Assembly: GCA_018663505.1 (NCBI GenBank)
Contig: JABJQG010000065.1
Location: forward strand, 3,315 to 67,314
DNA length: 64,000 bases
Source: Pseudobdellovibrionaceae bacterium
Lineage (GTDB): Bacteria; Bdellovibrionota; Bdellovibrionia; Bdellovibrionales; UBA1609
Reading direction: 5' to 3'
Of the stretch, positions 1-64,000 are shown one piece after another. The position numbers and the translations under genes were made by a program. Within the stretch, counting starts at the first letter, position 1. Each line of letters begins with the position of its first letter. Under the pieces are notes generated by a model that was given only the letters and a program-made list of their open reading frames with translations, was not told where the DNA came from and searched no databases.

Positions 1-1
1 A

Positions 2-1549
2 ATTAAGATGAAATCTTATGTGTGGGAATCTGCGGATATTGATCAAACTTGTGTGGAGAAGCCGATCCCTTCGGATTTAACAGATGAAGTGCTCTCCATG
101 AGAGACGCACTTTTAGAAGCTCTGTCTGAATTTGATGATCAGCTGATGGAGGACTTTTTAGAGGGTAATATTATTAACGAGGAATCCGTCATCCGTGTTT
201 TAAGAAAGGCAACTTTGGATTCATTGATTACTCCTGTGCTGTGTGGATCAGCTTTTAAAAATAAAGGGGTGCAGACACTGCTCGATACTATTTTAAAATT
301 GTTGCCGAGTCCATTGGATCGGCCAGCCGCTATGGGCAAGGATCCTAATAAGGAGTCTAGGGAGGTGGAGTGTCTTACACGCTTTGATGAGCCTTCTGCA
401 GCTTTAGCGTTTAAAGTGGCTAATGATCCCTTTGCAGGAACATTAGTTTTTATTCGAGTGTATTCAGGGGTTATTAAAATGGGTGAAGCACTGTTGAATC
501 CAAGATTAAATAAAAAAGAACGAATGCAAAAATTAGTAAAGTTACATGCTAACTCCCGAGAGGAAGTTAAGGAACTAAGGGCTGGAGATATTGGAGCAGT
601 GGTGGGGCTTAAGCTTACCGCGACTGGAGACACTCTTTGTTCTGTAAAGCGTCCTGTGGTTATGGAGTCTATAAATTTTCCTGAGCCTGTAATCTCCTTG
701 GCTATAGAGGCTAAGTCAACTGCAGATCAAAAGAAAATGTTGGATTCACTAGAAAAGTTAAAAAAGGAAGATCCCTCATGTGGCCTTCGCACAGATCAAG
801 AAACTGGACAACTTCTTCTTGAGGGTATGGGGGAGCTGCATTTAGAGATTTTAGTAGACAGGTTAAGGCGTGAACATAAAGTCACGGTAAACGTGGGGCA
901 ACCACAGGTAGCCTATAGAGAGACAATTAGTCAGGTAGCATCAGCTAGTGAAATTTTCGAACGTGATATAGCTGGGAAAATTCACTTCGGTGACGTTGAA
1001 ATTACAATTGAGCCTTTGGCATTGGGGCAGGGTGTGGAATATGTTGATAAAATTGAAGGATCAGATATAAAACCTGAATGGAGGAGGTCCATAGAGCAAG
1101 GAGCGTTAGAGGCGTGCTCTAATGGTATCGTAGCTGGGTTTTCGGTGTTAGATATCAAAATCATTGCAACAAAAGCAAAAACTAGGGACGAAGATGGTTC
1201 AGAAATGGCTTTTAAAATAGCTGCAGGCGCTTCATTCAGAACAGCTATGAAAAAGGCGGACCCACACTTGATGGAGCCCATTTTTAATTTAGAAATAACA
1301 ACGCCCGATGAATTTTTGGGAAATATTATTGGCGATTTAAATTCTAAACGCGGCAATGTTGGAAAAATTGAAACTAGAGATGGAATTCAAGTTTTTTACG
1401 CAGATGCTCCCTTGGTTAATCTTTTTGGTTATGCCACGACCATTAGATCATTGAGTCAAGGACGAGCAAGCTTTAGTATGGAGTTTAAGGAGTATAGTGT
1501 GCTACCGCCAAAGTTAGAAGTGGATGTTTTAAAGAAGATGGGTCGTTAA
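2..1549 (+). CDS. fusA: Elongation factor G, C-terminal ~515 aa (5' end lies off the left edge)
   Basis: The reading frame is open to the window edge. The translation has EF-G domain II-V hallmarks (AFKVANDPFAGTLVFIRVYSG, GELHLEILVDRLRRE, SFSMEFKEYSVLP). It lies directly upstream of the S10 operon. Confidence 0.9.
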   Translation: MKMKSYVWESADIDQTCVEKPIPSDLTDEVLSMRDALLEALSEFDDQLMEDFLEGNIINEESVIRVLRKATLDSLITPVLCGSAFKNKGVQTLLDTILKLLPSPLDRPAAMGKDPNKESREVECLTRFDEPSAALAFKVANDPFAGTLVFIRVYSGVIKMGEALLNPRLNKKERMQKLVKLHANSREEVKELRAGDIGAVVGLKLTATGDTLCSVKRPVVMESINFPEPVISLAIEAKSTADQKKMLDSLEKLKKEDPSCGLRTDQETGQLLLEGMGELHLEILVDRLRREHKVTVNVGQPQVAYRETISQVASASEIFERDIAGKIHFGDVEITIEPLALGQGVEYVDKIEGSDIKPEWRRSIEQGALEACSNGIVAGFSVLDIKIIATKAKTRDEDGSEMAFKIAAGASFRTAMKKADPHLMEPIFNLEITTPDEFLGNIIGDLNSKRGNVGKIETRDGIQVFYADAPLVNLFGYATTIRSLSQGRASFSMEFKEYSVLPPKLEVDVLKKMGR

Positions 1550-1698
1550 CCTACTGAAAGTACGTTGCTCCGATTATTTTTACTATGAAAAAAAGACAAA
1601 ATAAATATTTTAGTAAAGTCTCTAAAAGCCTTGCTGTGATTAAGGAATATTGAATTTTTACAAAAAAAAAATATTTCTTAAATAAATAAAATATTTTT

Positions 1699-1729
1699 TT
1701 GACAAAGCACTTATGTTAGGTGCATAATC
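1699..1729 (+). promoter_or_regulatory. Sigma-70-type promoter candidate for the S10 operon
   Basis: TTGACA (1699-1704), an 18-nt spacer ending in TG, then CATAAT (1723-1728). It is preceded by a long A/T tract (about 1660-1698) and lies about 150 nt upstream of the rpsJ ATG. Confidence 0.6.
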
Positions 1730-1881
1730 TGCCACTTGCGACCCTTGTTTTTCAAGTCAAATGGTTTAAGTCTGTAAAAACTCAAAGCTTTTTACAGAAA
1801 CTAAGCACAAGAAACTTGTTAGATGCTGGGTTTATTGCGCGTAAAGCACTGAAAACACTTAATGAAAAGGTAATACAGGTT

Positions 1882-2205
1882 ATGCAAAGTCAAAAAATAA
1901 GAATTCGATTGAAAGCTTTTGACCATAAATTATTGGATCAATCCACGCGCGAAATAGTGGATACGGCAAAAAGAACAGGGGCGAATATAGCCGGGCCTAT
2001 TCCGCTTCCTACACGTATTAATAAGTATACAGTGCTAAGATCTCCTCATGTGGATAAGAAGTCTCGTGAGCAGTTTGAGATTAGAACACATAAAAGATTA
2101 TTGGATATTTTGGACCCAACACAGCAAACCATTGATCATCTAATGAAGTTAGATCTTTCTGCTGGAGTGGATGTTGAAATTAAATTAGTGGCTCACCAAG
2201 AGTAA
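1882..2205 (+). CDS. rpsJ: 30S ribosomal protein S10
   Basis: Internal ATG at 1882 of ORF 1720..2205, preceded by AAAGG. From there the product ([15 protein letters not shown]...[22 protein letters not shown]) is canonical S10. The 54 upstream codons overlap the promoter and are not S10-like. Confidence 0.93.
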
Positions 2206-2220
2206 TAAGAGGTATAAAAA

Positions 2221-2937
2221 ATGAGTGAAGAACAAACTCAACAAGAGAATAAAAATCAAGAAGCTGCTGAAAACGTTGAAGTTTCAGCATCAAGTGAAGC
2301 TTCCGCTGAGGCCAAATTAAATGGGTTATATGCATTTAAGTTAGGTATGTCTTCAGTTTACGATGAGAAAGGGGCGTCTATTCCAGTGACTGTTTTACAG
2401 TACAAGCCTCTTTATGTTTCACAAATAAAAACAAAAGCCACTGACGGATACGAATCTGTTCAGGTGGCCTGTGATCCAAAGAGAGCGACTAGGACATCAG
2501 CTGCTCAAAAGAAACATTTGGAGTCTGCTGGTTTTGAAAACGGAGCTTATGTAATAAAAGAAGTTCGTGGAGAAGTTCCAGAAGGTGTTGCAGTTGGGCA
2601 AAAAGTTTCAATTGATAGTCTTGAAAAAGGCGACAGCATTCAGATGATCGGTTACTCAAAGGGTCGTGGTTTTTCTGGAGCAGTGAAGCGCCATGGCTTT
2701 GGTGGTGGACCAGCTTCGCATGGTTCAGGTTTTCATAGAAGACCAGGATCTATTGGTAACTGTGAAGAGCCTGGAAGAGTAATGGCTGGTCGAAAAATGC
2801 CTGGTCAATTTGGGAATCATAGAATTAACATTCGAAATGTTCAGGTTGTTGATGTTTTGCCAGAGGATAATGTTATTTTGGTGAAGGGTCCAGTGCCGGG
2901 ATCTAGAAACTCTTTAGTGCAATTGATGAAGGTGTAA
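2221..2937 (+). CDS. rplC: 50S ribosomal protein L3 with a ~32-aa acidic N-terminal extension
   Basis: L3 core (KLGMSSVYDEKG, GYSKGRGFSGAVKRHGFGGGPASHGS). AAGAGG lies 8 nt upstream of ATG 2221. There is no alternative in-frame start before the conserved core. Confidence 0.93.
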   Translation: MSEEQTQQENKNQEAAENVEVSASSEASAEAKLNGLYAFKLGMSSVYDEKGASIPVTVLQYKPLYVSQIKTKATDGYESVQVACDPKRATRTSAAQKKHLESAGFENGAYVIKEVRGEVPEGVAVGQKVSIDSLEKGDSIQMIGYSKGRGFSGAVKRHGFGGGPASHGSGFHRRPGSIGNCEEPGRVMAGRKMPGQFGNHRINIRNVQVVDVLPEDNVILVKGPVPGSRNSLVQLMKV

Positions 2938-2939
2938 TT

Positions 2940-3560
2940 ATGGCCAATGTAGAAGTGTTAGATTGGAAAAAGAAAAAAGTAAGTGACGTTGAACTTAGCG
3001 ACCAGGTGTTTGCCTGTGATGTTAAGAAGAATGTATTACATGATGTTGTGAAGTGGCAGCTTGCCAGTCGCCGTCAAGGTACTCATAAAACTAAAACAAG
3101 AGCTTTTGTTTCAGGTGGTGGACGTAAGCCATTTAAGCAAAAGGGGACAGGTAATGCTCGTCAGGGTACGAACCGCTCGCCTCTTATGCCTGGTGGAGCC
3201 ATATTATTTGGACCACAGCCAAGGGATTATTCTTATGCATTGCCAAAGAAATTAAAAAGAGCAGGCTTAAGAATGGCGCTTTCTTATTTGAATAAGAATG
3301 GCAAATTGTCTATTGTAGATGCCATGAATTCTGAAGGTAAAACAGGGGAGTTAGATTCTCGCCTTAAGGCTTTTGGTGTTCAAAAAGCTGTTTTGATTGA
3401 TGGTTCTGTGAATGAGAAATTTAAGCAGGCTGCTAAAAACTTAAAAAGCTACAAATATTTTCCTGTTGAAGGGCTAAATGTTTATGATCTTTTAAAGTTT
3501 GATCATGTTATTTTAACAAAAGATTCGATAGATTCTGTAACTCAACGTTGTTTGAATTAA
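2940..3560 (+). CDS. rplD: 50S ribosomal protein L4
   Basis: RQGTHKTKTRAFVSGGGRKPFKQKGTGNARQG signature; conserved operon position. Confidence 0.95.
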   Translation: MANVEVLDWKKKKVSDVELSDQVFACDVKKNVLHDVVKWQLASRRQGTHKTKTRAFVSGGGRKPFKQKGTGNARQGTNRSPLMPGGAILFGPQPRDYSYALPKKLKRAGLRMALSYLNKNGKLSIVDAMNSEGKTGELDSRLKAFGVQKAVLIDGSVNEKFKQAAKNLKSYKYFPVEGLNVYDLLKFDHVILTKDSIDSVTQRCLN

Positions 3561-3575
3561 GGAAGAGGTTTTAAG

Positions 3576-3854
3576 ATGTTATATGTTATAAAAAGACCCT
3601 TAATTAGTGAAAAAAACAGTTTGATGTCTGAAAATAATGTCTACGCGTTTGAAGTAAACCGTCAGGCAACAAAAATAGATATTAAAAATGCTGTTGAAAA
3701 GTCTTTTCAAGTAAAGGTTGCTTCTGTGAACACAATGGTTTGTAGAGGTAGAGCAAAAAGAACTAAATTCGGTTTGGGCAAGGTTCCTTACTGGAAAAAA
3801 GCGATGGTGAAGCTTTCTCCTGGCGAGAAAATTTCATTATTTGAGGGGGCTTAA
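3576..3854 (+). CDS. rplW: 50S ribosomal protein L23
   Basis: [12 protein letters not shown]-terminus, 92 aa, operon position. Confidence 0.93.
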
Positions 3855-3856
3855 TC

Positions 3857-4681
3857 ATGGGAATTAAAATTTACAAACCTAGAAGCCCTGGTCGCAGAAA
3901 TATGTCTGGACATGACTTTAGTGAATTAACTAAAACAAGTCCTGAAAAATCTTTAACAGCACCCATCAGACGTACTGGCGCGCGAAACAACTTTGGTCGC
4001 ATTACTATTCGACATCAGGGTGGCGGGCATAAAAGGCGATTTAGAAAAATTGATTTTTTAAGAAATAAGATAGATATTCCAGCTACTGTAGCGTCAATTG
4101 AGTATGATCCAAATAGAACTAGCCGTATTGCTTTGTTGAACTATGTGGACGGTGAGAAGACATATATTTTGGCTCCTGTTGGTTTAAGTGTTGGAGATAT
4201 AGTTATTTCATCAGCTAAGGCGGATATTAAGCCTGGTAACAGTAAGCTTTTAAAAGAGATGCCTACGGGAACAGTGATTCATAATATTGAATTACGACCT
4301 GGTAAGGGGGCTCAAATATCTCGTGGTGCAGGCTCATCAGCTGAGCTAGTTGCTAAGGGTGATCAGTATTGCCAAGTTAAAATGCCATCAGGCGAAGTTA
4401 GGCAAGTGCTATCTGTTTGTAGAGCAACAGTTGGCCAGGTTGGCAACACTGATAATGAAAACATTAAAGTGGGTAAAGCTGGTCGTACTCGATGGAAGGG
4501 TGTTCGACCTACTGTTAGAGGAATGTGTCAAAACCCAATCGATCACCCTGGTGGTGGTGGTGAAGGTCGTGGTAAGGGACATCATCCAATGACTCCTTGG
4601 GGGAAACCTTGTAAGGGTCATAAGACAAGACATAATAAGCGTACTGATAGAATGATTATTAAACGTAGAAGTAAGAAATAG
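3857..4681 (+). CDS. rplB: 50S ribosomal protein L2
   Basis: [16 protein letters not shown] and [16 protein letters not shown] motifs. Confidence 0.97.
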
Positions 4682-4691
4682 GGAGTTTAAA

Positions 4692-4964
4692 TTGTCAAGA
4701 TCGTTAAAGAAAGGTCCTTTTGTTGACCTTCATTTATTAAAGAAGATTGAACATGCTCATGAGAGCGGTGATAAAAAGGTAATTAAGACTTGGTCACGTA
4801 GATCAACAATTACGCCTAATGCTGAAGGACTTACATTTGCAGTACATAACGGAAAAAAGTTTATTCCTGTTTTTGTGAATGAAAATATGATTGGGCATAA
4901 GTTTGGCGAGTTTGCTTTAACTAGAAATTACACTGGTCATGGCGATAAAAAGAAAAAGAAGTAA
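4692..4964 (+). CDS. rpsS: 30S ribosomal protein S19 (TTG start)
   Basis: [12 protein letters not shown]...[11 protein letters not shown]; GGGAG lies upstream of the TTG. Confidence 0.95.
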
Positions 4965-5000
4965 GACGAGTTTAGAAAATAAAGTCTGAAAGAGGAAGTG

Positions 5001-5333
5001 ATGGAAGTAAAAGCAAATTTAAAATATGCAAAAGTTGGAACTCAAAAAGCAAGGTTAGTTGCTGATGCTGTTCGTGGTAAAGATGTGAATGAAGCCATAC
5101 GAATTCTAACTTTTATGAAAAAGAAGTCTGCAGAAATGATGAAGAAACTCATTGAGTCTGCGGTAGCAAATGCTGAAGTAAAAAAAGTGATTGATGTAGA
5201 TAATTTATATGTAAAATCAATTATGGTAAATCAAGGTCCTTCTCAAAGTAGAATGAGACCAAGAGCTCAAGGCAGGGCGTTTACTGTTGATAAGAAGTCG
5301 AGTCATTTTAATTTAATTTTGGATGAAAGATAA
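5001..5333 (+). CDS. rplV: 50S ribosomal protein L22
   Basis: MEVKANLKYAKVGTQKARLVADAVRGK. ATG 5001 is favoured over GTG 4998 by its spacing to GAGGAAG. Confidence 0.93.
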   Translation: MEVKANLKYAKVGTQKARLVADAVRGKDVNEAIRILTFMKKKSAEMMKKLIESAVANAEVKKVIDVDNLYVKSIMVNQGPSQSRMRPRAQGRAFTVDKKSSHFNLILDER

Positions 5334-5345
5334 GGAAGGCTATTA

Positions 5346-6011
5346 ATGGGACAAAAGGTAAATCCGATTGGTTTAAGAGTAGGGGTAATCAGAACTTGGG
5401 ATTCTCGTTGGTACGCCAAGGGAAAAGACTATATTACAAACCTTCACGAAGACTTAAGATTAAGAAAATATGTTAAGAATAAGTTGAAAAATGCAGGTGT
5501 TTCTAAAATTGAAATGGAAAGAGCTGCAAATAAGTTAAAAGTGATTATATCAACTGCTCGACCAGGTATTGTTATTGGTAAAAAGGGCGCAGGAATTGAT
5601 GCTCTTAAAGCTGATATTCAAAAACTTACACCAAACGAGGTTTTTGTAAACATTCAGGAAATTAGAAAACCAGATCTTGATGCACAGCTAGTGGCAGAAA
5701 ATATAGCTCTTCAGCTTGAAAAAAGAATTTCTTGGAGGCGTGCACTTAAGAAGGCTATGCAAGCTTCGATTCGCTCAGGTGTGCGTGGAATTAAGATTAA
5801 AGTTGGTGGAAGATTAGATGGTGCTGAGATTGCGCGATCTGAGTGGTATAATGAGAAAAGTGTACCGCTTCATACCCTAAGAGCTGATATAGATTACGGA
5901 ACAGCAAGAGCGTTAACGACCTATGGTATTATTGGTTTAAAGGTATGGATATACCGTGGTGATGTTTTGACTAAAAAAGAAGTAGAGGGGGCCAATAATG
6001 TTAAGTCCTAA
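5346..6011 (+). CDS. rpsC: 30S ribosomal protein S3
   Basis: [15 protein letters not shown]-domain [30 protein letters not shown]. Confidence 0.97.
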
Positions 6012-6408
6012 ACGAGTCAAATGGAGAAGGCAGCATAGAATTGGTTTTTCTGGTAAAGCAAAACGAGGATCAGAGATTAATTTTGGTGATTTTGCTTTAG
6101 TTTCAATGGGTGCTGGTCGATTAACAGCTCGACAGATTGAAGCTAGTCGTATTGCGATCAGTCGCTCTGTTAAAAGAGGTGGAAAAATGTGGATACGTAT
6201 TTTTCCAGATAGACCTTTAACAAAAAAACCTGCTGAAGTACGAATGGGTAAAGGTAAAGGGTCTCCTGAGTTATGGGTGGCAATGGTTCAACCAGGAAGA
6301 ATTTTATTTGAGATTAATGGTGTAACACGAGAACAGGCAGTTGAAGCTTTCAGATTGGCTTCACATAAATTGCCAGTTAAAACAAAGTTTTTAGCGAGGG
6401 AGAACTAA
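5998..6408 (+). CDS. rplP: 50S ribosomal protein L16
   Basis: [14 protein letters not shown]...[14 protein letters not shown]; overlaps the rpsC end by 14 nt. Confidence 0.96.
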
Positions 6409-6409
6409 A

Positions 6410-6601
6410 ATGAAGTTTTCTGATATTAAAGATTTAACAGTAGAAGAGTTAAGAAAAAGATTAGAGGTCTCTAGAGGCGATCTTTTTGATATGAAAATGA
6501 AGCACTCTTTGGGTCAAGTTGGGAATCCACTTGAGATTAGAAGTATAAGAAAAGGTATTGCTAAAATCAATACAGCGTTAAAACAAAAATTAGCGCAATA
6601 A
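6410..6601 (+). CDS. rpmC: 50S ribosomal protein L29
   Basis: 63 aa, LTVEELRKRLEVSRGDLFDMKMK; operon position. Confidence 0.92.
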   Translation: MKFSDIKDLTVEELRKRLEVSRGDLFDMKMKHSLGQVGNPLEIRSIRKGIAKINTALKQKLAQ

Positions 6602-6620
6602 TTGCGTAGGTGAGGTAAGA

Positions 6621-6890
6621 ATGTCGGTAGAAGAACAAGCGGCACAAAGAGGTCGAAGAAACGAAGTTATTGGTAAAGTAGTTACTGATAAAATGAATAA
6701 AACAATTGGTGTTGAGGTTTCTCGTCAGTTTAAGCACAAAAGGTATGGCAAATATATTCGTCGTAGCACAGTGTTCAAAGCTCATGACGAAAAAAATGAA
6801 GCAAAGATGGGAGATACAGTTTGTATCTTTGAAACAAGAGCTTTGAGTAAAACAAAGCGTTGGAAGTTAGCAAAAATTATCCAAGCGTAA
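6621..6890 (+). CDS. rpsQ: 30S ribosomal protein S17
   Basis: [40 protein letters not shown]. Confidence 0.95.
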
Positions 6891-6918
6891 GTTTGATGAG
6901 TTAAGGAGATTAAGAGTT

Positions 6919-7287
6919 ATGATTCAAATGCAATCAAAATTAAAAGTAGCAGATAACTCAGGTGCAAAGATAGTTCAATGCATTAAGGTGCTTGGAGGAT
7001 CTAAGAGAAGGATTGCTTCTGTAGGAGACATAATTGTGGTTTCTATAAAAGAAGCTTTGCCTAACTCAAAAGTGAAAAAGGGCGATGTGGCAAAGGCTGT
7101 TATTGTTAGAACAATTCATAAAGTTCGCAGAAATGACGGTAGTTACATTCGCTTTGACGAGAATTCAGCAGTTTTAATAAATGCAAATAAGGAGCCAGTA
7201 GGAACACGTATCTTTGGTCCAGTGGCAAGAGAGTTGAGAGCAAAGAAATTTATTAAGATTATTTCTTTAGCTCCTGAAGTTTTATAA
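6919..7287 (+). CDS. rplN: 50S ribosomal protein L14
   Basis: [17 protein letters not shown]...GPVARELR. Confidence 0.97.
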
Positions 7288-7319
7288 GTGCGTAAGAAAT
7301 ACGGTAAACGGAGAAAAAA

Positions 7320-7859
7320 GTGACTCATTTAGAAGAAGTATATAAAAAAGAAATCGTTGCAGCATTAAAGGCTGACCTTAAGTTAGGTTCAATGATGGAA
7401 GTGCCACGATTAGAGAAAATTGTTGTTAGTATTTCAACGGGCGAAGCGGTTAAAAACCCTAAGCTATTAAATACCATTGCAGATGAAGTAACTACATTTA
7501 CGGGACAAAAAGCAGTGGTAACTAAAGCAAAAAAGGCTATTGCGAACTTTAAGTTAAGAGAGGGAATGCCTTTGGGCGTGCGTGTAACTCTGAGACGTGA
7601 GAAAATGTGGACTTTCTTGGAAAGGTTAATACATTTTTCTATTCCAGCAGTTCGAGATTTTCGTGGATTACCAAAAAAAGGCTTTGATGGTCGTGGAAAC
7701 TACAATATGGGCTTAAAAGAGCAGCTTGTTTTTCCAGAGATTAGTTATGATCGGGTTGATAAAGTTCGAGGAATGAATATTACATTTTGTACATCAGGAA
7801 AGACGGACGCCCAGGGCAAGGCTTTGTTGGACGCTTTAGGGATGCCTTTTACAAAATAA
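7320..7859 (+). CDS. rplE: 50S ribosomal protein L5 (GTG start)
   Basis: NFKLREGMPLGVRVTLRREKMWTFLERLI, FDGRGNYNMGLKEQLVFPEI. GGAG lies 6 nt upstream of the GTG. It follows rplN after only 32 nt, so there is no rplX between them. Confidence 0.95.
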   Translation: MTHLEEVYKKEIVAALKADLKLGSMMEVPRLEKIVVSISTGEAVKNPKLLNTIADEVTTFTGQKAVVTKAKKAIANFKLREGMPLGVRVTLRREKMWTFLERLIHFSIPAVRDFRGLPKKGFDGRGNYNMGLKEQLVFPEISYDRVDKVRGMNITFCTSGKTDAQGKALLDALGMPFTK

Positions 7860-7896
7860 GAGATTTAGATTTTAAATATTTGAGGAGAGAGATTGA

Positions 7897-8286
7897 ATGG
7901 ATACTATAGGTGATTTTTTAACAAGAATTAGAAATGCAGGTGCTTTTAAACATGATAAAGTGGACCTTCCCAGTTCTAATTTGAGATCAGGTATTGCTGA
8001 AATATTGCAAAAAGAAGGATACATAAGGAATTTCAAGGTTGCTAAAGATGGCAAACAAGGGATGATGCGTGTATATCTTAAGTATGACAATGAAGGAGCT
8101 CACGTTATCCAAAAAGTGGAAAGAGTAAGTAAACCTTCTAGAAGAATTTATGTGAATGCTACGAGCGTTCCAAAAGTTCGATCAGGATATGGATTAGCAA
8201 TTATTAGTACAAACAAAGGTATTTTAAGCGGATCAGAGGCCCAAAAACAAAATGTTGGTGGTGAAGTTCTCTGTCAGATTTGGTAG
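7897..8286 (+). CDS. rpsH: 30S ribosomal protein S8
   Basis: MDTIGDFLTRIRNA...GGEVLCQIW. It follows rplE after 37 nt, so there is no rpsN between them. Confidence 0.96.
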   Translation: MDTIGDFLTRIRNAGAFKHDKVDLPSSNLRSGIAEILQKEGYIRNFKVAKDGKQGMMRVYLKYDNEGAHVIQKVERVSKPSRRIYVNATSVPKVRSGYGLAIISTNKGILSGSEAQKQNVGGEVLCQIW

Positions 8287-8293
8287 GTAAAAG

Positions 8294-8836
8294 ATGTCAA
8301 GAGTAGGTAAAGTTCCTGTTATATTTAGTGAGCCAGTGAAGGTTACAGTTAGCCCTAATGGAGAAGTTGTTATTAAGGGTGCAAAAGCTGAGCAAAGAGT
8401 TCAGTTGCAGCCATCCATAAAGGCAAATATCGAGGAAGGACAAATTGTTTTAACTCGAGAAAGCAATGAGCCTAAGATTAGAGCTTATCATGGTCTTTAT
8501 AGAGCGTTGATTCAAAATGCTGTCACGGGAGTGTCAACAGGATGGAGTAAAAGCTTAATATTAAATGGTGTAGGTTATAGAGCTTCGGTTTCTGGAAAAA
8601 AATTAGAGATGAATTTAGGTTACTCTCATCCTATTATTTTTGAAATACCTGCTGGTATTGAAATAAAAGTTGAGAAGTCTACAACTATTCATGTGAACGG
8701 ATCTTCAAGAGAGCTTGTTGGTCAAGTAGCAGCAAAAATTAGAGGTTACCGTGAACCTGAACCTTTTCTAGGTAAAGGGGTTAGATACTCAGATGAAGTG
8801 ATTCGTCGTAAAGCTGGTAAGTCAGCAGGTAAATAA
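8294..8836 (+). CDS. rplF: 50S ribosomal protein L6
   Basis: MSRVGKVPV...GVGYRA...[12 protein letters not shown]. Confidence 0.96.
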
Positions 8837-8862
8837 ATTTAAGTTTTAAAGAGAGGTTTAAA

Positions 8863-9237
8863 GTGAAATTAACATATTCAAAGCATGCTAGTACTCGATT
8901 GAAGGCACGTATGAAAAACAAAGCGCGCATAAGAAAAAAATTGTCTGGTACAGCTGAAAGACCAAGACTTGCTGTTTTTCGAAGTAATAAATTTATATCT
9001 GCTCAGTTGATTGATGATGTAACGGGGAATACCTTAGCAGCATCTACTTCTAAAAAAATTGGAATTGATGCTGGTAAAAGTTCTCGTGCAGCAGCAAAGT
9101 CTGTGGGTGAAGAAATAGCAAAAAAAGCAATTGATAAAAAAATTAATAGTGTTGTGTTTGATCGAAGTGGTTATATATATCATGGAAAAGTGAAAAGTGT
9201 TGCAGACGGTGCACGTGAAGCTGGCTTAAAATTTTAA
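8863..9237 (+). CDS. rplR: 50S ribosomal protein L18 (GTG start)
   Basis: [27 protein letters not shown]...[28 protein letters not shown]; GAGAGG lies upstream of the GTG. Confidence 0.94.
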
Positions 9238-9248
9238 GGAGAGAATTT

Positions 9249-9704
9249 GTGGAGAATAATGAAGAAGTACAAGAGAGAGTTGTTACTATCAGACGTGTTG
9301 CCAAGGTTGTAAAAGGTGGTCGTCGTTTTTCTTTTTCAGCACTAGTGGTTGCTGGAGATGGAAAGGGAAGCGTTGGATATGGAACTGGAAAAGCAGGTGA
9401 AGTTCCTGAGGCTATAGGTAAGGCAGCTCGTATTGCAAAAAAATCTTTAAACGATATTCAGTTAAAAGAAGGCCGTACAATTCCTCATGAAGTCATTGGC
9501 ATATTCGGAGCGGCAAAAGTCGTTTTGATACCGGCATCACCTGGAACTGGCGTTATTGCTGGAGGACCAGTAAGAGCCGTTTTAGAATCTGTTGGTATTA
9601 AAGATATTCTTACAAAATGTATTGGTTCAAATAATCCTGGAAATGCTGTTAGAGCAACAATGGAAGGCTTAAAACAACTAAAGAATTTTGAAGCTAAAGT
9701 TTAG
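9249..9704 (+). CDS. rpsE: 30S ribosomal protein S5 (GTG start)
   Basis: [42 protein letters not shown]. Confidence 0.96.
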
Positions 9705-9728
9705 AGTTTAATTATAAGGAAGTCAGTT

Positions 9729-9911
9729 ATGGCAAAAAAGTTTAAAGTAACATTAAGAAAAAGTACCATTGGCCAAACACAACGCCAAAAAGATGCTGTG
9801 AGATGTTTGGGACTTAAAAAAATTGGTCAACATGTTATGATAAAAGACAATCCAGCGAATCGTGGGCAAATTTTCAAGGTTCAGCATTTATTAAATGTTG
9901 AAGTGGTTTAA
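9729..9911 (+). CDS. rpmD: 50S ribosomal protein L30
   Basis: 60 aa, KVTLRKSTIGQTQRQKDAVRCLGLKKIGQ. Confidence 0.93.
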   Translation: MAKKFKVTLRKSTIGQTQRQKDAVRCLGLKKIGQHVMIKDNPANRGQIFKVQHLLNVEVV

Positions 9912-9942
9912 TTAGTAAAAAATTGTATTATTGGAGAGAAGA

Positions 9943-10380
9943 ATGAGTTTATTAGAATCATTAAGCCCGAAAAAAGGCTCTACATATAAGTCAAAACGCA
10001 TAGGTCGAGGAAATGGCTCGGGTAAAGGTGGCACAGCTGGAAAAGGTCACAAAGGCCAAAAAGCTCGCGCCGGTGGATCTATTATTAGAGGATTTGAAGG
10101 TGGACAAACTCCGTTAGCGAGACGTTTACCTAAATTTGGTTTCTCCAATGTGAAGTTTACCACAAGATATGAAATCGTAAATTTAACTGAGCTTAACAAG
10201 TTTTCAGGTGACGTAACTATTGATGTTCTAAAAGAAAGTGGTTTGGTTAAAAAAGGACCAGTTAAAATTTTAGGAGAAGGTGAACTTACAGCCACTATTA
10301 ATATTTCAGCAAATAAATTTAGTAAATCTGCCCAAAAAGCTATCGAAGATAAGGGTGGTAAAGTAGAGGTAGTGAAATAG
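9943..10380 (+). CDS. rplO: 50S ribosomal protein L15
   Basis: KRIGRGNGSGKGGTAGKGHKGQKARAGG. ATG 9943 has GGAGAG upstream. The TTG at 9931 given by the ORF track is less likely. Confidence 0.94.
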   Translation: MSLLESLSPKKGSTYKSKRIGRGNGSGKGGTAGKGHKGQKARAGGSIIRGFEGGQTPLARRLPKFGFSNVKFTTRYEIVNLTELNKFSGDVTIDVLKESGLVKKGPVKILGEGELTATINISANKFSKSAQKAIEDKGGKVEVVK

Positions 10381-11699
10381 TGGCAACTCAACCAAAATTA
10401 GCAATCCCAACCGAGCTTAGAAACAGAATATTATTTACATTGGCAATTTTGGCAGTTTATCGCGTTGGAGTGGCTGTGCCTACTCCTGGAGTCGACGGAA
10501 CGGCTGTGTTAGAATTTTTTAAACAACAAAGTGGTGGTATTTTTGGTTTATTTAATACTTTCACTGGTGGCGCGTTAGAGAAATTTAGTGTTTTGGCATT
10601 AGGAATTATGCCATATATTTCTGCATCTATTATTTTTCAGCTACTACAGTCTGCGGTTCCATATTTAGAAGCATTAAAAAAAGAAGGCGATGCCGGTAGA
10701 AAGAAGATTAACCAATATACTAGATATGCAACAGTAGGATTAGCCATTGTTCAAGGTTATGCTATGGCGTCCTGGTTTGTTGGATCGTCCGCATCTGGAA
10801 CACCTTTGGTTAGAACACCCTATTTTGCAGGTATTCCATTTGAAATAATGACTACAATTACCTTAACTGCTGGCACATGCTTTATTATGTGGTTAGGTGA
10901 GCTAATTACAGAAAAAGGTATTGGTAATGGAGCAAGTTTAATAATTTTTGCAGGAATTGCAGCGGGAATTCCTTCAGGTACAATGAACCTTATTGAAATG
11001 GTTAAGTCTGGGGACATGAGTGGTGTTGTTGCATTAGCACTTGTTCTTGGTATGGTCGCAATTATTGGTGCTATTGTTTATGTGGAAGTTGCTCAGAGAA
11101 GAATACCTATCCAGTATTCCTCTCGCGGTGCTGGTAAACATGCAATGACACAGCAATCGTCACATTTACCTTTAAAAGTAAACTTCGCCAATGTTATACC
11201 CCCTATATTTGCATCTAGCATCTTGATGTTTCCAGCTACAATAGCCCAGTTTGTTGAGGCTCCGTGGGTGCAAAACATGCAAGAGCAGCTTACGCCTTCT
11301 GGATCTATTTATAATGTGTTTTTTGTGGGGTTAATTGTGTTCTTTTGTTTTTTCTATACTGAAATTCAGTTCAACCCTACAGAAGTAGCAGATAATTTAA
11401 AAAAATATGGAGGCTTTGTGCCTGGTGTACGCGCCGGTAAAAATACAGCGGATTATATTAAAAAGGTTTTAGATCGTTTAACAGTAAGTGGTGCTATTTA
11501 CTTGAGTGTGATTTGCATCTTGCCAACAATACTTATTGATAAAATGAATTTGCCTTTTTATTTTGGTGGCACAAGTTTGCTTATCCTAGTGGGTGTGGCC
11601 CTTGATACTAGTCAACAGATTCAATCTCACCTCATCACTGCTAAGTATGATGGCGTTGTTGGTGGTACAAAAATTAAAAGTAGAAGGGTTCGGTACTAA
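10380..11699 (+). CDS. secY: Preprotein translocase subunit SecY (GTG start, 1-nt overlap with the rplO stop)
   Basis: 439 aa, 10-TM pattern, ALGIMPYISASIIFQLL and GGTSLLILVGVALDT motifs. Confidence 0.97.
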   Translation: MATQPKLAIPTELRNRILFTLAILAVYRVGVAVPTPGVDGTAVLEFFKQQSGGIFGLFNTFTGGALEKFSVLALGIMPYISASIIFQLLQSAVPYLEALKKEGDAGRKKINQYTRYATVGLAIVQGYAMASWFVGSSASGTPLVRTPYFAGIPFEIMTTITLTAGTCFIMWLGELITEKGIGNGASLIIFAGIAAGIPSGTMNLIEMVKSGDMSGVVALALVLGMVAIIGAIVYVEVAQRRIPIQYSSRGAGKHAMTQQSSHLPLKVNFANVIPPIFASSILMFPATIAQFVEAPWVQNMQEQLTPSGSIYNVFFVGLIVFFCFFYTEIQFNPTEVADNLKKYGGFVPGVRAGKNTADYIKKVLDRLTVSGAIYLSVICILPTILIDKMNLPFYFGGTSLLILVGVALDTSQQIQSHLITAKYDGVVGGTKIKSRRVRY

Positions 11700-12338
11700 A
11701 TGAACGTAATACTTTTTGGTGCCCCAGGTGTAGGCAAAGGGACCCAGTCGTCTTTTTTAATTGATAAACTTGATATGAGACATATTAGCACAGGTGATTT
11801 GTTCCGCTATGCTATAAAGAACAAAACAACTTTGGGGCAAGAAGCTAGCAGGTATATGGATGAAGGTAAGTTAGTGCCCGATTCCATAGTGATTGGTATG
11901 GTAGAAGAAGTGCTTGAAAAGTTAAATGGACAAAATTTTATATTAGATGGTTTTCCAAGAACTGGCACTCAGGCTGAAGCGCTTGAGAACTTACTGAAAG
12001 TTTTTAAGCTTAATATTGGAAAGGTTATTTCAATTAAGGTTCCTGAGGATGTACTGATAGGAAGACTCACTGGCAGAAGAGTATGTAAAGGCTGTGGGGC
12101 TGTATTTCACCAAGAAGCTAAACCAACCCAAGAAGAGGGTGTTTGTGATTCTTGTGGTGGTGACGTAGTGCAAAGAAGTGATGATAAAGAAGATGTTATT
12201 CAGCAACGTCTTGAAGAATATGAAAATAATACAAAACCTGTTAAAGATTTTTATGAAAAACAGAGTAAGTTAGTAGAAGTTGATGGTTTAGGTTCTGCAG
12301 AGGAAGTGTTCGAAAGAATTCGCCAGTGTATACATTAA
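11700..12338 (+). CDS. adk: Adenylate kinase (Cys4 zinc-lid type)
   Basis: P-loop [10 protein letters not shown]. The lid reads CKGCG...CDSCGG. The gene starts immediately after the secY stop. Confidence 0.96.
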
Positions 12339-12407
12339 TTACCTGGACTTACAAATTATAGAGTGATATTTAAGAGTTTTTGTTTTTACAGAGCAATGGA
12401 GTAGAAA

Positions 12408-12521
12408 ATGAAGGTTAGACCCTCAGTTAAAAAGATATGTAATAAGTGTAAGATTATTAAAAGAAAAGGTGTTATTCGCGTAATTTGTGAAAACCCTAAA
12501 CATAAGCAAAGGCAGGGATAG
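12408..12521 (+). CDS. rpmJ: 50S ribosomal protein L36
   Basis: Not in the ORF track because it is under 60 aa. My translation is [37 protein letters not shown]. The stop lies 3 nt before the rpsM ATG. Confidence 0.92.
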
Positions 12522-12524
12522 AGA

Positions 12525-12899
12525 ATGGCTCGTATTGCAGGTGTTGATTTACCCAGAAATAAGAGAATGGAAATTGCTTTAACTTATATTTATGGTATTG
12601 GACGTACTAGTGCTAAAAATATTTGTACAAAGTTAAACTTTGATCAATCTTTAAGAACAGATGCTCTAAATGAAGTGCAGTTAGCTGATCTACGAGCTCT
12701 TCTAGAGGGTGAGTACAAGGTTGAAGGTGATAAAAGACGTGAAGTTGGATTAAATTTGAAGCGCCTTATGGATTTAGGTTGCTATAGAGGCATTCGTCAT
12801 AGACGCGGACTTCCTTGTCGGGGACAAAGTACTCGTCAAAATGCAAGGACTCGAAAAGGACCTAAGAAAACAGTGGCAAATAAAAAGAAAGCTATTTAA
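12525..12899 (+). CDS. rpsM: 30S ribosomal protein S13
   Basis: [14 protein letters not shown]...[17 protein letters not shown]. Confidence 0.97.
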
Positions 12900-12971
12900 T
12901 TAAATAAGAGTTTTATTAATTATAATAGTTGTGGAAGATAATTAACAGATTTTAAAAGTACAGAGGATTAA

Positions 12972-13358
12972 ATGGCTGGCAAGAAGACAACAAAGAAGAA
13001 AGTAAAAAAGAACATCCCACATGGGCGTTGCTATATCTCAGCAGGTTTTGGGAATACGATTATTACTATTACAGACCCTAGTGGCGGAGCTGTTTGCTGG
13101 TCAACAGCTGGTGCATTGGGATTCAAAGGGAGCCGTAAAGGAACTCCTTTTGCTGCTCAAATGGCTGCTGAAGATGTTGCTAAAAAAGCGATTGAACAGG
13201 GGATGAAGTCTGTTGACGTATTTTTAACAGGTCCTGGAGCAGGAAGAGAACCTTCAATTAGAGCTCTAGCGGCAGCAGGAATGAGAGTGTCATCTTTTAG
13301 AGATATCACCCCTGTTCCTCATAATGGATGCAGACCACCTAAAAGAAGACGTATTTAA
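12972..13358 (+). CDS. rpsK: 30S ribosomal protein S11
   Basis: [21 protein letters not shown]...[16 protein letters not shown]. Confidence 0.97.
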
Positions 13359-13409
13359 TATTTTTATTTTATTTTTTTAAATTTTATATTTTGAATAGAG
13401 GAGATCATC

Positions 13410-14516
13410 TTGACAGAGTTAGTTTTACAAGATCATTACTATAAATTTTGGCGTGACCTGATTAGACCTAAGGGTTTTGAGGTAGACAAAAATTCACTTT
13501 CTGACAAGTATGGAAAGTTTACGATAAGTCCTCTGGAAAGAGGTTATGGAGTGACCCTAGGAAACTCTTTAAGAAGAGTACTTTTAAGTTCTATGATGGG
13601 TTCAGCAGTTACTGCTGTAAAATTTGAGGGCGTGTTGCATGAGTTCACAACTATTCCCGATATTTTAGAAGATGTTACTGATATTATTTTAAATTTAAGA
13701 CAAGTTAGATTTAGACAATATACATCTGAGCCAATTACACTTAGAATCCAGAAAAATGAAGCTGGGCCCGTTTTAGCTCGTGATATTCAGGTTAGTGATC
13801 AGGTTGAGGTTTTAAACCCCAATCATCATATTGCTACTGTGGGTGGTAATGGAAAGTTTGAAGCTGAAATCATAGTTGGTTTTGGTAGAGGCTTTGTTGA
13901 ATCAGATAAACATGAGTATGAGTTACCAGTTGGTTATATTTTTGTAGATGCTATGTTTAGCCCTATTAAAAAGGTCAATTATGTTGTTAACAATACACGA
14001 GTTGGTCAAAGAACTGATTATGATTCTTTGAGTTTTGAAGTATGGACTGATGGATCATTACGACCTGAAGAGTCTATGGCGTTGGCTTCTAAAATTATTA
14101 AAGAACAGCTTCAAATTTTTATGACTTTTGATGAAGGTTTAGAACCTACAGCTGAAGAAAGTTCTGTGAAAACTGAGCAGCTTAATGAAAACTTATTTAG
14201 ATCTGTGGATGATCTTGAGCTTTCTGTTAGAAGTGCGAACTGTCTTAAAAATGCAAATATCAGATTTATTGGTGAGCTTGTAACCAAGTCAGAAGCTGAA
14301 ATGCTTAAGACTAAGAACTTCGGACGCAAGTCTCTTAATGAGATTAAAGACATTTTAGTTCACATGGGATTAACTCTTGGAATGAAAATTGATGGATGGC
14401 CACCAGTAGGTTGGGACCCGAATACACATAACCCAGCCTCTATGAAGTCAGCAACTCAACAACAAGCTGTTGAGGAAGTTGAAGCTTCTACTGGTCAACC
14501 AAACGGTGAATATTAA
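13410..14516 (+). CDS. rpoA: DNA-directed RNA polymerase subunit alpha (TTG start, ~40-aa C-terminal tail)
   Basis: [15 protein letters not shown] in the NTD; [23 protein letters not shown] in the CTD. It follows rpsK after 51 nt, so there is no rpsD between them. Confidence 0.96.
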
Positions 14517-14549
14517 TTTTAAGTAAAACGATTAAAGAGAGAGTAAGTT

Positions 14550-15041
14550 ATGAGACATAAGGTTGTTAAACACTCATTTGGAAGAAAAACAGGGCCACGT
14601 AAGGCTTTAATCAGAGGGCTAGTTGAGGCTTTGGTTGAAAATGGTCGTATTAAAACTACGGTTGTTAAGGCTAAAGAATTGAGAAGACACGTTGAAAGAG
14701 CTGTAACATCTGGTAAGCCAGGAACAGTACATGCGAGACGTATTTTGCTAGCTAAGTACCCTAATAAAAATACAGTTGCAAAGCTTGTTGATGATATTAG
14801 TGTACGATTTAAAGATCGCCCTGGTGGATATACACGCATCATTAAGTTAGGTCCAAGACCTGGTGATATGGCAGATATGGCTTACATTGAGTTTGTTGAC
14901 TATGAAATTCCAGAAAATAGAGCTGAGTTAATTGAGGATATGGAAAGTAAAAAAGCTGAAGTTCATGCGAAGAAGCATAAGGCTCACAGAAAATCTGTTA
15001 GAAAAATGCAAAATGAATCTAGAAGAATAAACAGAGCTTAA
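14550..15041 (+). CDS. rplQ: 50S ribosomal protein L17 with a basic C-terminal extension
   Basis: MRHKVVKHSFGRKTGPRKAL...GGYTRIIKLGPRPGDMADMAYIEFV, followed by about 45 extra Lys/Arg/Glu-rich residues. Confidence 0.95.
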   Translation: MRHKVVKHSFGRKTGPRKALIRGLVEALVENGRIKTTVVKAKELRRHVERAVTSGKPGTVHARRILLAKYPNKNTVAKLVDDISVRFKDRPGGYTRIIKLGPRPGDMADMAYIEFVDYEIPENRAELIEDMESKKAEVHAKKHKAHRKSVRKMQNESRRINRA

Positions 15042-15070
15042 GTAAAGTTAAATAAGTTTGGTTTATTAAA

Positions 15071-15101
15071 AAAAGCAAGGTATGGTTACCTTGCTTTTTT
15101 T
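15071..15101 (+). terminator. Rho-independent terminator of the ribosomal/alpha operon
   Basis: AAAA-GCAAGGTA-TGGT-TACCTTGC-TTTTTTT: a perfect 8-bp stem, 4-nt loop and T-run, 30 nt after the rplQ stop. Confidence 0.85.
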
Positions 15102-15184
15102 ATTTGTATTTCTAGAGTCGTTAGATTTTTACGGATTGATATAGATATATAAGGTATGAAGTTTAACTCATAAGATAGGTCATC

Positions 15185-15763
15185 ATGAATAAAATTATTA
15201 AGCTAACAATACTGGTACTTATTCCTTTTGGAGTAATCTTTTCTTATTTTTACCTTAATAAGAAGAGTATTTTTGTTGCTGACAATGCACCAAAGTCATC
15301 CATTGTTCTGAACGATTTTGAGGAAAATGGTATTCCTGATTTTAAGTTTAAAGATGTAAATGGAAATGATTTTCAGTTGTCACAATTTCAAGGAAAGCTT
15401 TTGCTGTTAAATTTTTGGGCTACATGGTGTGACCCCTGTGTGGAGGAGTTTCCATCTATGTTGAGGCTAATAAAGCATTTTAAAGGTGAAATAGCTTTAG
15501 TAACCGTATCTTTGGACGAAAGCGAAGATGACCTAAATAAGTTTTTGAAAGTATTTAAGGTGGATCCAAAAAATCCTCCCAAAGGCTTGTACTTATTAAG
15601 GGACCCTGAAAAAATCATCTCCAAAAAATATCACTTAGTAGCTTTGCCTGAAACTTTTATAGCAACAAAAAAACTAAAAATGTTACGAAAGATTTCTGGA
15701 TCTGAAGACTGGGATAGTAAAATGGCCAGGTCCTTTTTTGAATCTTTATTAGAGGACAGGTAA
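15185..15763 (+). CDS. TlpA/ResA-like periplasmic thiol:disulfide oxidoreductase (membrane anchored)
   Basis: N-terminal TM helix; thioredoxin-fold motif LLNFWATWCDPCVEEFP (CxxC). Confidence 0.8.
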   Translation: MNKIIKLTILVLIPFGVIFSYFYLNKKSIFVADNAPKSSIVLNDFEENGIPDFKFKDVNGNDFQLSQFQGKLLLLNFWATWCDPCVEEFPSMLRLIKHFKGEIALVTVSLDESEDDLNKFLKVFKVDPKNPPKGLYLLRDPEKIISKKYHLVALPETFIATKKLKMLRKISGSEDWDSKMARSFFESLLEDR

Positions 15764-15905
15764 TACCTGCTTGCACGGAAATGTGAGGAACAGTTGGTTG
15801 TAATAACTTAGGGACAGCAAGCCTCTTCGCAACACCCAACGACTTTAATGATAAAAAAGCTATTTTTCAGTGATCCATATAAGTTAGGCCTGTAAGAAAA
15901 CCAAT

Positions 15906-17882
15906 TTAGAACTTAAATTTCTTTTTTAAATCTTCTAGTGCTTTTTTGCCTTTCTTTTCTAGGTTCTTTTTAGCTTTATTCTTTGCTTTATTTTTATTCA
16001 GATCTTTTGTGGCTTTGTTTTTTGCTGAGGTGACTTGTTTTTTTGATTTACTGATTTTGTTATCTATTTCTGACTTTACTTTACTAAACTCACCTGTGAG
16101 TTTTTCTCTTTCGGCGTTAATCTTATTGTCTACGTAATCTTTAATCTTTTTTCTTGCTTCATCAATTTTAGCCTGAAGTTGCTTTTTGAACCCTTTGGAA
16201 AGCTCAGATCCAAGGTTTGAGTTTATGTTCCACTTAATGTCAGACCAGCTTCCAGTAGCTTCTGATACTATTGTAACAAGCGGCATACCATTAACTACAT
16301 TAGTGAGAACCTCTTTGATATCTTTATTGTTACTAGCAATGTCATATTTAAGTTTAGTGAAGTAGTTTTTAGCTGTGATCTGGATTTTTGAGTCTTTCAT
16401 GACTCCTTTGATTTCTGATCGGCCATGGGCTTCACGTATTGCGAATTCAACAGAGTCGCTGCTTGATAGTTTTTTGTAGCCTAAAGGGAAGCTTTTAATA
16501 CTTGTGGATAAGGTATCCACGGCTTCGTCTTTTGTGTGATCAAGCGTTAGGTTGGCATCAATTCCAAAAATATTTTGATTTGGGAAATCTCCCTTTAAGG
16601 TGAAGATGGTGGGGATCCCTAGTGTAGTTGGAGATGAGGTTAAATTTGTTAATTCTCCCGTAAGGTCACCGCCAAATTCAGATTTTTCTGCTTTAGAACT
16701 TATTTTAGCATGTTTCAGCCAAAAAAGAGGGTAGCCTTTTTTCCTTGAGAAGTTATAGTTTCGACCATTTTGGCGTTTTGATGGGATGAGGTCTGGTTGT
16801 TTTTCGCTAGCTGTTTTTTTCGGTGGCATATATTTTTTTCCCATCTCAATATACTTGGCGTATCCAGCAATTCGTTCTTGAAACATTTTTCCAAATAATT
16901 TTTTAGAGAAACCTTTAGTGTCAATTTGTGGAATTTTAAATCTCTTTTGTAGGTCATTAATATCTTTATTAACTAAGGCTTCAATTTCTTTGATTGATGC
17001 GTTTAGTCCATTAATATCTTTGTTTAATCCTTTGCCTGTAGAGTTTACTAATTTAATTTGACGATCGGCATCTTTGATAATCTTATCTAAAGTTTTCAAA
17101 TCATTGGCAAACTGTTTAGGGTTCTTGGTATTAAATTTTAATTTTTTAATTTGAGTGTTTATTTTGTTAAGCTCCTTTTGATTTGGGAGTTCTTTTATTC
17201 TTTTATCCCAAAGAAGCTTTTTTTCATCTAACGCTTTTTGAATTTCATTTATTCGCTTTTCTGATTTAAGTTCAGAAGTAATTTTATTAAGTTGATCGTC
17301 ACTATTGGTTCCACCAAGAATATTAGCAATGTCTCCCAATACATTTTGGTCAAAATCACCTTTTGCTTGCTCTAACACTTTGCTTTCAACTTCTTTTAAG
17401 GCTTTGTTCGCTCCAGAAGGTTCTTCGCCGGGAGGGGTAGGTGGCACAACATATCCTACTTTAGCTCTTTTTGAGGCTACTAAAATATTTTCTATGGAAG
17501 CTTTTTCTACAACAAATTTTGCACGTAGCAGGGCATCCCAGACTAACTGAAATTTTATTTGCCCGATTTCTAAGAGGTTGTGAGTCGGTTTTTCTTTATT
17601 TGTTATTGCTAGGCCGTAAAGGTGAAAATATGCACCAAAAAAACTGGATTCTATTTTACTAATATTGACTTCAGCTCCGTGAACTTGTGTACCACCAAAT
17701 TCTAAGGCTGACTTTAGGTTGGAATCAAAAAGGAATTTGAAATATAAGAATACAGCCAGAATAACAACTACTACAGGGATGATGGCCTCTAGGCGAATGG
17801 GACCTTTTTGTTTATTTTTTTTATCAGATTTTTTATTTGAGTTTTCTTTTTTAATCTCTTGATCATTGGTGTTATCGCTCAT
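15906..17882 (-). CDS. Lys-rich single-pass membrane protein of unknown function; resembles the uncharacterised TIGR03545 family (assignment from memory)
   Basis: 658 aa. It has a basic N-terminal tail, one TM helix (AIIPVVVVILAVFLYFKFLF), long coiled-coil-like Lys/Glu-rich segments and a Lys-rich C-terminus. It lies immediately downstream of a TIGR03546-like gene. Confidence 0.55.
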   Translation of the reverse strand: MSDNTNDQEIKKENSNKKSDKKNKQKGPIRLEAIIPVVVVILAVFLYFKFLFDSNLKSALEFGGTQVHGAEVNISKIESSFFGAYFHLYGLAITNKEKPTHNLLEIGQIKFQLVWDALLRAKFVVEKASIENILVASKRAKVGYVVPPTPPGEEPSGANKALKEVESKVLEQAKGDFDQNVLGDIANILGGTNSDDQLNKITSELKSEKRINEIQKALDEKKLLWDKRIKELPNQKELNKINTQIKKLKFNTKNPKQFANDLKTLDKIIKDADRQIKLVNSTGKGLNKDINGLNASIKEIEALVNKDINDLQKRFKIPQIDTKGFSKKLFGKMFQERIAGYAKYIEMGKKYMPPKKTASEKQPDLIPSKRQNGRNYNFSRKKGYPLFWLKHAKISSKAEKSEFGGDLTGELTNLTSSPTTLGIPTIFTLKGDFPNQNIFGIDANLTLDHTKDEAVDTLSTSIKSFPLGYKKLSSSDSVEFAIREAHGRSEIKGVMKDSKIQITAKNYFTKLKYDIASNNKDIKEVLTNVVNGMPLVTIVSEATGSWSDIKWNINSNLGSELSKGFKKQLQAKIDEARKKIKDYVDNKINAEREKLTGEFSKVKSEIDNKISKSKKQVTSAKNKATKDLNKNKAKNKAKKNLEKKGKKALEDLKKKFKF

Positions 17883-17885
17883 AGT

Positions 17886-17962
17886 GTTATCCTGTTATCC
17901 TGTTATCCTGTTATCCTGTTATCCTGTTATCCTGTTATCCTGTTATCCTGTTATCCTGTTAT
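17886..17962 (-). repeat. Perfect tandem octanucleotide repeat: (GTTATCCT)x9 plus a partial unit, which reads (AGGATAAC)n on the coding strand
   Basis: Read directly from the sequence. It fills the leader immediately upstream of the ATG at 17882, and the last unit supplies AGGA 7 nt before the ATG. Confidence 0.95.
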
Positions 17963-18019
17963 TTGCTAATCACTTTTAGCTGAGATGGTTCAGTCGCCTT
18001 AATTAATTTGAGACTAAGT

Positions 18020-18544
18020 TTACCCATATAGTGAATCGTATTTAGCATACCATTTGTAGAAGCCTGTTGCTTTTACCACTTTCCAAAATTTGCTTTCTTG
18101 AAATTTTTTGAGAACCTTTTCTCTATATTTTTGAATAAGTGTTTTAGCTAAAATAAAAATAATTGGTGCTAAAATAATTGAAAGTATTGCTGATCCCATT
18201 ACAATACTGTTGTTGAAGCGTGTGAATGGGATGATTGGAAGGTTGTACAGAGTTGTGTAGAGGCCCTTTAGTCCATCAACCTCTAAAGCCAATGATCCTA
18301 TGCTATGAAATGTTGGATCTAAGAGGTAGGCCATGAATTTAAAAAAGAATGCAGCTAAAAATGCGGCACCAATTTGAATACGGAATAAAAATAATAAAAC
18401 AAAAACTAAAAGTGTTTGCAAAGAAAACGATGGGGTCATGCCAAGGATGAAGCCTACCATGATTCCAGAGGCCAGTTGATTTGTACCTGTGTCAGAGTTT
18501 AGAAGTTTTAAAAAACCAAAGATTTGTTTTAACAGAAGGGTCAT
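18020..18544 (-). CDS. Small polytopic membrane protein; resembles the uncharacterised TIGR03546/DUF2062-like family (assignment from memory)
   Basis: About 174 aa with 3-4 predicted TM helices. ATG 18544 is preceded by GGAGA (AAAAAC spacer). The track start at 18556 is less likely. Confidence 0.55.
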   Translation of the reverse strand: MTLLLKQIFGFLKLLNSDTGTNQLASGIMVGFILGMTPSFSLQTLLVFVLLFLFRIQIGAAFLAAFFFKFMAYLLDPTFHSIGSLALEVDGLKGLYTTLYNLPIIPFTRFNNSIVMGSAILSIILAPIIFILAKTLIQKYREKVLKKFQESKFWKVVKATGFYKWYAKYDSLYG

Positions 18545-18871
18545 GTTTTTCTCCATAAATAATTGTTTTCATTATGTTAACTTGCTTAGATGTAAGGTCA
18601 AGAGTTGACTAATAATGTGCTATACTTGAGGCTAAGACTTTGATTCTGATCGAAAAGATGCTTAGTAAAAAGGCACAATGTTCTGGTTTAGAGTCAGGAA
18701 GTTCATTGTCTGTTTAAAAGACTTATATTCAATCCATCTTTGTTTTATGCAAATAAATATTAAAGAACTCTAAGGTTGGTCTAATAAAAGACTTTTAGTA
18801 GAAGGTCATTAGCAGATTGATTTTCAGGGTATTGTTGCCTATGTTAGACTGGTATTACCTGGAGGCATTAG

Positions 18872-20242
18872 ATTATACCTGTAATTATATCTGGAGGTAG
18901 TGGAACTCGACTCTGGCCAGCTTCCACACCTGAAAACCCAAAGCAATTTGCTCCTTTCCTTGAACAGAGTTTTTTTGATATGACGCTCAACCGACTGGAA
19001 TCTTTTGAGAATCCTTATGTAATCACAGTGTCTTCGATGAAACAACCTACAGAGAGATCTTGTGAAAATACTCGGCTATCACATGAAAACATAATATACG
19101 AACCATTTGGCAGAAATACGGCTCCAGCTATTGCTCTTTTGTGTAAAGTTTTAAAACAAAGGGGGCTTAAAGATGAGATTGTGGGCGTGTTTCCAGCAGA
19201 CCATTATATTGCAAATAAAGAACAGTTTGTTGACCAAGTCAGTCTGGCAGAGAAAGCTGCTAGTGGAAAAAAGATTGTAACATTTGGAATACGCCCTAGT
19301 TACCCAGCAACAGGCTATGGTTATATTCAGGCTGAGGGGAACAATGGCGATACTTTACATGTTAAAGAATTTAAAGAAAAACCAAATAAAGAAGTGGCTT
19401 CGTCATATATAAAGTCTGGTGATTACTATTGGAATTCTGGAATGTTTGTGTTTCAGGTCTCTTTTATGGTAGAGCAGTTCAAAACACATCTCCCTGAGCT
19501 TTGGAGTAGTATTGATGATCTTTTAGAAGACCATTCTAATTTGAATCAAATTTATAAAAATCTTGAGTCTGTGAGTATCGATTATGGTATTATGGAAACA
19601 AGTAATGATGTACTTTGTATACCTTGTGATTTTGGCTGGAATGATGTTGGAAGCTGGGAGGAAATGGCAAAGTTTGAAAATGTAAATCATGAGTCACAGT
19701 TGAAAAACTATGCTGAAATTTATGAAAAAGATAGCTCCAGAAATTTTGTTTATTCAAATGTAGAAAAAAAAATTGCCTTAATAAACGTACACAATTTAGT
19801 TATAGTTGATGCATTGGAGGGGCTATTAATTACCTCAAAAGGGAGGTCAGAAGAAGTAAAAAATGTTTTAACTGGCCCTCTCAAAAAAGTATTGTCAAAT
19901 CAAGATAATGAGTCTCTACGACCATGGGGACATTATGAAATACTTGACTCAAAAGAAAACTCAAAAGTGAAACGTATTTTTGTGAAACCAGGGGAGAGTA
20001 TTAGCTACCAATCTCACGAAAAAAGAGCTGAAAATTGGATAATCATTTCTGGGACACCCACCGTTGTTATTAATGATAAAGAGTATTTATTAAAGGCAGG
20101 AGATTCTATTCAAATACCGGTTAGAGCTAAGCATCGAATGAAAAACCTTGGAATGGATGAAGTTGAATTTGTTGAAGTACAAACAGGAAGCTATTTTGGC
20201 GAGGATGATATTACTCGTTATGAAGACAAGTACGGACGCTAA
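18872..20242 (+). CDS. manC: Mannose-1-phosphate guanylyltransferase / mannose-6-phosphate isomerase, probably initiating at ATT (or ATA)
   Basis: The track ORF starts at ATG 18980, but the same frame is open from 18872 and encodes IIPVIISGGSGTRLWPASTPENPKQF, the nucleotidyltransferase G-loop. An in-frame TAG lies at 18869-18871, and GGAGG at 18861-18865. A C-terminal cupin domain is present (QSHEKRAENWIIISG, EVQTGSYFGEDDITR). Confidence 0.8.
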   Translation: MIPVIISGGSGTRLWPASTPENPKQFAPFLEQSFFDMTLNRLESFENPYVITVSSMKQPTERSCENTRLSHENIIYEPFGRNTAPAIALLCKVLKQRGLKDEIVGVFPADHYIANKEQFVDQVSLAEKAASGKKIVTFGIRPSYPATGYGYIQAEGNNGDTLHVKEFKEKPNKEVASSYIKSGDYYWNSGMFVFQVSFMVEQFKTHLPELWSSIDDLLEDHSNLNQIYKNLESVSIDYGIMETSNDVLCIPCDFGWNDVGSWEEMAKFENVNHESQLKNYAEIYEKDSSRNFVYSNVEKKIALINVHNLVIVDALEGLLITSKGRSEEVKNVLTGPLKKVLSNQDNESLRPWGHYEILDSKENSKVKRIFVKPGESISYQSHEKRAENWIIISGTPTVVINDKEYLLKAGDSIQIPVRAKHRMKNLGMDEVEFVEVQTGSYFGEDDITRYEDKYGR

Positions 20243-20261
20243 ATATATCTGGATTTAATCT

Positions 20262-20645
20262 ATGAAGAAAAAATTAGTTACGAAAATTAGCGATGGACAC
20301 CAGAGGTTTGCACTCAGAGTTTTCTTGTTTATGTCTTTTTTGTTTGAAGATTTTAAAGACCGGGTAAAAGAGGGTCTTGAAAAGTTGAGAGATTATTTGG
20401 CTTATGAAAAAGAAGAAACTCGAGAAATGTTGGCTATTTATTTAAAATTTAATCAAGGTGAAGCGACAAAAGAAGAGTTAAGTAAAGCGCATAAGCAGTT
20501 TAGAGATGTCTTAAAGAATTTAGGACTTGGGTTTATGCTTGTTCTTCCATTTAGTCCGGTAACCTTACCCCTACTTGTGAAAGTAGGGGTAAAGCTAGGT
20601 ATTCAAGTATTACCTGACTTTTTTTATAGAGAAGATGAATCTTGA
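20262..20645 (+). CDS. Hypothetical protein (127 aa); the C-terminal hydrophobic PF/LP-rich segment is faintly LETM1-like
   Basis: ORF with an ATG start 19 nt after manC. I have no confident family assignment. Confidence 0.35.
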   Translation: MKKKLVTKISDGHQRFALRVFLFMSFLFEDFKDRVKEGLEKLRDYLAYEKEETREMLAIYLKFNQGEATKEELSKAHKQFRDVLKNLGLGFMLVLPFSPVTLPLLVKVGVKLGIQVLPDFFYREDES

Positions 20646-20648
20646 TGG

Positions 20649-21761
20649 CTAATTATTAAAGAAATTCTTAATTTCATTACAAATAGTTTCCATGTCTTGC
20701 TGTCCCATGTGTGGATATAGAGGCAGGCTCATGACCATCTTTGATAGTTTGAGAGAGGTGGTCATATCTAGGCTTCTTGATGCTGAAATATTGTTTTTAT
20801 ACACTGGTTGTTCAGGGAGAATCGCAGGGTAGTGTACAGCTGTGGGGATATCTTTTTCACTCAGGTAGCTTCTTAACTCATCCCTTTTCTCTGTTTTTAG
20901 GGTGAACTGCGCCCAGGCACTGGTTTTTCCCTCCGCTACATTGGGTAAAGAGAGTTGATCCTGTGGGATATCTGCTAAGTTTTTAAGGTAGAAATCGGCA
21001 ACTTTTTGCCGTCCTTTTAGATCGGCATCATAATGCTTGAGTCTCTCTACAAGGAATGAGCATGATAAGCTATCTAGTCTGCCATTTATGCCAATTCGGT
21101 GGTGGGCATACCTTTCTTCTGATCCATGGTTTCTAATGGAAACTAATAAATGAGCCAAGCGATCATCATTTGTAAACACGGCACCACCATCGCCAAATCC
21201 ACCTAAGGGCTTTGCTGGAAAAAAGCTGGTTGTTGCTAGTTCACTTAAGTTGCAACTTTTTATGTCATTTATGCTAGAACCAAAACTTTGAGCAGCATCT
21301 TCGATAACGTGAATATTATTCTGTTTGGCCCAGTTGTTTATTTCAGTCATATCAGAGGGTTGGCCAAATAAACTTACGGGGATAATGGCTTTAGTTTTGT
21401 CAGTAAATGCAGCTTTTGCAGCATCAGTGTTTATATTGAAATCATCAAAATTTACATCAACAAATACAGGGGTCGCACCTAGAACGCTAACGGCCTCTGA
21501 AGTAGCGTAGAAGGTAAAGGCAGGAACAATGACCTCGTCACCTGGTTTAATGTCTATGGCCATAAGTGCTAACTGAAGAGCGGTGGTGCCATTACTGCAG
21601 GCAATGGCATGCTTAGCTCCTGTATATTTAGAGAGAGCAGATTCTAATTCAGTAACTTCAGGACCCATAATGAACATTCCGTGGGAAAATACTTTTTCTA
21701 CCCGATCCATTATTTCTTTTTTTGAAATCTCGATGTGTGGTGCTAAGTCTAAAAATTTCAT
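20649..21761 (-). CDS. DegT/DnrJ/EryC1/StrS-family PLP-dependent sugar aminotransferase
   Basis: MKFLDLAPHIE..., GPEVTELESALSKYTGAKHAIACSNGTTALQLAL, FFPAKPLGGFGDGGAVFTND. ATG 21761 has AAGGAA upstream. Confidence 0.88.
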   Translation of the reverse strand: MKFLDLAPHIEISKKEIMDRVEKVFSHGMFIMGPEVTELESALSKYTGAKHAIACSNGTTALQLALMAIDIKPGDEVIVPAFTFYATSEAVSVLGATPVFVDVNFDDFNINTDAAKAAFTDKTKAIIPVSLFGQPSDMTEINNWAKQNNIHVIEDAAQSFGSSINDIKSCNLSELATTSFFPAKPLGGFGDGGAVFTNDDRLAHLLVSIRNHGSEERYAHHRIGINGRLDSLSCSFLVERLKHYDADLKGRQKVADFYLKNLADIPQDQLSLPNVAEGKTSAWAQFTLKTEKRDELRSYLSEKDIPTAVHYPAILPEQPVYKNNISASRSLDMTTSLKLSKMVMSLPLYPHMGQQDMETICNEIKNFFNN

Positions 21762-21933
21762 GGAAAGTTCCTTTATTATGTTGGCCCTCATTTTATAGTA
21801 GTGATATAAAATTCAGTTGTTTTAATTAGTGTATATACTTGGTATAACTTATAGAATTTTGCTGAGCAACTTGATAATAACTCGGCTAGCCTGAGATAGT
21901 GGTTTTCTATTTAATTATAAGGTTTGGACTATT

Positions 21934-23790
21934 ATGAAATTGACTAATGGTGGCATTATAACAGCTCTATATGATAAGGGCTTTTATATTAATAGGAGTT
22001 TTGAGGAGCTGTGTTTAACACAGCCTGAAGATGTGAAGGCTGTGTATCAGTCCTATAAAGAAGCAGGATCTGAAATATTTTTTACCAATACTTTTAGTGC
22101 CAATAGACCTAAATTAGTAGAATTTGGCTTGCAGGACCGTTTGGAGAAAATTATTAGGTCTTCAGTGAGTTTGTTAAGATCTTTTCAAGAAGATGATTGT
22201 GAAGTTTATGGTTTGCTTGGTCCACTGGGAGTGATGATTGAGCCCCTAGGGAAGCTGTCCAAGGAAAAAGCTAGAGAATATTTTCATGAAATATTGAAAT
22301 TATTTGATGAGGAAAATGTTGATGGTTTTTGCCTTCAGGGTTTTCATGATTTGTCAGAGCTTGTCACAGCCCTCCAGGCGTGTGCAGAGGTTAATGCAAA
22401 AAAGAAAGTCACTGTGTTATTTTCAGTGCAGGAAAACATGAGGTCATCTTTTGGTCATTCTTTGGAGGAACTTTTGGAGCATGCTGTGGAGTTTGCTCAA
22501 GTGGATACGGTAGGGATATGTGGAGAAGTAGGACCAAGTGGAGCCTTAACAGCTTTAGAAATTATGAGGCCACTAACAACTTTGAACATTGCTATTTTAC
22601 CAGATGCTGGATTACCAAGATATGTCAATGACCAGTATATCTATATGACCAACCCAGATTATATGGCTAAATTTGCCAAGAGGTTTATTCAGGGTGGTGC
22701 AGATATTGTTGGAGGAGGTGCGGGGGTGCACTCTCAGCATATTAAGGCCATGAATAATTCCATTAGAATGTTAAATGTGTCTGAAGTTGCAACGACCAGT
22801 GGTGACAAGACCATCAAGCATATTATTCCTCATGGTGTATATATTGAACCGTCTTCAGAAGTTAAAGCTAATGTGCCATTGAAGCAGAGAAATTCTTTGG
22901 GAGCTAAACTAGTAAGTGGTGAAAAAATTATTACTGTGGAGGTCATGCCACCTAAAGGTATTGATTTTGCCAAATTTCATGAACATTGTGAAGAGTTAGA
23001 AGCTGCGGAAGTGGATTTTATAAATATACCTGATGGAGCAAGAGCCATTGCACGAATGAGCTCTTTGCAAATGGCCGCTTACATTAAAAATAATTTTAAA
23101 AATCTAGAACCGATTCCACATGTTACTACTAGAGATAGAAACCTATTAGGCCTGCAGGGAGACTTACTCGGATCACATATTAATGGCGTAAGAAATCTAT
23201 TGCTGGTTACAGGAGACCCACCAAAACTTGGGAACTGCCCTGGTGCCACAGGTGTGTATGATGTGGATGCCATTGGCTTAACCCATATTGCTTCGAGGTT
23301 TAATCAGGGACTTGGTCTTGGCGGTGCTCCCTTTGGTAATCCCACTGATTTTGTCATTGGGGTTGCTTTAAACCCAACTACTTCCAATCGAGAATTAGAG
23401 ATTCAGAGGTTCAAATATAAAATTGAGGCTGGAGCTAGGTATGCTATTACCCAGCCAATATACTCTGTAGAAGCCTATGAATCTTTTATGGAGGAGTTGG
23501 GGCCTGTAAACATTCCAATAATTATGGGGATATGGCCCTTGGTGAGCTTAAGAAATGCTGAGTTTTTAAGGAATGAGGTCCCAGGAGTTGTAGTCCCCAA
23601 AGATGTGATTCAGAAGATGGAGCAAGCCGGAGATGATAAGCTAAAAGCCACCCAAGTTGGTATGGACATAGCTATGGATGTGATGGATAAAGCTTACAAT
23701 CATGTTGCAGGGTTTCAGATTAGTGCCCCATTTAATAAGGTGAAACTTGCTGTGGATGTTATTAATGGTGTTGGATTAAAAGGAAAATAA
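21934..23790 (+). CDS. metF: Fusion protein: homocysteine-S-methyltransferase-like domain (degenerate) + 5,10-methylenetetrahydrofolate reductase
   Basis: The N-terminal ~280 aa align with the MetH Hcy domain. The C-terminal ~300 aa are MTHFR-like ([20 protein letters not shown]). Confidence 0.8.
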
Positions 23791-26700
23791 TGAAAACAAA
23801 AAATCATATTAAGTTAGAAAAACTTTTGGAAAAAAGAATTGTGTTTTTAGATGGTGCCATGGGCACTATGATTCAGAAACATAAGCTAGGTGAAGCTGAT
23901 TTTCGCGGAGAAAGATTTCAATCACACGATAAAGACTTAATGGGTAATAATGATCTTTTAAGTTTCACGCGTCCAGAAATTATTAAAGATATTCACCGTC
24001 AATATTTTGAAGCTGGATCTGATATTGTTGAAACTAACACTTTTAGTTCTACGAGTATTTCTCAAAAGGATTATAATTTAGAATCTATAGCCTATGAGCT
24101 AAATAAAGTTTCTGCTGAGAACGCAGTGACTGTGGCCAAAGAAATGCAGCTTAAATACCCTGAGCGAGAATTTTTTGTTGCCGGGTCCATCGGGCCAACT
24201 AATCGAACGGCCTCAATTAGCCCCGAGGTGAACAGCCCAGACTTTAGAAATGTAAGCTTTGATGAACTAGAAGCCTCATATAAGGAGCAGGTAGAAGGGC
24301 TTGTGGATGGTGGAGTTGATATACTTCTGGTAGAAACAATTTTTGATACTTTAAATGCCAAAGCAGCTTTATTTGCAGTGCAAAACTATTTTGAAGACAA
24401 TGACATAATTTTACCAGTGATGATCTCTGTGACAATTACAGATCAGTCTGGGAGAACTTTGTCGGGTCAGACAGTGGAGGCATTTTGGAACTCGGTAAGA
24501 CATGTAAAACCCATTTCTGTGGGAATAAATTGTGCACTTGGCGCAAAGGAAATGCGGCCTTTTATTAAAAATTTATCTGAAGTGGCTGATTGCTATTTGA
24601 GTTGCTACCCCAATGCTGGATTACCAAACCCATTAAGTGATACAGGCTATGATGAAACTCCTGAAATCACAGGTGACCTGGTTTCTGATTATGCTGAGTC
24701 GGGATTTTTAAATTTTGTTGGAGGTTGCTGTGGTACCACACCTCAACATATTGCAGCTATAGTTGAGAAAGCAAAAAAATGTAGTCCGAGACCTGTACCT
24801 GAGGTGACTCACTTAACTCGACTCAGTGGATTGGAAGCCCTAAACATCAGTGCTAAAAGTGACGAAAACCAATCTAATTTTGTTATGATTGGTGAGCGTA
24901 CCAATATGATGGGATCAAAGAAGTTTGCTCGTTTGATTAAAGAAGAAAAATTTGATGCGGCATTGGCAGTTGCTCAAGAGCAAGTGGAAAACGGAGCCAC
25001 TGTTATTGATATAAATTTTGATGAAGGTCTTATTGATTCAGTAGAATCTATGGGAAAATTTTTGCGACTAGTAGCTTCTGAGCCTGAAATTTCCAAGGTT
25101 CCCATAATGATAGATAGTTCAAAATGGGAAGTTTTATATGAAGGTTTAAAAAATGTACAAGGGAAATGTATTGTAAACTCAATTAGTCTTAAAGAAGGCG
25201 AAGTGGAGTTTATAAAAAAAGGAAACCTATTAAAGAAGATGGGTGCTGCTGTAGTGGTTATGGCTTTTGATGAACAAGGGCAAGCTGTGGCGAAAGATCA
25301 TAAAATCAAAATCTGCACAAGAGCTTATGACATTCTTGTGAATCATGTTGGTTTCCCGGCAGAAGATATTATTTTTGATCCCAATATTTTAACCATAGCC
25401 ACTGGTATTGAAGAACACAATAATTATGGTAAGGATTTTATTGATGCAATCAAAGAAATTAAAATCCAGTGTCCCTATGCTTTAACCTCTGGTGGGGTCT
25501 CCAATCTCTCTTTTTCTTTTCGAGGTAATAATACTGTCAGAGAGGCCATGCATTCTGTATTTTTGTATCATGCTGTTTCAAATGGACTTGATATGGGCAT
25601 TGTTAACGCTGGAATGTTAGAAGTTTATGATGATATTCAAATTGATTTAAAAAATAAAATTCAAGCGGCACTTCTGAATACTCATAGCGATGCAGCAGAG
25701 GAATTGATTGCATTAGCGGAAACATATCAAGGGCAGACTAAAGAATCTAAAGAGAAAGAGTATGATTGGCGTAATAAAACTGTGGAAGAAAGAATTTCTC
25801 ACTCCTTAGTAAAAGGGATAATGGACCATGTGGAGGTGGATATTATTGAAGCCTATGAGGCTATAAAAGACCCTTTAAAAGTTATTGAAGGTCCACTTAT
25901 GGACGGAATGAAAGTTGTGGGAGAACTTTTTGGTAGTGGTAAAATGTTTTTACCACAAGTTGTGAAAAGTGCTCGGGTGATGAAGAAGGCTGTGGCTATA
26001 CTTGATCCCTATATGGATGAGTTAAAAGTTTCTGGTATGAAAAAGGGAAAAATATTACTAGCAACGGTAAAGGGTGACGTTCATGATATTGGTAAAAATA
26101 TTGTGGGAGTTGTTTTGTCTTGTAATGGATATGAGATCATTGATCTCGGTGTTATGGTTTCTTGTGAAGAGATTTTAAAGCAGGCTCAGGAAAATAATGT
26201 AGACATTGTTGGGCTCAGCGGTTTAATAACTCCATCTTTAGATGAAATGATATACGTCGCTAAAGAAATGGAACGTTTGAATATCCAAAAACCTTTAGTT
26301 CTAGGGGGAGCCACCACTAGCAAGATTCATACTGCTGTGAAAATAGCCCCTTATTTTTCTGGTGTGGTTGACCATGTTAAAGATGCCTCTTTAGCTTCTC
26401 AGGCGTTTCATGAGATTTTGCACAAAGATACATCGATACAATATGCTAAGGATTTGAAAGACAATCAGATAAGGATAGCTGAGAAATTTGAGAAGAATAA
26501 AAAGGATCAGGTGATTCAATCCCTGGTTAAAGCTCGAGAGAAACAGATTAAAGTCACATTTGATAAAACCTTTAAACCAGATTTTTTAGGAACAAAAAAA
26601 TATATTGGTATTTCTTTGGATAGTCTTTTTCCATATATTGATTGGTCTCCGTTTTTTTGGGCATGGGAACTTAAGGGCATTTACCCGCAAATATTAAAAA

Positions 26701-27464
26701 ATGATCAATATGGTGTGCAAGCTGAAAAAATTTTTAAAGAAGCAAAAATGATGTTAAGCCAGGCGGTAAAAGAAAACCGACTAAGAGCCAATGCAACCAT
26801 GGGTTTTTGGCCAGCACAGGCTAGTGGAGACGATGTTCAATTGTTTCACCCAGATGATCAAAACAATAAGCTGAAGCAATTAAATTTTTTAAGACAACAA
26901 AAAGGGGATAAAAAAGAATACCTTTGTCTTTCTGATTTTGTGAATCCCTCTGAAATAGATTATATGGGGGCTTTTGTTGTGACTATTCAGGGGACCAAAG
27001 AGTGGGCTGGTGAATTTGAAGAAATTCAAGATGATTACAACTCCATCATGGTTAAAGTGCTTTCTGATCGATTAGCAGAGGCTCTTGCTGAAAAAATGCA
27101 TTATGAAGCACGTAAATCTTGGGGCTTTGGGTTGTCTGAAAGCCACTCTAATGCCGATTTGATTAAAGAAAAATATCAAGGTATTCGACCAGCTCCTGGT
27201 TACCCTGCCTGCCCTGATCACAGTGAAAAAAAGAAGCTTTGGGCTTTATTAGATGCAACTGAGAACACAGGTGCTGTGCTTGAAGACTCTTATGTGATGA
27301 GCCCGCCATCTACCGTGTGTGGATATTATTTTTCTCACCCTCAATCAAAATATTTTAATGTGGGTCCTGTGGGGAAAGATCAGGTAAATGAGTATACACA
27401 GCGCAAAGATATGACCACTGAGGAGTTTGAGAAGCTAAATCCTTTGAATTTATCTTATAAATAA
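23790..27464 (+). CDS. metH: Cobalamin-dependent methionine synthase
   Basis: 1224 aa with all modules: Hcy domain ([11 protein letters not shown]), pterin domain, B12 cap/binding ([11 protein letters not shown]) and AdoMet activation domain ([11 protein letters not shown]). The ATG overlaps the upstream TAA by 1 nt. Confidence 0.97.
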
Positions 27465-27606
27465 GGATATTGAAGGAGTTTCTGTTTCTTGTAAAAAGAT
27501 TAATTATTGATAAATCATTAATCTTTGCTGGGGCTCTATTAGTTGACATGTGTGACATTCCCTATTGAAATCATAGGTGACATATATTTACTTAAGGGTT
27601 GATAGC

Positions 27607-28527
27607 ATGAAACATAATATTTTTTATATCGCACTAGTTTTAAGTCTCTTTAGTTCGGAAAGTCTACTTGCCTCTGCAATTTGTGGGAAGTTAGAAAAGG
27701 TAAAAGGCAAGGTTGAGATTTTACGAGTAAAACTAGGACAGGAAAAAATAGATAATCCGGTTAGAACTATTACATTTGGTAAACGTAAAATGAAGCTTCG
27801 GTGTTCTGATGTTTTGTTAACAACAAAAGGGGCACGAGTAAAAGTAAGGCTAATAAATAAAGCTGTTATGAGCATGGGTCCTTTTAGTCGTATTTCCATT
27901 GCGGAATATGCTGTAAAATCGGGTGATGTTGATTTAATTAACTTAACTTACGGTAAGGTGAGAACTTTTTTTAAGAATAAAGAGGTTAATAAGAAAAAAA
28001 GAAATAAAAGTGATAAAGTGAACTTCAAAATTAAAACACCAGGAGCTGTTGTAGGTGTTCGAGGTACTGATTTTTATGTTAACTATGAACCCAATGCTAA
28101 GGTCACGGAGCAAGCCACTTTAAAAGGTACTGTTGAGGTTGAGCAGCTGGGCTCTGGACAAAAGGTTTTAGTGAACAAGGGAGAACAGGTTAATATTGAT
28201 AAGGTAGTAAGGACTCCTGTTGAGGAGCCAGAGATTCTCAAAGACCCGAACGAGAAGAGAGTGTTGCGATCTGGTGAACGTTTACCTTTGAAAAAGCTTC
28301 CTGTATTACCAGCAAAACAGTCACCAATAGTTCCTATTAAACCACTTGTTGTTCAAAAAATTGCAATGGCCGTTATCGAAGATATAAAAGAAACTTCGGC
28401 TATAGTCCAAGAAGACAAGCAGTTTGCTACAGAGGAGGCGGTTTCAATTATAGGAAAACCGGATTCTTGGAAAGTACCAGAATTACAAATTCCCGATGAT
28501 TTAGAAGACATAAAGCAGGAGTTCTAA
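27607..28527 (+). CDS. Secreted FecR-domain protein
   Basis: Signal peptide MKHNIFYIALVLSLFSSESLLASA. FecR-type motif KIKTPGAVVGVRGTDFYV. ATG 27607 has AAGGG upstream; the track start is GTG 27577. Confidence 0.7.
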   Translation: MKHNIFYIALVLSLFSSESLLASAICGKLEKVKGKVEILRVKLGQEKIDNPVRTITFGKRKMKLRCSDVLLTTKGARVKVRLINKAVMSMGPFSRISIAEYAVKSGDVDLINLTYGKVRTFFKNKEVNKKKRNKSDKVNFKIKTPGAVVGVRGTDFYVNYEPNAKVTEQATLKGTVEVEQLGSGQKVLVNKGEQVNIDKVVRTPVEEPEILKDPNEKRVLRSGERLPLKKLPVLPAKQSPIVPIKPLVVQKIAMAVIEDIKETSAIVQEDKQFATEEAVSIIGKPDSWKVPELQIPDDLEDIKQEF

Positions 28528-29778
28528 ATGAAGTATTTATTTTTAGTAATGATTCAGTTACTTGTCATTTCAGCAAACTCTGAAGAGCTAGATAATCAAG
28601 CAATGGTAGTAAAAAAATTTAGAGCTGTGGTTCAGTATGTGTCTGGAGAAGCTTTTGTTAAAACTGGTGATGTGATAAAGGCTATAAACTTCCGAGACAT
28701 AATATCTGAAGATTCAATAATAACAACCTCTCCTTCTGGATATATTAAGTTGATCACAGAAAAAAGGTGTGTAGCGGTTTTATATAATGGACAACTCAGT
28801 ATTCATAAAACTGAAGAAGATCAAGTGGAGTGGGTCCTGGATAAAGGGAGTTTGCGTTGGATTTGTAAAGCCAAGAGTGGCGAAGTTATTAAGCTTGCAG
28901 GCCAATATGTTCAAGTAGGGAATTTTGGTGAATTTCTATTTGCTAACAATAAGCTTGTGGTAACAACAGATAGCGTTTTGAGCTTTGGATTAACGAAGGA
29001 TAAAAAAAATAAGTTAGCACCTCTGAAGGGTTATGAGTTTAATGACAATTCTTGGGAAATTTCAGCTGACTTGGATGATAAATCAGAAGTCACTGCGTTT
29101 TTAAGCAAACTCAAACTACCAAAAGAAAGTTTCAAGTTTAAAAAATCAAAAAGTAAAATGACTTCTAGATGGGTTATGGGCCCTCAGTTGGGAAAAGGCA
29201 ATATGATCCACAACAATAAACTCGTTGAAATGGAAAGTGTGGATTTTAACGATGGGTTTAAAGCTCAGGTGAATTTTCTTTGGGGAGGTCGATCTGTTAT
29301 AGCTAGTTTAAATTATAAGGATGGTACTCTTCCTGGTGCTGATCCTGGTGGAGGTTCCTCTTCAGATCAAAATTTTAATGAAGCCAATCGTTTAAGAGTT
29401 GATATGGAATGGGCTGATGTTGGCCTGCGTTTATCCGATCACCAAAGAGATTGGAGCTTCTTTTGGAAAGTTGGTATAGGAAGCGCGCAACATGATATGC
29501 ATCCTCCGTATGGTGACACAAATTATTCGGAAAACTTATTTGTTGAATACACAATGTTGTCAGCAATTGTGGGAGTAGATAAGGAATTCACATTTTCCTT
29601 TTCTGATAAATTGGGCATATATGTGAGTGCCGAACTTCAGTTGATTGAAACGGTGAGTGGATCAGGGTCAATGACTAACCATGAAAGTTCTATTTTTCCA
29701 GAGGAATTGAAGCAGTTTGATGGAGGATTTACCTCTATTGGTCTTAATTTGTTCTTGGGGCCGGTGCTACGCTTTTAA
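28528..29778 (+). CDS. Secreted/outer-membrane protein of unknown function (FecR-like N-terminal region, possible C-terminal beta-barrel)
   Basis: Signal peptide present. It starts immediately after the preceding stop. The C-terminal residue is aromatic (…GPVLRF) and the C-terminal half has alternating hydrophobic residues. Confidence 0.45.
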   Translation: MKYLFLVMIQLLVISANSEELDNQAMVVKKFRAVVQYVSGEAFVKTGDVIKAINFRDIISEDSIITTSPSGYIKLITEKRCVAVLYNGQLSIHKTEEDQVEWVLDKGSLRWICKAKSGEVIKLAGQYVQVGNFGEFLFANNKLVVTTDSVLSFGLTKDKKNKLAPLKGYEFNDNSWEISADLDDKSEVTAFLSKLKLPKESFKFKKSKSKMTSRWVMGPQLGKGNMIHNNKLVEMESVDFNDGFKAQVNFLWGGRSVIASLNYKDGTLPGADPGGGSSSDQNFNEANRLRVDMEWADVGLRLSDHQRDWSFFWKVGIGSAQHDMHPPYGDTNYSENLFVEYTMLSAIVGVDKEFTFSFSDKLGIYVSAELQLIETVSGSGSMTNHESSIFPEELKQFDGGFTSIGLNLFLGPVLRF

Positions 29779-29899
29779 GAAGGATTACTCCCCCTGTTTG
29801 TGTGCTGAAAAAATTACAATCCTCTGTTTGAATTCCCAGTTTGTGCATAAACTGGGCTATATTCTCTCTAAATATATAAATATTTAGGGAGATTTAATC

Positions 29900-31711
29900 A
29901 TGTTTCGTAAAGTTCTATTAATACCTTTGTTTGTGGTGAGTATTTTCAATGTTCAGGCAATAGCAAAGAACTATTCACCAAGTGATACAGAGATGTTTTC
30001 AGTGAATTATGATCGATTTTCTAAGAACGGTAAATTTGCCTGTAATGAATGGTATGGAATGCAAGATGCCTCTGCAGATAATTACCAACTAGTTCGAGAG
30101 TGTTTACAAGACTATGGGCAGAGTTTGTTAGTTGAAGGATCCGGTAGTGAGGCCGATCAACTTGTTACGAGAATGTTAGAGTACTTTAGCTTTGATTTTA
30201 CCACTTCTTTTTTTGGTGAACCAATGGAGAAAAGATATCAGTTTAGGTTTGATGATCGAGTTGAAGGCTTAGCAGAAGGTGTGATTAATGGAGGCGCTTG
30301 TTTAACTAATGCCACATTTGGATTTCCAGACAGACAGTTAAATTCTGCTGAAAAGTTATTACTAAAAGACTATATTAATATGTTTAAATCACAGATAGAT
30401 GTTTATTCAAGATTAGCAGCTGTAATGCATGGAAAAACCTTAGGTAAAGAAATGGGGCTCCTTTTACATATAAGGTCTATTGTTCTCTGTGATCAAAGAT
30501 CACTTTTAGATGGTGCTGACGGTTTACGGGATATGGTGATTACAGATGGTAAGCTTTACTCAAGTCTCTCAATTCACCGTGTAAAGAAGTTTGATTTAGA
30601 TTATTTACTTATTAAGTGGAGAGATGGCGAAGTAATTCGGCATATATTAGAAACAACAGGAATCAAAAAATATGTTCTTGATAATGATATTTTTGTTCCC
30701 CCTGTTGCAATTAAAGATATTCCAGGAACTAAGCTTCTCATGGATTTGTTTACTACCAGTGATTTTAGGTTGGGATTAGCAAGTCCTTCTGATATTAGAA
30801 TGCTAGTTATGAAAGAACAGAGTGATTATATTGGAATTGGATTTGAAAAGCTAGTGCCCTATTGGCCACTATTTGATTATGGAGGTGCCATTCGAACTCA
30901 TTTAAGAAAAAAAATACTTAGAGCCCTTAATAAAGACTTTTTAATTGTAAATGAGAATATATATAATGCTAGAGAAGTAGATGGCCCCAGTGCCGTACAA
31001 GATATCAGAAGTATCCAGTTTGTTAAAATGAGTAAATCAATTAATAACAGAGGTATATCGCAAAAGTTAAGAGATCACTTTAAAAGTCTTCAATATAATG
31101 CAGAAAAAATTGATGAGCTATATTCTCGGTGGTTGAATAATTTAAATTCGTTAAAATATCTAGGCCGAATTTTCAACACTGCAATCACGGATAAATCAAA
31201 AAAAGACACTGGTATTGTCATGGGCCCATCTCGACCTAATTTTAGTTTAACAGCAAGAGATCAGGATTGCGGCATAAATGTTGCGAATATTCATGGGATT
31301 AGAGTAGACGCAGCTTTGTTTTCATCCATGTCAGATGAGGTGGATGTAGATGCTTTTGATGAGAGCCAAGCACAGACTATTGAAGATGCTGCAAAATATT
31401 TTAAAGCACAAGCTCCTGATGCTGAAGTAACAATTGAAGATCGTAATATAATTATAAAGAAGCCTGGGGTTTTACCGTGGGGAGAAGATGAGTATACAAT
31501 ACCCTATAATCCAGAAGCTAATTATAATTTAAATTTGGATGAGCAAATGGGTTTGATATGCGTGAACACCGAAGATCAGATTGATGTGAAAGCTCTCATA
31601 GGAGTTTTAACTCAACGAATGAATAATATTAAAACATCCTCTCTTAAGGCCATGGCATTATTCAAAGTATTAGAAGCTGATTTAGATGCTACACCATCTT
31701 CAAGGCAGTAA
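29900..31711 (+). CDS. Secreted hypothetical protein (603 aa)
   Basis: Signal peptide MFRKVLLIPLFVVSIFNVQA. I recognise no family motif. Confidence 0.5.
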   Translation: MFRKVLLIPLFVVSIFNVQAIAKNYSPSDTEMFSVNYDRFSKNGKFACNEWYGMQDASADNYQLVRECLQDYGQSLLVEGSGSEADQLVTRMLEYFSFDFTTSFFGEPMEKRYQFRFDDRVEGLAEGVINGGACLTNATFGFPDRQLNSAEKLLLKDYINMFKSQIDVYSRLAAVMHGKTLGKEMGLLLHIRSIVLCDQRSLLDGADGLRDMVITDGKLYSSLSIHRVKKFDLDYLLIKWRDGEVIRHILETTGIKKYVLDNDIFVPPVAIKDIPGTKLLMDLFTTSDFRLGLASPSDIRMLVMKEQSDYIGIGFEKLVPYWPLFDYGGAIRTHLRKKILRALNKDFLIVNENIYNAREVDGPSAVQDIRSIQFVKMSKSINNRGISQKLRDHFKSLQYNAEKIDELYSRWLNNLNSLKYLGRIFNTAITDKSKKDTGIVMGPSRPNFSLTARDQDCGINVANIHGIRVDAALFSSMSDEVDVDAFDESQAQTIEDAAKYFKAQAPDAEVTIEDRNIIIKKPGVLPWGEDEYTIPYNPEANYNLNLDEQMGLICVNTEDQIDVKALIGVLTQRMNNIKTSSLKAMALFKVLEADLDATPSSRQ

Positions 31712-31823
31712 TTAAAGTGTTGATTAAATTGACGTTTAACTCGTTAATATACCTATAAACGAGAGCTTCTGTTGATTATTTCATTAAAACTAAAGTCTAG
31801 TATAAAGTTGCCGATAACTATTT

Positions 31824-32951
31824 GTGATTATACTAGAAATATCAATTTTAAGTTTAAGAAAATGGCGAACTTTTTTACAGTTTGTTTTAAGCTCTCTTTT
31901 TTTTATGGGTTGTGCAGGTCCCACCTCGCCTTTTGGAGCTATGGATACTTTGAGTTCCATAGAAGAAACTCTGCAAGAGAATCTGAGCCATTTATTACCT
32001 TCTGAGAAAAAATACTCTAAACCTCAGTTTAAAATTAGTCCTGATTTTCAGGTGTTGCATAAAAAGAGCCCTCTTGTTCTCACAATAAATGACCCACAAG
32101 GAATTCCAGATGATTTTCATTTAAGGGTATATTTTAACGGCTATGAGATCACCAGTGAATTCTATAATAATTCTGAAATTAGTTTTAACTTAAGTAATAC
32201 AGAAGTTACTTTTGAACATTCTACCCTTCGTTTTTTGGCGGGCAAGGATAGTTTACTCCAGTTTTCTTATGAGCGAACAGAAGGAGCGGGAGAGTTTATT
32301 ACTAATTACTCAAAGCCTCCTTGTGATGTGTTTGCTCAAAACCAAATATTAACTACAAAGCCATTTCGGGTAAAACAATTATTAATTGATGAAATTGAGG
32401 TACACGCATCTAGGTCATCTATCAACCCATCTTTGGTTGCCGGGCTTATTGCTCAAGAGTCGGGTTTTAACCCCAGAGCAGTAAGTTGGTCCAAAGCTGT
32501 GGGACTTACACAGGTGACTCCAATAGCAAATAAAGAAATTATTGATGAGTTTTCTGAATGGCCTCAGTCAGAGCAGATATCGAGATTACCCGCAGCAGCC
32601 TTAAAATATGAGATCCGTAAAGGAAATATTACAGCAGATGAAGATTGGCGTTTAGAGAGTTCTAAATCCATTCAAGGTGGGGTGAAGTACCTTGAATATT
32701 TAGTGGGGTATTGGGGGAAAAAACAAAAAAAGAAAGATTTGTTAAGTGTTTATCCTAAGCATGAGACACCCCTTACAGATGTAATTCTATCTAGTTATAA
32801 CTCTGGTGCATCGAGAGTCAATTATGCTTTACGTAGTATGGGTAGGTCATATTTAAAGTCGGATCAGCTTAATGAAGCTCGTTATTATGTGGATAGAGTT
32901 AAAAGTTATTGTTACCATTTTTCAAGCACAGATAAACAGGAGAGCTTATGA
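31824..32951 (+). CDS. Lipoprotein lytic transglycosylase (SLT domain)
   Basis: Lipobox LFFMGC after RKWR plus a hydrophobic stretch. SLT catalytic region VAGLIAQESGFNPRAVSWSKAVGLTQVTP ... SSYNSGASRV. The start (GTG 31824) is uncertain. Confidence 0.8.
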   Translation: MIILEISILSLRKWRTFLQFVLSSLFFMGCAGPTSPFGAMDTLSSIEETLQENLSHLLPSEKKYSKPQFKISPDFQVLHKKSPLVLTINDPQGIPDDFHLRVYFNGYEITSEFYNNSEISFNLSNTEVTFEHSTLRFLAGKDSLLQFSYERTEGAGEFITNYSKPPCDVFAQNQILTTKPFRVKQLLIDEIEVHASRSSINPSLVAGLIAQESGFNPRAVSWSKAVGLTQVTPIANKEIIDEFSEWPQSEQISRLPAAALKYEIRKGNITADEDWRLESSKSIQGGVKYLEYLVGYWGKKQKKKDLLSVYPKHETPLTDVILSSYNSGASRVNYALRSMGRSYLKSDQLNEARYYVDRVKSYCYHFSSTDKQESL

Positions 32952-33673
32952 GGAGACTCCCTATAGAAAGTTATGTGATGATGTTTTTTCTTTTGGCCAT
33001 CGTTTTGTCTTTTCCTCTCCAGATAGTATATATATATGGATTTGAATCTAGTGAGTTTTTTAAAACATTTTCTATGTTAACAAAGTTTAACTACTTAATT
33101 ATGGCGGCTTTAATAGTAGCTATTTTTGCTTGGAAAAGTGTAAGTCGTAGTTTATTTGTGGTAACACCGATTATCATAGCCTTAGTAGCAGTAAATAATT
33201 ATTTTGTGGGTACTGTTGGATATGATTACTCTTTTACAATGACGAGCGTGGCAACACTAGGGTTTGTAAGCCTACACATTAGTTTATTAAGACCAAATAT
33301 AAGACTTCTTTTGCGAAGTCCAGAGAAAAGGTGGTGGTTACAAAGTCCAAGAAAGAGAGTTAATGTGCCTTTAGAGGTATATTCCCTTAGGGACGCTAGA
33401 AAGAAAAGTTTTGTAGCAAAAGACATTTCTGAAACGGGGGCTTTGATTAGTACAGATGAAGATTTTTCGGATGAAAATTCTTTGGTGGAAGGGGATATGT
33501 TAGATCTTCGAATATCACTAGGGCAGTTAAGAAATATGACATGCCAAGCTCGGGTAGTAAGAAAAGCTGGAGAAGTAAAAGAAGGTGATAGCTGTTACGG
33601 TGTGGAATTTGTGAATATGGATGGAATTAAGACTCGTAATATGAAAAAATTCTTTAAACATCTAGATGTTTAA
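32948..33673 (+). CDS. Membrane-anchored PilZ-domain (c-di-GMP binding) protein
   Basis: About 4 N-terminal TM helices. PilZ motifs: SPEKRWWLQSPRKR (RxxxR) and DISETGALI (DxSxxG). ATGA overlap with the upstream gene. Confidence 0.75.
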   Translation: MRRLPIESYVMMFFLLAIVLSFPLQIVYIYGFESSEFFKTFSMLTKFNYLIMAALIVAIFAWKSVSRSLFVVTPIIIALVAVNNYFVGTVGYDYSFTMTSVATLGFVSLHISLLRPNIRLLLRSPEKRWWLQSPRKRVNVPLEVYSLRDARKKSFVAKDISETGALISTDEDFSDENSLVEGDMLDLRISLGQLRNMTCQARVVRKAGEVKEGDSCYGVEFVNMDGIKTRNMKKFFKHLDV

Positions 33674-33688
33674 TAGTAGATAATAAGG

Positions 33689-33719
33689 GGAGGATAACAA
33701 GTACATGTTGTTATTCTCC
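33689..33719. terminator. Hairpin between convergent genes (candidate bidirectional terminator)
   Basis: GGAGGATAACAA-gtacatg-TTGTTATTCTCC: a 12-bp stem with one G:T, with only modest T/A-rich flanks. Confidence 0.35.
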
Positions 33720-33726
33720 TAGATAT

Positions 33727-34101
33727 TTATTTCCAAAAATCATTATAATCAGATAATTTTATCTTTTGATTTTCTGAGAGATGAGATCTGACAAAGTTTT
33801 TTTGTTTTGAAGTTTGATCACCAATAGAAAAATCGTAAAAAAAACAGGTTTCTAATGCTGAATTTATTTCTGGTTCAGTTTTGACATTATATTTTTCTAT
33901 AAATGTAAATATGATTTTAGCTTTTTCAAATTCATCATTATTAATGAGTTTTTCAACATGATTTCGAACTGTACCAGCAAGTATTGAAAAATTTTGTATA
34001 TCATCGGGATCTAGTTCATTGAAAACATTAGGTAATAGTTTTTTGATATCATTATGAAAATCAGAGGCGCATTTCTTTTTGATTAGGGTGAAGTTTGTCA
34101 T
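33727..34101 (-). CDS. Hypothetical cytoplasmic protein (124 aa)
   Basis: ORF only; no recognisable motif; very AT-rich. Confidence 0.4.
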   Translation of the reverse strand: MTNFTLIKKKCASDFHNDIKKLLPNVFNELDPDDIQNFSILAGTVRNHVEKLINNDEFEKAKIIFTFIEKYNVKTEPEINSALETCFFYDFSIGDQTSKQKNFVRSHLSENQKIKLSDYNDFWK

Positions 34102-34366
34102 AAGTTATTACTATTCAACTTTATTAGCTTTGAAAAGTCAAAGGATGTGCATTGTAAAATCAACTTGATGTGTGAGAAAAAGGTGCCAGGCACAACTAAA
34201 CTTATAAATATCGAATTTTTTGGTGATATTTCTTCTAAAATAGGAAATGTTTACATTTTGAACATATATTTTACTCAAAGTAACAAAGTTTTAGTAAATT
34301 ACATTCCGAAATGAATTAATGAATGTCGTTGAATGAAAGCTGTTGATTAACAAAATGAGGAATATT

Positions 34367-34987
34367 ATGAAAGCATTAATTGGGGTGATATTATTATCAT
34401 CATTACTATCTTTTGCACAAGATAGTGTTGAAAAACTAATTACAGTTGAAATGGGAGATTATGAAAAATCAAATTGGTCACTTCCTTTTGAGAAAACAAG
34501 CAGTTTCAATATATACATTGGTAATAGAGTCCTTAGTGGAGCTGTGGGGTCTTACCATGTGATTGAAGTTTTTGAGATATTAGAGAATAATAAATCCTTT
34601 AAAGGTGATGTTGTGGCTGTTGATAACAACAAGGTTGTTCAAATTGGAGACTCAATCGTTGTAAACACCAAAGGTCGAATGGTTGTGCCAGAATCCTGTT
34701 ATACGAAATCAGATTTTGCACTTTGTTCAGGAGTAACCTTAGTAAATAAGTCTGGAAGAAATATATATTTAAAAAATGTTTTTGCTAATGGAATTGCAAT
34801 TATTGAGTTAGATAGGAAAAACACTGGTAAACCCACAGTTGAATATTTTCATTTGGATAATTTAGAAGTAGTTTCTCAAAGTTATGTGGAAAGACTTTAT
34901 TATGTCAATGAAGATATGGATCTTCAGTTTGAACGTTTTATAAGTATGGATAAATCAAAAACTTGGAGTCGTAATACTAGAAGGTAG
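34367..34987 (+). CDS. Secreted hypothetical protein
   Basis: Signal peptide MKALIGVILLSSLLSFAQ from ATG 34367 (GAGGAA upstream). No family assignment. Confidence 0.45.
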   Translation: MKALIGVILLSSLLSFAQDSVEKLITVEMGDYEKSNWSLPFEKTSSFNIYIGNRVLSGAVGSYHVIEVFEILENNKSFKGDVVAVDNNKVVQIGDSIVVNTKGRMVVPESCYTKSDFALCSGVTLVNKSGRNIYLKNVFANGIAIIELDRKNTGKPTVEYFHLDNLEVVSQSYVERLYYVNEDMDLQFERFISMDKSKTWSRNTRR

Positions 34988-35326
34988 TTCTACAAACCTG
35001 AAGAGTTTGACCATTAGATTTTAATAGTTAGGCTTTCCTTGGTTATCCATAATAGGTGTCATAGTGTGCCTCAAGTATACTTCATTTACTTATATGTGCT
35101 TGTTGTCCATTGACCATAACGTTGTTAGTAAACCTAATCTACAACCTAGATGACTTAAAGTAAGCCAAAGTGGAAATATGGCTACTAACAAGACTCGATG
35201 GTTAAACTTTGAACGATAGATTTATTATCAGCTTAAATACGTTAAGGTATTAGGGTTGAGAGTGTCGCCCTACGTGAGGAGACCTAATCGACATGGTGCA
35301 TCCGCAAAAGATGCCTGGCACTTAAA

Positions 35327-35403
35327 TGGTGATCGCGACACGATTCGAACGTGTGACCGTCTGCTTAGAAGGCAGATGCTCTATCCAGCTGAGCTACGCG
35401 ACC
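35327..35403 (-). tRNA. tRNA-Arg (anticodon UCU), CCA encoded
   Basis: The reverse complement is GGTCGCGTAGCTCAGCTGGATAGAGCATCTGCCTTCTAAGCAGACGGTCACACGTTCGAATCGTGTCGCGATCACCA. It has a 7-bp acceptor stem (one G:U), D arm GCTC/GAGC, anticodon stem TCTGC/GCAGA with loop CTTCTAA, T arm ACACG-TTCGAAT-CGTGT and discriminator A. Confidence 0.95.
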
Positions 35404-35464
35404 ATGAGAAATTTGATCTCTATTTCTACTGTAAAAATGAAGTCCTGTCAAAAAATACATGGAG

Positions 35465-36817
35465 TTAAGGGCGATCTTTGCAAAGTATTAGCATACCTGC
35501 GCCGATTAACCCTGCAATGAGTGATGCCACTAGGATGGCTGTTTTTGAATAGATCTCAAGACTAGCATCCCCGTTGAGTGCTAGGTTGCTTACAAAGAGA
35601 GCCATTGTAAAGCCAATACCTGCAAGAAAGCCCACTGCTGCCATTTGGTACCAGGAAACTCCCTTAGGTAAAACGGCTATGTTTAGTTTTACAGAGATAA
35701 ATGCAGCTATTAGAACTCCAATTGGTTTTCCTAAAACCAAGCCTAAAATAATACCAATTGAAATATTGTTTGTGGCAAAATCAGCAATAGTAATGCCCTC
35801 AATATGAACGCCGGCATTAACTAGTGCAAAAATGGGCATAATAAAGTAACTCACCCAGGGGTGAAGGAAGTGAATCCATGTATCTAAGGGAGAGTGAGAG
35901 TCGTGAATCAAGGTGGAAATTTTATCTAATCGGCATTTGGTATCGTCAGAAAGTTGCTGGGTGCCTGCCCCTTCTGATTTTTTTAAATCCTTAGCCAGGT
36001 CCGTCGCTAAACTATCGATTTCATTAAGGGCCTCTTTTTCATCCATAAATGGATTTGTAGGGGTCAAGAGCCCAAGGATTACCCCAGCAATAGTGGCATG
36101 GATCCCACTTTTTAGAACAGCAAACCAAATTACGATTCCTAAAATAATATAGACCAAAAACTTTCTTATACCAGAAAATTTTAGTAAAGATATGACCCCA
36201 AAGCCAATGGCAGCAAAACCTAAAGCATTACGAGCAATCTCATCTGTATAGAAAAAAGCGATGACTAAAACTGCACCCAAATCGTCTACGATAGCCAAAG
36301 CAAGTAAGAAGATTTTAAGAGCAAATGGAACTTTACGACTGAACAGGGTAAGGATACCAACGGCAAATGCGATATCGGTGGCCATGGGGATTCCCCAGCC
36401 ATGTTGGCCCAATTCACCATTATTAAAAATAGCATAAAAACCTGCGGGAACTAGCATTCCACCAAGAGCTGCAAACATAGGAAGCGCAGCTTTTTTAGGA
36501 GAAGAAAGCTCTCCTAGAAATAACTCTCTTTTAATTTCTAAGCCGACCACAAAGAAGAAGATAACCATAAGGCCGTCGTTCACCCAATGTTGAAGAGATT
36601 TTTCGATAAAGAAATCAGCAATTTTAAGACCCAAAGGAGCATGAATGAAGTGCTCGTAGCTGAGGTAATATGGCGAATTAGCCCACACCATAGCTACAAC
36701 AGTTGTGAACATAAGCACAAGCCCACCGGCACTCTCAGTGGCAAGGAATTTCTCAACAGGTGTGATAATGGTTCTTACAACTTTTTTGGCTTGTGCTTTG
36801 GCTTTGGTTTTAATCAA
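35465..36817 (-). CDS. nhaA: Na+/H+ antiporter NhaA
   Basis: 450 aa polytopic protein; LALAIVDDLGAVLVIAFFYT motif typical of NhaA. Confidence 0.92.
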   Translation of the reverse strand: MIKTKAKAQAKKVVRTIITPVEKFLATESAGGLVLMFTTVVAMVWANSPYYLSYEHFIHAPLGLKIADFFIEKSLQHWVNDGLMVIFFFVVGLEIKRELFLGELSSPKKAALPMFAALGGMLVPAGFYAIFNNGELGQHGWGIPMATDIAFAVGILTLFSRKVPFALKIFLLALAIVDDLGAVLVIAFFYTDEIARNALGFAAIGFGVISLLKFSGIRKFLVYIILGIVIWFAVLKSGIHATIAGVILGLLTPTNPFMDEKEALNEIDSLATDLAKDLKKSEGAGTQQLSDDTKCRLDKISTLIHDSHSPLDTWIHFLHPWVSYFIMPIFALVNAGVHIEGITIADFATNNISIGIILGLVLGKPIGVLIAAFISVKLNIAVLPKGVSWYQMAAVGFLAGIGFTMALFVSNLALNGDASLEIYSKTAILVASLIAGLIGAGMLILCKDRP

Positions 36818-36844
36818 CTAGTCCCCCAATTTCATAAATTTAGA

Positions 36845-37561
36845 CTATGATTTATACGCCTCTGGGTTGATGGATTCAACCCATTTACGATAGTTGGCAT
36901 CGATTTCTTTAATTTCTGCAGGGGGTTGAACTGGTCCCACATGAATGGTGAGCTTTCCAGGGCGTGGCAAGGAACCTTTGGGCATAAGGTGTTGATTGCC
37001 CTCTAGGTATAAAAATAATATTGGAGTTTGGGTGCGTTGGGCAAAAATGCTGACACCTTTTTTGAACGGGTAAATATATCCATCTTGAGAGCGGGATCCT
37101 TCGGGGAAAATTATAAGCCAAATGCGGTCAAGCCCGCTGAGTAAGCTGTTGCACAACTTTATAGCTTCACCTTTTTTATCTTTACGATCTATGGGGATAG
37201 CTCCTAAGCAGTGCTTGGAAAAAAAGATAAATAGCGGGTTGGTGAACCAGTAGTCCTTTGCAGCAGCAATATATAAATCAAGCCAGTACTGAAATGGGAT
37301 AGCAGCAGCAATTGATACCGCATCAATATGACTGGCGTGATTTGAAATAACTAGTAATCTGGGATTTTCTTTATAAATTTCGTGGAAGCTGCCCTTTACA
37401 GTGAGGCGAATGTAAAAGCGAAATGTAACTTTTAAAAACAAAGCCCAGAGAACGCGAAAAATCCAACTGGTAAAGTCAAACTGTCGTGTAAATAATGGCA
37501 AGTGCTTTAAGTGCCCAGGTAAATTTGTCCACTGATCATTTTCATAGTCCCAGCTTTTCAT
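36845..37561 (-). CDS. plsC: 1-acyl-sn-glycerol-3-phosphate acyltransferase family protein
   Basis: HX4D motif (SNHASHIDA) and FPEGSRS motif. Confidence 0.85.
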   Translation of the reverse strand: MKSWDYENDQWTNLPGHLKHLPLFTRQFDFTSWIFRVLWALFLKVTFRFYIRLTVKGSFHEIYKENPRLLVISNHASHIDAVSIAAAIPFQYWLDLYIAAAKDYWFTNPLFIFFSKHCLGAIPIDRKDKKGEAIKLCNSLLSGLDRIWLIIFPEGSRSQDGYIYPFKKGVSIFAQRTQTPILFLYLEGNQHLMPKGSLPRPGKLTIHVGPVQPPAEIKEIDANYRKWVESINPEAYKS

Positions 37562-37564
37562 GTT

Positions 37565-38485
37565 TTAAAAAGTCCTGTTTATGTAGATGTATGCATAATA
37601 AAAAACAGGGGCTGTAAAAATGAGTTTATCTATACGGTCCACCATGTCGCCACGGCCAATAATGAAAACACCAGTGTCTTTAAGGCCGAGGTCGCGACGG
37701 ATGACGGAAATAAATAAACTTCCGAATCGACCAACCAGGGAGCAAATAAGCCCTGCAGCTATCCAATAGGGCTCCGTACGAATGGGGAGTAGATGTCTCA
37801 TGGCCCAGGCTAGTACCAAGGTGAAGAATACAGAGGCTAAAAGTCCTTCTAGGCTCACTCGATTAGATATTTTTGTAAAAAACTTATGTTTAGACCAGAG
37901 GTAATTAACAGTGATTGAGACATTCTCTGCAATTTCTGAAAGTAGGTAGATGTAGATGACAATATAGATGCCTTTCTCGAAATCTAAAATTTTACCTAAG
38001 TGTAAAAGTGACCAACCAAAAAAGATAACTGCCATTAATGAGAGTGCTATATACTGCACCATTCGTTTTGCCGAATTTCGAATTAAGGGGATTATAGAAG
38101 CTAGTCCTAAAAAAATCATAGGTAAGAGGTCGTAGATGGCAAAAACTTGATAATGGATGCTTACCCCAAACAAAGCTATAAACACATAACTTACCCAGAC
38201 GAACCATCCACGATGGTACATACCCACCATCTGAAAGAATATTTTTGCGGCATAAATACCTACAATTGTAAGTAAAATTATTGGCCAGGGTTTTGTAAAA
38301 CCAAAAAATAAAAGTATAATTGGAGTCATGAAGATCCAGCTTTTTAAACTCTCCCAGGAAGCTTTGAATAATGTATTTTTTTTCCTTAAGAAAAATACGA
38401 TGCCACTTAGGCCAAAAAGAAAAATTAAAATCAGCGCCGCTGTTTCTCGATAAAGTGGATCTGACCATAAATGAGCTGAATTCAT
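37565..38485 (-). CDS. cdsA: Phosphatidate cytidylyltransferase (CdsA) family membrane protein with a variant signature
   Basis: 8-9 TM helices. C-terminal CTP-transferase-like signature SVIRRDLGLKDTGVFIIGRGDMVDRID; the canonical motif has PGHGG at the IGRGD position. Confidence 0.65.
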   Translation of the reverse strand: MNSAHLWSDPLYRETAALILIFLFGLSGIVFFLRKKNTLFKASWESLKSWIFMTPIILLFFGFTKPWPIILLTIVGIYAAKIFFQMVGMYHRGWFVWVSYVFIALFGVSIHYQVFAIYDLLPMIFLGLASIIPLIRNSAKRMVQYIALSLMAVIFFGWSLLHLGKILDFEKGIYIVIYIYLLSEIAENVSITVNYLWSKHKFFTKISNRVSLEGLLASVFFTLVLAWAMRHLLPIRTEPYWIAAGLICSLVGRFGSLFISVIRRDLGLKDTGVFIIGRGDMVDRIDKLIFTAPVFYYAYIYINRTF

Positions 38486-38501
38486 ATTTTCCCCTAAAAT
38501 A

Positions 38502-39848
38502 CTAATGAACGTTTAAACTGTAATCTTTGATTTTTTTATATAGGTTAGATCTTGATACTTGTAAAGTGTCACATACAATTTGCATGTCATTTGAGAAGCG
38601 ATTGAGGTATTTTTGCAAGATTTTAGCTTCAAATTGGGTCATTATATCAGATAAGCTCATATCGGTGAGGTTTTCTGAGAGGTTTTGATCTAAATCTAAG
38701 TTAAAAGGCTTCTCTGGAAGTAACTTTTTTATATCATCTATCCGGATAAAGGGAAGTGGAGCCTGGAGAAGTAGTTGTTCACATACTCGTTTCAGCTCTC
38801 TAATGTTGCCAGGCCAGTGGTGAAGGAGGAGCGAGCTAATGGCATCAGGTGTAAAACTTTTCTTACGAGCCTTATCATTGGCTAAAAAATAATTAGCTAG
38901 TTCTTCAATATCTTCACGGCGTTCTCTAAGGGGAGGCAGAGTAATTTTTTGGTGATTGAGTCGCCATAACAAATCTTCTCTGAACTCACCTTTTTCAACC
39001 ATATCTTCTAAATTCCGGTTGGTTGCAACAATAATTCTTGTTTTCACCTTTGTGCAAGTGTTAGCGCCAACTCTACGAACTTCACCACTTTCTAAAAAGC
39101 GTAAAAGTTTTACTTGTAGAGGAAGACTCAGGGCTTCTATTTCATCAATAAATAAATCGCCACCGTGAGCGGCCTCAGCTAGCCCAATTTTGGTTTGATT
39201 TGCGCCAGTGAAAGCCCCACGAACGTGGCCAAAAAACTCAGATTCAAATAGGCTATCGGGGATGGCGGCAATATTTACACGAATAAAAATATCAGATGGA
39301 CCATTGATATGAATTAGGTTTGCCGCAACTTCTTTTCCAGTTCCTGTTTCGCCCTCAATGAGAATGGGTCCTTTTTCACCAGTAAAGTTGGCAATTTGTG
39401 CTTTCACATTCTGAGATAATTTTCCGCTGCCAATCCAGGTTGAGGATTCTGTAAATTGAGAGTGTTTAAGGTTCTTCATTAGGTGAAGGGATTCAATTTT
39501 GTCCAGTGTAAGTAGGACTTCCTCTTTGGAAAGAGGTTTAGCTAAAAAACGACTAGCTCCTGCTTTAAGGCAGTTCTCCATAAGGTCTTTATCTAGGTTA
39601 CCACTCATTGCAACCACTTCAATATGTGGGTTTTCTTGAACAATTTTAGGAATAAGCTCTAAACCTTCTGCTTGTTCTAAATTGCCAGTGAGGTGCATAT
39701 CTACAAATGCAGCATGAAATATACGATCTTCTGGAAGGTTATTGGGGTTGGATATATAAACTAAATTCCAACCATCTGGTAAGATTAAATCAATGGAGTT
39801 TGCAACAAGGCTGTCGTCATCGACAATGAGTAAGTTAAGTGTAGACAT
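38502..39848 (-). CDS. Sigma-54-dependent response regulator (NtrC family: REC + AAA+ + Fis-type HTH)
   Basis: REC domain (LLIVDDD...FVDMHL). Walker A GETGTGKE. ESEFFGHVRGAFTGA (GAFTGA loop). C-terminal HTH (VCDTLQVSRSNLYKKIK). ATG 39848 has GAAAGGA upstream. Confidence 0.9.
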   Translation of the reverse strand: MSTLNLLIVDDDSLVANSIDLILPDGWNLVYISNPNNLPEDRIFHAAFVDMHLTGNLEQAEGLELIPKIVQENPHIEVVAMSGNLDKDLMENCLKAGASRFLAKPLSKEEVLLTLDKIESLHLMKNLKHSQFTESSTWIGSGKLSQNVKAQIANFTGEKGPILIEGETGTGKEVAANLIHINGPSDIFIRVNIAAIPDSLFESEFFGHVRGAFTGANQTKIGLAEAAHGGDLFIDEIEALSLPLQVKLLRFLESGEVRRVGANTCTKVKTRIIVATNRNLEDMVEKGEFREDLLWRLNHQKITLPPLRERREDIEELANYFLANDKARKKSFTPDAISSLLLHHWPGNIRELKRVCEQLLLQAPLPFIRIDDIKKLLPEKPFNLDLDQNLSENLTDMSLSDIMTQFEAKILQKYLNRFSNDMQIVCDTLQVSRSNLYKKIKDYSLNVH

Positions 39849-40045
39849 GGCAATCCTTTCTAACTTCATTAAGTAGAAGTCATAGCCACTTTAAGTGATG
39901 CCATAAAGATTATCAGTAGAATTTTTTTCAAATGGAATTGTTACAGGGAGTTAATGCTAGGCTACCAGCGAAATTCAGCCTATTCTCCTTGTGTTACTTG
40001 TATTAATTACAACGTTTTGTTGTTTGTATAAAATAGGGAGTTCCT

Positions 40046-41281
40046 ATGTCTCACCATATTGATGAAAATGCTAAAGATGTTTTGCTTTTTGAAGCCATAC
40101 ATCCTGTTGGGAAACAGGCTTTTGAAGAGGTGAGTTTAAATGTAGATCTTTTAGATCATTCTTTAGTGGGCGATGAACTCAATGCAAAAATTAAACATAA
40201 CCAAGTTGTGGGTGTTAGGTCTAAGACTAAGATCACCTCAGAAGTGCTAAGTGCGAATCCGCATCTTACTGCAATAGGATGTTTTTGCATTGGAACAAAT
40301 CAAGTAGCTTTAGAAAAAGCAAATGAATTAGGTATACCAGTTTTTAATGCACCTTACTCAAATACTAGAAGTGTTGCAGAACTTGTTATCAGTGAAATGA
40401 TCAGTTTATCTCGTCAAATAGCACACAAAAGCGGATTGGCACATCAAGGTGTTTGGGAGAAAACCGCAGCAGGCTCTAACGAAGTTCGCGGTAAAGTTTT
40501 GGGTATTGTGGGTTATGGACATATTGGGTCACAGGTGAGTATTCTTGCTGAGTCCTTAGGTCTTAAAGTTGTGTTTTATGATACCATTAAAAAATTGCCA
40601 TTAGGCAATGCATCTAGTTCTGCTACTCTAGATAAATTATTAGAAAAATCTGACTTTGTAACTTTGCATGTTCCAGAGACCATGGAAACTAAAGATATGA
40701 TGGGCAAAAAGCAGTTTGGAAAAATGAAAAGAGGGGCTCATCTTTTAAATTTATCTAGAGGCACGGTTGTTGTCATAGATGATTTAGTTGAGGCTCTAAA
40801 AAGTGGCCAACTGGCAGGAGCAGCTGTAGATGTTTTTCCTGTGGAACCAAAAAGTAATAAAGATCAATTTGATAGTCCACTGCAGGGAGTAAATAATGTC
40901 ATTTTAACACCTCATATTGGTGGCAGTACACAAGAGGCACAAGAGGCCATTGGTCATGAGGTCTCTGAAAGCTTAATTAAATATATTCAAAGAGGGGCTA
41001 CAACTGGTGCTGTTAATTTTCCACAATTGGAAATCCCGCCTCTGAGAACAGGAGCAAGGCTGTTAAATGTTCATGAAAACAAACCAGGTGTTCTTGGGGA
41101 TATTAACACATTGATTTCCAATGCTGGAATAAATATTTCGGCACAGTTTTTATCAACAGATTCTAAAATAGGTTACTTAGTTGTGGATTTTGAAGATGTA
41201 ACAAAAGCCAAAGAATTAGCCATTGAAGTCGCAAAAAAAGATGTTTCCATTAAAACGAGAGTGATACTAGGCCATGCTTAA
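40046..41281 (+). CDS. serA: D-3-phosphoglycerate dehydrogenase (long form with a C-terminal ACT domain)
   Basis: GIVGYGHIGSQV NAD-binding motif, catalytic region LTPHIGGST, ~410 aa. Confidence 0.92.
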   Translation: MSHHIDENAKDVLLFEAIHPVGKQAFEEVSLNVDLLDHSLVGDELNAKIKHNQVVGVRSKTKITSEVLSANPHLTAIGCFCIGTNQVALEKANELGIPVFNAPYSNTRSVAELVISEMISLSRQIAHKSGLAHQGVWEKTAAGSNEVRGKVLGIVGYGHIGSQVSILAESLGLKVVFYDTIKKLPLGNASSSATLDKLLEKSDFVTLHVPETMETKDMMGKKQFGKMKRGAHLLNLSRGTVVVIDDLVEALKSGQLAGAAVDVFPVEPKSNKDQFDSPLQGVNNVILTPHIGGSTQEAQEAIGHEVSESLIKYIQRGATTGAVNFPQLEIPPLRTGARLLNVHENKPGVLGDINTLISNAGINISAQFLSTDSKIGYLVVDFEDVTKAKELAIEVAKKDVSIKTRVILGHA

Positions 41282-42650
41282 ACAATTAGAAGATATTTTC
41301 CCTAAAGATAGAATAAAATTAGATCAAGAAAGTTTTGATGTTTACGGTAGAGATTGGACAAAACATATAGCTCATTGCCCCTCGGCCATTGTGTTCCCAG
41401 AGAATACGGAACAAGTACAGAGCTTAGTAAAATGGGCGAGAAAAAACAATGTTAAACTTTTGCCTTCTGGCGGGCGCACGGGTTTGAGCGGAGCCGCCAC
41501 AGCCATTGATAACGAAGTGGTAGTTTCATTTGAAAAAATGCGAGCAATAAGAGACTTTAACGAAGTGGATCAAACAGTTGTGTGTGAAGCTGGTGTTATT
41601 ACAGAATCCTTACAAAATTATGCAATAGAAAAAGGTTTGTTTTACCCAGTGGATTTTGCAGCCAGAGGATCAAGTCAAATTGGAGGTAATGTTGCTACTA
41701 ATGCTGGAGGGATTAAAGTCCTTCGTTATGGTCTTACACGTCAGTGGGTTACAGGGTTAAAAGTTGTAACTGGTAAAGGGGATATTCTTAATTTAAACCA
41801 AGGTTTAATTAAAAATGCCACAGGTTATGATTTAAGACATTTGTTTATTGGCAGCGAGGGAACTCTTGGCTTTGTTACAGAGGTCATTGTTCAGCTACTA
41901 CCGCCTCCAAAAGATCTATCTGTAATGATGTTTGGTTTATCTAGCTTGGATGATGTTTTGAATTTATATAAAACTTTTAAGTTTCAATTACCTTTAACAG
42001 CTTTTGAGATGTTCACAGATGTAGCTTTAAAGCATGTATTACAAAACGATGAATTACAAAAGCCTTTTGAAACTGACTCCAAATACTACGTACTTTTAGA
42101 GTTAGAGAGTATTAGTGAGGGTATTTTAGAATCAGCTATGGAACTTTTTGAAGAGTGTTTTGATAAAGGCTGGGTAGAAGACGGCACTGTTAGCCAGAGT
42201 GAAGCTCAATCTAAAATGCTATGGCGTTTGAGAGAGGATATTTCCGAAGCCACTTCAGCTTATGAACCCTACAAAAATGATATTTCTGTTCGAGTTTCAC
42301 ATGTCACCGAGTTCTTAAATGAAATGGATAAGATTTTAATCGAGCAATATGCCGATATTGAAGTTGTATGGTTTGGTCATATTGGTGACGGTAATTTACA
42401 TATTAATATGTTAAAACCTGAAAATATGTCCTCTGATAATTTTATAAAAAAATGTAAATCTGCAAATGTAGAAATGTTCCAAATGATTGAACGATTCAAA
42501 GGAAGCATATCTGCAGAACACGGTCTTGGCTTTACAAAAAAAGCAGACCTGGAAAAAACAAGGTCCATTGAAGAAATTGAATATCTAAGAGGTATTAGGA
42601 AAGTTTTTGATCCCGATGGAATTCTAAGTCCAGGGAAAATGTTACCTTAA
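41274..42650 (+). CDS. FAD-linked oxidase, GlcD / D-2-hydroxyglutarate dehydrogenase-like
   Basis: FAD_binding_4-type N-terminus (PSGGRTGLSGAA), C-terminal SISAEHGLG. Its start overlaps the serA end by 8 nt. Confidence 0.8.
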   Translation: MLKQLEDIFPKDRIKLDQESFDVYGRDWTKHIAHCPSAIVFPENTEQVQSLVKWARKNNVKLLPSGGRTGLSGAATAIDNEVVVSFEKMRAIRDFNEVDQTVVCEAGVITESLQNYAIEKGLFYPVDFAARGSSQIGGNVATNAGGIKVLRYGLTRQWVTGLKVVTGKGDILNLNQGLIKNATGYDLRHLFIGSEGTLGFVTEVIVQLLPPPKDLSVMMFGLSSLDDVLNLYKTFKFQLPLTAFEMFTDVALKHVLQNDELQKPFETDSKYYVLLELESISEGILESAMELFEECFDKGWVEDGTVSQSEAQSKMLWRLREDISEATSAYEPYKNDISVRVSHVTEFLNEMDKILIEQYADIEVVWFGHIGDGNLHINMLKPENMSSDNFIKKCKSANVEMFQMIERFKGSISAEHGLGFTKKADLEKTRSIEEIEYLRGIRKVFDPDGILSPGKMLP

Positions 42651-42671
42651 TTTCTGTGAGATCAGTGGTAA

Positions 42672-42959
42672 TTAGTTATATTTGAGCAGGACAGCTTTTA
42701 ACTCAGAGATGGCATTATTGCTAACTTCTTGCCAGTTTGAGGCTTTTTGCAAGCAACTTTCTTCTGCTATGGCACAGATGTCAGTAACCTCGGGAACGCC
42801 ATAGGTTTTTCCAGTTCCTTTTAATTTATGAAACTCATCCTCTATGATTTCGAGATTTGCATCTAGCATAAGATTTTCTAGTTGTTCAATTTTTTTTGGT
42901 AAATCAGCTAGATATTCTTTTTTTAATTCATCAAGCATATTTTGAAAGTCTTTATTCAC
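42672..42959 (-). CDS. Histidine phosphotransfer (Hpt) domain protein
   Basis: HKLKGTGKTYG (HxxKG phospho-His motif). The track ORF (to 43031) overlaps the kinase gene by 76 nt. The likely start is GTG 42959 (GTGA overlap with the kinase stop) or ATG 42938. Confidence 0.75.
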   Translation of the reverse strand: MNKDFQNMLDELKKEYLADLPKKIEQLENLMLDANLEIIEDEFHKLKGTGKTYGVPEVTDICAIAEESCLQKASNWQEVSNNAISELKAVLLKYN

Positions 42960-44332
42960 GATCCCGCCCTGACTTTTTCCTCTAGAACAGTAGATTGATG
43001 TAGGGATTTTGTTCCATGTTTGTATTTCCATTCTGGAAGAGTAAAGAAAAAGTTAGAGCCAAACCCTGGACTAGAGTTTACGTTAATTTCGCCACTATGC
43101 TCCTCAATTAGCGCTTTAGCTATGGCTAATCCTAATCCAGTGCCTTTAACTAAGGGGTTATTTGGCCCGGTGGCTTGTCTAAATTTTTGAAATATAAACT
43201 GTTGGTCCTCAGGTGAGATACCTGGTCCCTGATCAATGACCTCAATAACCAAATGTTGATTTTCTGATACTGTGGCAGAAACAGTGATTTTTCCATTTTC
43301 AGGACTAAATTTAATGGCATTAGATAATAAGTTGGTAATGACTTGTTGGATTCTGTCAGAATCAATTTGTACATATATATTTTCGAATCCCTCTTGGGTG
43401 AGCTGTACTTTTGCAGTTTGTGCTAAACCAAAAAGGCTTTGAAAAGTTCTATTTATTAAATCTGAAAGTATAATCCACTCCAAATTTAAGGGGAATTGTC
43501 GTGCTTCAATTTTGGTTAGATCCAAAATATCATTAATTAAGCGTATGAGACGATCACTTTCCACTTCCGCAATATCAAGTAAGCTAACAGTAGCCTCATT
43601 AAACTCTTCGGTAACACCACTTTTTAACAGACTCAGGGATCCCTTAATAGATGTAAGGGGAGTTCTTAGCTCATGAGAAGCAATACTTAAAAATTCCGAT
43701 TTTGCATGATCTAAGGATTCTAGATCATCTAAGCGTGTAAGAACTTTTTGTGCCATGGCATTAAAGTTGATTTGTAATTCTCCAATTTCATTATTTGGTG
43801 GGATTGAGAATTGATAACTATATTTCCTGTTTACAAAATCCATCATTTTTTTACTTAAATCTTTGATCTGTCGAAAGAAGCTAAATTGTAAGAATAAAAT
43901 CACAACTAGAATCGTAGCTGACCCCAAGGCAACAAGGAAACCTCCAGCATAAAATATTTTTTTATCTACATTGGATTTTTTAACTTTAAAATGTTTGCGA
44001 TACTCTAATTCATTTTTATTATAAATAAGTAGATTTTTTTTAAATAAACTGAAGTGTTTTTTTCCATAATTAACAAGAAGTTCACTAACAAACTCTTGTC
44101 TGTTTTTCGAGTGCATAGACTCTCTAATTTTTTGTATATGCTCAAATTGTTTTTTATGGAATTTACTGGTATTTAATTTATGAATTTCGCTTTCAATGAG
44201 GTAGCTTTGCTCAATAAGCTCTTCGTAATAGACCTTTTCATTATTTAATTTCACCACCCTATACGTGCCAAAAACAGAAGCTCCTAAAGTTAAAAATAGT
44301 ATAAGAAACAAACGAAAGCGAATATAAGTCAT
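42956..44332 (-). CDS. Membrane sensor histidine kinase (TM-HAMP-HisKA-HATPase)
   Basis: H-box FLSIASHELRTPLTSI, N-box LLSNAIKFSP, G-boxes DQGPGI and GTGLGLAIAK. Confidence 0.92.
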   Translation of the reverse strand: MTYIRFRLFLILFLTLGASVFGTYRVVKLNNEKVYYEELIEQSYLIESEIHKLNTSKFHKKQFEHIQKIRESMHSKNRQEFVSELLVNYGKKHFSLFKKNLLIYNKNELEYRKHFKVKKSNVDKKIFYAGGFLVALGSATILVVILFLQFSFFRQIKDLSKKMMDFVNRKYSYQFSIPPNNEIGELQINFNAMAQKVLTRLDDLESLDHAKSEFLSIASHELRTPLTSIKGSLSLLKSGVTEEFNEATVSLLDIAEVESDRLIRLINDILDLTKIEARQFPLNLEWIILSDLINRTFQSLFGLAQTAKVQLTQEGFENIYVQIDSDRIQQVITNLLSNAIKFSPENGKITVSATVSENQHLVIEVIDQGPGISPEDQQFIFQKFRQATGPNNPLVKGTGLGLAIAKALIEEHSGEINVNSSPGFGSNFFFTLPEWKYKHGTKSLHQSTVLEEKVRAGS

Positions 44333-44706
44333 TCAGAGAAACCTTTGTCTTTTAGAATGTTTTCGATTTCTTGCCAAAGTGTTTGTGGGTCAAATGGTTT
44401 AGGAATAAATCCTAAACCGTGTTTGGTAAATTCTGAAACTTGATCTTGCTGTGATTTTGCGCTTAAAAAAATAATAGGTTTAATGGGAGCTGTGGATTGC
44501 TCTTTGTAGGATATACAAACGGAGACACCATTAAGTTTAGGCATCATCTCATCTAAAAGAATGAGATCATATTCATTTGTAAGTGCTTTTTCTAAAGCCT
44601 CTGCCCCATCGTGAACAACATGTACATCATGACCTTGAAAATGTTCTAAAGTCATTTTAGCAATCTTAGAAATATTAATGTCATCTTCGGCTAAAAGAAT
44701 TTTCAT
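44329..44706 (-). CDS. Single-domain (CheY-like) response regulator
   Basis: KILLAEDD...LILLDEMMPKLNG...SAK. ATGA overlap with the kinase start. The start could be ATG 44706 or 44718. Confidence 0.88.
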   Translation of the reverse strand: MKILLAEDDINISKIAKMTLEHFQGHDVHVVHDGAEALEKALTNEYDLILLDEMMPKLNGVSVCISYKEQSTAPIKPIIFLSAKSQQDQVSEFTKHGLGFIPKPFDPQTLWQEIENILKDKGFSE

Positions 44707-44821
44707 GTAACCTCGCATATTACACCACTCTTATCGGATTGATGTCCTTGAGATTAAAGGAATTTTCAAAAATCTAGATATTATTTCAATTTGTTTCACC
44801 TCAACCAAAGTCCGCGTTTCA

Positions 44822-44974
44822 GTTATACTCCGTCTATGAAATTTGCGTGAGTTCTCTTTAAAGGCGCACAAAAAATGAGTTCAGCGTGGAGGCCAAAGGC
44901 CGAGCACTGCCTGTCTGAAAGTTTTTAGGTGCCTTTAAAGAGAACTCACGCAAATTTCATAGACGGAGTATAAC
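44822..44974 (+). repeat. Composite hairpin element, copy 1: 44-bp perfect inverted arms (44822-44865 / 44931-44974) around a 65-nt loop carrying a conserved 42-nt core (44877-44918)
   Basis: Arms and core were read directly. The core GAGTTCAGCGTGGAGGCCAAAGGCCGAGCACTGCCTGTCTGA matches 52515-52556 on the opposite strand at 38 of 42 positions. Confidence 0.9.
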
Positions 44975-45035
44975 ACACGATGGTTCAAACTTAAGTAGAC
45001 AACGTAGTGTTGTTGAGAACGACAAAGATAATAAT

Positions 45036-48000
45036 TTAAAAATCTTCTAAAGCATCTAGACTAATGTCCTTGTCTTGTATAGGCTTTAGAGAAAGCTTTT
45101 TGAGTTTCAGAACGGTCTTACTTTTTCTCTTTAGATCATGAACAGTGATTAACCTTGCTCTAAAGTATCTCTTTTTATGCTTTTTATACTTGCTAAAAGA
45201 CATCTTCTTAACAAGTTTTCCTTTTTTATCGAAGTACTCAGATTTTAATATTTTGAAATTCTTAATGTTTATCCAAGATTTAATTTTACTATAACTAGTT
45301 CCAATTTTATTTTTAGCAACACTTTCAATGATAACAGTATTGTTTTTAAGCTTTTTTTGAATGGTGTTTTTGAAACTTTTGTATGTGGATAAGCTCAGAT
45401 CCTCATAACTAAGGTCAGAGTCTAGAAACCTTGATTTTTTATTACCACTCAGTATTCTACGAGTCTTTTCGGTGGAGGGCAGGTAGAGCCATTGCTGCTC
45501 TTTATCATCTTTGTTTATTGTTAGAACACCAAGGCCTTCTAGGTCCTTCGGTTCATTAATTCGGATAAGTGCTTTTTGCTCATTTTTAGTATTTTTTCTT
45601 TTAATAACCAAAACTCTTTTTTGCACTTCATTATCTGAATTTGTAATTGTCATTTCTAAAAATGCTGTTTCTTGGGGAATTGAAGTGACTTTTTCTACTT
45701 TGTCTAAAATTTGTTTTGCACTCAAAGATTTGGCTATTGCTTGTGTAGGTATAAATAAAGACAGGGCCACAACAAGTATAAAGAAACTGTTTAGAGCTAA
45801 ACGTGGTTTAAATCCAATGGGACTGTGGTTTGATAGTATTTTTGGGAATCGTGCTAAGAAAGCGGGTAATAATACTAAATCACCCACTAGTCCTGCAATT
45901 AAAGATAATAACATAAATGCTCCAAAGGTTTTGTTCATTTCAAAAAATGAGAAGAGAAATACAGAAAATCCAGCAACAAGAGACAGTGAGGATATCAAGC
46001 AAGGTTTTGTTTCTTCCATAAGTAATTTTTTTATATCCACTTCGGAATCTTTTTTCAAAGATTGTCGAAGTTGCCCTAATATATATACTGTGTTGTCAAA
46101 AGCAATACCTAATGAGATGGCAAAGATAATTGCGATTCCAGGTTTAATTGGAGTTTGTGTAATAGCAAGAAAGCCAAGTAAGATTGTGGGTGGTACTATA
46201 TTGGGGATTATTGCCACCAATGACCATCGAATGGATTTGAACACTACACTGAGCAATATAAAGACTAAAAATAGGGCCTGAAAAAAACCATACATCATTG
46301 TTTTTGATATTTCACGATTAAGTGGGTGAGCTGTGGCAGCCAGACCTCCAAATTTTACGTCCACATTCTTGAAATTTTTATGGATTGTCGACTTAATATT
46401 AGAGATAACCAATCCCATTTTATTGTCAGGTAAATCAGCTAACTTTATATGTAGTCTTGAGGCCGAAAAGTTCTTGTTTGCAAAATGTGGAATTGGGTTA
46501 ACATCAGCCATGGAGTACATAAAATAGGATTCACTGATCCCTGCATCTGAATGAGGAATGTTTTTTAGCTCTTGAGGAGCTTTAATAAAGTCTGTTATAG
46601 ACACTATACTTTTGATTGATGGATTTGCTCTTAATGATAACACCAGAGTATCCAATGTTTTTAGGTTTTTATGAGATTTCCAGTAGTTTTTATTATTTGT
46701 GTCAATCATGACTTCAAGGGGAATCGCTCCTCCTAAATTTTCGCTTATAAACTCTGTTGTTTTTCTAGATTCATTATTTTTTGGTAGATCGTTAAATAAA
46801 AGGGCTGTCCAGTTGAGTTGAGTTCCAATGAGTAAGAATCCAAAACAAACAGTTACGATACCTGTTGTTAAAGATTTGTGATTTTTAATAATAAACTGGG
46901 CATAGGAGCTAATACCTAATGACCATTTTTTAGTTTTAGGGATGGGAAAAATAATCATAAGATTAGGAAGTAGTATTAATGTTCCCAAGCACCCAACAAG
47001 TACACCAAGAGAAACGGTTAAGCCATAGCTTGAGATCATAGGGACTTTTGCAGTGAGTAAGGTACTAAAGCCAACTGAGGTTGTTAGAGCGGTGAGAAGA
47101 TGTGGAACGGTAAGGCTTTTTAGAGTATAAACAATACTTTTAAATTTTGCTTCAAAATCTTGAACTGGCGAGGAGTAAAATACATCTGAAATTTTAATCA
47201 TAGTATGAGTAGAAATCGCTACAATTGTTATTGTTATTAAAATGGGTACTGTTGAAGATAAAATAGTGAAAGGGAAACTCATAATAGACATAAAGCCTAA
47301 TACGAGAATATTTCCACCAGCAATGATAATAAGTGAGATTAGAGGGGCTACAAATCCTCTAAATGTAAGTTTGAGTATAAGTAGAGCGCCGAGCAAAGAT
47401 AAGGCAACAAACAAGCTGAGCTCCTTTGACAAGAGCTGGGTAACTTGTGTTTTAATTGCAGCAGGTCCACCAATTTGAAGCTGTGCATAAGGTACTTCTT
47501 TATTAATAAATGCACGAATTTGATTGGCCATATTTTCATTTTTTTGCACACTAATATTTTTAAGAGTCACAATAATTGACGTGTGTTTGGCATCCTGAGA
47601 AATGAGTTGAGGGCTAATTAAGGGGTCTTTTAATGTCCACTGATTTTCATTATTTAATTGTGAAATTTCATAATATGAACCAATTGAGAAGCTATCTTCT
47701 TCTGTATATGCTGTGTCTACATTGGCAAGACTTAAAATACTATCTGTGGTCTCTAGGCTCTCTATATAACCTGTAATATTTTGAATATGTGTCAATTGTT
47801 TTAGATTCAGCCAACTTTGAGAAGTTTTCTGTGGGAGCGACAGTACAAAAGTATATGGTGAAAGTTTTTTAATCTTAAATTCTTTTTTTAAAGAAACATC
47901 ATCATTTAATATTTTATGGTTTTTAGGTTGAAACTGTTCGAAGCCATAATGGGTTTTTATGTTTTTTGCTTTTTGAAATGCCAGTGCGGTGATTATAGTG

Positions 48001-48089
48001 AACAAAAAAATGACAAAAACAGAAACTCTTTTTAGTTTTTTTTGTCTAGACTTTGTAATTGTATAATCTTTATTCATTTTTCTCCTCAT
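45036..48089 (-). CDS. RND/MMPL-superfamily exporter fused to a C-terminal LolA-like (outer-membrane lipoprotein-sorting-like) domain
   Basis: Two 6-TM bundles, each preceded by a large periplasmic loop, then a 13th TM (LNSFFILVVALSLFIPTQAIA). The last ~232 aa contain QWLYLPSTEKTRRILSGNKKSRFLDSDLSYEDL, typical of LolA-like sorting proteins. The alternative start ATG 48077 has AGGAG upstream. Confidence 0.75.
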   Translation of the reverse strand: MRRKMNKDYTITKSRQKKLKRVSVFVIFLFTIITALAFQKAKNIKTHYGFEQFQPKNHKILNDDVSLKKEFKIKKLSPYTFVLSLPQKTSQSWLNLKQLTHIQNITGYIESLETTDSILSLANVDTAYTEEDSFSIGSYYEISQLNNENQWTLKDPLISPQLISQDAKHTSIIVTLKNISVQKNENMANQIRAFINKEVPYAQLQIGGPAAIKTQVTQLLSKELSLFVALSLLGALLILKLTFRGFVAPLISLIIIAGGNILVLGFMSIMSFPFTILSSTVPILITITIVAISTHTMIKISDVFYSSPVQDFEAKFKSIVYTLKSLTVPHLLTALTTSVGFSTLLTAKVPMISSYGLTVSLGVLVGCLGTLILLPNLMIIFPIPKTKKWSLGISSYAQFIIKNHKSLTTGIVTVCFGFLLIGTQLNWTALLFNDLPKNNESRKTTEFISENLGGAIPLEVMIDTNNKNYWKSHKNLKTLDTLVLSLRANPSIKSIVSITDFIKAPQELKNIPHSDAGISESYFMYSMADVNPIPHFANKNFSASRLHIKLADLPDNKMGLVISNIKSTIHKNFKNVDVKFGGLAATAHPLNREISKTMMYGFFQALFLVFILLSVVFKSIRWSLVAIIPNIVPPTILLGFLAITQTPIKPGIAIIFAISLGIAFDNTVYILGQLRQSLKKDSEVDIKKLLMEETKPCLISSLSLVAGFSVFLFSFFEMNKTFGAFMLLSLIAGLVGDLVLLPAFLARFPKILSNHSPIGFKPRLALNSFFILVVALSLFIPTQAIAKSLSAKQILDKVEKVTSIPQETAFLEMTITNSDNEVQKRVLVIKRKNTKNEQKALIRINEPKDLEGLGVLTINKDDKEQQWLYLPSTEKTRRILSGNKKSRFLDSDLSYEDLSLSTYKSFKNTIQKKLKNNTVIIESVAKNKIGTSYSKIKSWINIKNFKILKSEYFDKKGKLVKKMSFSKYKKHKKRYFRARLITVHDLKRKSKTVLKLKKLSLKPIQDKDISLDALEDF

Positions 48090-48178
48090 ATTTTTCTTAA
48101 CTATAAGAAATATTTGATTATTCTTCGGAATGTTAAAATAAAACTTTAGTCTAAAGTTTTTGCACCGATAGATAAAAT

Positions 48179-49858
48179 ATGAAAAATATACGCAACATAA
48201 TAATTGTAATGGGTTTAATTTTTACAAATAATTTAATGGCTCAGCTGAATTTGACTTCAGAGTATGAGCTATTTTTAGACAACGAGAAGGTATTTAACCT
48301 AGTAAAGTCTAAGATTACTTCCACGAATAAGATAGATTCTGCTCTGCCTATTTCTGACTTTGTATTAGATACACATATTTCAGAAATTAATGAAACCATT
48401 GCTACTGAAGTGGCTGGGGTTGAATTTGAGTTTACCTCAGAAGCACAAATCGAATCACTGAATAATAATGAGTACCGACTAAAAATAAATATTAAAAAAC
48501 TTTCTATTTATATAGATAAAATTGAAACTCATCATCAAATTTTAAGAAGAGTAGGCAGCAGTTATATTAAGACTAATATTGATGGTTTATGTGAAAATAT
48601 TAAAATGGAATCCAAAAATGGACTCAACTATAACTCTTTTATTGATATGAGTTATAATGTTCAGGGCGGAGTATTAGCTTTAAACTACAGTGATTTGATT
48701 CTCAATAAACAAGAAGGGTCTTTAGGCCTAAGTAACATTAGCTGTTCAGGGATTAAGGGCTTTGAGGAAGTTGTTTCTACTGAGCTAATGAATAAGTTAA
48801 ATGATGTGAATTTTATCAAAAGTGAATTAGAAAAGTATTTCTTATCTAAGATTGGTGTTATTTCACAAAAAGTCGAAGATGAAATATTAAAACCTGCAGA
48901 CTTGGGTGGTCATAAGGATAAGCTGGTAGTTAAGTCATACCCTCAGTCCCTAGAGGGCTTTGAGGACGGAATATCGGTAAAAGGTTTAATGGTATTTAAC
49001 TTTAAAACTAGGTCAGCAATAGTTGGAGAAACCTATGTGGCACTTAACACTAAGAATGTACCACTAAATGAAGGTTTGAAAAAAGACTGTCGAACAAATG
49101 CATCTGCATTTGATTGGCAAGAGTGGGACTCCATGTTTGGTGGTGATAGTGACTACTATTATGAGGACGTCCCTTTGGGCAGCGAAATCTTTGCAGAATT
49201 TTGTGACTATACAAAATCATTGAAATCTGATTCAAGTGGCTTTTCTCGACTATTACTGCCTTACGGATTATTAGATAAAGTGGCTGCTTATATGCATCAC
49301 TCACAAATGGCCAGGTTTCAAACTGATACTAAAAGTATTTCGGGATTAAAGAAATTAATGAAGTCCAGGTGGACACAGTTTTTTGTTTTTAGAGATTTAA
49401 TGAACTTCCCCAAAAGAACAAATTTTTACTTATTTTTATCTACTGAAGATGTGCCACAAGTGAGTTCCGTTTATGAACTCTCTCAACAAAGCTTAGGTTT
49501 TGAAATTCAATCTAAATTGGTATTAGATATGTTTGCACCTATAAATGGACAGTGGGAGCATTATTTGAATTTTTACTCTCAGGTTTATACACCAGTTAAA
49601 TTAGATATTGATCAGGCAAACTTGAATTTTAATTTTTTAAAACCAGATCTAGATTTAACTTACAGATTTGATAAAGAATATATGAGTAAGCATAAAGTGA
49701 AAAAACGTATTAGCACAGACACACTAAAAGAGCACCTTGTGGACGCTATTGATGGCTATGAATATTCCATTGATTTTAGCCAACTTACACCTCTTAAGGA
49801 TAAATTAAAATTCACGAATATTGTTTTAGATGAAGGCAATTTATCAGTTGGTTTTTAA
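48179..49858 (+). CDS. Secreted hypothetical protein (559 aa), divergent from the RND gene
   Basis: Signal peptide MKNIRNIIIVMGLIFTNNLMA. No family motif recognised. Confidence 0.45.
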   Translation: MKNIRNIIIVMGLIFTNNLMAQLNLTSEYELFLDNEKVFNLVKSKITSTNKIDSALPISDFVLDTHISEINETIATEVAGVEFEFTSEAQIESLNNNEYRLKINIKKLSIYIDKIETHHQILRRVGSSYIKTNIDGLCENIKMESKNGLNYNSFIDMSYNVQGGVLALNYSDLILNKQEGSLGLSNISCSGIKGFEEVVSTELMNKLNDVNFIKSELEKYFLSKIGVISQKVEDEILKPADLGGHKDKLVVKSYPQSLEGFEDGISVKGLMVFNFKTRSAIVGETYVALNTKNVPLNEGLKKDCRTNASAFDWQEWDSMFGGDSDYYYEDVPLGSEIFAEFCDYTKSLKSDSSGFSRLLLPYGLLDKVAAYMHHSQMARFQTDTKSISGLKKLMKSRWTQFFVFRDLMNFPKRTNFYLFLSTEDVPQVSSVYELSQQSLGFEIQSKLVLDMFAPINGQWEHYLNFYSQVYTPVKLDIDQANLNFNFLKPDLDLTYRFDKEYMSKHKVKKRISTDTLKEHLVDAIDGYEYSIDFSQLTPLKDKLKFTNIVLDEGNLSVGF

Positions 49859-49968
49859 TTACAAGTGAACTGGGTTTCATTTGAAGCTTCTAAGTTGATT
49901 TTAATTGTGTAATCAAGCTTATGAGTTAATACTTCTCTAAAGATAATGAACTTACTTTGGAGATATAA

Positions 49969-50331
49969 ATGATTTCGTATTCAGTTTATAAGGTTATACA
50001 TTTGTTAGGTGTTTTTTTAACATTAGGCGCGCTATTTGGATGGACTATGCATTATTTTAATGGTGGGCAGAAACAAAATGCAGCAAAAAAATTATTAGGT
50101 ATTATGCACGGAGTGGGGCTTGTCTTTGTACTTATAGCAGGTTTTGGTCTGCTAGCTAGAATTGATCAAAGTGCAATGCAGTTATGGGTTGGGTTAAAAC
50201 TGCTCATTTGGCTGTCTTTTGGAATGTACACAATACTTCTGCATAAAGGCATTTTAAAACCAAAGCTAAGTTGGTTTGTGATCCTTGCACTGGCTACATC
50301 TGCGGTTATACTAGCACAGCTAAAGATTTAA
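49969..50331 (+). CDS. Small integral membrane protein (4 TM), unknown function
   Basis: 120 aa with four hydrophobic helices. Confidence 0.5.
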   Translation: MISYSVYKVIHLLGVFLTLGALFGWTMHYFNGGQKQNAAKKLLGIMHGVGLVFVLIAGFGLLARIDQSAMQLWVGLKLLIWLSFGMYTILLHKGILKPKLSWFVILALATSAVILAQLKI

Positions 50332-50388
50332 ATAATTAAAACTTTTTTGGACAGATTCAGAACTTTTCTATTTGTGAAACAAGAAGTA

Positions 50389-51774
50389 CTAGTAAATCAT
50401 AGATAAAATTAAGCTTATATTACTGATGTTGGAATAAGATCCAAGCAGGCTTTGCTCGTCACCGGAGAAATGATGCAGGTTTAATTTGTAAAGAAAGTTG
50501 TTAGCAATTTTGTTGTTATAGCTAAGTCTGGAATATAGCCCCTGAGTCAAGGTGTCGCTGAGATGTAGAAGCTGAAATTGAGAACTGGAATTAATGGGGA
50601 GTATAAATCCTAAACCTAGTGCTTGGGAAAAGGGATCAGATTGACTTCCTGGTAGGTTGGAATTGGCGGTTTCTTTCTGACTGTTGTAGGCTTGAATTTG
50701 GTATGTAAATGTCTTTTTAAAAGCACTAAAATTAGATTCTATGGAAATTGCTGCTTTAGATTCATTAGAAGGTAAACCATTTTCGCCACTAATAGCAGGT
50801 AAACCGGGAAATGTTAGACTATCAATTAAGGAAGATTTTGTTTTTGTTTGGGCCGCCTCTGCCTTAACAATTAATTTTTCAAAACTTTTAATCACTGCGA
50901 ACCCAAAGGTTTCAATTTTGTAGTATACAGGTAACAATTCAATATCTGAATTGAGCCGGGCAGAAACTAAGTCGGGATTAATAATGAGGTCAAAATTTGA
51001 TCTCACCTGAGGGGTAGATTTCGCTCCATTAAAATATAAAAACTGGAGATCGAAGCTTTGAAACTGAAAGGCAGTGTGTAATCCGTAATTACCATTAAGC
51101 GCATTGTCTAGAGACACAGGATCATAGTAGGTATAATTAAAGGACTCTGGAAGGTAAACAGTGCCGAATTCACTGTGAACATTATTGAGCTGAGTTTGGG
51201 GCATCCAAAATGATTGAGCACCAGGTAGTAGAGATTGTTCTTTATTTGAGATAAAGAACAACTCTGTATTTATAAACTCATTGGACCAAGTGGTGGATAG
51301 GGCTAAAGAACCAATACTTTTGGGATTTAATGGATTAATGGAATTCTTGCTGTTAACAACATCAATAGGAGAGCTTCCGTCAATGTTGCCGAAATTAAAT
51401 GTTTGGAAGCCTAGTTTAATTTTATAATCTGATATTTTATATTGAAAAAAGGCAGCTGGGATATTGAGGTGAGACTTTTTATTATTAGAACCTTGTATTT
51501 CTGCAAAACTGTAATCTAAGGATAGGCGATATTTTAAATTACGATTTACTTTTTGTTTAACACTAGGTCTTAAGGAGAGGAGGTTCTTGGAGCTGACCAT
51601 TTTTTTGTATGTATTGCGATACCCCTCATTAATGATAAAAGAACCTTCGGCATCCCCCTCAAGAGAGTATTTCACTCTGCCAGCAAAGGAGGTCGCCGAA
51701 TAGTCTAATGCTATTAGTGTTAAAACTAATAACTTAAGCGTCTTTAATAGTTTTTTCCAACTCACCAGTTTCAT
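50389..51774 (-). CDS. Putative outer-membrane beta-barrel protein, unknown function
   Basis: Signal peptide ending SATSFA. Alternating-hydrophobic strands are present throughout, and the C-terminal residue is aromatic (...LSMIY). The 5' end overlaps the grxD 3' end, so the start is uncertain. Confidence 0.45.
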   Translation of the reverse strand: MKLVSWKKLLKTLKLLVLTLIALDYSATSFAGRVKYSLEGDAEGSFIINEGYRNTYKKMVSSKNLLSLRPSVKQKVNRNLKYRLSLDYSFAEIQGSNNKKSHLNIPAAFFQYKISDYKIKLGFQTFNFGNIDGSSPIDVVNSKNSINPLNPKSIGSLALSTTWSNEFINTELFFISNKEQSLLPGAQSFWMPQTQLNNVHSEFGTVYLPESFNYTYYDPVSLDNALNGNYGLHTAFQFQSFDLQFLYFNGAKSTPQVRSNFDLIINPDLVSARLNSDIELLPVYYKIETFGFAVIKSFEKLIVKAEAAQTKTKSSLIDSLTFPGLPAISGENGLPSNESKAAISIESNFSAFKKTFTYQIQAYNSQKETANSNLPGSQSDPFSQALGLGFILPINSSSQFQLLHLSDTLTQGLYSRLSYNNKIANNFLYKLNLHHFSGDEQSLLGSYSNISNISLILSMIY

Positions 51775-52045
51775 ACATTTCCATTAATATATCACTGCCA
51801 CCAATCAGCTCTTTATTTACATAAAGTTGAGGAATGGTTGGCCAGTTACCATACTCTTTAATTCCTTGGCGAATGTCTTCGTGTGATAAAACATCCACTA
51901 CCATATACTCTACACCAAAACTGTTTAAAATTTGAGAGGCTTTTGCAGAAAATCCACATTGAGGGGTATCGGGTGTACCTTTCATGAAAAGGGTGATTTT
52001 ATTGTCAGTTAAGATATTATCTATTTTGCTTTGTACTTCAGACAT
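51734..52045 (-). CDS. grxD: Monothiol glutaredoxin (Grx4/GrxD family)
   Basis: FMKGTPDTPQCGFS active site and WPTIPQLYVNKELIGGSDI. Confidence 0.93.
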   Translation of the reverse strand: MSEVQSKIDNILTDNKITLFMKGTPDTPQCGFSAKASQILNSFGVEYMVVDVLSHEDIRQGIKEYGNWPTIPQLYVNKELIGGSDILMEMYETGELEKTIKDA

Positions 52046-52180
52046 ACTGTTCTCCTGTGTTAATTCACGGTTAATTAATTTTAATTTTTTTTATTCAATT
52101 CAGAGGTAAAACCCACTTGTTAAAGCGCTTACTCTGAAGTTAAGTTGCTGTTGCAACTTTTTGACTTAATTTGGTTGAGT

Positions 52181-52408
52181 TTATTTCTCGATAGTTTTGA
52201 TTGATAAAGCATGGAGTTCGCCAGATTTAAGCTCCACATCAAAAACAGACATAATAGCCTGATGCCTTTTAATACGGTTCATATCTTTAAACTCTTTTGC
52301 TGCCACACGGACTTCCCAGTGGTCACCACCACCAGTAAGGTCCATGGCAACAACATCGCTACCGGGAAATGATTTTTGAATTTTGTCTTCTATATATTCT
52401 TGTGTCAT
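52181..52408 (-). CDS. bolA: BolA-family protein
   Basis: GGGDHWEVRVAAKEF...RHQAIMSVF...LHALSIKT. ATG 52408 has GAGGTGG upstream; the track start 52423 is a TTG. Confidence 0.88.
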   Translation of the reverse strand: MTQEYIEDKIQKSFPGSDVVAMDLTGGGDHWEVRVAAKEFKDMNRIKRHQAIMSVFDVELKSGELHALSIKTIEK

Positions 52409-52458
52409 ATTTTTCCACCTCAAAGCCTTAAAGGGACTTCTAGTTTAGTTGTATTTTA

Positions 52459-52611
52459 GTGTCGTGCTTTGCATTGCTCGTAGTTTAAAATAGTTATTTT
52501 TAACACCAAAAGGCTCAAACAGGCAGTGCTCGGCCTACGGCCTCCGCGCTGAACTCGCTTTAGGCGCAAAAAATAATTATTTTAAACTACGAGCAATGCA
52601 AAGCACGACAC
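52459..52611 (-). repeat. Composite hairpin element, copy 2: 43-bp arms (52459-52501 / 52569-52611, one G:T) around a 67-nt loop with the conserved core on the minus strand (52515-52556)
   Basis: Read directly. The arms are unrelated to those of copy 1, whereas the core and the core-stem junction are shared. Confidence 0.9.
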
Positions 52612-52693
52612 CACTGCTAGCACATTGTTATCACGAAGCTATTTAGGAACTAAGCTCCTTGATTCGAACGTCACACCGTGTTAAGAATGGCTT

Positions 52694-52975
52694 ATGGATT
52701 ATTACGAGCCTGCTTCTGAGGCACACAAAAAAAAACAACGAGTAAAAGCAAGAGAGCTGAAAGCGTCCAACTGGTGGCGTCAACAATTGCAAAAAGGCCT
52801 GTGTTATTACTGTGGAAGCCGATTTCCTTCTACCGAATTAACCATGGATCATAAGGTGGCAGTGGCTCGTGGGGGATTTTCAACTAAGTCTAATATTGTG
52901 CCCTGTTGTAAAGATTGTAATACAAAAAAGAGGCATTTAACCCCAGCGGAAATGATACTTAACAACAAATCTTAA
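52694..52975 (+). CDS. Small HNH endonuclease-domain protein
   Basis: CYYCGSRF...DHKVAVARGG...NIVPCCKDCNTKK (CxxC...H-N-H...CxxC). Confidence 0.85.
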   Translation: MDYYEPASEAHKKKQRVKARELKASNWWRQQLQKGLCYYCGSRFPSTELTMDHKVAVARGGFSTKSNIVPCCKDCNTKKRHLTPAEMILNNKS

Positions 52976-53059
52976 TTTGCTTGTGGACACAATTCCCCTA
53001 AAGTCCTTAAACTACTTAAATAAAACCAGAAGTTGAAAATCTAAAAAAAAGGATGTTGC

Positions 53060-54943
53060 GTGTCTAGCAAAATCACAACAAGTAGTACGGCAGAATACTT
53101 CGCTAAAAATTTACAGCAAGTGGGTTTCTCTTCTCCGCTTAAAGCAGTTTTAACTACCTTAAAAGAGGCCGTTGATAATTCATTAGATGCCTGTGAAGAC
53201 GAGGGCATAGCACCGGAAATCACAGTTCAGATCAAGAAAGTAGGGAAGGGTTCCTCAAAATCTGCTGACCTGATAGTGGTTACAGTTGAGGATAACGGGC
53301 CAGGGTTGGATGAAACCTTGTTGCCCAAAGTATTTGGTGAGTATTTAGCCTCATCTAAGTTTGGCCGTGGCCAGTGTTCTCGTGGACAACAGGGGATAGG
53401 AATTTCCGCTGCCACAACTTGGGCTCAGTTAACAAATGCTCAAGGTGTGAAAGTCATATCGAAAACAAAAAAAATGCGCAAAGCTATTGAGGCAATCATC
53501 GATGTAAATATCAAAGGAAATAAAGGGGTTATTAAAAACCGCAAATCCGTTGATTGGGATAAGCCACATGGTTTAAAGGCTGAGTTTAGAATTGACGGCC
53601 GAGTACAGTTAAACGGTGATGGTGGGATTTTAACATACCTTGAGGGCACAACGTTAGTTAACCCACATCTGACCTTAAACTATAAGCTTTTAGACCATGA
53701 TTGGGTGAATATTGGGCGTGTATCCGAATTTGTTCCACAGGTGCCAAAGCCTACTTTACCTCACCCACACACAATGAAGCTGGGTGAGTTTATGACTCAT
53801 GCTCATTTATTTGGTAAATTAACTTTAAAAAAATTCTTAACCACTGGTTTTTCTAGAATATCTGATGCCACGATCAAGGATTTTACAAAAAAGGGCTTAA
53901 AAAGAGCATACTTAAGTCAACCTCTTGTTAAATTTAACGAGACTGATTTTAAAGAAGTGTTTCGCGTGATTCAAGATACTGATTTAGCAAACCCAACAAC
54001 TAGGTCTGTATTAGTGGTTGGAGAAGAATCACTTTCTAAAAGTATTCAACGCTTGGGTGATATTGATTTTTTTAGTGTTATGACAAGGAAGCCCAAGATT
54101 TGTGATTTTAAACCAGTGGTGGTTGAAGTGGCTATTGCTAGATTTTTAAATAAATCTCAAGATGCCGAATCTCAAGGGGTACAACTTTTAAGATTTGCCA
54201 ATAGAGTACCGTTACAATTTGATAAAGCTTCCTGTGCAATTACAAAAGCAGTGGAGTCCGTGACTTGGCGATCTTACGGTTTAGCTCAATCGAAAAACTC
54301 ATTGCCTCAGGGGCCATATGTTATTGCGGTAAGCGTGACATCTCCTTTTATTAAATTTAAAAATGCATCCAAAGAAACTATTGATGCTAGTGAAGAGTTA
54401 GTTGAGGAAATTCGACGAGCATTGATGCAAGCGGGGCAGAAGCTAGGTAGACATATTCGAAGAGAGAATAAAGCGGCTGATTTAGAGAGAAAAATTGCTT
54501 ATATTGCTAAGTTTGGTCCTATATTGGTAGATGGTTTGGCGAGAATTGCTAAGGCTCCAAAAACCAGAAGAAATAAAGCAGAAGAGGGCTTAAATAAGAT
54601 TTTAGGCAAAGATTCGAAAGAGGCTGAGAATGAATTAAAACAAGCAGAGGACCGTTTAACAGCACAAAAAGCAAAACAGAAAGAAAAATTTGGTGATTTA
54701 AGCATAGATAAGGACCCAGCTGTTCAAGAATCTAAGCCAGCTGTAAAGGCAACTACAAAGAAGGCTGTCTCTAAGAAAACGACAAGTAAAGTAGTAAAAA
54801 AGGCTTCAAAAAAAGTTGTTAAAAAAGTCGCTAAGAAAACGGCAAAAAAGAAAGCTACTAAGAAAAAAGTTGTTAAGAAAAAAATAGCGAAAAAGAAAAC
54901 AACAAAAAAAGTCAAAAAGACAATTTTACGCAAGAAGAAGTAA
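53060..54943 (+). CDS. top6B: DNA topoisomerase VI subunit B (GHKL ATPase) with a ~76-aa Lys-rich C-terminal tail
   Basis: Bergerat-fold motifs EAVDNSLDA (N-box), VEDNGPGL (G1) and SRGQQGIGISAA (G2). The size and the transducer-like C-terminal half fit Top6B. GTG start with AAAGGA upstream. Confidence 0.85.
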   Translation: MSSKITTSSTAEYFAKNLQQVGFSSPLKAVLTTLKEAVDNSLDACEDEGIAPEITVQIKKVGKGSSKSADLIVVTVEDNGPGLDETLLPKVFGEYLASSKFGRGQCSRGQQGIGISAATTWAQLTNAQGVKVISKTKKMRKAIEAIIDVNIKGNKGVIKNRKSVDWDKPHGLKAEFRIDGRVQLNGDGGILTYLEGTTLVNPHLTLNYKLLDHDWVNIGRVSEFVPQVPKPTLPHPHTMKLGEFMTHAHLFGKLTLKKFLTTGFSRISDATIKDFTKKGLKRAYLSQPLVKFNETDFKEVFRVIQDTDLANPTTRSVLVVGEESLSKSIQRLGDIDFFSVMTRKPKICDFKPVVVEVAIARFLNKSQDAESQGVQLLRFANRVPLQFDKASCAITKAVESVTWRSYGLAQSKNSLPQGPYVIAVSVTSPFIKFKNASKETIDASEELVEEIRRALMQAGQKLGRHIRRENKAADLERKIAYIAKFGPILVDGLARIAKAPKTRRNKAEEGLNKILGKDSKEAENELKQAEDRLTAQKAKQKEKFGDLSIDKDPAVQESKPAVKATTKKAVSKKTTSKVVKKASKKVVKKVAKKTAKKKATKKKVVKKKIAKKKTTKKVKKTILRKKK

Positions 54944-54974
54944 TTTAACTTAAGATTTAAAAAGAGAGCGGTAT

Positions 54975-56135
54975 ATGGCTTTATTGAAAGTAAGAAAATC
55001 AAAAATTAACATCCCTAAAGAAGCTCAACTTATGTGTGATAAGATGTTAAAGGATCTTGAGCGGTCAAAACGACCCGTGTTAACCGCAGTAAAATGCTCA
55101 CTGGATAACTCCTTATATAATTCTAGAGTGGGTTACCTAACTCCTGGTGATAAGCGAGTAAAAACAGAGCTGAACGTGTCTTCAGTACAAAAGCTAGCCA
55201 GAACGGTTTTTATGTTAGAAGTATTACTTAATAATATCGATACAGGCGCTGTGAATACAAAACGTGAGCTTTACTATATGGCAAAAGGTTTAGTGAAGTC
55301 AGAAAAAGAGTTAAAACCCCTAGATTTTGAAGAGCAAACGGAAAGTGACGCAGTTATCGATTATATCTGTGATGTTTTAGAAGTTTACCGTGAGGAGTTA
55401 AACTGTTTTGCCAATGACCGTGGTGGACAGACATACTCTAAGGAGTTAATTGTTACTGAAACTTTATCTGACGGGACTAAGGCAACTGTAGAGCTGGGCT
55501 CCCTGGGGACCTCACCGTTTCAGCCAAAGAATAAGCCTCAAGCTTTACAGCTAAAAGCTAAAAAGAAAATTGATTTTTGCTTAGTGGTGGAATCAGAAGG
55601 TACGGCAAATACACTTGTGGCCAACGGTTTTACTAAAAGAAATAAGTGTATTGTTATGGGTGCTCAGGGTGTGCCATCAAATGCAGTTCGTGGGTGGTGT
55701 AAAACTATCCAAGATCAATTAAAAGTTCCAATATACTTTTTTGGAGATCTGGACGCCTATACATTACAAAATATTTATAGAACTCTCAAAGCGGGTTCTG
55801 CAGCCAGCTTAATTAGAAACTCTGATTTTTCGGCTCCACAAGTCCGTTTTTTAGGGGTATTGCCCGAAGATGTAAAAAAATATGACCTACTTTGCTATGA
55901 CGTGACTACTAAAGATGCTAGCGATGCACGTTCTTTAAAAAAGGCTAAGGATGCTTTGGAAAATGATCCATTTTTTAAGGATAAGAAAAATAAAAAGCTA
56001 GCTTCAATTCTTCATTGGTTAATTAAAAATAAGGTGCGTTGTGAACAGCAGTCCTTATTCTCTGTAAATCCAAAAGACCCACTAACCACCGAAAAAATTA
56101 TCCTAGAAAAGATAAAAAGAGGCAGTTACGTTTAG
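54975..56135 (+). CDS. top6A: DNA topoisomerase VI subunit A (Spo11-like: 5Y-CAP + Toprim)
   Basis: KRELYYMAKG (catalytic Tyr region), Toprim VVESEGTANTL and FFGDLDAYTLQNIY (DxD); 386 aa. Confidence 0.85.
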   Translation: MALLKVRKSKINIPKEAQLMCDKMLKDLERSKRPVLTAVKCSLDNSLYNSRVGYLTPGDKRVKTELNVSSVQKLARTVFMLEVLLNNIDTGAVNTKRELYYMAKGLVKSEKELKPLDFEEQTESDAVIDYICDVLEVYREELNCFANDRGGQTYSKELIVTETLSDGTKATVELGSLGTSPFQPKNKPQALQLKAKKKIDFCLVVESEGTANTLVANGFTKRNKCIVMGAQGVPSNAVRGWCKTIQDQLKVPIYFFGDLDAYTLQNIYRTLKAGSAASLIRNSDFSAPQVRFLGVLPEDVKKYDLLCYDVTTKDASDARSLKKAKDALENDPFFKDKKNKKLASILHWLIKNKVRCEQQSLFSVNPKDPLTTEKIILEKIKRGSYV

Positions 56136-56236
56136 GGATATGTGTCCTTCAATAGACTAAAGTACTGTGTTCCGTTTGGACACGGTTTGTGTACAAATAT
56201 ATTGAGTTTGGAATTTTCTTATCCGATAATTTTTTT

Positions 56237-57001
56237 ATGGATACACGAAGTTTAGATTTCACAACGTATTTACAAGAAGAGTTAGTTCTGAGGTGCAAAA
56301 ATAACCCTGCATACTCCTTGCGTAGCTTTGCTAATAACTTAGATATTTCGCCCTCTTTTTTAAGTAAAATTTTAAATAGAAAAAGAAGAGTCACTGACAA
56401 GGTCTTTAAAAAGCTAACAACTCACTTAAAACTAGATTCTTATACTCTAAAATCCTTTAATCAAAGGATGTATGGGAATGAGGACTTGGATTATTCATTG
56501 TATGATATCAATTTAGAGTATTTTAAAGTCATTTCTGATTGGTACCATTTTGCTCTGTTAGAGTTATTAAAAGTTGATGGCTTTAATGATTCATATGATT
56601 GGATGGCCACAAGACTAGGAATTAATGCTAATCATGTTCAATCAGCTGTTGAGAGATTATTAAAGCTGGGTCTTTTGGAAAAAGTGAATGGAAAACTAAT
56701 ACCAAGTAGTTCAGGCAATACAACTCTGAATAATAACTTTACGGATATGGCATTTAAAAAAATGCAAAATGACTTACTGAAAAAAGCCATAAGCTCTTTA
56801 TGGGATGTTGATATTGAAAAACGAGATCAAACTTCAATATGTATGGCCATAGACCCATCAGATATTAAAGAAGTAAAAAAACGTTTAACAAAAGTGAGGC
56901 GTGAAATGTGTGAATTCTTAGAGAGACCTAAAGAAAATAAACCCACTCAAGTGTATAACTTGAGTCTTTCCTTTTTTCCATTAAGCAAGGAGTTGCCATG
57001 A
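56237..57001 (+). CDS. TIGR02147/DUF4423-like putative HTH regulator (assignment from memory)
   Basis: N-terminal YLQEELVLRCKNNPAYSLRSFANNLDISPSFLSKILNRKRRVT fits the family's HTH-like head. ATG 56237 is preferred over the track start at 56189. Confidence 0.6.
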   Translation: MDTRSLDFTTYLQEELVLRCKNNPAYSLRSFANNLDISPSFLSKILNRKRRVTDKVFKKLTTHLKLDSYTLKSFNQRMYGNEDLDYSLYDINLEYFKVISDWYHFALLELLKVDGFNDSYDWMATRLGINANHVQSAVERLLKLGLLEKVNGKLIPSSSGNTTLNNNFTDMAFKKMQNDLLKKAISSLWDVDIEKRDQTSICMAIDPSDIKEVKKRLTKVRREMCEFLERPKENKPTQVYNLSLSFFPLSKELP

Positions 57002-58218
57002 TAAAATATATCTTAATAATAATTTCTATTAATTTTTTCTTCGGATGTAATAAAAAAGGAGTTAACGATTCCTTGAAAGACAAGCCAACAAATGGGCAAG
57101 ATCAAGGGCACGCTAAACTTGATGCATGGAAGGTGAATTCCTTGGGGCAAGAGGGGCATGGGGGAGACGCCGTAGTTTGTTTTAGCATTCCCATAGAACA
57201 AGCCTTATACAGGGTTACACCAAAAAAAAATAGCTCGTGTTTAAGGAATCTACCTTGTGAAAATAAATCAGAGACAGCTTCAGACCAAGAACAAAATGGT
57301 CCAGCAAAGGTAATGTGGCGCATGACTGATGTGGGACGTAAATCTATCCGGTCAGCTAAACCATTGGAGCAGTTTTTGGCAGAACGTATTACTGGATTAA
57401 ATCCAGTAATAGCTCAGTTAAACCAAGGGACTCTGACAACAGGGTATAACTTGTTAAGGTCTAAGCTGGCTCATTTGCCCGCAGCTTATGAAAAAAATGA
57501 GGAAATACATCAGGCTCTTGGTTGGCTAGAGGAGGATGGAATAGCTACGGAATATGGACTTGCAGATATTAATGACTCGGGGTTTGCCACAGGGATTAAT
57601 CAAAAGAGCTGCAAGGAATTACAAGCCGTGGTGAGAAAGGACAATCAACTATGGTACGATCCTGATATTATAGGACATTTTGATACGGCAGGAAAAATAC
57701 TGATTCAATTACATGAAGAAATTTATCGTTGGGGTAAACTACAAGATCAAAGTAACTCTCAATATGGAGATTGGGCCCATGGAACCTCTATCAATACTAG
57801 ACATTTAATTTTGAAAATACTTAAGCCAAATATAAGTACAAAACTGCTAAATACAAATTTAAAGGTTTTAGGCTTTTCGTCATTATTTTGGCAAAATCGT
57901 TTTGCAGTTCCAACACCGGTGGGTCAGTTTATGACCTCAGATGTATGTTTAGGTGAATCTATGATTATAAAAAATTATTTGGATAAAAATAGAAATATTA
58001 ACTCAGTTGATATGAGGGATTACTTGGTTTCACGGTATTTACTTGATGAATTGAAGTCTGTTCAACCTATTTTGTTATCAAATTACCCAAGGACATTGTC
58101 TGAGCTTGTATCCTATACTCTTAATTTTACATCCGGTGATGAGTCGTCATTTTGGCAGGTATTTAGGGGGTTGTGGAGTGACCTGAATTCTGAAAGTGCT
58201 TGTTTACCTATAAATTAA
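56998..58218 (+). CDS. Lipoprotein of unknown function (406 aa)
   Basis: Lipobox INFFFGC. ATGA overlap with the preceding gene. Confidence 0.5.
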   Translation: MIKYILIIISINFFFGCNKKGVNDSLKDKPTNGQDQGHAKLDAWKVNSLGQEGHGGDAVVCFSIPIEQALYRVTPKKNSSCLRNLPCENKSETASDQEQNGPAKVMWRMTDVGRKSIRSAKPLEQFLAERITGLNPVIAQLNQGTLTTGYNLLRSKLAHLPAAYEKNEEIHQALGWLEEDGIATEYGLADINDSGFATGINQKSCKELQAVVRKDNQLWYDPDIIGHFDTAGKILIQLHEEIYRWGKLQDQSNSQYGDWAHGTSINTRHLILKILKPNISTKLLNTNLKVLGFSSLFWQNRFAVPTPVGQFMTSDVCLGESMIIKNYLDKNRNINSVDMRDYLVSRYLLDELKSVQPILLSNYPRTLSELVSYTLNFTSGDESSFWQVFRGLWSDLNSESACLPIN

Positions 58219-58351
58219 CATGTGAGCCCACAAGTTTATGGCCTAAAGGGCGGGTTCTTTATGGAGCTTTGCCCCAAGGGGTATTTCCATTGGCCTAGGA
58301 CATAAATCGCGCTATAAATAGAGTGTTATTTTCACCATTAAGGAGCGTGCT

Positions 58352-60607
58352 ATGGCAACCATAGAAACCACAAAAGAACTTGTTTCCAATACTTACAATA
58401 CTACTCGTAAAAACTTAGAAGTTATTTCTAAAAGAGTAAATCGCCCACTGACTTTGGCTGAGAAGATTTTATTTGGACATTTAGATGATCCTGCTAATCA
58501 AGATTTAACTGCAGGGAAAAGTTTTTTACTTTTAAGGCCTGATCGTGTGGCCATGCAAGATGCAACAGCTCAAATGGCATTATTGCAATTTATGCTTTCT
58601 GGAAAAAAAGAAGCTGCTGTTCCGTCCTCAGTGCATTGCGATCATTTGATTCGTGCATATAAAGGTATGGACGAGGATATGGTTGTTGCTATGCAAGAAA
58701 ATAATGAAGTGTTTCAATTTTTATCTTCAGTGTCCTCTAAGTATGGCATTGGTTTTTGGAAGCCAGGTGCGGGGATTATTCACCAAGTGGTTTTAGAGAA
58801 CTACGCCTATCCTGGTGGAATGATGATTGGTACAGATTCTCATACGCCAAATGCTGGTGGGCTAGGAATGGTTGCTGCTGGTGTTGGTGGTGCTGATGCA
58901 TCTGATGTTATGGCAGGTTTGGCTTGGGAAGTGAAAAGTCCCAATGTTGTTGGTGTTCATTTAAAAGGAAAGTTAAGCGGTTGGACGGCTTCTAAAGATG
59001 TGATTTTAAAATTATTAGGAATCTTAACTGTAAAAGGTGGAACAAATAAAATTATTGAATATTTTGGAGAGGGTTGTGAATCCATAAGTTGTTCAGGAAA
59101 AGCCACTATCACTAATATGGGTGCAGAGCTTGGAGCTACTTGTTCGGTATTCCCCTATGACTCACGAATGAAAACATATTTAAATGTAACTAACCGTGCT
59201 GAAATCTCTGAAGTTTGCGATGCCAATAAAGATTTACTTACAGCTGACGCTGAGGTATTAGCAGATCCTTCTAAGTATTATTCTGAAGTGATTGAAATAG
59301 ATCTAGATCAATTAGAGCCTCATGTTGTTGGCCCTCACTCTCCAGATGCGGCAAGACCTCTTAGTGAAATGAAAAATGCTTGTGAAGAAAACGGATGGCC
59401 TACAGATTTATCTGCAGCTTTAATTGGCTCTTGCACAAATTCCTCTTATGAAGACATTGGCCGGGCTACACATTTAGCCAAGCAAGCAATGGATCAAGGG
59501 GTTAAAATGTCTCAACCTTTTATGGTGTCTCCAGGATCTTCATTAATAAAACAAACCATTGAACGTGATGGACAGATGGCAGTACTTAATGATGTGGGTG
59601 CAACTGTGTTAACAAATGCTTGTGGACCATGTATTGGACAGTGGAGAAGAGACGAAATTAAAAAGGGTGACAAGAACTCCATTATTTCTAGTTTTAATAG
59701 AAACTTTAGAGGTAGAAACGATGCCAACCCAGAAACCTTATCTTTTATTAGCTCCCCTGAGATTGTTATGGCTCTAGGTTTAGCCGGTAAATTAGATTTT
59801 GATCCACAAAGAGATGAGCTTAAAGGTCCAAATGGCACATTTAAGTTTGCTACTCCAGAGGCAGTTGAACTTCCAGAAAATGGTTTTGTTGCCGACCCAG
59901 ATGCATATCAAGCTCCAGTAGGTGGCAATATTGATGTTAAGGTGGCTCCGGATTCTGAAAGGCTACAATTGTTAGAACCCTTTGCAGCTTGGGATGGAAA
60001 AGATATGGATGAAATGTATCTTCTTTGTAAAGCCAAAGGAAAATGTACAACTGACCATATTAGTCCGGCGGGGCCATGGTTAAAATTTAGAGGTCATTTA
60101 GATAATATCTCTGACAATATGTTAATTGGTGCTACCAATGCATTTAATGATGCCATAGGTAAAGGGCATCATATGGAAACAGGAAAAGAAGATACATTTT
60201 CTACAATTGCTCGTGACTATAAAGCAAATGGCCAAGGTTGGGTTATTATTGGTGATGACAACTACGGTGAAGGGTCCTCTCGTGAGCACGCAGCTATGTC
60301 TCCAAGGCTACTTGGTGCAAAAGCTGTAATTGTAAAAAGTTTTGCAAGAATTCATGAAACGAATTTAAAAAAGCAAGGTGTGCTTGGACTCACTTTTGTA
60401 AACCCTGCAGATTATGACTTAGTACAAGAAGGAGACAAAATTTCACTAAAAGGTCTAGTTGATTTTGCTCCAGGAAAAAATATAGAAATGGTTTTAAATC
60501 ATAAAGATGGTTCTGAAGACAAAGCTGAGTTAACACATAGTTTTAACGAAGAGCAAATCAAGTGGTTTAAAGCAGGATCTGCATTGAATTTGTTAAGACA
60601 AGGGTAA
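58352..60607 (+). CDS. acn: Aconitate hydratase, short (~750 aa) mitochondrial-type
   Basis: [63 protein letters not shown]. Confidence 0.93.
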
Positions 60608-60623
60608 AATTTTTTTAGCGGCA

Positions 60624-61634
60624 TTACAGTAGATTTAGGTTTTTAGTATTTACAGTAACCTTTTGAAGGTCTTCATTGCAGATTATGTTTTCTATACACA
60701 TATATCTCAGAGGTGGGGATGAAACTACTAGCTGGCCCTGGACATGAGACCTGTCGATTACTTTTGTAACCTTAAATTTTGAATGGTTCTGATCTGTGAT
60801 TATGAGCAGATCTCCATTGTGATAAACTTTGGAAAAAGGTTTTATGTAATATGTGCTGCCCACCTTTATTTTAACAAGGTTGTCTATGGAATCATTCCAA
60901 GGATTTAGATTTGTTCCTGAAGCTACTTTATTTTTAATAGAATTATTTTTGGAAATCAGGGCGTGGATTTTTTCTTTTGTAACGGGTGCAAGGTAATTGA
61001 TGTATTCGAAACTGCTTTTTCCTGAAATTACTGCCAAAAGGTTCCACTGATTTAATTTATTTTTGCATATGAAGGCCCCTCCAGAGTCCCCGCCTTCTAC
61101 CATTGAATAGATGTGTGATTGAATAGCAAGGGCGGGTGACACATTGTAATCAAAAGAGTTGAGCCACACAGCTTTTATTTTATTATTAATCAAATCTGAG
61201 CCTACAAAAGCACATTGATCAGATGAGAGTGCATTTTGGAATTTATTATTGTTTTCCAATAAGGGAATCTCTTCGTTGATAATCTCATTGGTTTCAATCA
61301 CAGCGTAGTCATATTGCCGTTGTTGTTCGTCTCTTTTAACAAGTGAATAATTAAACTCAACTGGTATATGCAAGTTCTTAAGAAAGAAGCTTTTGTTGTT
61401 GCATACTAAGCTTTTCAGTTTATAGCTTCTTGTTTTTTGAAAACAATGCGCCGCTGTTAAAATTCTGTTTTTCCCAATTATTGTTGCTGTACAGACTTGA
61501 GTATTTAAGGAGGATTGAGTTTCCAGTTGGCAAAACAAATGTTGAGGGTATTCCTTGCCACTTAGTTGAGGTCCGGACGTTGCTAATACCTGCAGACTCA
61601 CTAAAACTGAAAATGCTCCCCAAAATATATTCAA
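60624..61634 (-). CDS. Secreted trypsin-like (S1 family) serine protease with a C-terminal extension
   Basis: Signal peptide, ILTAAHCF (His) and EGGDSGGAFIC (Ser), followed by about 100 extra C-terminal residues. Confidence 0.8.
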   Translation of the reverse strand: MNIFWGAFSVLVSLQVLATSGPQLSGKEYPQHLFCQLETQSSLNTQVCTATIIGKNRILTAAHCFQKTRSYKLKSLVCNNKSFFLKNLHIPVEFNYSLVKRDEQQRQYDYAVIETNEIINEEIPLLENNNKFQNALSSDQCAFVGSDLINNKIKAVWLNSFDYNVSPALAIQSHIYSMVEGGDSGGAFICKNKLNQWNLLAVISGKSSFEYINYLAPVTKEKIHALISKNNSIKNKVASGTNLNPWNDSIDNLVKIKVGSTYYIKPFSKVYHNGDLLIITDQNHSKFKVTKVIDRSHVQGQLVVSSPPLRYMCIENIICNEDLQKVTVNTKNLNLL

Positions 61635-61904
61635 TACTCCCCCTCTATGAATACAAAGGAAGTTACTGAGAATAGTTCAATTGTTAAAATTGTATTATTT
61701 TCTATTCACAATAAGTAAAAATTATATGGTAAGAAATCACATAATTCTATATACTTAGGCAGATTTTTGGGGGAGTGTGGCTGATGACCATGTAATTATT
61801 ACATAGCATATGTTTGGATACATTAGGAAACTTAACAGATAAAAGTAGGATTTATAGCGTAGATACCTTTCCACGAAATCCATCATGAATTTAAGGCAAG
61901 AACC

Positions 61905-62444
61905 TTACTTAATAGGAAAAAAGAACTCAGTAGTCACGTTGTCATCTTCCACAGTATATACCTCAATAACCCCTTGTTGGAATTCCACTTTGTTTTTTTG
62001 TGCCCATTGCATAGCTTTGGGGTAAACCTTCATAGGTCCAATAGCAGGTGATCCCTCAAATGTAGCTAATAAAAAAGAAGAATGCTCCATAGTTTTAAAT
62101 TGGACGGGGTCATCAGCAGTTAACACTAGTTTTTCTGTGACTATGCATCCCACATTAGAGCGCAACCTTTCCACGGGAGTCTGATCTGGGTTATCTAAAA
62201 ATTCACCAAAAGTTTTCTCGCAATCTATTTTATTCTTCTTTGCCCATACCTCTACAGACTGAAGGTCCTCTAAGATTTGATGATAAGGACCAACATGGCT
62301 TTTGTATAATAGCATAAATGTGTAAGAGCTTATTTCTTCAAGTTTCACATCTTTAAAAAAACCAAGGCGGTACACCATTGTGCTGATGACTGTAATTACA
62401 ACCAGAAAAAAGAGGAGAATAAGATTGCGTATATGTTTATTCAT
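61905..62444 (-). CDS. Membrane-anchored GyrI-like small-molecule-binding domain protein
   Basis: N-terminal TM helix. The domain pattern (YKSHVGPYHQI...FGEFLDNP...VEFQQGVIEVY) resembles GyrI/SOUL-like folds. ATG 62444 lies 2 nt after the upstream stop. Confidence 0.5.
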   Translation of the reverse strand: MNKHIRNLILLFFLVVITVISTMVYRLGFFKDVKLEEISSYTFMLLYKSHVGPYHQILEDLQSVEVWAKKNKIDCEKTFGEFLDNPDQTPVERLRSNVGCIVTEKLVLTADDPVQFKTMEHSSFLLATFEGSPAIGPMKVYPKAMQWAQKNKVEFQQGVIEVYTVEDDNVTTEFFFPIK

Positions 62445-62446
62445 AA

Positions 62447-63010
62447 TTAACTTTCTATCCACTTAATGGAGCAACCCATAGAGGGAATGGCTTCTTGTGG
62501 TAAGGGTTGATCTTCTAGGATATTTAATAAGGCTTCTTTGAGCTCTTGTTTTTTCACAAGGCTTTCGTTTTTCCAGGAGTCATCTAAACGACCTCTGTAA
62601 AATAGAGGGAATGTTCCATTGGAGTTTTCGTACACAAAAATATCTGGTGTGCATACGGCTCCAAAATCCTTGGCCACTTGTTGAGTTTCATCAATAAGAT
62701 AAGGGAAGTTAAAATTTTTGTCTTGCCAGTTTTTTTGTAGGTTTTTAAAACTGTCTTCTTGATTGTCATTTGGATCATTAGAGCAAATAGCAATAAATTG
62801 AATGCCTTGGTTTTTCATTTCTTGAGCCAATTGGATGATACGGCTCTCTATGGCTTTCACATAAGGGCAATGGTTGCAGATAAAAAGAACCACGAGAGCT
62901 ATACTGTCATTAAAATCGTTCAGTGAATGTTTTTTTTCATCCATGCCTTTTAAAGCAAAATTTGGGCAATGCGTATGGTTATGTGTATCTGGAGTATAGG
63001 TGAGTGCCAT
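62447..63010 (-). CDS. Thioredoxin-fold (AhpC/TSA-like) family protein
   Basis: VVLFICNHCPYVK motif; 187 aa. Confidence 0.7.
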   Translation of the reverse strand: MALTYTPDTHNHTHCPNFALKGMDEKKHSLNDFNDSIALVVLFICNHCPYVKAIESRIIQLAQEMKNQGIQFIAICSNDPNDNQEDSFKNLQKNWQDKNFNFPYLIDETQQVAKDFGAVCTPDIFVYENSNGTFPLFYRGRLDDSWKNESLVKKQELKEALLNILEDQPLPQEAIPSMGCSIKWIES

Positions 63011-63028
63011 TAACGGTCCTTGCTTTAT

Positions 63029-63730
63029 TTATAGCTCTGTCCAGTGGGTAGTGTGGTCAGTGAAAACAAGATCGCCTTTTTCGCTGATATGGTCAAAGTT
63101 ATTTGCAATATTTGGATATTTTTTTAGTGCAACTGTTAATGCCTCTTGATTCCCCTTGGAAATATGAGGTTCACAAAGGGTGATTAGGCAATATTTTAAG
63201 TTTTTATCTAATTCGTTCAGAAATTGTAGCCACTGGTTAGAAGTGACATCTTGACCAATAAAACCGGCCACATCCACCCCCTTTGGAGCTGACAAAGCGT
63301 TTAGGCCAAGACCAATAATGATTTGCTGTTGTTCGCCCTTGGAAAGGGCTTCTACTAAAATACCGGCAATTTTTTTATCTTCTAGAAAAATATCGTTAGG
63401 GGCTTTTAGGCTAAAATTTAAATGTGGCCAGGTGTTTTGTAGGCTCTTAAAAATAGCAAGACCAATTAAGGGAGTGGCTATGGGCTGGATTGGCCTTTCC
63501 GATAAGTAAGAGAAACTGCACAGCAACCCATGTCCTGGTGCGCCCGTGGACCAGCTGTTGTGACCTCGACCGCGTCCCTTGCTTTGTTTCTCTGTAATAA
63601 AAAATAAAGCCTCAGAGGAAAATCCAGATTCTTTAGCCATATCATTAGTACTTGTGGTGGATGAAGTGGCATGCACTTTGTATTTATCCTGAGCCCAGGC
63701 CGCTGTATCTGTATATATAGAAAAAGACAT
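63029..63730 (-). CDS. birA: Biotin--[acetyl-CoA-carboxylase] ligase (class I, no HTH)
   Basis: QSKGRGRGHNSW (the GRGRxGxxW biotin-binding loop); KIAGILVE. Confidence 0.85.
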   Translation of the reverse strand: MSFSIYTDTAAWAQDKYKVHATSSTTSTNDMAKESGFSSEALFFITEKQSKGRGRGHNSWSTGAPGHGLLCSFSYLSERPIQPIATPLIGLAIFKSLQNTWPHLNFSLKAPNDIFLEDKKIAGILVEALSKGEQQQIIIGLGLNALSAPKGVDVAGFIGQDVTSNQWLQFLNELDKNLKYCLITLCEPHISKGNQEALTVALKKYPNIANNFDHISEKGDLVFTDHTTHWTEL

Positions 63731-63733
63731 AAT

Positions 63734-64000
63734 TTATCCTTTGTAGTTAAATAATAAACTCATATCGGCAACAGGGGCAGAGTGGGTCATGCTGCCCACG
63801 CTTATGTAATTGACTCCAAGTTCAGCTACACTTTTTACTCGGTCCACGCTCATATTACCGCTGGCTTCGGTCTCTATATGTGGTGGGATGATTTTAATAG
63901 CTTGAGCCATAGTTTGGTTATCCATATTGTCCAACATAATGGTTTGGATATCTAAGGCACAGGCTTCTTTAATTTCTGTGAGGTTAGTGGTTTCCACCTC
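63734..64000 (-). CDS. nadC: Nicotinate-nucleotide pyrophosphorylase (carboxylating), C-terminal part; the 5' end lies off the right edge
   Basis: IMLDNM...IETEASGNMS...GVNYISVGSMTHSAP. The frame is open to the window edge. Confidence 0.88.
   Translation of the reverse strand, partial: EVETTNLTEIKEACALDIQTIMLDNMDNQTMAQAIKIIPPHIETEASGNMSVDRVKSVAELGVNYISVGSMTHSAPVADMSLLFNYKG

Follow-up and report, generated by a model that had tools for sequence, protein, structure and literature searches.

The well-described small repeats of bacterial genomes (REP/REPIN, MITE, ERIC, Correia and attC) are defined by conserved ends or by a conserved palindrome. The ERIC or IRU sequences of enterobacteria are imperfect palindromes, some 127 nt long, whose central region is highly conserved; they are located in transcribed intergenic DNA in either orientation. 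A palindromic stem with an asymmetric tip is known from the ITRs of parvoviruses and the telomeres of poxviruses, where the tip occurs in two inverted orientations as a result of hairpin-primed replication. Template switching, in turn, creates perfect inverted copies, homogenises the arms of inverted repeats and inverts the spacers between them (PMC8604942; PMC8794818 / bioRxiv 10.1101/2021.04.15.439925). An element with a conserved centre and locus-specific arms was not found in the literature searched.

Two hairpins in which only the centre is conserved, E1 and E2, are described here from the window, i.e. the whole stretch of 64 kb that was analysed. Both are quite probably copies of a lineage-specific, non-autonomous dispersed repeat, and as far as sequence comparison goes, the folded centre would be the unit that is transposed or copied.

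Two long hairpins with a common centre

E1 is a hairpin of 153 nt (44822–44974) with its core on the plus strand and E2 one of 153 nt (52459–52611) with its core on the minus strand. The outer 44 nt of E1 are perfectly self-complementary, the stretch 44822–44865 being the exact reverse complement of 44931–44974, as given in the original prediction. When mismatches are allowed, the arms reach 53 nt with 94% complementarity and leave 47 nt between them. For E2, arms of 54 nt with 91% complementarity were found, with 45 nt between them. These are by far the two longest inverted repeats of the window, the next best measuring 27 nt at 70%. The predicted MFE was −96.5 kcal/mol for E1 and −89.3 kcal/mol for E2, with folding z-scores of −15.5 and −13.3 against dinucleotide shuffles, none of which contained the core.

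E1 is composed of a 5' locus-specific arm (44822–44862, plus strand), a conserved module (44863–44933, plus strand; columns 12–82 of alignment A2, conserved in six copies) and a 3' locus-specific arm (44934–44974, plus strand), which is the reverse complement of the 5' arm. The 5' arm resembles neither another copy nor anything in the roughly 125 kb of host sequence compared, and its 21-mer has no match in IMG/VR. An inner stem (GGCGCAC/AGGTGCC), an A/U helix and an irregular apical hairpin make up the module. In E2, the conserved module (52500–52570, minus strand) is of subtype B, with the inner stem GCGCC...GGUGU, and is bordered by a locus-specific arm on the BolA side (52459–52499, minus strand) and one on the HNH side (52571–52611, minus strand). 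Covariance model R1, described below, scores E1 at 93.6 bits and E2 at 99.3 bits.

A 42-mer, GAGTTCAGCGTGGAGGCCAAAGGCCGAGCACTGCCTGTCTGA, had originally been proposed as the conserved core. It occurs once on the plus strand (E1, 44877–44918; A2 columns 26–67) and once on the minus strand (E2, 52515–52556, 38 of 42 nt identical), there indeed within a second hairpin, and nowhere else in the window. Its conservation holds, but its extent was set too small: the conserved centre really measures about 71–80 nt and includes a semi-conserved inner stem. The arms of E1 and E2 are unrelated, as had been stated, and BLAST finds only the core in common.

A coding role was considered for the 42-mer, and rejected. 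The 42-mer at 44877–44918 has an open frame to a TGA (EFSAEAKGRALPV up to the stop), but its substitutions are not codon-patterned, and the upstream ATG that would give a 17-codon ORF is present only in E1 and is not conserved. Position 44927 is A in the window and G in four other contigs, so that a C-G pair of the inner stem is broken here (C·A). It is the sole polymorphism seen inside E1; the flanking spacer shows two.

Further copies and search for relatives

JGI metagenome contigs were scanned with a pattern that left the small apical hairpin free. Five loci were found, representing four new distinct copies (L011, L012, L013, which is the same as L015, and L014), so that six are known together with E1 and E2. 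The centres of the new copies are flanked by long inverted repeats as well, with unique arms. Total length varies between 143 and 163 nt. The GC content of the arms (32–41%) equals that of the genome, and that of the centre is 60–67%. BLAST comparison between copies aligns only 53–79 nt of the centre, at 83–98% identity (mostly 88–95%). In A2, the alignment of the six centres, the centre spans 71–80 nt and conservation extends beyond the 42-mer into the inner stem, of which two subtypes exist: GCGCC...GGUGU in E2, L013 and L014, and GGCAC...GGGU in E1, L011 and L012.

From the alignment of the six copies covariance model R1 was built, which separates the true copies (94–106 bits) from everything else (at most 22 bits, given by the reverse strands of the same copies). 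With the filters switched off, the model detected no diverged or degenerate copies beyond the known ones in the window and about 120 kb of loci. A scan of 185,579 GTDB species representatives with GAGGCCNNNGGCCGAGCACTGCC gave only two chance matches, located in GC-rich coding sequence, and a scan of IMG/VR with the core pattern gave nothing. Rfam 15 at gathering threshold identified only a tRNA in the window; for E1 and L015, scans by E-value returned only generic plant miRNA-precursor hairpin models, far below threshold. The whole L015 copy had no blastn match in phage and plasmid collections. The claim that E1 is a copy of an unrecognised repeat family is thereby borne out by six distinct copies and by the lack of a match in Rfam and in the phage, plasmid and viral collections scanned.

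The copies apparently all come from one species. The JGI sample that yielded the window sequence also contains the L012 locus, so that a single species is the most likely source.

Considering only the window, with its few copies and nothing else, two coincidentally related palindromes or an assembly artefact might be suspected. Four or more contigs besides the window contain E1, at least four contain E2 (identical in contigs L016–L018) and nine contain the L012 copy. As these originate from different samples and different assemblers, the element is not an assembly artefact. With six distinct copies and the gap in model scores between 94 and 22 bits, coincidence is already refuted and keeps a negligible probability.

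Host and gene context

The flanking proteins point to an uncultured Bdellovibrionales/Bdellovibrionaceae-like bacterium, represented only in metagenomes of marine origin, among them samples from Saanich Inlet. The window belongs to the ordinary core chromosome, with genes for EF-G, a ribosomal-protein operon, MetH, aconitase, topoisomerase VI A/B and two-component systems. Genes for a transposase, integrase, recombinase or reverse transcriptase were not found in the 64-kb window, nor was a RAYT (Y1 transposase) gene.

E1 is located 62 nt past the stop codon of an MMPL/RND-LolA-like gene (45036–48089, minus strand) and 103 nt before a response-regulator start (44718), i.e. between the 3' end of the RND-LolA gene and the upstream region of the response-regulator operon, in agreement with the original prediction. 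The product of 45036–48089 is a 1017-aa fusion of an MMPL/RND-type exporter and a C-terminal LolA-like (TP_0789-like) domain. This fusion family appears characteristic of Bdellovibrionota, with homologues of 31–45% identity named from Bdellovibrio species. E2 lies in the spacer between the BolA and HNH genes, which are divergent. Directly downstream of the HNH gene, which is small and YajD-like, follows a bacterial topoisomerase VI operon (53060–56135; B subunit 627 aa, A/Spo11-like subunit 386 aa), and this arrangement is conserved in a sister species (L037:943–3780). Alignment with the sisters suggests that the HNH gene (52694–52975) starts at the second ATG (52700), not at 52694. Just upstream of it, a promoter-like block (TTGAYN ... 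GTTA) is conserved in all four species.

All copies are intergenic, and five of the six are positioned 9–62 nt after a stop codon and 57–103 nt before the next start. They are flanked by housekeeping genes in mixed orientation (RND-LolA/RR, BolA/HNH, MerR/ABC, DksA-like/EF-hand, GH3). In four of five copies the upstream gene is antisense to the core strand, which is not statistically significant, and in five of six the gene starting downstream is. A rule based on the replication strand was rejected: E1 and E2 are oppositely oriented although the window has a positive GC skew throughout.

No conserved promoter or terminator accompanies the copies, and no promoter-like site was found inside the core; sigma-70, sigma-54 and ECF promoter motifs were checked by eye on either strand of the core and rejected. 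A T-tract is lacking after the E1 and E2 arms on either strand, and a terminator scan does not report the elements.

Fold of the conserved centre

The centre is a hairpin. Its basal stem contains fixed G·U pairs and is followed by an A/U helix and by an apical helix of irregular shape, which is capped by GGCC-NNN-GGCC and carries a GAGCA bulge. The unpaired GAGCA and CGA nucleotides are invariant across copies. When the proposed structure was placed on A2, 94.8% of cells were paired, against 27–54% with the partner columns slid. Most covariation comes from the unique arms and could be purely a DNA-level palindrome effect; the informative signal is therefore the conserved part.

In this part, none of the six copies departs from G·U at A2 columns 15/79 and 37/57, and three of them have G·U at 17/77. 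Three pairs show compensatory changes: 25/68, which belongs to one of two competing core pairings (the first), reads U-A in place of C-G in E1; 40/50, in the apical hairpin, reads A-U in place of G-C in L012; and 19/75 is A-U or C-G, according to subtype. Each of the four one-sided changes in the apical helix GUUCAG.../...CUGAGC still pairs via G·U on the core strand, while the same four would be A·C mismatches on the complementary strand. With RNA parameters, the core strand is 4–7 kcal/mol more stable than its complement in each of the six copies; with DNA energy parameters the asymmetry disappears and both strands are equivalent. Because of the invariant G·U pairs, the changes that keep G·U and the strand asymmetry restricted to RNA parameters, these alignments imply that the centre would have evolved under selection on the single-stranded form of one strand, most simply RNA.

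Several known motifs were compared and set aside. A k-turn reading with tandem G·A competes with the better-paired GUUCAG/CUGAGC helix. A hammerhead core, group II intron domain V and a resemblance to SRP domain IV were rejected by eye, the last having no Rfam match either.

The fold might be taken for that of a functional structured RNA family. The core strand would then be transcribed (or read through) into a rod-like hairpin of about 150 nt, in which the apical module binds a protein and the perfect dsRNA stem of 40–50 bp serves as an RNase III processing or stability determinant, with selection acting only on its pairing. This reading, the main rival of the one favoured below, is possible, though less likely than not. 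The G·U pairs that are invariant or kept by one-sided changes on one strand only, the asymmetry seen with RNA parameters only, the invariant unpaired GAGCA and CGA, the compensatory change in the L012 apical hairpin and the position of the copies in spacers that are probably transcribed all argue for it. The antisense orientation of the core to the upstream gene (4/5) and to the gene starting downstream (5/6) argues against it, as do the lack of any promoter, terminator or flank conserved between copies and the lack of an Rfam match. Two further points against a structured RNA family come from the arms and from the sister species.

Locus-specific arms

The arms are 34–45 bp long and unique to each of the six copies, without similarity to each other, which upholds the proposed inverse layout with a conserved centre and copy-specific arms. 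They contain 0–2 mismatches per arm, all of them transitions and without strand bias (three G·T versus two A·C). Such a pattern is expected of neutral decay of a DNA duplication; selection at the RNA level, as in a structured RNA family, should pile up G·U in the arms.

In about 125 kb of host sequence, matches to the arms were limited to chance AT-rich 13–15-mers. Likewise, 21-mers from five arms had 0 exact matches in IMG/VR, a search of limited sensitivity as it used exact matching only. A role of the arms as spacers or guides has no support from these matches. The suggestion that the stem acts as a copy-specific determinant found no evidence in either search, and nothing supports the bolder, though still conceivable, variant in which the locus-specific dsRNA stems are programmable determinants.

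The ends of the elements differ (GTTATAC, GTGTCGT, CTATTAG, GCCTGA, CAGTAAA and GTGAGCT), and inspection of the six copies revealed neither a consistent repeat that could represent a direct target-site duplication nor conserved flanks. Inverted repeats longer than 27 nt without a core were absent from the 64-kb window and the other host loci.

Corresponding sites in sister species

Orthologous intergenic regions were compared in sister species, whose flanking proteins are 66–76% identical to those of the host, and the element was missing at two sites. The first is that of L012 (HU-MerR-[element]-ABC), for which two relatives with MerR proteins of 76% and 73% identity show no match to the covariance model. 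In L032/L033 the MerR-ABC spacer measures 170 nt, compared with 255 nt in the host; contig L034 ends 173 nt after MerR, ahead of the next gene. The second is the site of E2. In L037, with an HNH protein of 66% identity and full synteny (BolA | HNH-TopoVIB-TopoVIA ... aconitase-GyrI-AhpC-LplA), the BolA-HNH spacer is 87 nt, and in L035 (HNH 74% identical) about 140 nt, versus 270 nt in the window. The gene-proximal parts of these spacers align between the window and the sisters, and the element is missing. For the E1 site, the closest RND-LolA homologue is 45% identical and lacks synteny.

These comparisons suggest that the element was gained at two or more loci in the host lineage, loss in the sisters being formally possible. 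Absence at orthologous sister sites is also unlike a conserved RNA gene.

No inverted repeats of 20 nt or longer are present at the empty sister sites (orthologues of the L012 and E2 sites). This bears on a reading in which a mobile core inserts into the loop or centre of pre-existing palindromes or terminator hairpins, so that the arms are older than the core. Five of the six copies do lie 9–62 nt downstream of a stop codon, where terminators sit. The empty sites have no hairpin, and the element therefore most probably did not enter a pre-existing palindrome; in addition, coreless inverted repeats above 27 nt are absent from the window and the other host loci, and the arms have genome-average GC and no T-tract after them. 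Arms older than the core are consequently very improbable. Alignment of the E2 and L012 arms to sister intergenic DNA gave chance-level scores, the sister spacers being too diverged to show a native arm.

A hairpin of the same architecture was noticed in a sister species after a Fic-domain gene (L037:4974–5110). It has perfect arms of 21 nt and a centre of 95 nt with 55% GC, and within it, at 5004–5021, the left arm recurs in direct orientation in degenerate form. It was considered as a diverged homologue of the E1/E2 core and rejected, having no sequence similarity and no Rfam match.

Loop orientation and contig ends

In two contigs from two low-coverage samples (L007:1–100 and L008:1–100), the E1 loop is reversed beside the same arm and response-regulator flank, window positions 44888–44974 being joined to the reverse complement of 44821 downwards. 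Both contigs are short and end at the loop apex. Contigs L019, L021, L007 and L008, from different assemblers, all end within a few nt of the apex (~52537–52540 and 44888–44890). The element thus breaks short-read assemblies systematically at this point, copies are under-represented in contig collections for this reason, and the copy number is probably underestimated. Such breaks matter for MAG quality.

The reversed loop is either a real flip-flop or a low-coverage assembly or library fold-back chimera, and is kept as an unverified lead. An inversion of the spacer between inverted repeats by template switching would fit L007 and L008 (PMC8604942). An identical sequence would be produced by a low-k de Bruijn path via the shared canonical k-mers of the arms or by a fold-back library chimera. 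A strain-specific flip was rejected, the SNP pattern of L007/L008 not being distinct, and no flipped loop was seen at E2 (six contigs) or L012 (nine contigs).

If real, the flip might indicate an invertible DNA switch (mini-inverton), in which the loop turns over between the arms and changes what neighbouring genes see. The two samples with the reversed E1 loop at the same flank and arm and the orientation-specific core speak for such a switch. It is nevertheless a highly doubtful explanation: the two contigs are short, low in coverage, open to the assembly or chimera origin given above and without the marks of a separate strain, no flip is seen at E2 or L012, a segment of 47–65 nt is far shorter than known invertons, and the window has no recombinase gene and the core no evident promoter.

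Possible origin of the element

Taking the evidence together, we favour a mobile hairpin module whose arms arise on insertion, when target DNA is copied by fold-back (template-switch) synthesis, and give this whole package a probability of roughly 0.45, somewhat short of an even chance. The spreading unit would be the conserved centre of 71–80 nt, and the arms would not travel along. An enzyme acting in trans, with its gene at another place in the genome, may recognise or copy a single-stranded form of it, most simply RNA. After the hairpin module has been copied, the new 3' end would snap back on the basal stem of the module, synthesise an inverted copy of the neighbouring target DNA over about 40 bp and then return to the proper template; this fold-back or template-switch synthesis could be carried out by a replicative polymerase or a reverse transcriptase. 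The product would be a perfect inverted duplication of local sequence, followed by slow decay to 0–2 mismatches per arm. Later template switching of the same kind between the two arms might make them alike again and turn the loop around. An RNA intermediate, or an RNA-level function of a master copy, might account for the RNA-type asymmetry of the centre.

Fold-back copying would explain the unique, near-perfect arms with their unbiased decay, as well as the absence of direct target-site duplications, of coreless palindromes and of a hairpin at the sister sites. The intergenic position 9–62 nt after stop codons (5/6) is typical of tolerated selfish repeats. Against the package stand the chance-level alignments of arms with sister DNA, where no empty site is near enough to show a native arm, the absence of a candidate mobilising gene from the 64-kb window, and the origin of all copies from apparently one species. 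The narrow arm range of 34–45 bp in all six copies could furthermore mean selection for a long stem. The original prediction had offered an RNase III-type dsRNA and a DNA fold-back that copies its flanks in inverted orientation; both readings still lead, the fold-back with the higher probability.

No known element is reported to leave its target duplicated at length in inverted form. A mobile element of a new kind, in which a module from an RNA or other single-stranded intermediate is joined at the target and its basal stem primes an inverted target-site duplication, would be conceivable but is unlikely. If true, its hallmark, the inverted target-site duplication, would be one that no description of a transposon, retroelement or repeat family contains.

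Should the target be the template of the arms, the insertion chemistry would duplicate it in inverted and not in direct orientation, giving a new signature for the discovery of mobile DNA. Long hairpins, dsRNA and cruciforms would then have a natural origin in the genomes of bacteria. If the structured RNA reading is right, a lineage of predatory bacteria would possess a new structured RNA, present in several copies, whose perfect dsRNA stems are unusually long. Repeat finders and RNA-motif pipelines would overlook such elements when they rely on conserved termini or flanking synteny, and model R1 offers a search route.

Comparison with known systems

The original prediction had placed the element outside the MITE, REP, attC and terminator classes, and their defining features were indeed not found in those tests that were applied. 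Like REP/REPIN/BIME sequences mobilised by RAYT, the copies are small, non-coding, intergenic, multi-copy hairpins, often just downstream of genes and lineage-specific, and recognition there also involves a strand-specific single-stranded fold. The conserved unit of REP, however, is the palindrome itself (20–40 nt, GTAG motif), whereas here the arms are unique and the centre is common. A short conserved palindrome with a conserved 5' tetranucleotide is absent, the ends of the six copies being different.

With MITEs the element shares a length of about 150 nt, an intergenic location, a non-autonomous nature and a hairpin-forming inverted-repeat layout. MITEs have shared terminal inverted repeats, direct target-site duplications and a variable interior; the present element has the opposite. 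Terminal inverted repeats common to the copies are absent, BLAST aligning only the centre (53–79 nt), and no direct target-site duplication flanks any of the six copies. ERIC differs in that its arms are conserved between copies.

Integron attC sites also combine a sequence of their own per site with a conserved hairpin architecture and a strand-specific fold, directly after the preceding stop codon. In contrast to the present element, where the apex is conserved, the ends are variable, the neighbours are housekeeping genes and no array exists, attC sites are conserved at their ends (R''/R' GTTRRRY, L boxes, extrahelical bases), vary at the apex and occur in arrays beside an integrase. Of the attC ends RYYYAAC / GTTRRRY, only E1 happens to begin with GTTATAC and the other five copies have none; a cassette array beside intI is equally absent, no integrase gene being found.

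Other systems were compared by single features. The short GC-rich stem with U-tract of an intrinsic terminator is lacking. The flanking genes include no reverse transcriptase, as would lie adjacent to a retron msr/msd, and neither window nor core contains the recombinase gene or the promoter inside the segment that mark an inverton. Unlike CRISPR-like spacers, the variable segments match no mobile elements (0 matches of 21-mers in IMG/VR, nothing with blastn of L015).

Template-switch (quasipalindrome) mutations resemble the arms in producing perfect inverted copies of neighbouring sequence in one event (PMC8604942, PMC8794818), but they are a general mutational process and not a family, and do not explain how the centre reached several loci. 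The hairpins of parvoviruses and poxviruses are termini of linear replicons, in contrast to the present chromosome-internal element with its only putative flip. In lifestyle, the element resembles REP/REPIN, MITE and ERIC as a small dispersed intergenic hairpin repeat, set apart from them in the defining features that were tested.

Follow-up and report, generated by a model that had tools for sequence, protein, structure and literature searches.

A stable hairpin occupies the spacer between bolA and the HNH gene

In the window (the whole stretch of DNA analysed here, 64 kb from a Pseudobdellovibrionaceae bacterium), bolA, with grx downstream, diverges from a small HNH gene that is followed by the genes for topo VI B and A. 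The 285-nt spacer between these divergent genes harbors a 153-nt inverted repeat (52459-52611), hereafter copy 2, whose 43-bp arms enclose a 67-nt loop (Table 1). A preliminary description of the locus had proposed this 43-bp pairing with one G:T, and it was borne out at the exact coordinates, the only mismatch setting a G of the left arm against a T of the right arm, as read on the + strand. Inward of the arms, an imperfect and weaker pairing reaches 52512/52558, and the base of the loop is closed by 52503-52512 pairing with 52558-52567 (GCGCCTAAAG) via two G:T and one T:T. When folded whole, the element reached -80 to -82 kcal/mol whichever strand was used, with z-scores of -12 and -15. Copy 2 ends 35 nt from the start of bolA if the TTG at 52423 is taken as start codon, and 50 nt from it if the ATG at 52408 is; the earlier statement that copy 2 is co-oriented with bolA and lies a short distance from its start was likewise correct.

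A second hairpin of the window, copy 1, is located 61 nt past the stop codon of an MMPL-type transporter gene and 103 nt ahead of a response-regulator gene. The loop of copy 2 had been said to hold the same core in reverse orientation; indeed, its core is 83% complementary over 54 nt to that of 44822-44974, so the two cores are oppositely oriented on the + strand. A 24-nt core pattern with 21 specified bases matched two sites in the 64-kb window against 0.00 expected from 100 shuffles, and the resemblance between the two cores far exceeds chance. Besides copies 1 and 2, near-perfect arms did not exceed 17 nt in a listing of the inverted repeats of the window, and whatever was longer was only 70-80% complementary. 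Copy 1 carries the most divergent core of the family described below, yet its 44-bp arms are perfect, which suggests active upkeep of arm pairing by conversion or selection; such upkeep would also fit a functional hairpin.

Table 1. Coordinates of the two hairpins within the window
Feature	Position	Strand	Remarks
Copy 1 outer arm	44822..44865	.	44 nt, perfect; inner two bases GC, where other copies have TA
Copy 1 core	44866..44930	+	65 nt, GCACAAAAAATGAGTTCAGCGTGGAGGCCAAAGGCCGAGCACTGCCTGTCTGAAAGTTTTTAGGT; nhmmer E = 4.3e-19
Copy 1 outer arm	44931..44974	.	44 nt, complementary to 44822-44865
Copy 2 outer arm	52459..52501	.	43 nt, unique to copy 2; pairs with 52569-52611
Copy 2 loop	52502..52568	-	65-nt core plus one base on each side, where most family members have TA
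Copy 2 core	52503..52567	-	65 nt, - strand reads GCGCCTAAAGCGAGTTCAGCGCGGAGGCCGTAGGCCGAGCACTGCCTGTTTGAGCCTTTTGGTGT; nhmmer with family profile E = 6.5e-21
Copy 2 basal imperfect stem, 3' half / core terminal repeat	52503..52512	-	CTTTTGGTGT on - strand
Copy 2 apical mini-hairpin	52532..52542	-	GGCC-GTA-GGCC
Copy 2 outer arm	52569..52611	.	43 nt, complementary to 52459-52501

The core recurs at dispersed intergenic sites of a low-GC population

Of the 28 loci that a metagenome scan for a 19-base core pattern yielded, 11 were GC-rich chance matches and 17 were contigs of 35-39% GC with a full core. Removal of duplicates left at least 11 distinct core loci, namely the two of the window and nine in metagenome contigs of the same low-GC population (L081, L083, L088, L089, L091, L098, L100, L101, and L105). 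The window's own strain was present at 100% identity in one source sample (L116). Among GTDB representatives, the best topo VI-B matches of this uncultured bacterium are 77-79% identical, and three core patterns run against the representative genomes found only chance matches in GC-rich genomes or the L070 locus discussed below, indicating that the lineage is not represented there. Viral contigs scanned for the core pattern gave only chance matches in GC-rich contigs, and comparison of the core with INPHARED phages and PLSDB plasmids produced only a marginal 29-nt rV5-like phage match (E = 0.05). The latter, 93% identical to the core centre GGCCAAAGGCCGAGCACTG, maps to 401-428 of L132 (Escherichia phage phita32; ~100 rV5-like phages) in an unannotated spacer without a surrounding palindrome, and is probably due to chance.

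The conserved unit is GC-rich and 65 nt long (64 in L081). It is delimited by an imperfect terminal inverted repeat of ~10 nt, GC[A/G]C.AAAAG ... CTTTT.G[G/T]GT, conserved as GCACAAAAAG / ACCCAAAAAG (ends GCACAAAAAG...CTTTTTGGGT), and an A-run and a T-run (AAAAAG ... CTTTTT) enclose its imperfect inner hairpin. The GGCC stems of the mini-hairpin are invariant in 11/11 copies, variation being confined to the 3-nt apex (AAA, GTA, or GAA); as already noticed in the preliminary description, this GGCC-NNN-GGCC apex accounts for two of the four differences between the central 42-mers of copies 1 and 2. TA borders the core on both sides in 8 of the 11 copies and on one side in two (copy 2 and L089), copy 1 having GC on both sides, and the context of this TA is often ATC-TA-GAT or TT-TA-AA. 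Since TA and GC are self-complementary, a possible target duplication is inseparable from the innermost arm pairs.

All 11 copies are intergenic, in mixed orientation with respect to the neighbouring genes. Eight lie 10-63 nt past a stop codon, with the next start codon farther away in seven of these, and two, copy 2 included, sit between divergent genes. That most copies lie soon after stop codons, and mostly nearer to these than to the next start codon, would suit mobile bidirectional terminator modules under selection, whose core terminates both ways and whose long arms are secondary. The A- and T-runs bracketing the inner core hairpin also speak for such modules, as do the A6-8 ... T6-8 of the L070-type core and the known case of a terminator-like dispersed repeat in pneumococci (SPRITE; PMC3049150, PMC3184786). 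However, a consensus terminator scan reports none at copy 1 or copy 2, the stem beside the U-run is weak and interrupted, the divergent genes flanking two of the copies need no terminator, and the copy-specific arms are left unexplained, all of which makes terminator modules very unlikely in our view. In 150 kb of this population, neither solitary half-sites nor a transposase or autonomous partner sharing these ends came to light. The best reading of copy 2 is as a member of a lineage-specific, MITE-like family of small, non-coding, dispersed palindromic elements, not as a bolA-specific leader.

Several short contigs end at the element centre (L117, L119, L128, L129), as they might if the palindrome were an assembly or library artefact, e.g., from a hairpin adapter or an amplification chimera. 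Nevertheless, the same sequence with its non-palindromic flanks was recovered from many samples and by different assemblers at 99.8-100% identity, the arms cover only ~40 bp before running into different unique flanks on each side, and point substitutions distinguish the cores between loci. We therefore reject an artefact, SMRTbell-type or other, as exceedingly improbable, given the agreement between independent assemblies and the non-palindromic flanks. Rather, because short contigs from this strain stop at the core centres or close to them, the elements break short-read assemblies, and whichever mechanism built their arms, anyone assembling metagenomes should reckon with them as a practical hazard.

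The element is absent from the bolA-HNH spacer of related bacteria

The bolA/HNH/topo VI arrangement is kept in 54 of 80 Bdellovibrionales loci (L001-L080), and the element is absent from the bolA-HNH spacer of all 54. These spacers measure 55-211 nt in 47 loci and 333 and 387 nt in two others, and are interrupted by several kb in the remaining five. The core is likewise missing at the three closest HNH homologues (L120-L122; 66-74% identity), where the spacer measures 139, about 107, and 87 nt. Subtraction of the element from the spacer of the window leaves 132 nt (285 - 153), and the spacer length is matched somewhat better when all 153 nt are taken out than when the core plus one arm is. 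The relatives with an empty site are all distant, their HNH proteins being at most 74% identical to that of the window, and a reconstructed empty site with either copy 2 arm matched L120 no better than with a shuffled arm, a comparison of low power at such divergence. Exact-protein look-ups of the flanking genes disclosed no filled/empty polymorphism: every strain-level contig that spans a site is filled, and the shorter ones stop inside or short of the elements. In the same region (52181-56135), topo VI-B ends in a long lysine-rich tail with KKxxKK repeats.

These comparisons, together with the family itself, do not support the earlier proposal that copy 2 could be part of the bolA-grxD leader. 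At least 11 copies are dispersed beside unrelated genes in both orientations, and the element is missing both at the 54 syntenic loci and next to the three nearest HNH homologues.

Pairing within the core is real but does not single out an RNA function

RNAalifold draws the core of the 11 copies as an imperfect hairpin, with 97.8% standard pair cells on the strand reading GAGTTC vs 91.7% on the other strand. Two core pairs are changed on both sides, one from A-U to C-G in three copies and one from C-G to U-A in copy 1; the former change is seen at pair 13-69 in the subfamily containing copy 2. Where only one side of a pair has changed, which happened three times, the result is in every case G-U compatible on the GAGTTC strand. 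At the junction between core and long stem, the strand reading GAGTTCAGCG has one G:T in copy 1 and two in copy 2, exactly as counted beforehand. Hence, the original claim that the substitution pattern is compatible with RNA structure is partly borne out: all 11 copies fit one imperfect core hairpin, whereas the strand bias is not significant and the fold does not rise above shuffles. Counting all transition-type mismatch events of cores and arms together, the mismatches favor the GAGTTC strand by 8 vs 3, which is not significant. The core alone folded no better than shuffled sequences (z between +0.45 and -1.0).

Both-side changes are shared within subfamilies and thus stand for few independent events, and they are equally expected for two co-evolving transposase-binding ends. 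The G:T that is invariant at the junction may just as well represent non-complementary ends of an imperfect terminal repeat (5'-GC...GT-3'). A search of the whole window with Rfam 15 at gathering thresholds passed only one tRNA, and permissive E-values on both copies added only sub-threshold matches to plant miRNA-precursor models, of a kind that any long hairpin produces.

A functional structured RNA, either a cis leader of bolA-grxD or small RNAs that RNase III would cut from the stems and in which the core would be the active element, would account for the better pairing of the GAGTTC strand and the pattern of both-side and G-U compatible changes. It would also explain why copy 2 is co-oriented with bolA and close to its start, and why the arms of copy 1 remain perfect around a diverged core. 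On the other hand, the flanks are unique and so exclude a conserved promoter, the GAGTTC strand is antisense to the mRNA in six of the eight copies between co-directional genes, and relatives lack the element at the same site. The stability of the core at the level of shuffles, the 8 vs 3 bias, the lack of an Rfam match, and the paucity of independent both-side changes, which behave as subfamily markers, weigh further against it, and we deem a structured RNA of either sort quite unlikely. The core pairing is real but shows neither an RNA function nor, certainly, one for bolA, and the bolA-proximal hairpin should not be annotated as a bolA riboregulator.

Each copy carries arms of its own

The 11 copies each have their own near-perfect arms of 27-46 bp with 0-2 mismatches. 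L083 and L088 share identical 69-nt centres flanked by unrelated arms, indicating that arms are not inherited along with the core. Similarity was detected neither among the arms of the 11 copies nor between them and the flanks of other copies or the remainder of the 150 kb, and a BLAST search with the copy 2 arm found no other match in these 150 kb of DNA from the same population. The GC content of the arms (0.36) is that of the flanks (0.35-0.37) vs 0.51-0.63 in the cores. Two further origins were considered and discarded: arms captured from foreign DNA, as all 11 arms concatenated had no match in phages, and arms copied from other loci or from the flanks of other copies, as no match appeared in the 150 kb. 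We infer that copies do not pass their arms on, and that inverted duplication of core-adjacent DNA produces arms anew at each site.

IS630/Tc1-mariner elements duplicate TA on insertion. The core could by analogy be a MITE that targets the central TA of pre-existing long palindromes and duplicates it, in which case the arms would be older than the core. The TA borders of most copies, the position of the core exactly on the symmetry axis, and the location of most copies at terminator-like positions past stop codons are all in keeping with such targeting. Core-less long palindromes do exist in the order (L123 2738-2812; L021, L045), but their spacers are of 7-24 nt instead of spacer-less TA centres. 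Insertion of IS elements into palindromic REP units is also known (PMC1525189; PMC3184786), and IS1397, IS621, and ISPpu9 resemble the present core in occupying a defined position within a hairpin-forming target (PMC1525189, PMC12288879, PMC3184786). Their targets are, however, conserved repeats, whereas those required here would be unique palindromes of 80-100 bp, which when perfect are not normal in bacterial intergenic DNA and of which no unfilled example was found in this lineage. Indeed, the 150 kb of this population contain no empty long palindrome, only 11 that are filled and a hairpin whose 39-nt spacer is unrelated, so that palindrome targeting would need nearly all targets to be filled. 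Across ~0.95 Mb of Bdellovibrionales loci, spacer-less long palindromes were similarly absent, and long arms nearly always enclose a core-sized spacer. Considering also that copy 1 has GC instead of TA on both sides and that no transposase was found, we view targeting of older palindromes as unlikely. If the core did home to pre-existing palindromes, it would point to structure-specific targeting.

Hairpins of similar architecture occur elsewhere in Bdellovibrionales

A core-less palindrome at 2738-2812 of L123 (same MAG as L070, JAYUKW010000008.1) consists of 34 perfectly paired bp around a 7-nt spacer. The gene of a 593-aa protein runs into the right arm, where its conserved C-terminus, KIIDLTKSINI (-CQ*), is encoded, and has its stop codon in the loop; the orthologous protein of L039 ends RILNMTRSIDICLKP*. 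Since the right arm is a conserved gene end, the left arm must be a copy of the gene's own 3' end. The L123 palindrome is direct evidence that local inverted duplication occurs in Bdellovibrionales. Next to this palindrome lie two short ORFs that overlap each other (2021-2404 and 2401-2715) and have no counterpart in the orthologous L039 spacer; the latter ORF reads GSRARGDHQKFSDVDIL, by eye a putative motif of the minimal nucleotidyltransferase type.

L070 contains two adjacent hairpins (11567-11734 and 11765-11931) with inverted cores, which start at the last base of a stop codon and combine unique 51-52-bp arms with a different GC-rich core of 64-65 nt bracketed by A6-8 ... T6-8. Hairpins of the same design are found in L069 (3661-3814, a third kind) and L039 (12427-12697). 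Altogether, the hairpins of L070, L069, and L039 have unique arms of 34-96 bp with 0-2 mismatches and spacers of 64-86 nt, GC-rich in L070 and L069. Homology of the window core with those of L070 and L039 was entertained on the strings AAGCGAGT and TGCCATCGAGC, common to them by eye, but nhmmer detected none, nor did it connect the L069 core with the window family, and the resemblance is accordingly termed analogous architecture only.

Other repeats were observed in these loci. In L043, two hairpins (10055-10178 and 10879-10955) have the common arm AAAAGTGTCCGTGTATTTTTT, an ordinary MITE arrangement, and a similar string, AAAAAGTGTCCGAATACATT, lies within the spacer of the L039 hairpin (about 12535-12555), suggesting nested insertions. 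The L039 region orthologous to the spacer with the L070 hairpin pair (10313-10660) has no hairpin; it contains three direct repeats of approximately GT(A/G)TTGCCTC(A/C)TG, which could form a putative regulator-binding array. In the window's own population, the hairpin with the unrelated spacer (L089 4717-4825) has 35-bp arms around AT-rich DNA and lies 26 nt past a stop codon. It is similar to the L039 hairpin (GGTGCCAGG...) at the outer ends, which here read AGTGCCAGG...CCTGGCACT, and each of these two hairpins has a short direct repeat at its left boundary.

Comparison with known repeats and origin of the arms

Correia/NEMIS elements are about 100-160 bp long, and co-transcribed copies can serve as RNase III sites or terminators. 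Like these elements of Neisseria and like MITEs, the family described here is small, non-coding, multi-copy, and intergenic, forms a long hairpin, and is often flanked by TA (PMC3184786). However, the stem of MITEs is made of conserved terminal inverted repeats, whereas here it is copy-specific and conservation resides in the loop and a short basal repeat; unlike MITEs generally, moreover, the family of the window has no parent IS that we could find. REP/BIME and REPIN sequences are mobilised by RAYT transposases and are able to stabilise upstream mRNA. They share with the present elements the condition of extragenic multi-copy palindromes commonly situated just past genes, but REP arms are conserved with a GTAG-type motif, while here the arms are unique, no such motif is conserved in them, and no RAYT was seen.

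Integron attC sites have conserved outer core sites (RYYYAAC ... GTTRRRY) and a variable centre, and occur in a cassette array. The element shows the reverse, with variable outer ends and a conserved centre, and its neighbours are housekeeping genes, so attC was discarded. On grounds of architecture, a retron ncRNA was set aside for want of an RT, and an invertible promoter because the loop is too short to invert. SPRITE of Streptococcus pneumoniae is, like the present family, an intergenic dispersed repeat, of ~100 nt, with a terminator-like conserved part (PMC3049150; PMC3184786), but its copies are alike over the whole sequence and have no copy-specific long stems, and the consensus scan predicts no terminator in the core studied here. 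We thus regard the family as a dispersed palindromic repeat with a conserved loop and unique near-perfect stems, an unusual reversal of the rule for REP, ERIC, Correia, and MITE sequences. A conserved loop with a locus-unique stem calls for a mechanism.

Replication template switching, as in quasi-palindrome correction, is documented to generate inverted repeats and to homogenise, perfect, and lengthen those already present (PMC8794818, PMC10710096, PMC13100816). One such event yields perfect arms out of local sequence and may prolong a short inverted repeat outward, and the L123 palindrome fits this scheme; template switching is, on the other hand, described as sporadic mutation and is not known as the regular companion of a mobile core with 27-46-bp arms at every copy. 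On balance, we lean slightly toward a family of the MITE/REP/Correia kind whose arms are made per site by inverted duplication and which has no bolA-specific role. At insertion, the arms might arise if the terminal repeat of the core acted as a fold-back or snap-back primer, although it counts against such priming that it would need to begin from a terminal G:T pair. Alternatively, replication template switching soon after insertion might extend and perfect the inverted repeat of the core. A more far-reaching possibility, which we advance only tentatively, is a mobile element that builds its own stem, the core folding back on its terminal repeat at or right after integration and priming the copying of neighbouring target DNA, so that every copy would be born with unique, perfect arms of 27-46 bp. 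If so, the L070 and L069 analogues would reflect a general spreading mode for hairpin elements of Bdellovibrionales, and self-built stems would be a source of new terminators or RNase III sites. More broadly, arms copied from target DNA would amount to natural, repeated fold-back or template-switch synthesis coupled to mobility, and would readily supply gene ends with very strong hairpins.

Under the favored reading of a dispersed family with arms duplicated per site, the effect on neighbouring genes would be that of a hairpin of ~-80 kcal/mol, which is predicted to form in RNA transcribed in either direction and might serve as terminator, 3'-end protector, or RNase III substrate. In the divergent bolA/HNH spacer, this hairpin would sit in a 5' leader or between two promoters. 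Any effect on bolA-grxD or HNH-topo VI is most likely that of a generic, very stable hairpin.

Elsewhere in the window, at 17869-17986, the octamer TGTTATCC is repeated in tandem in ~11 in-register copies with a start-to-start spacing of 8 nt.
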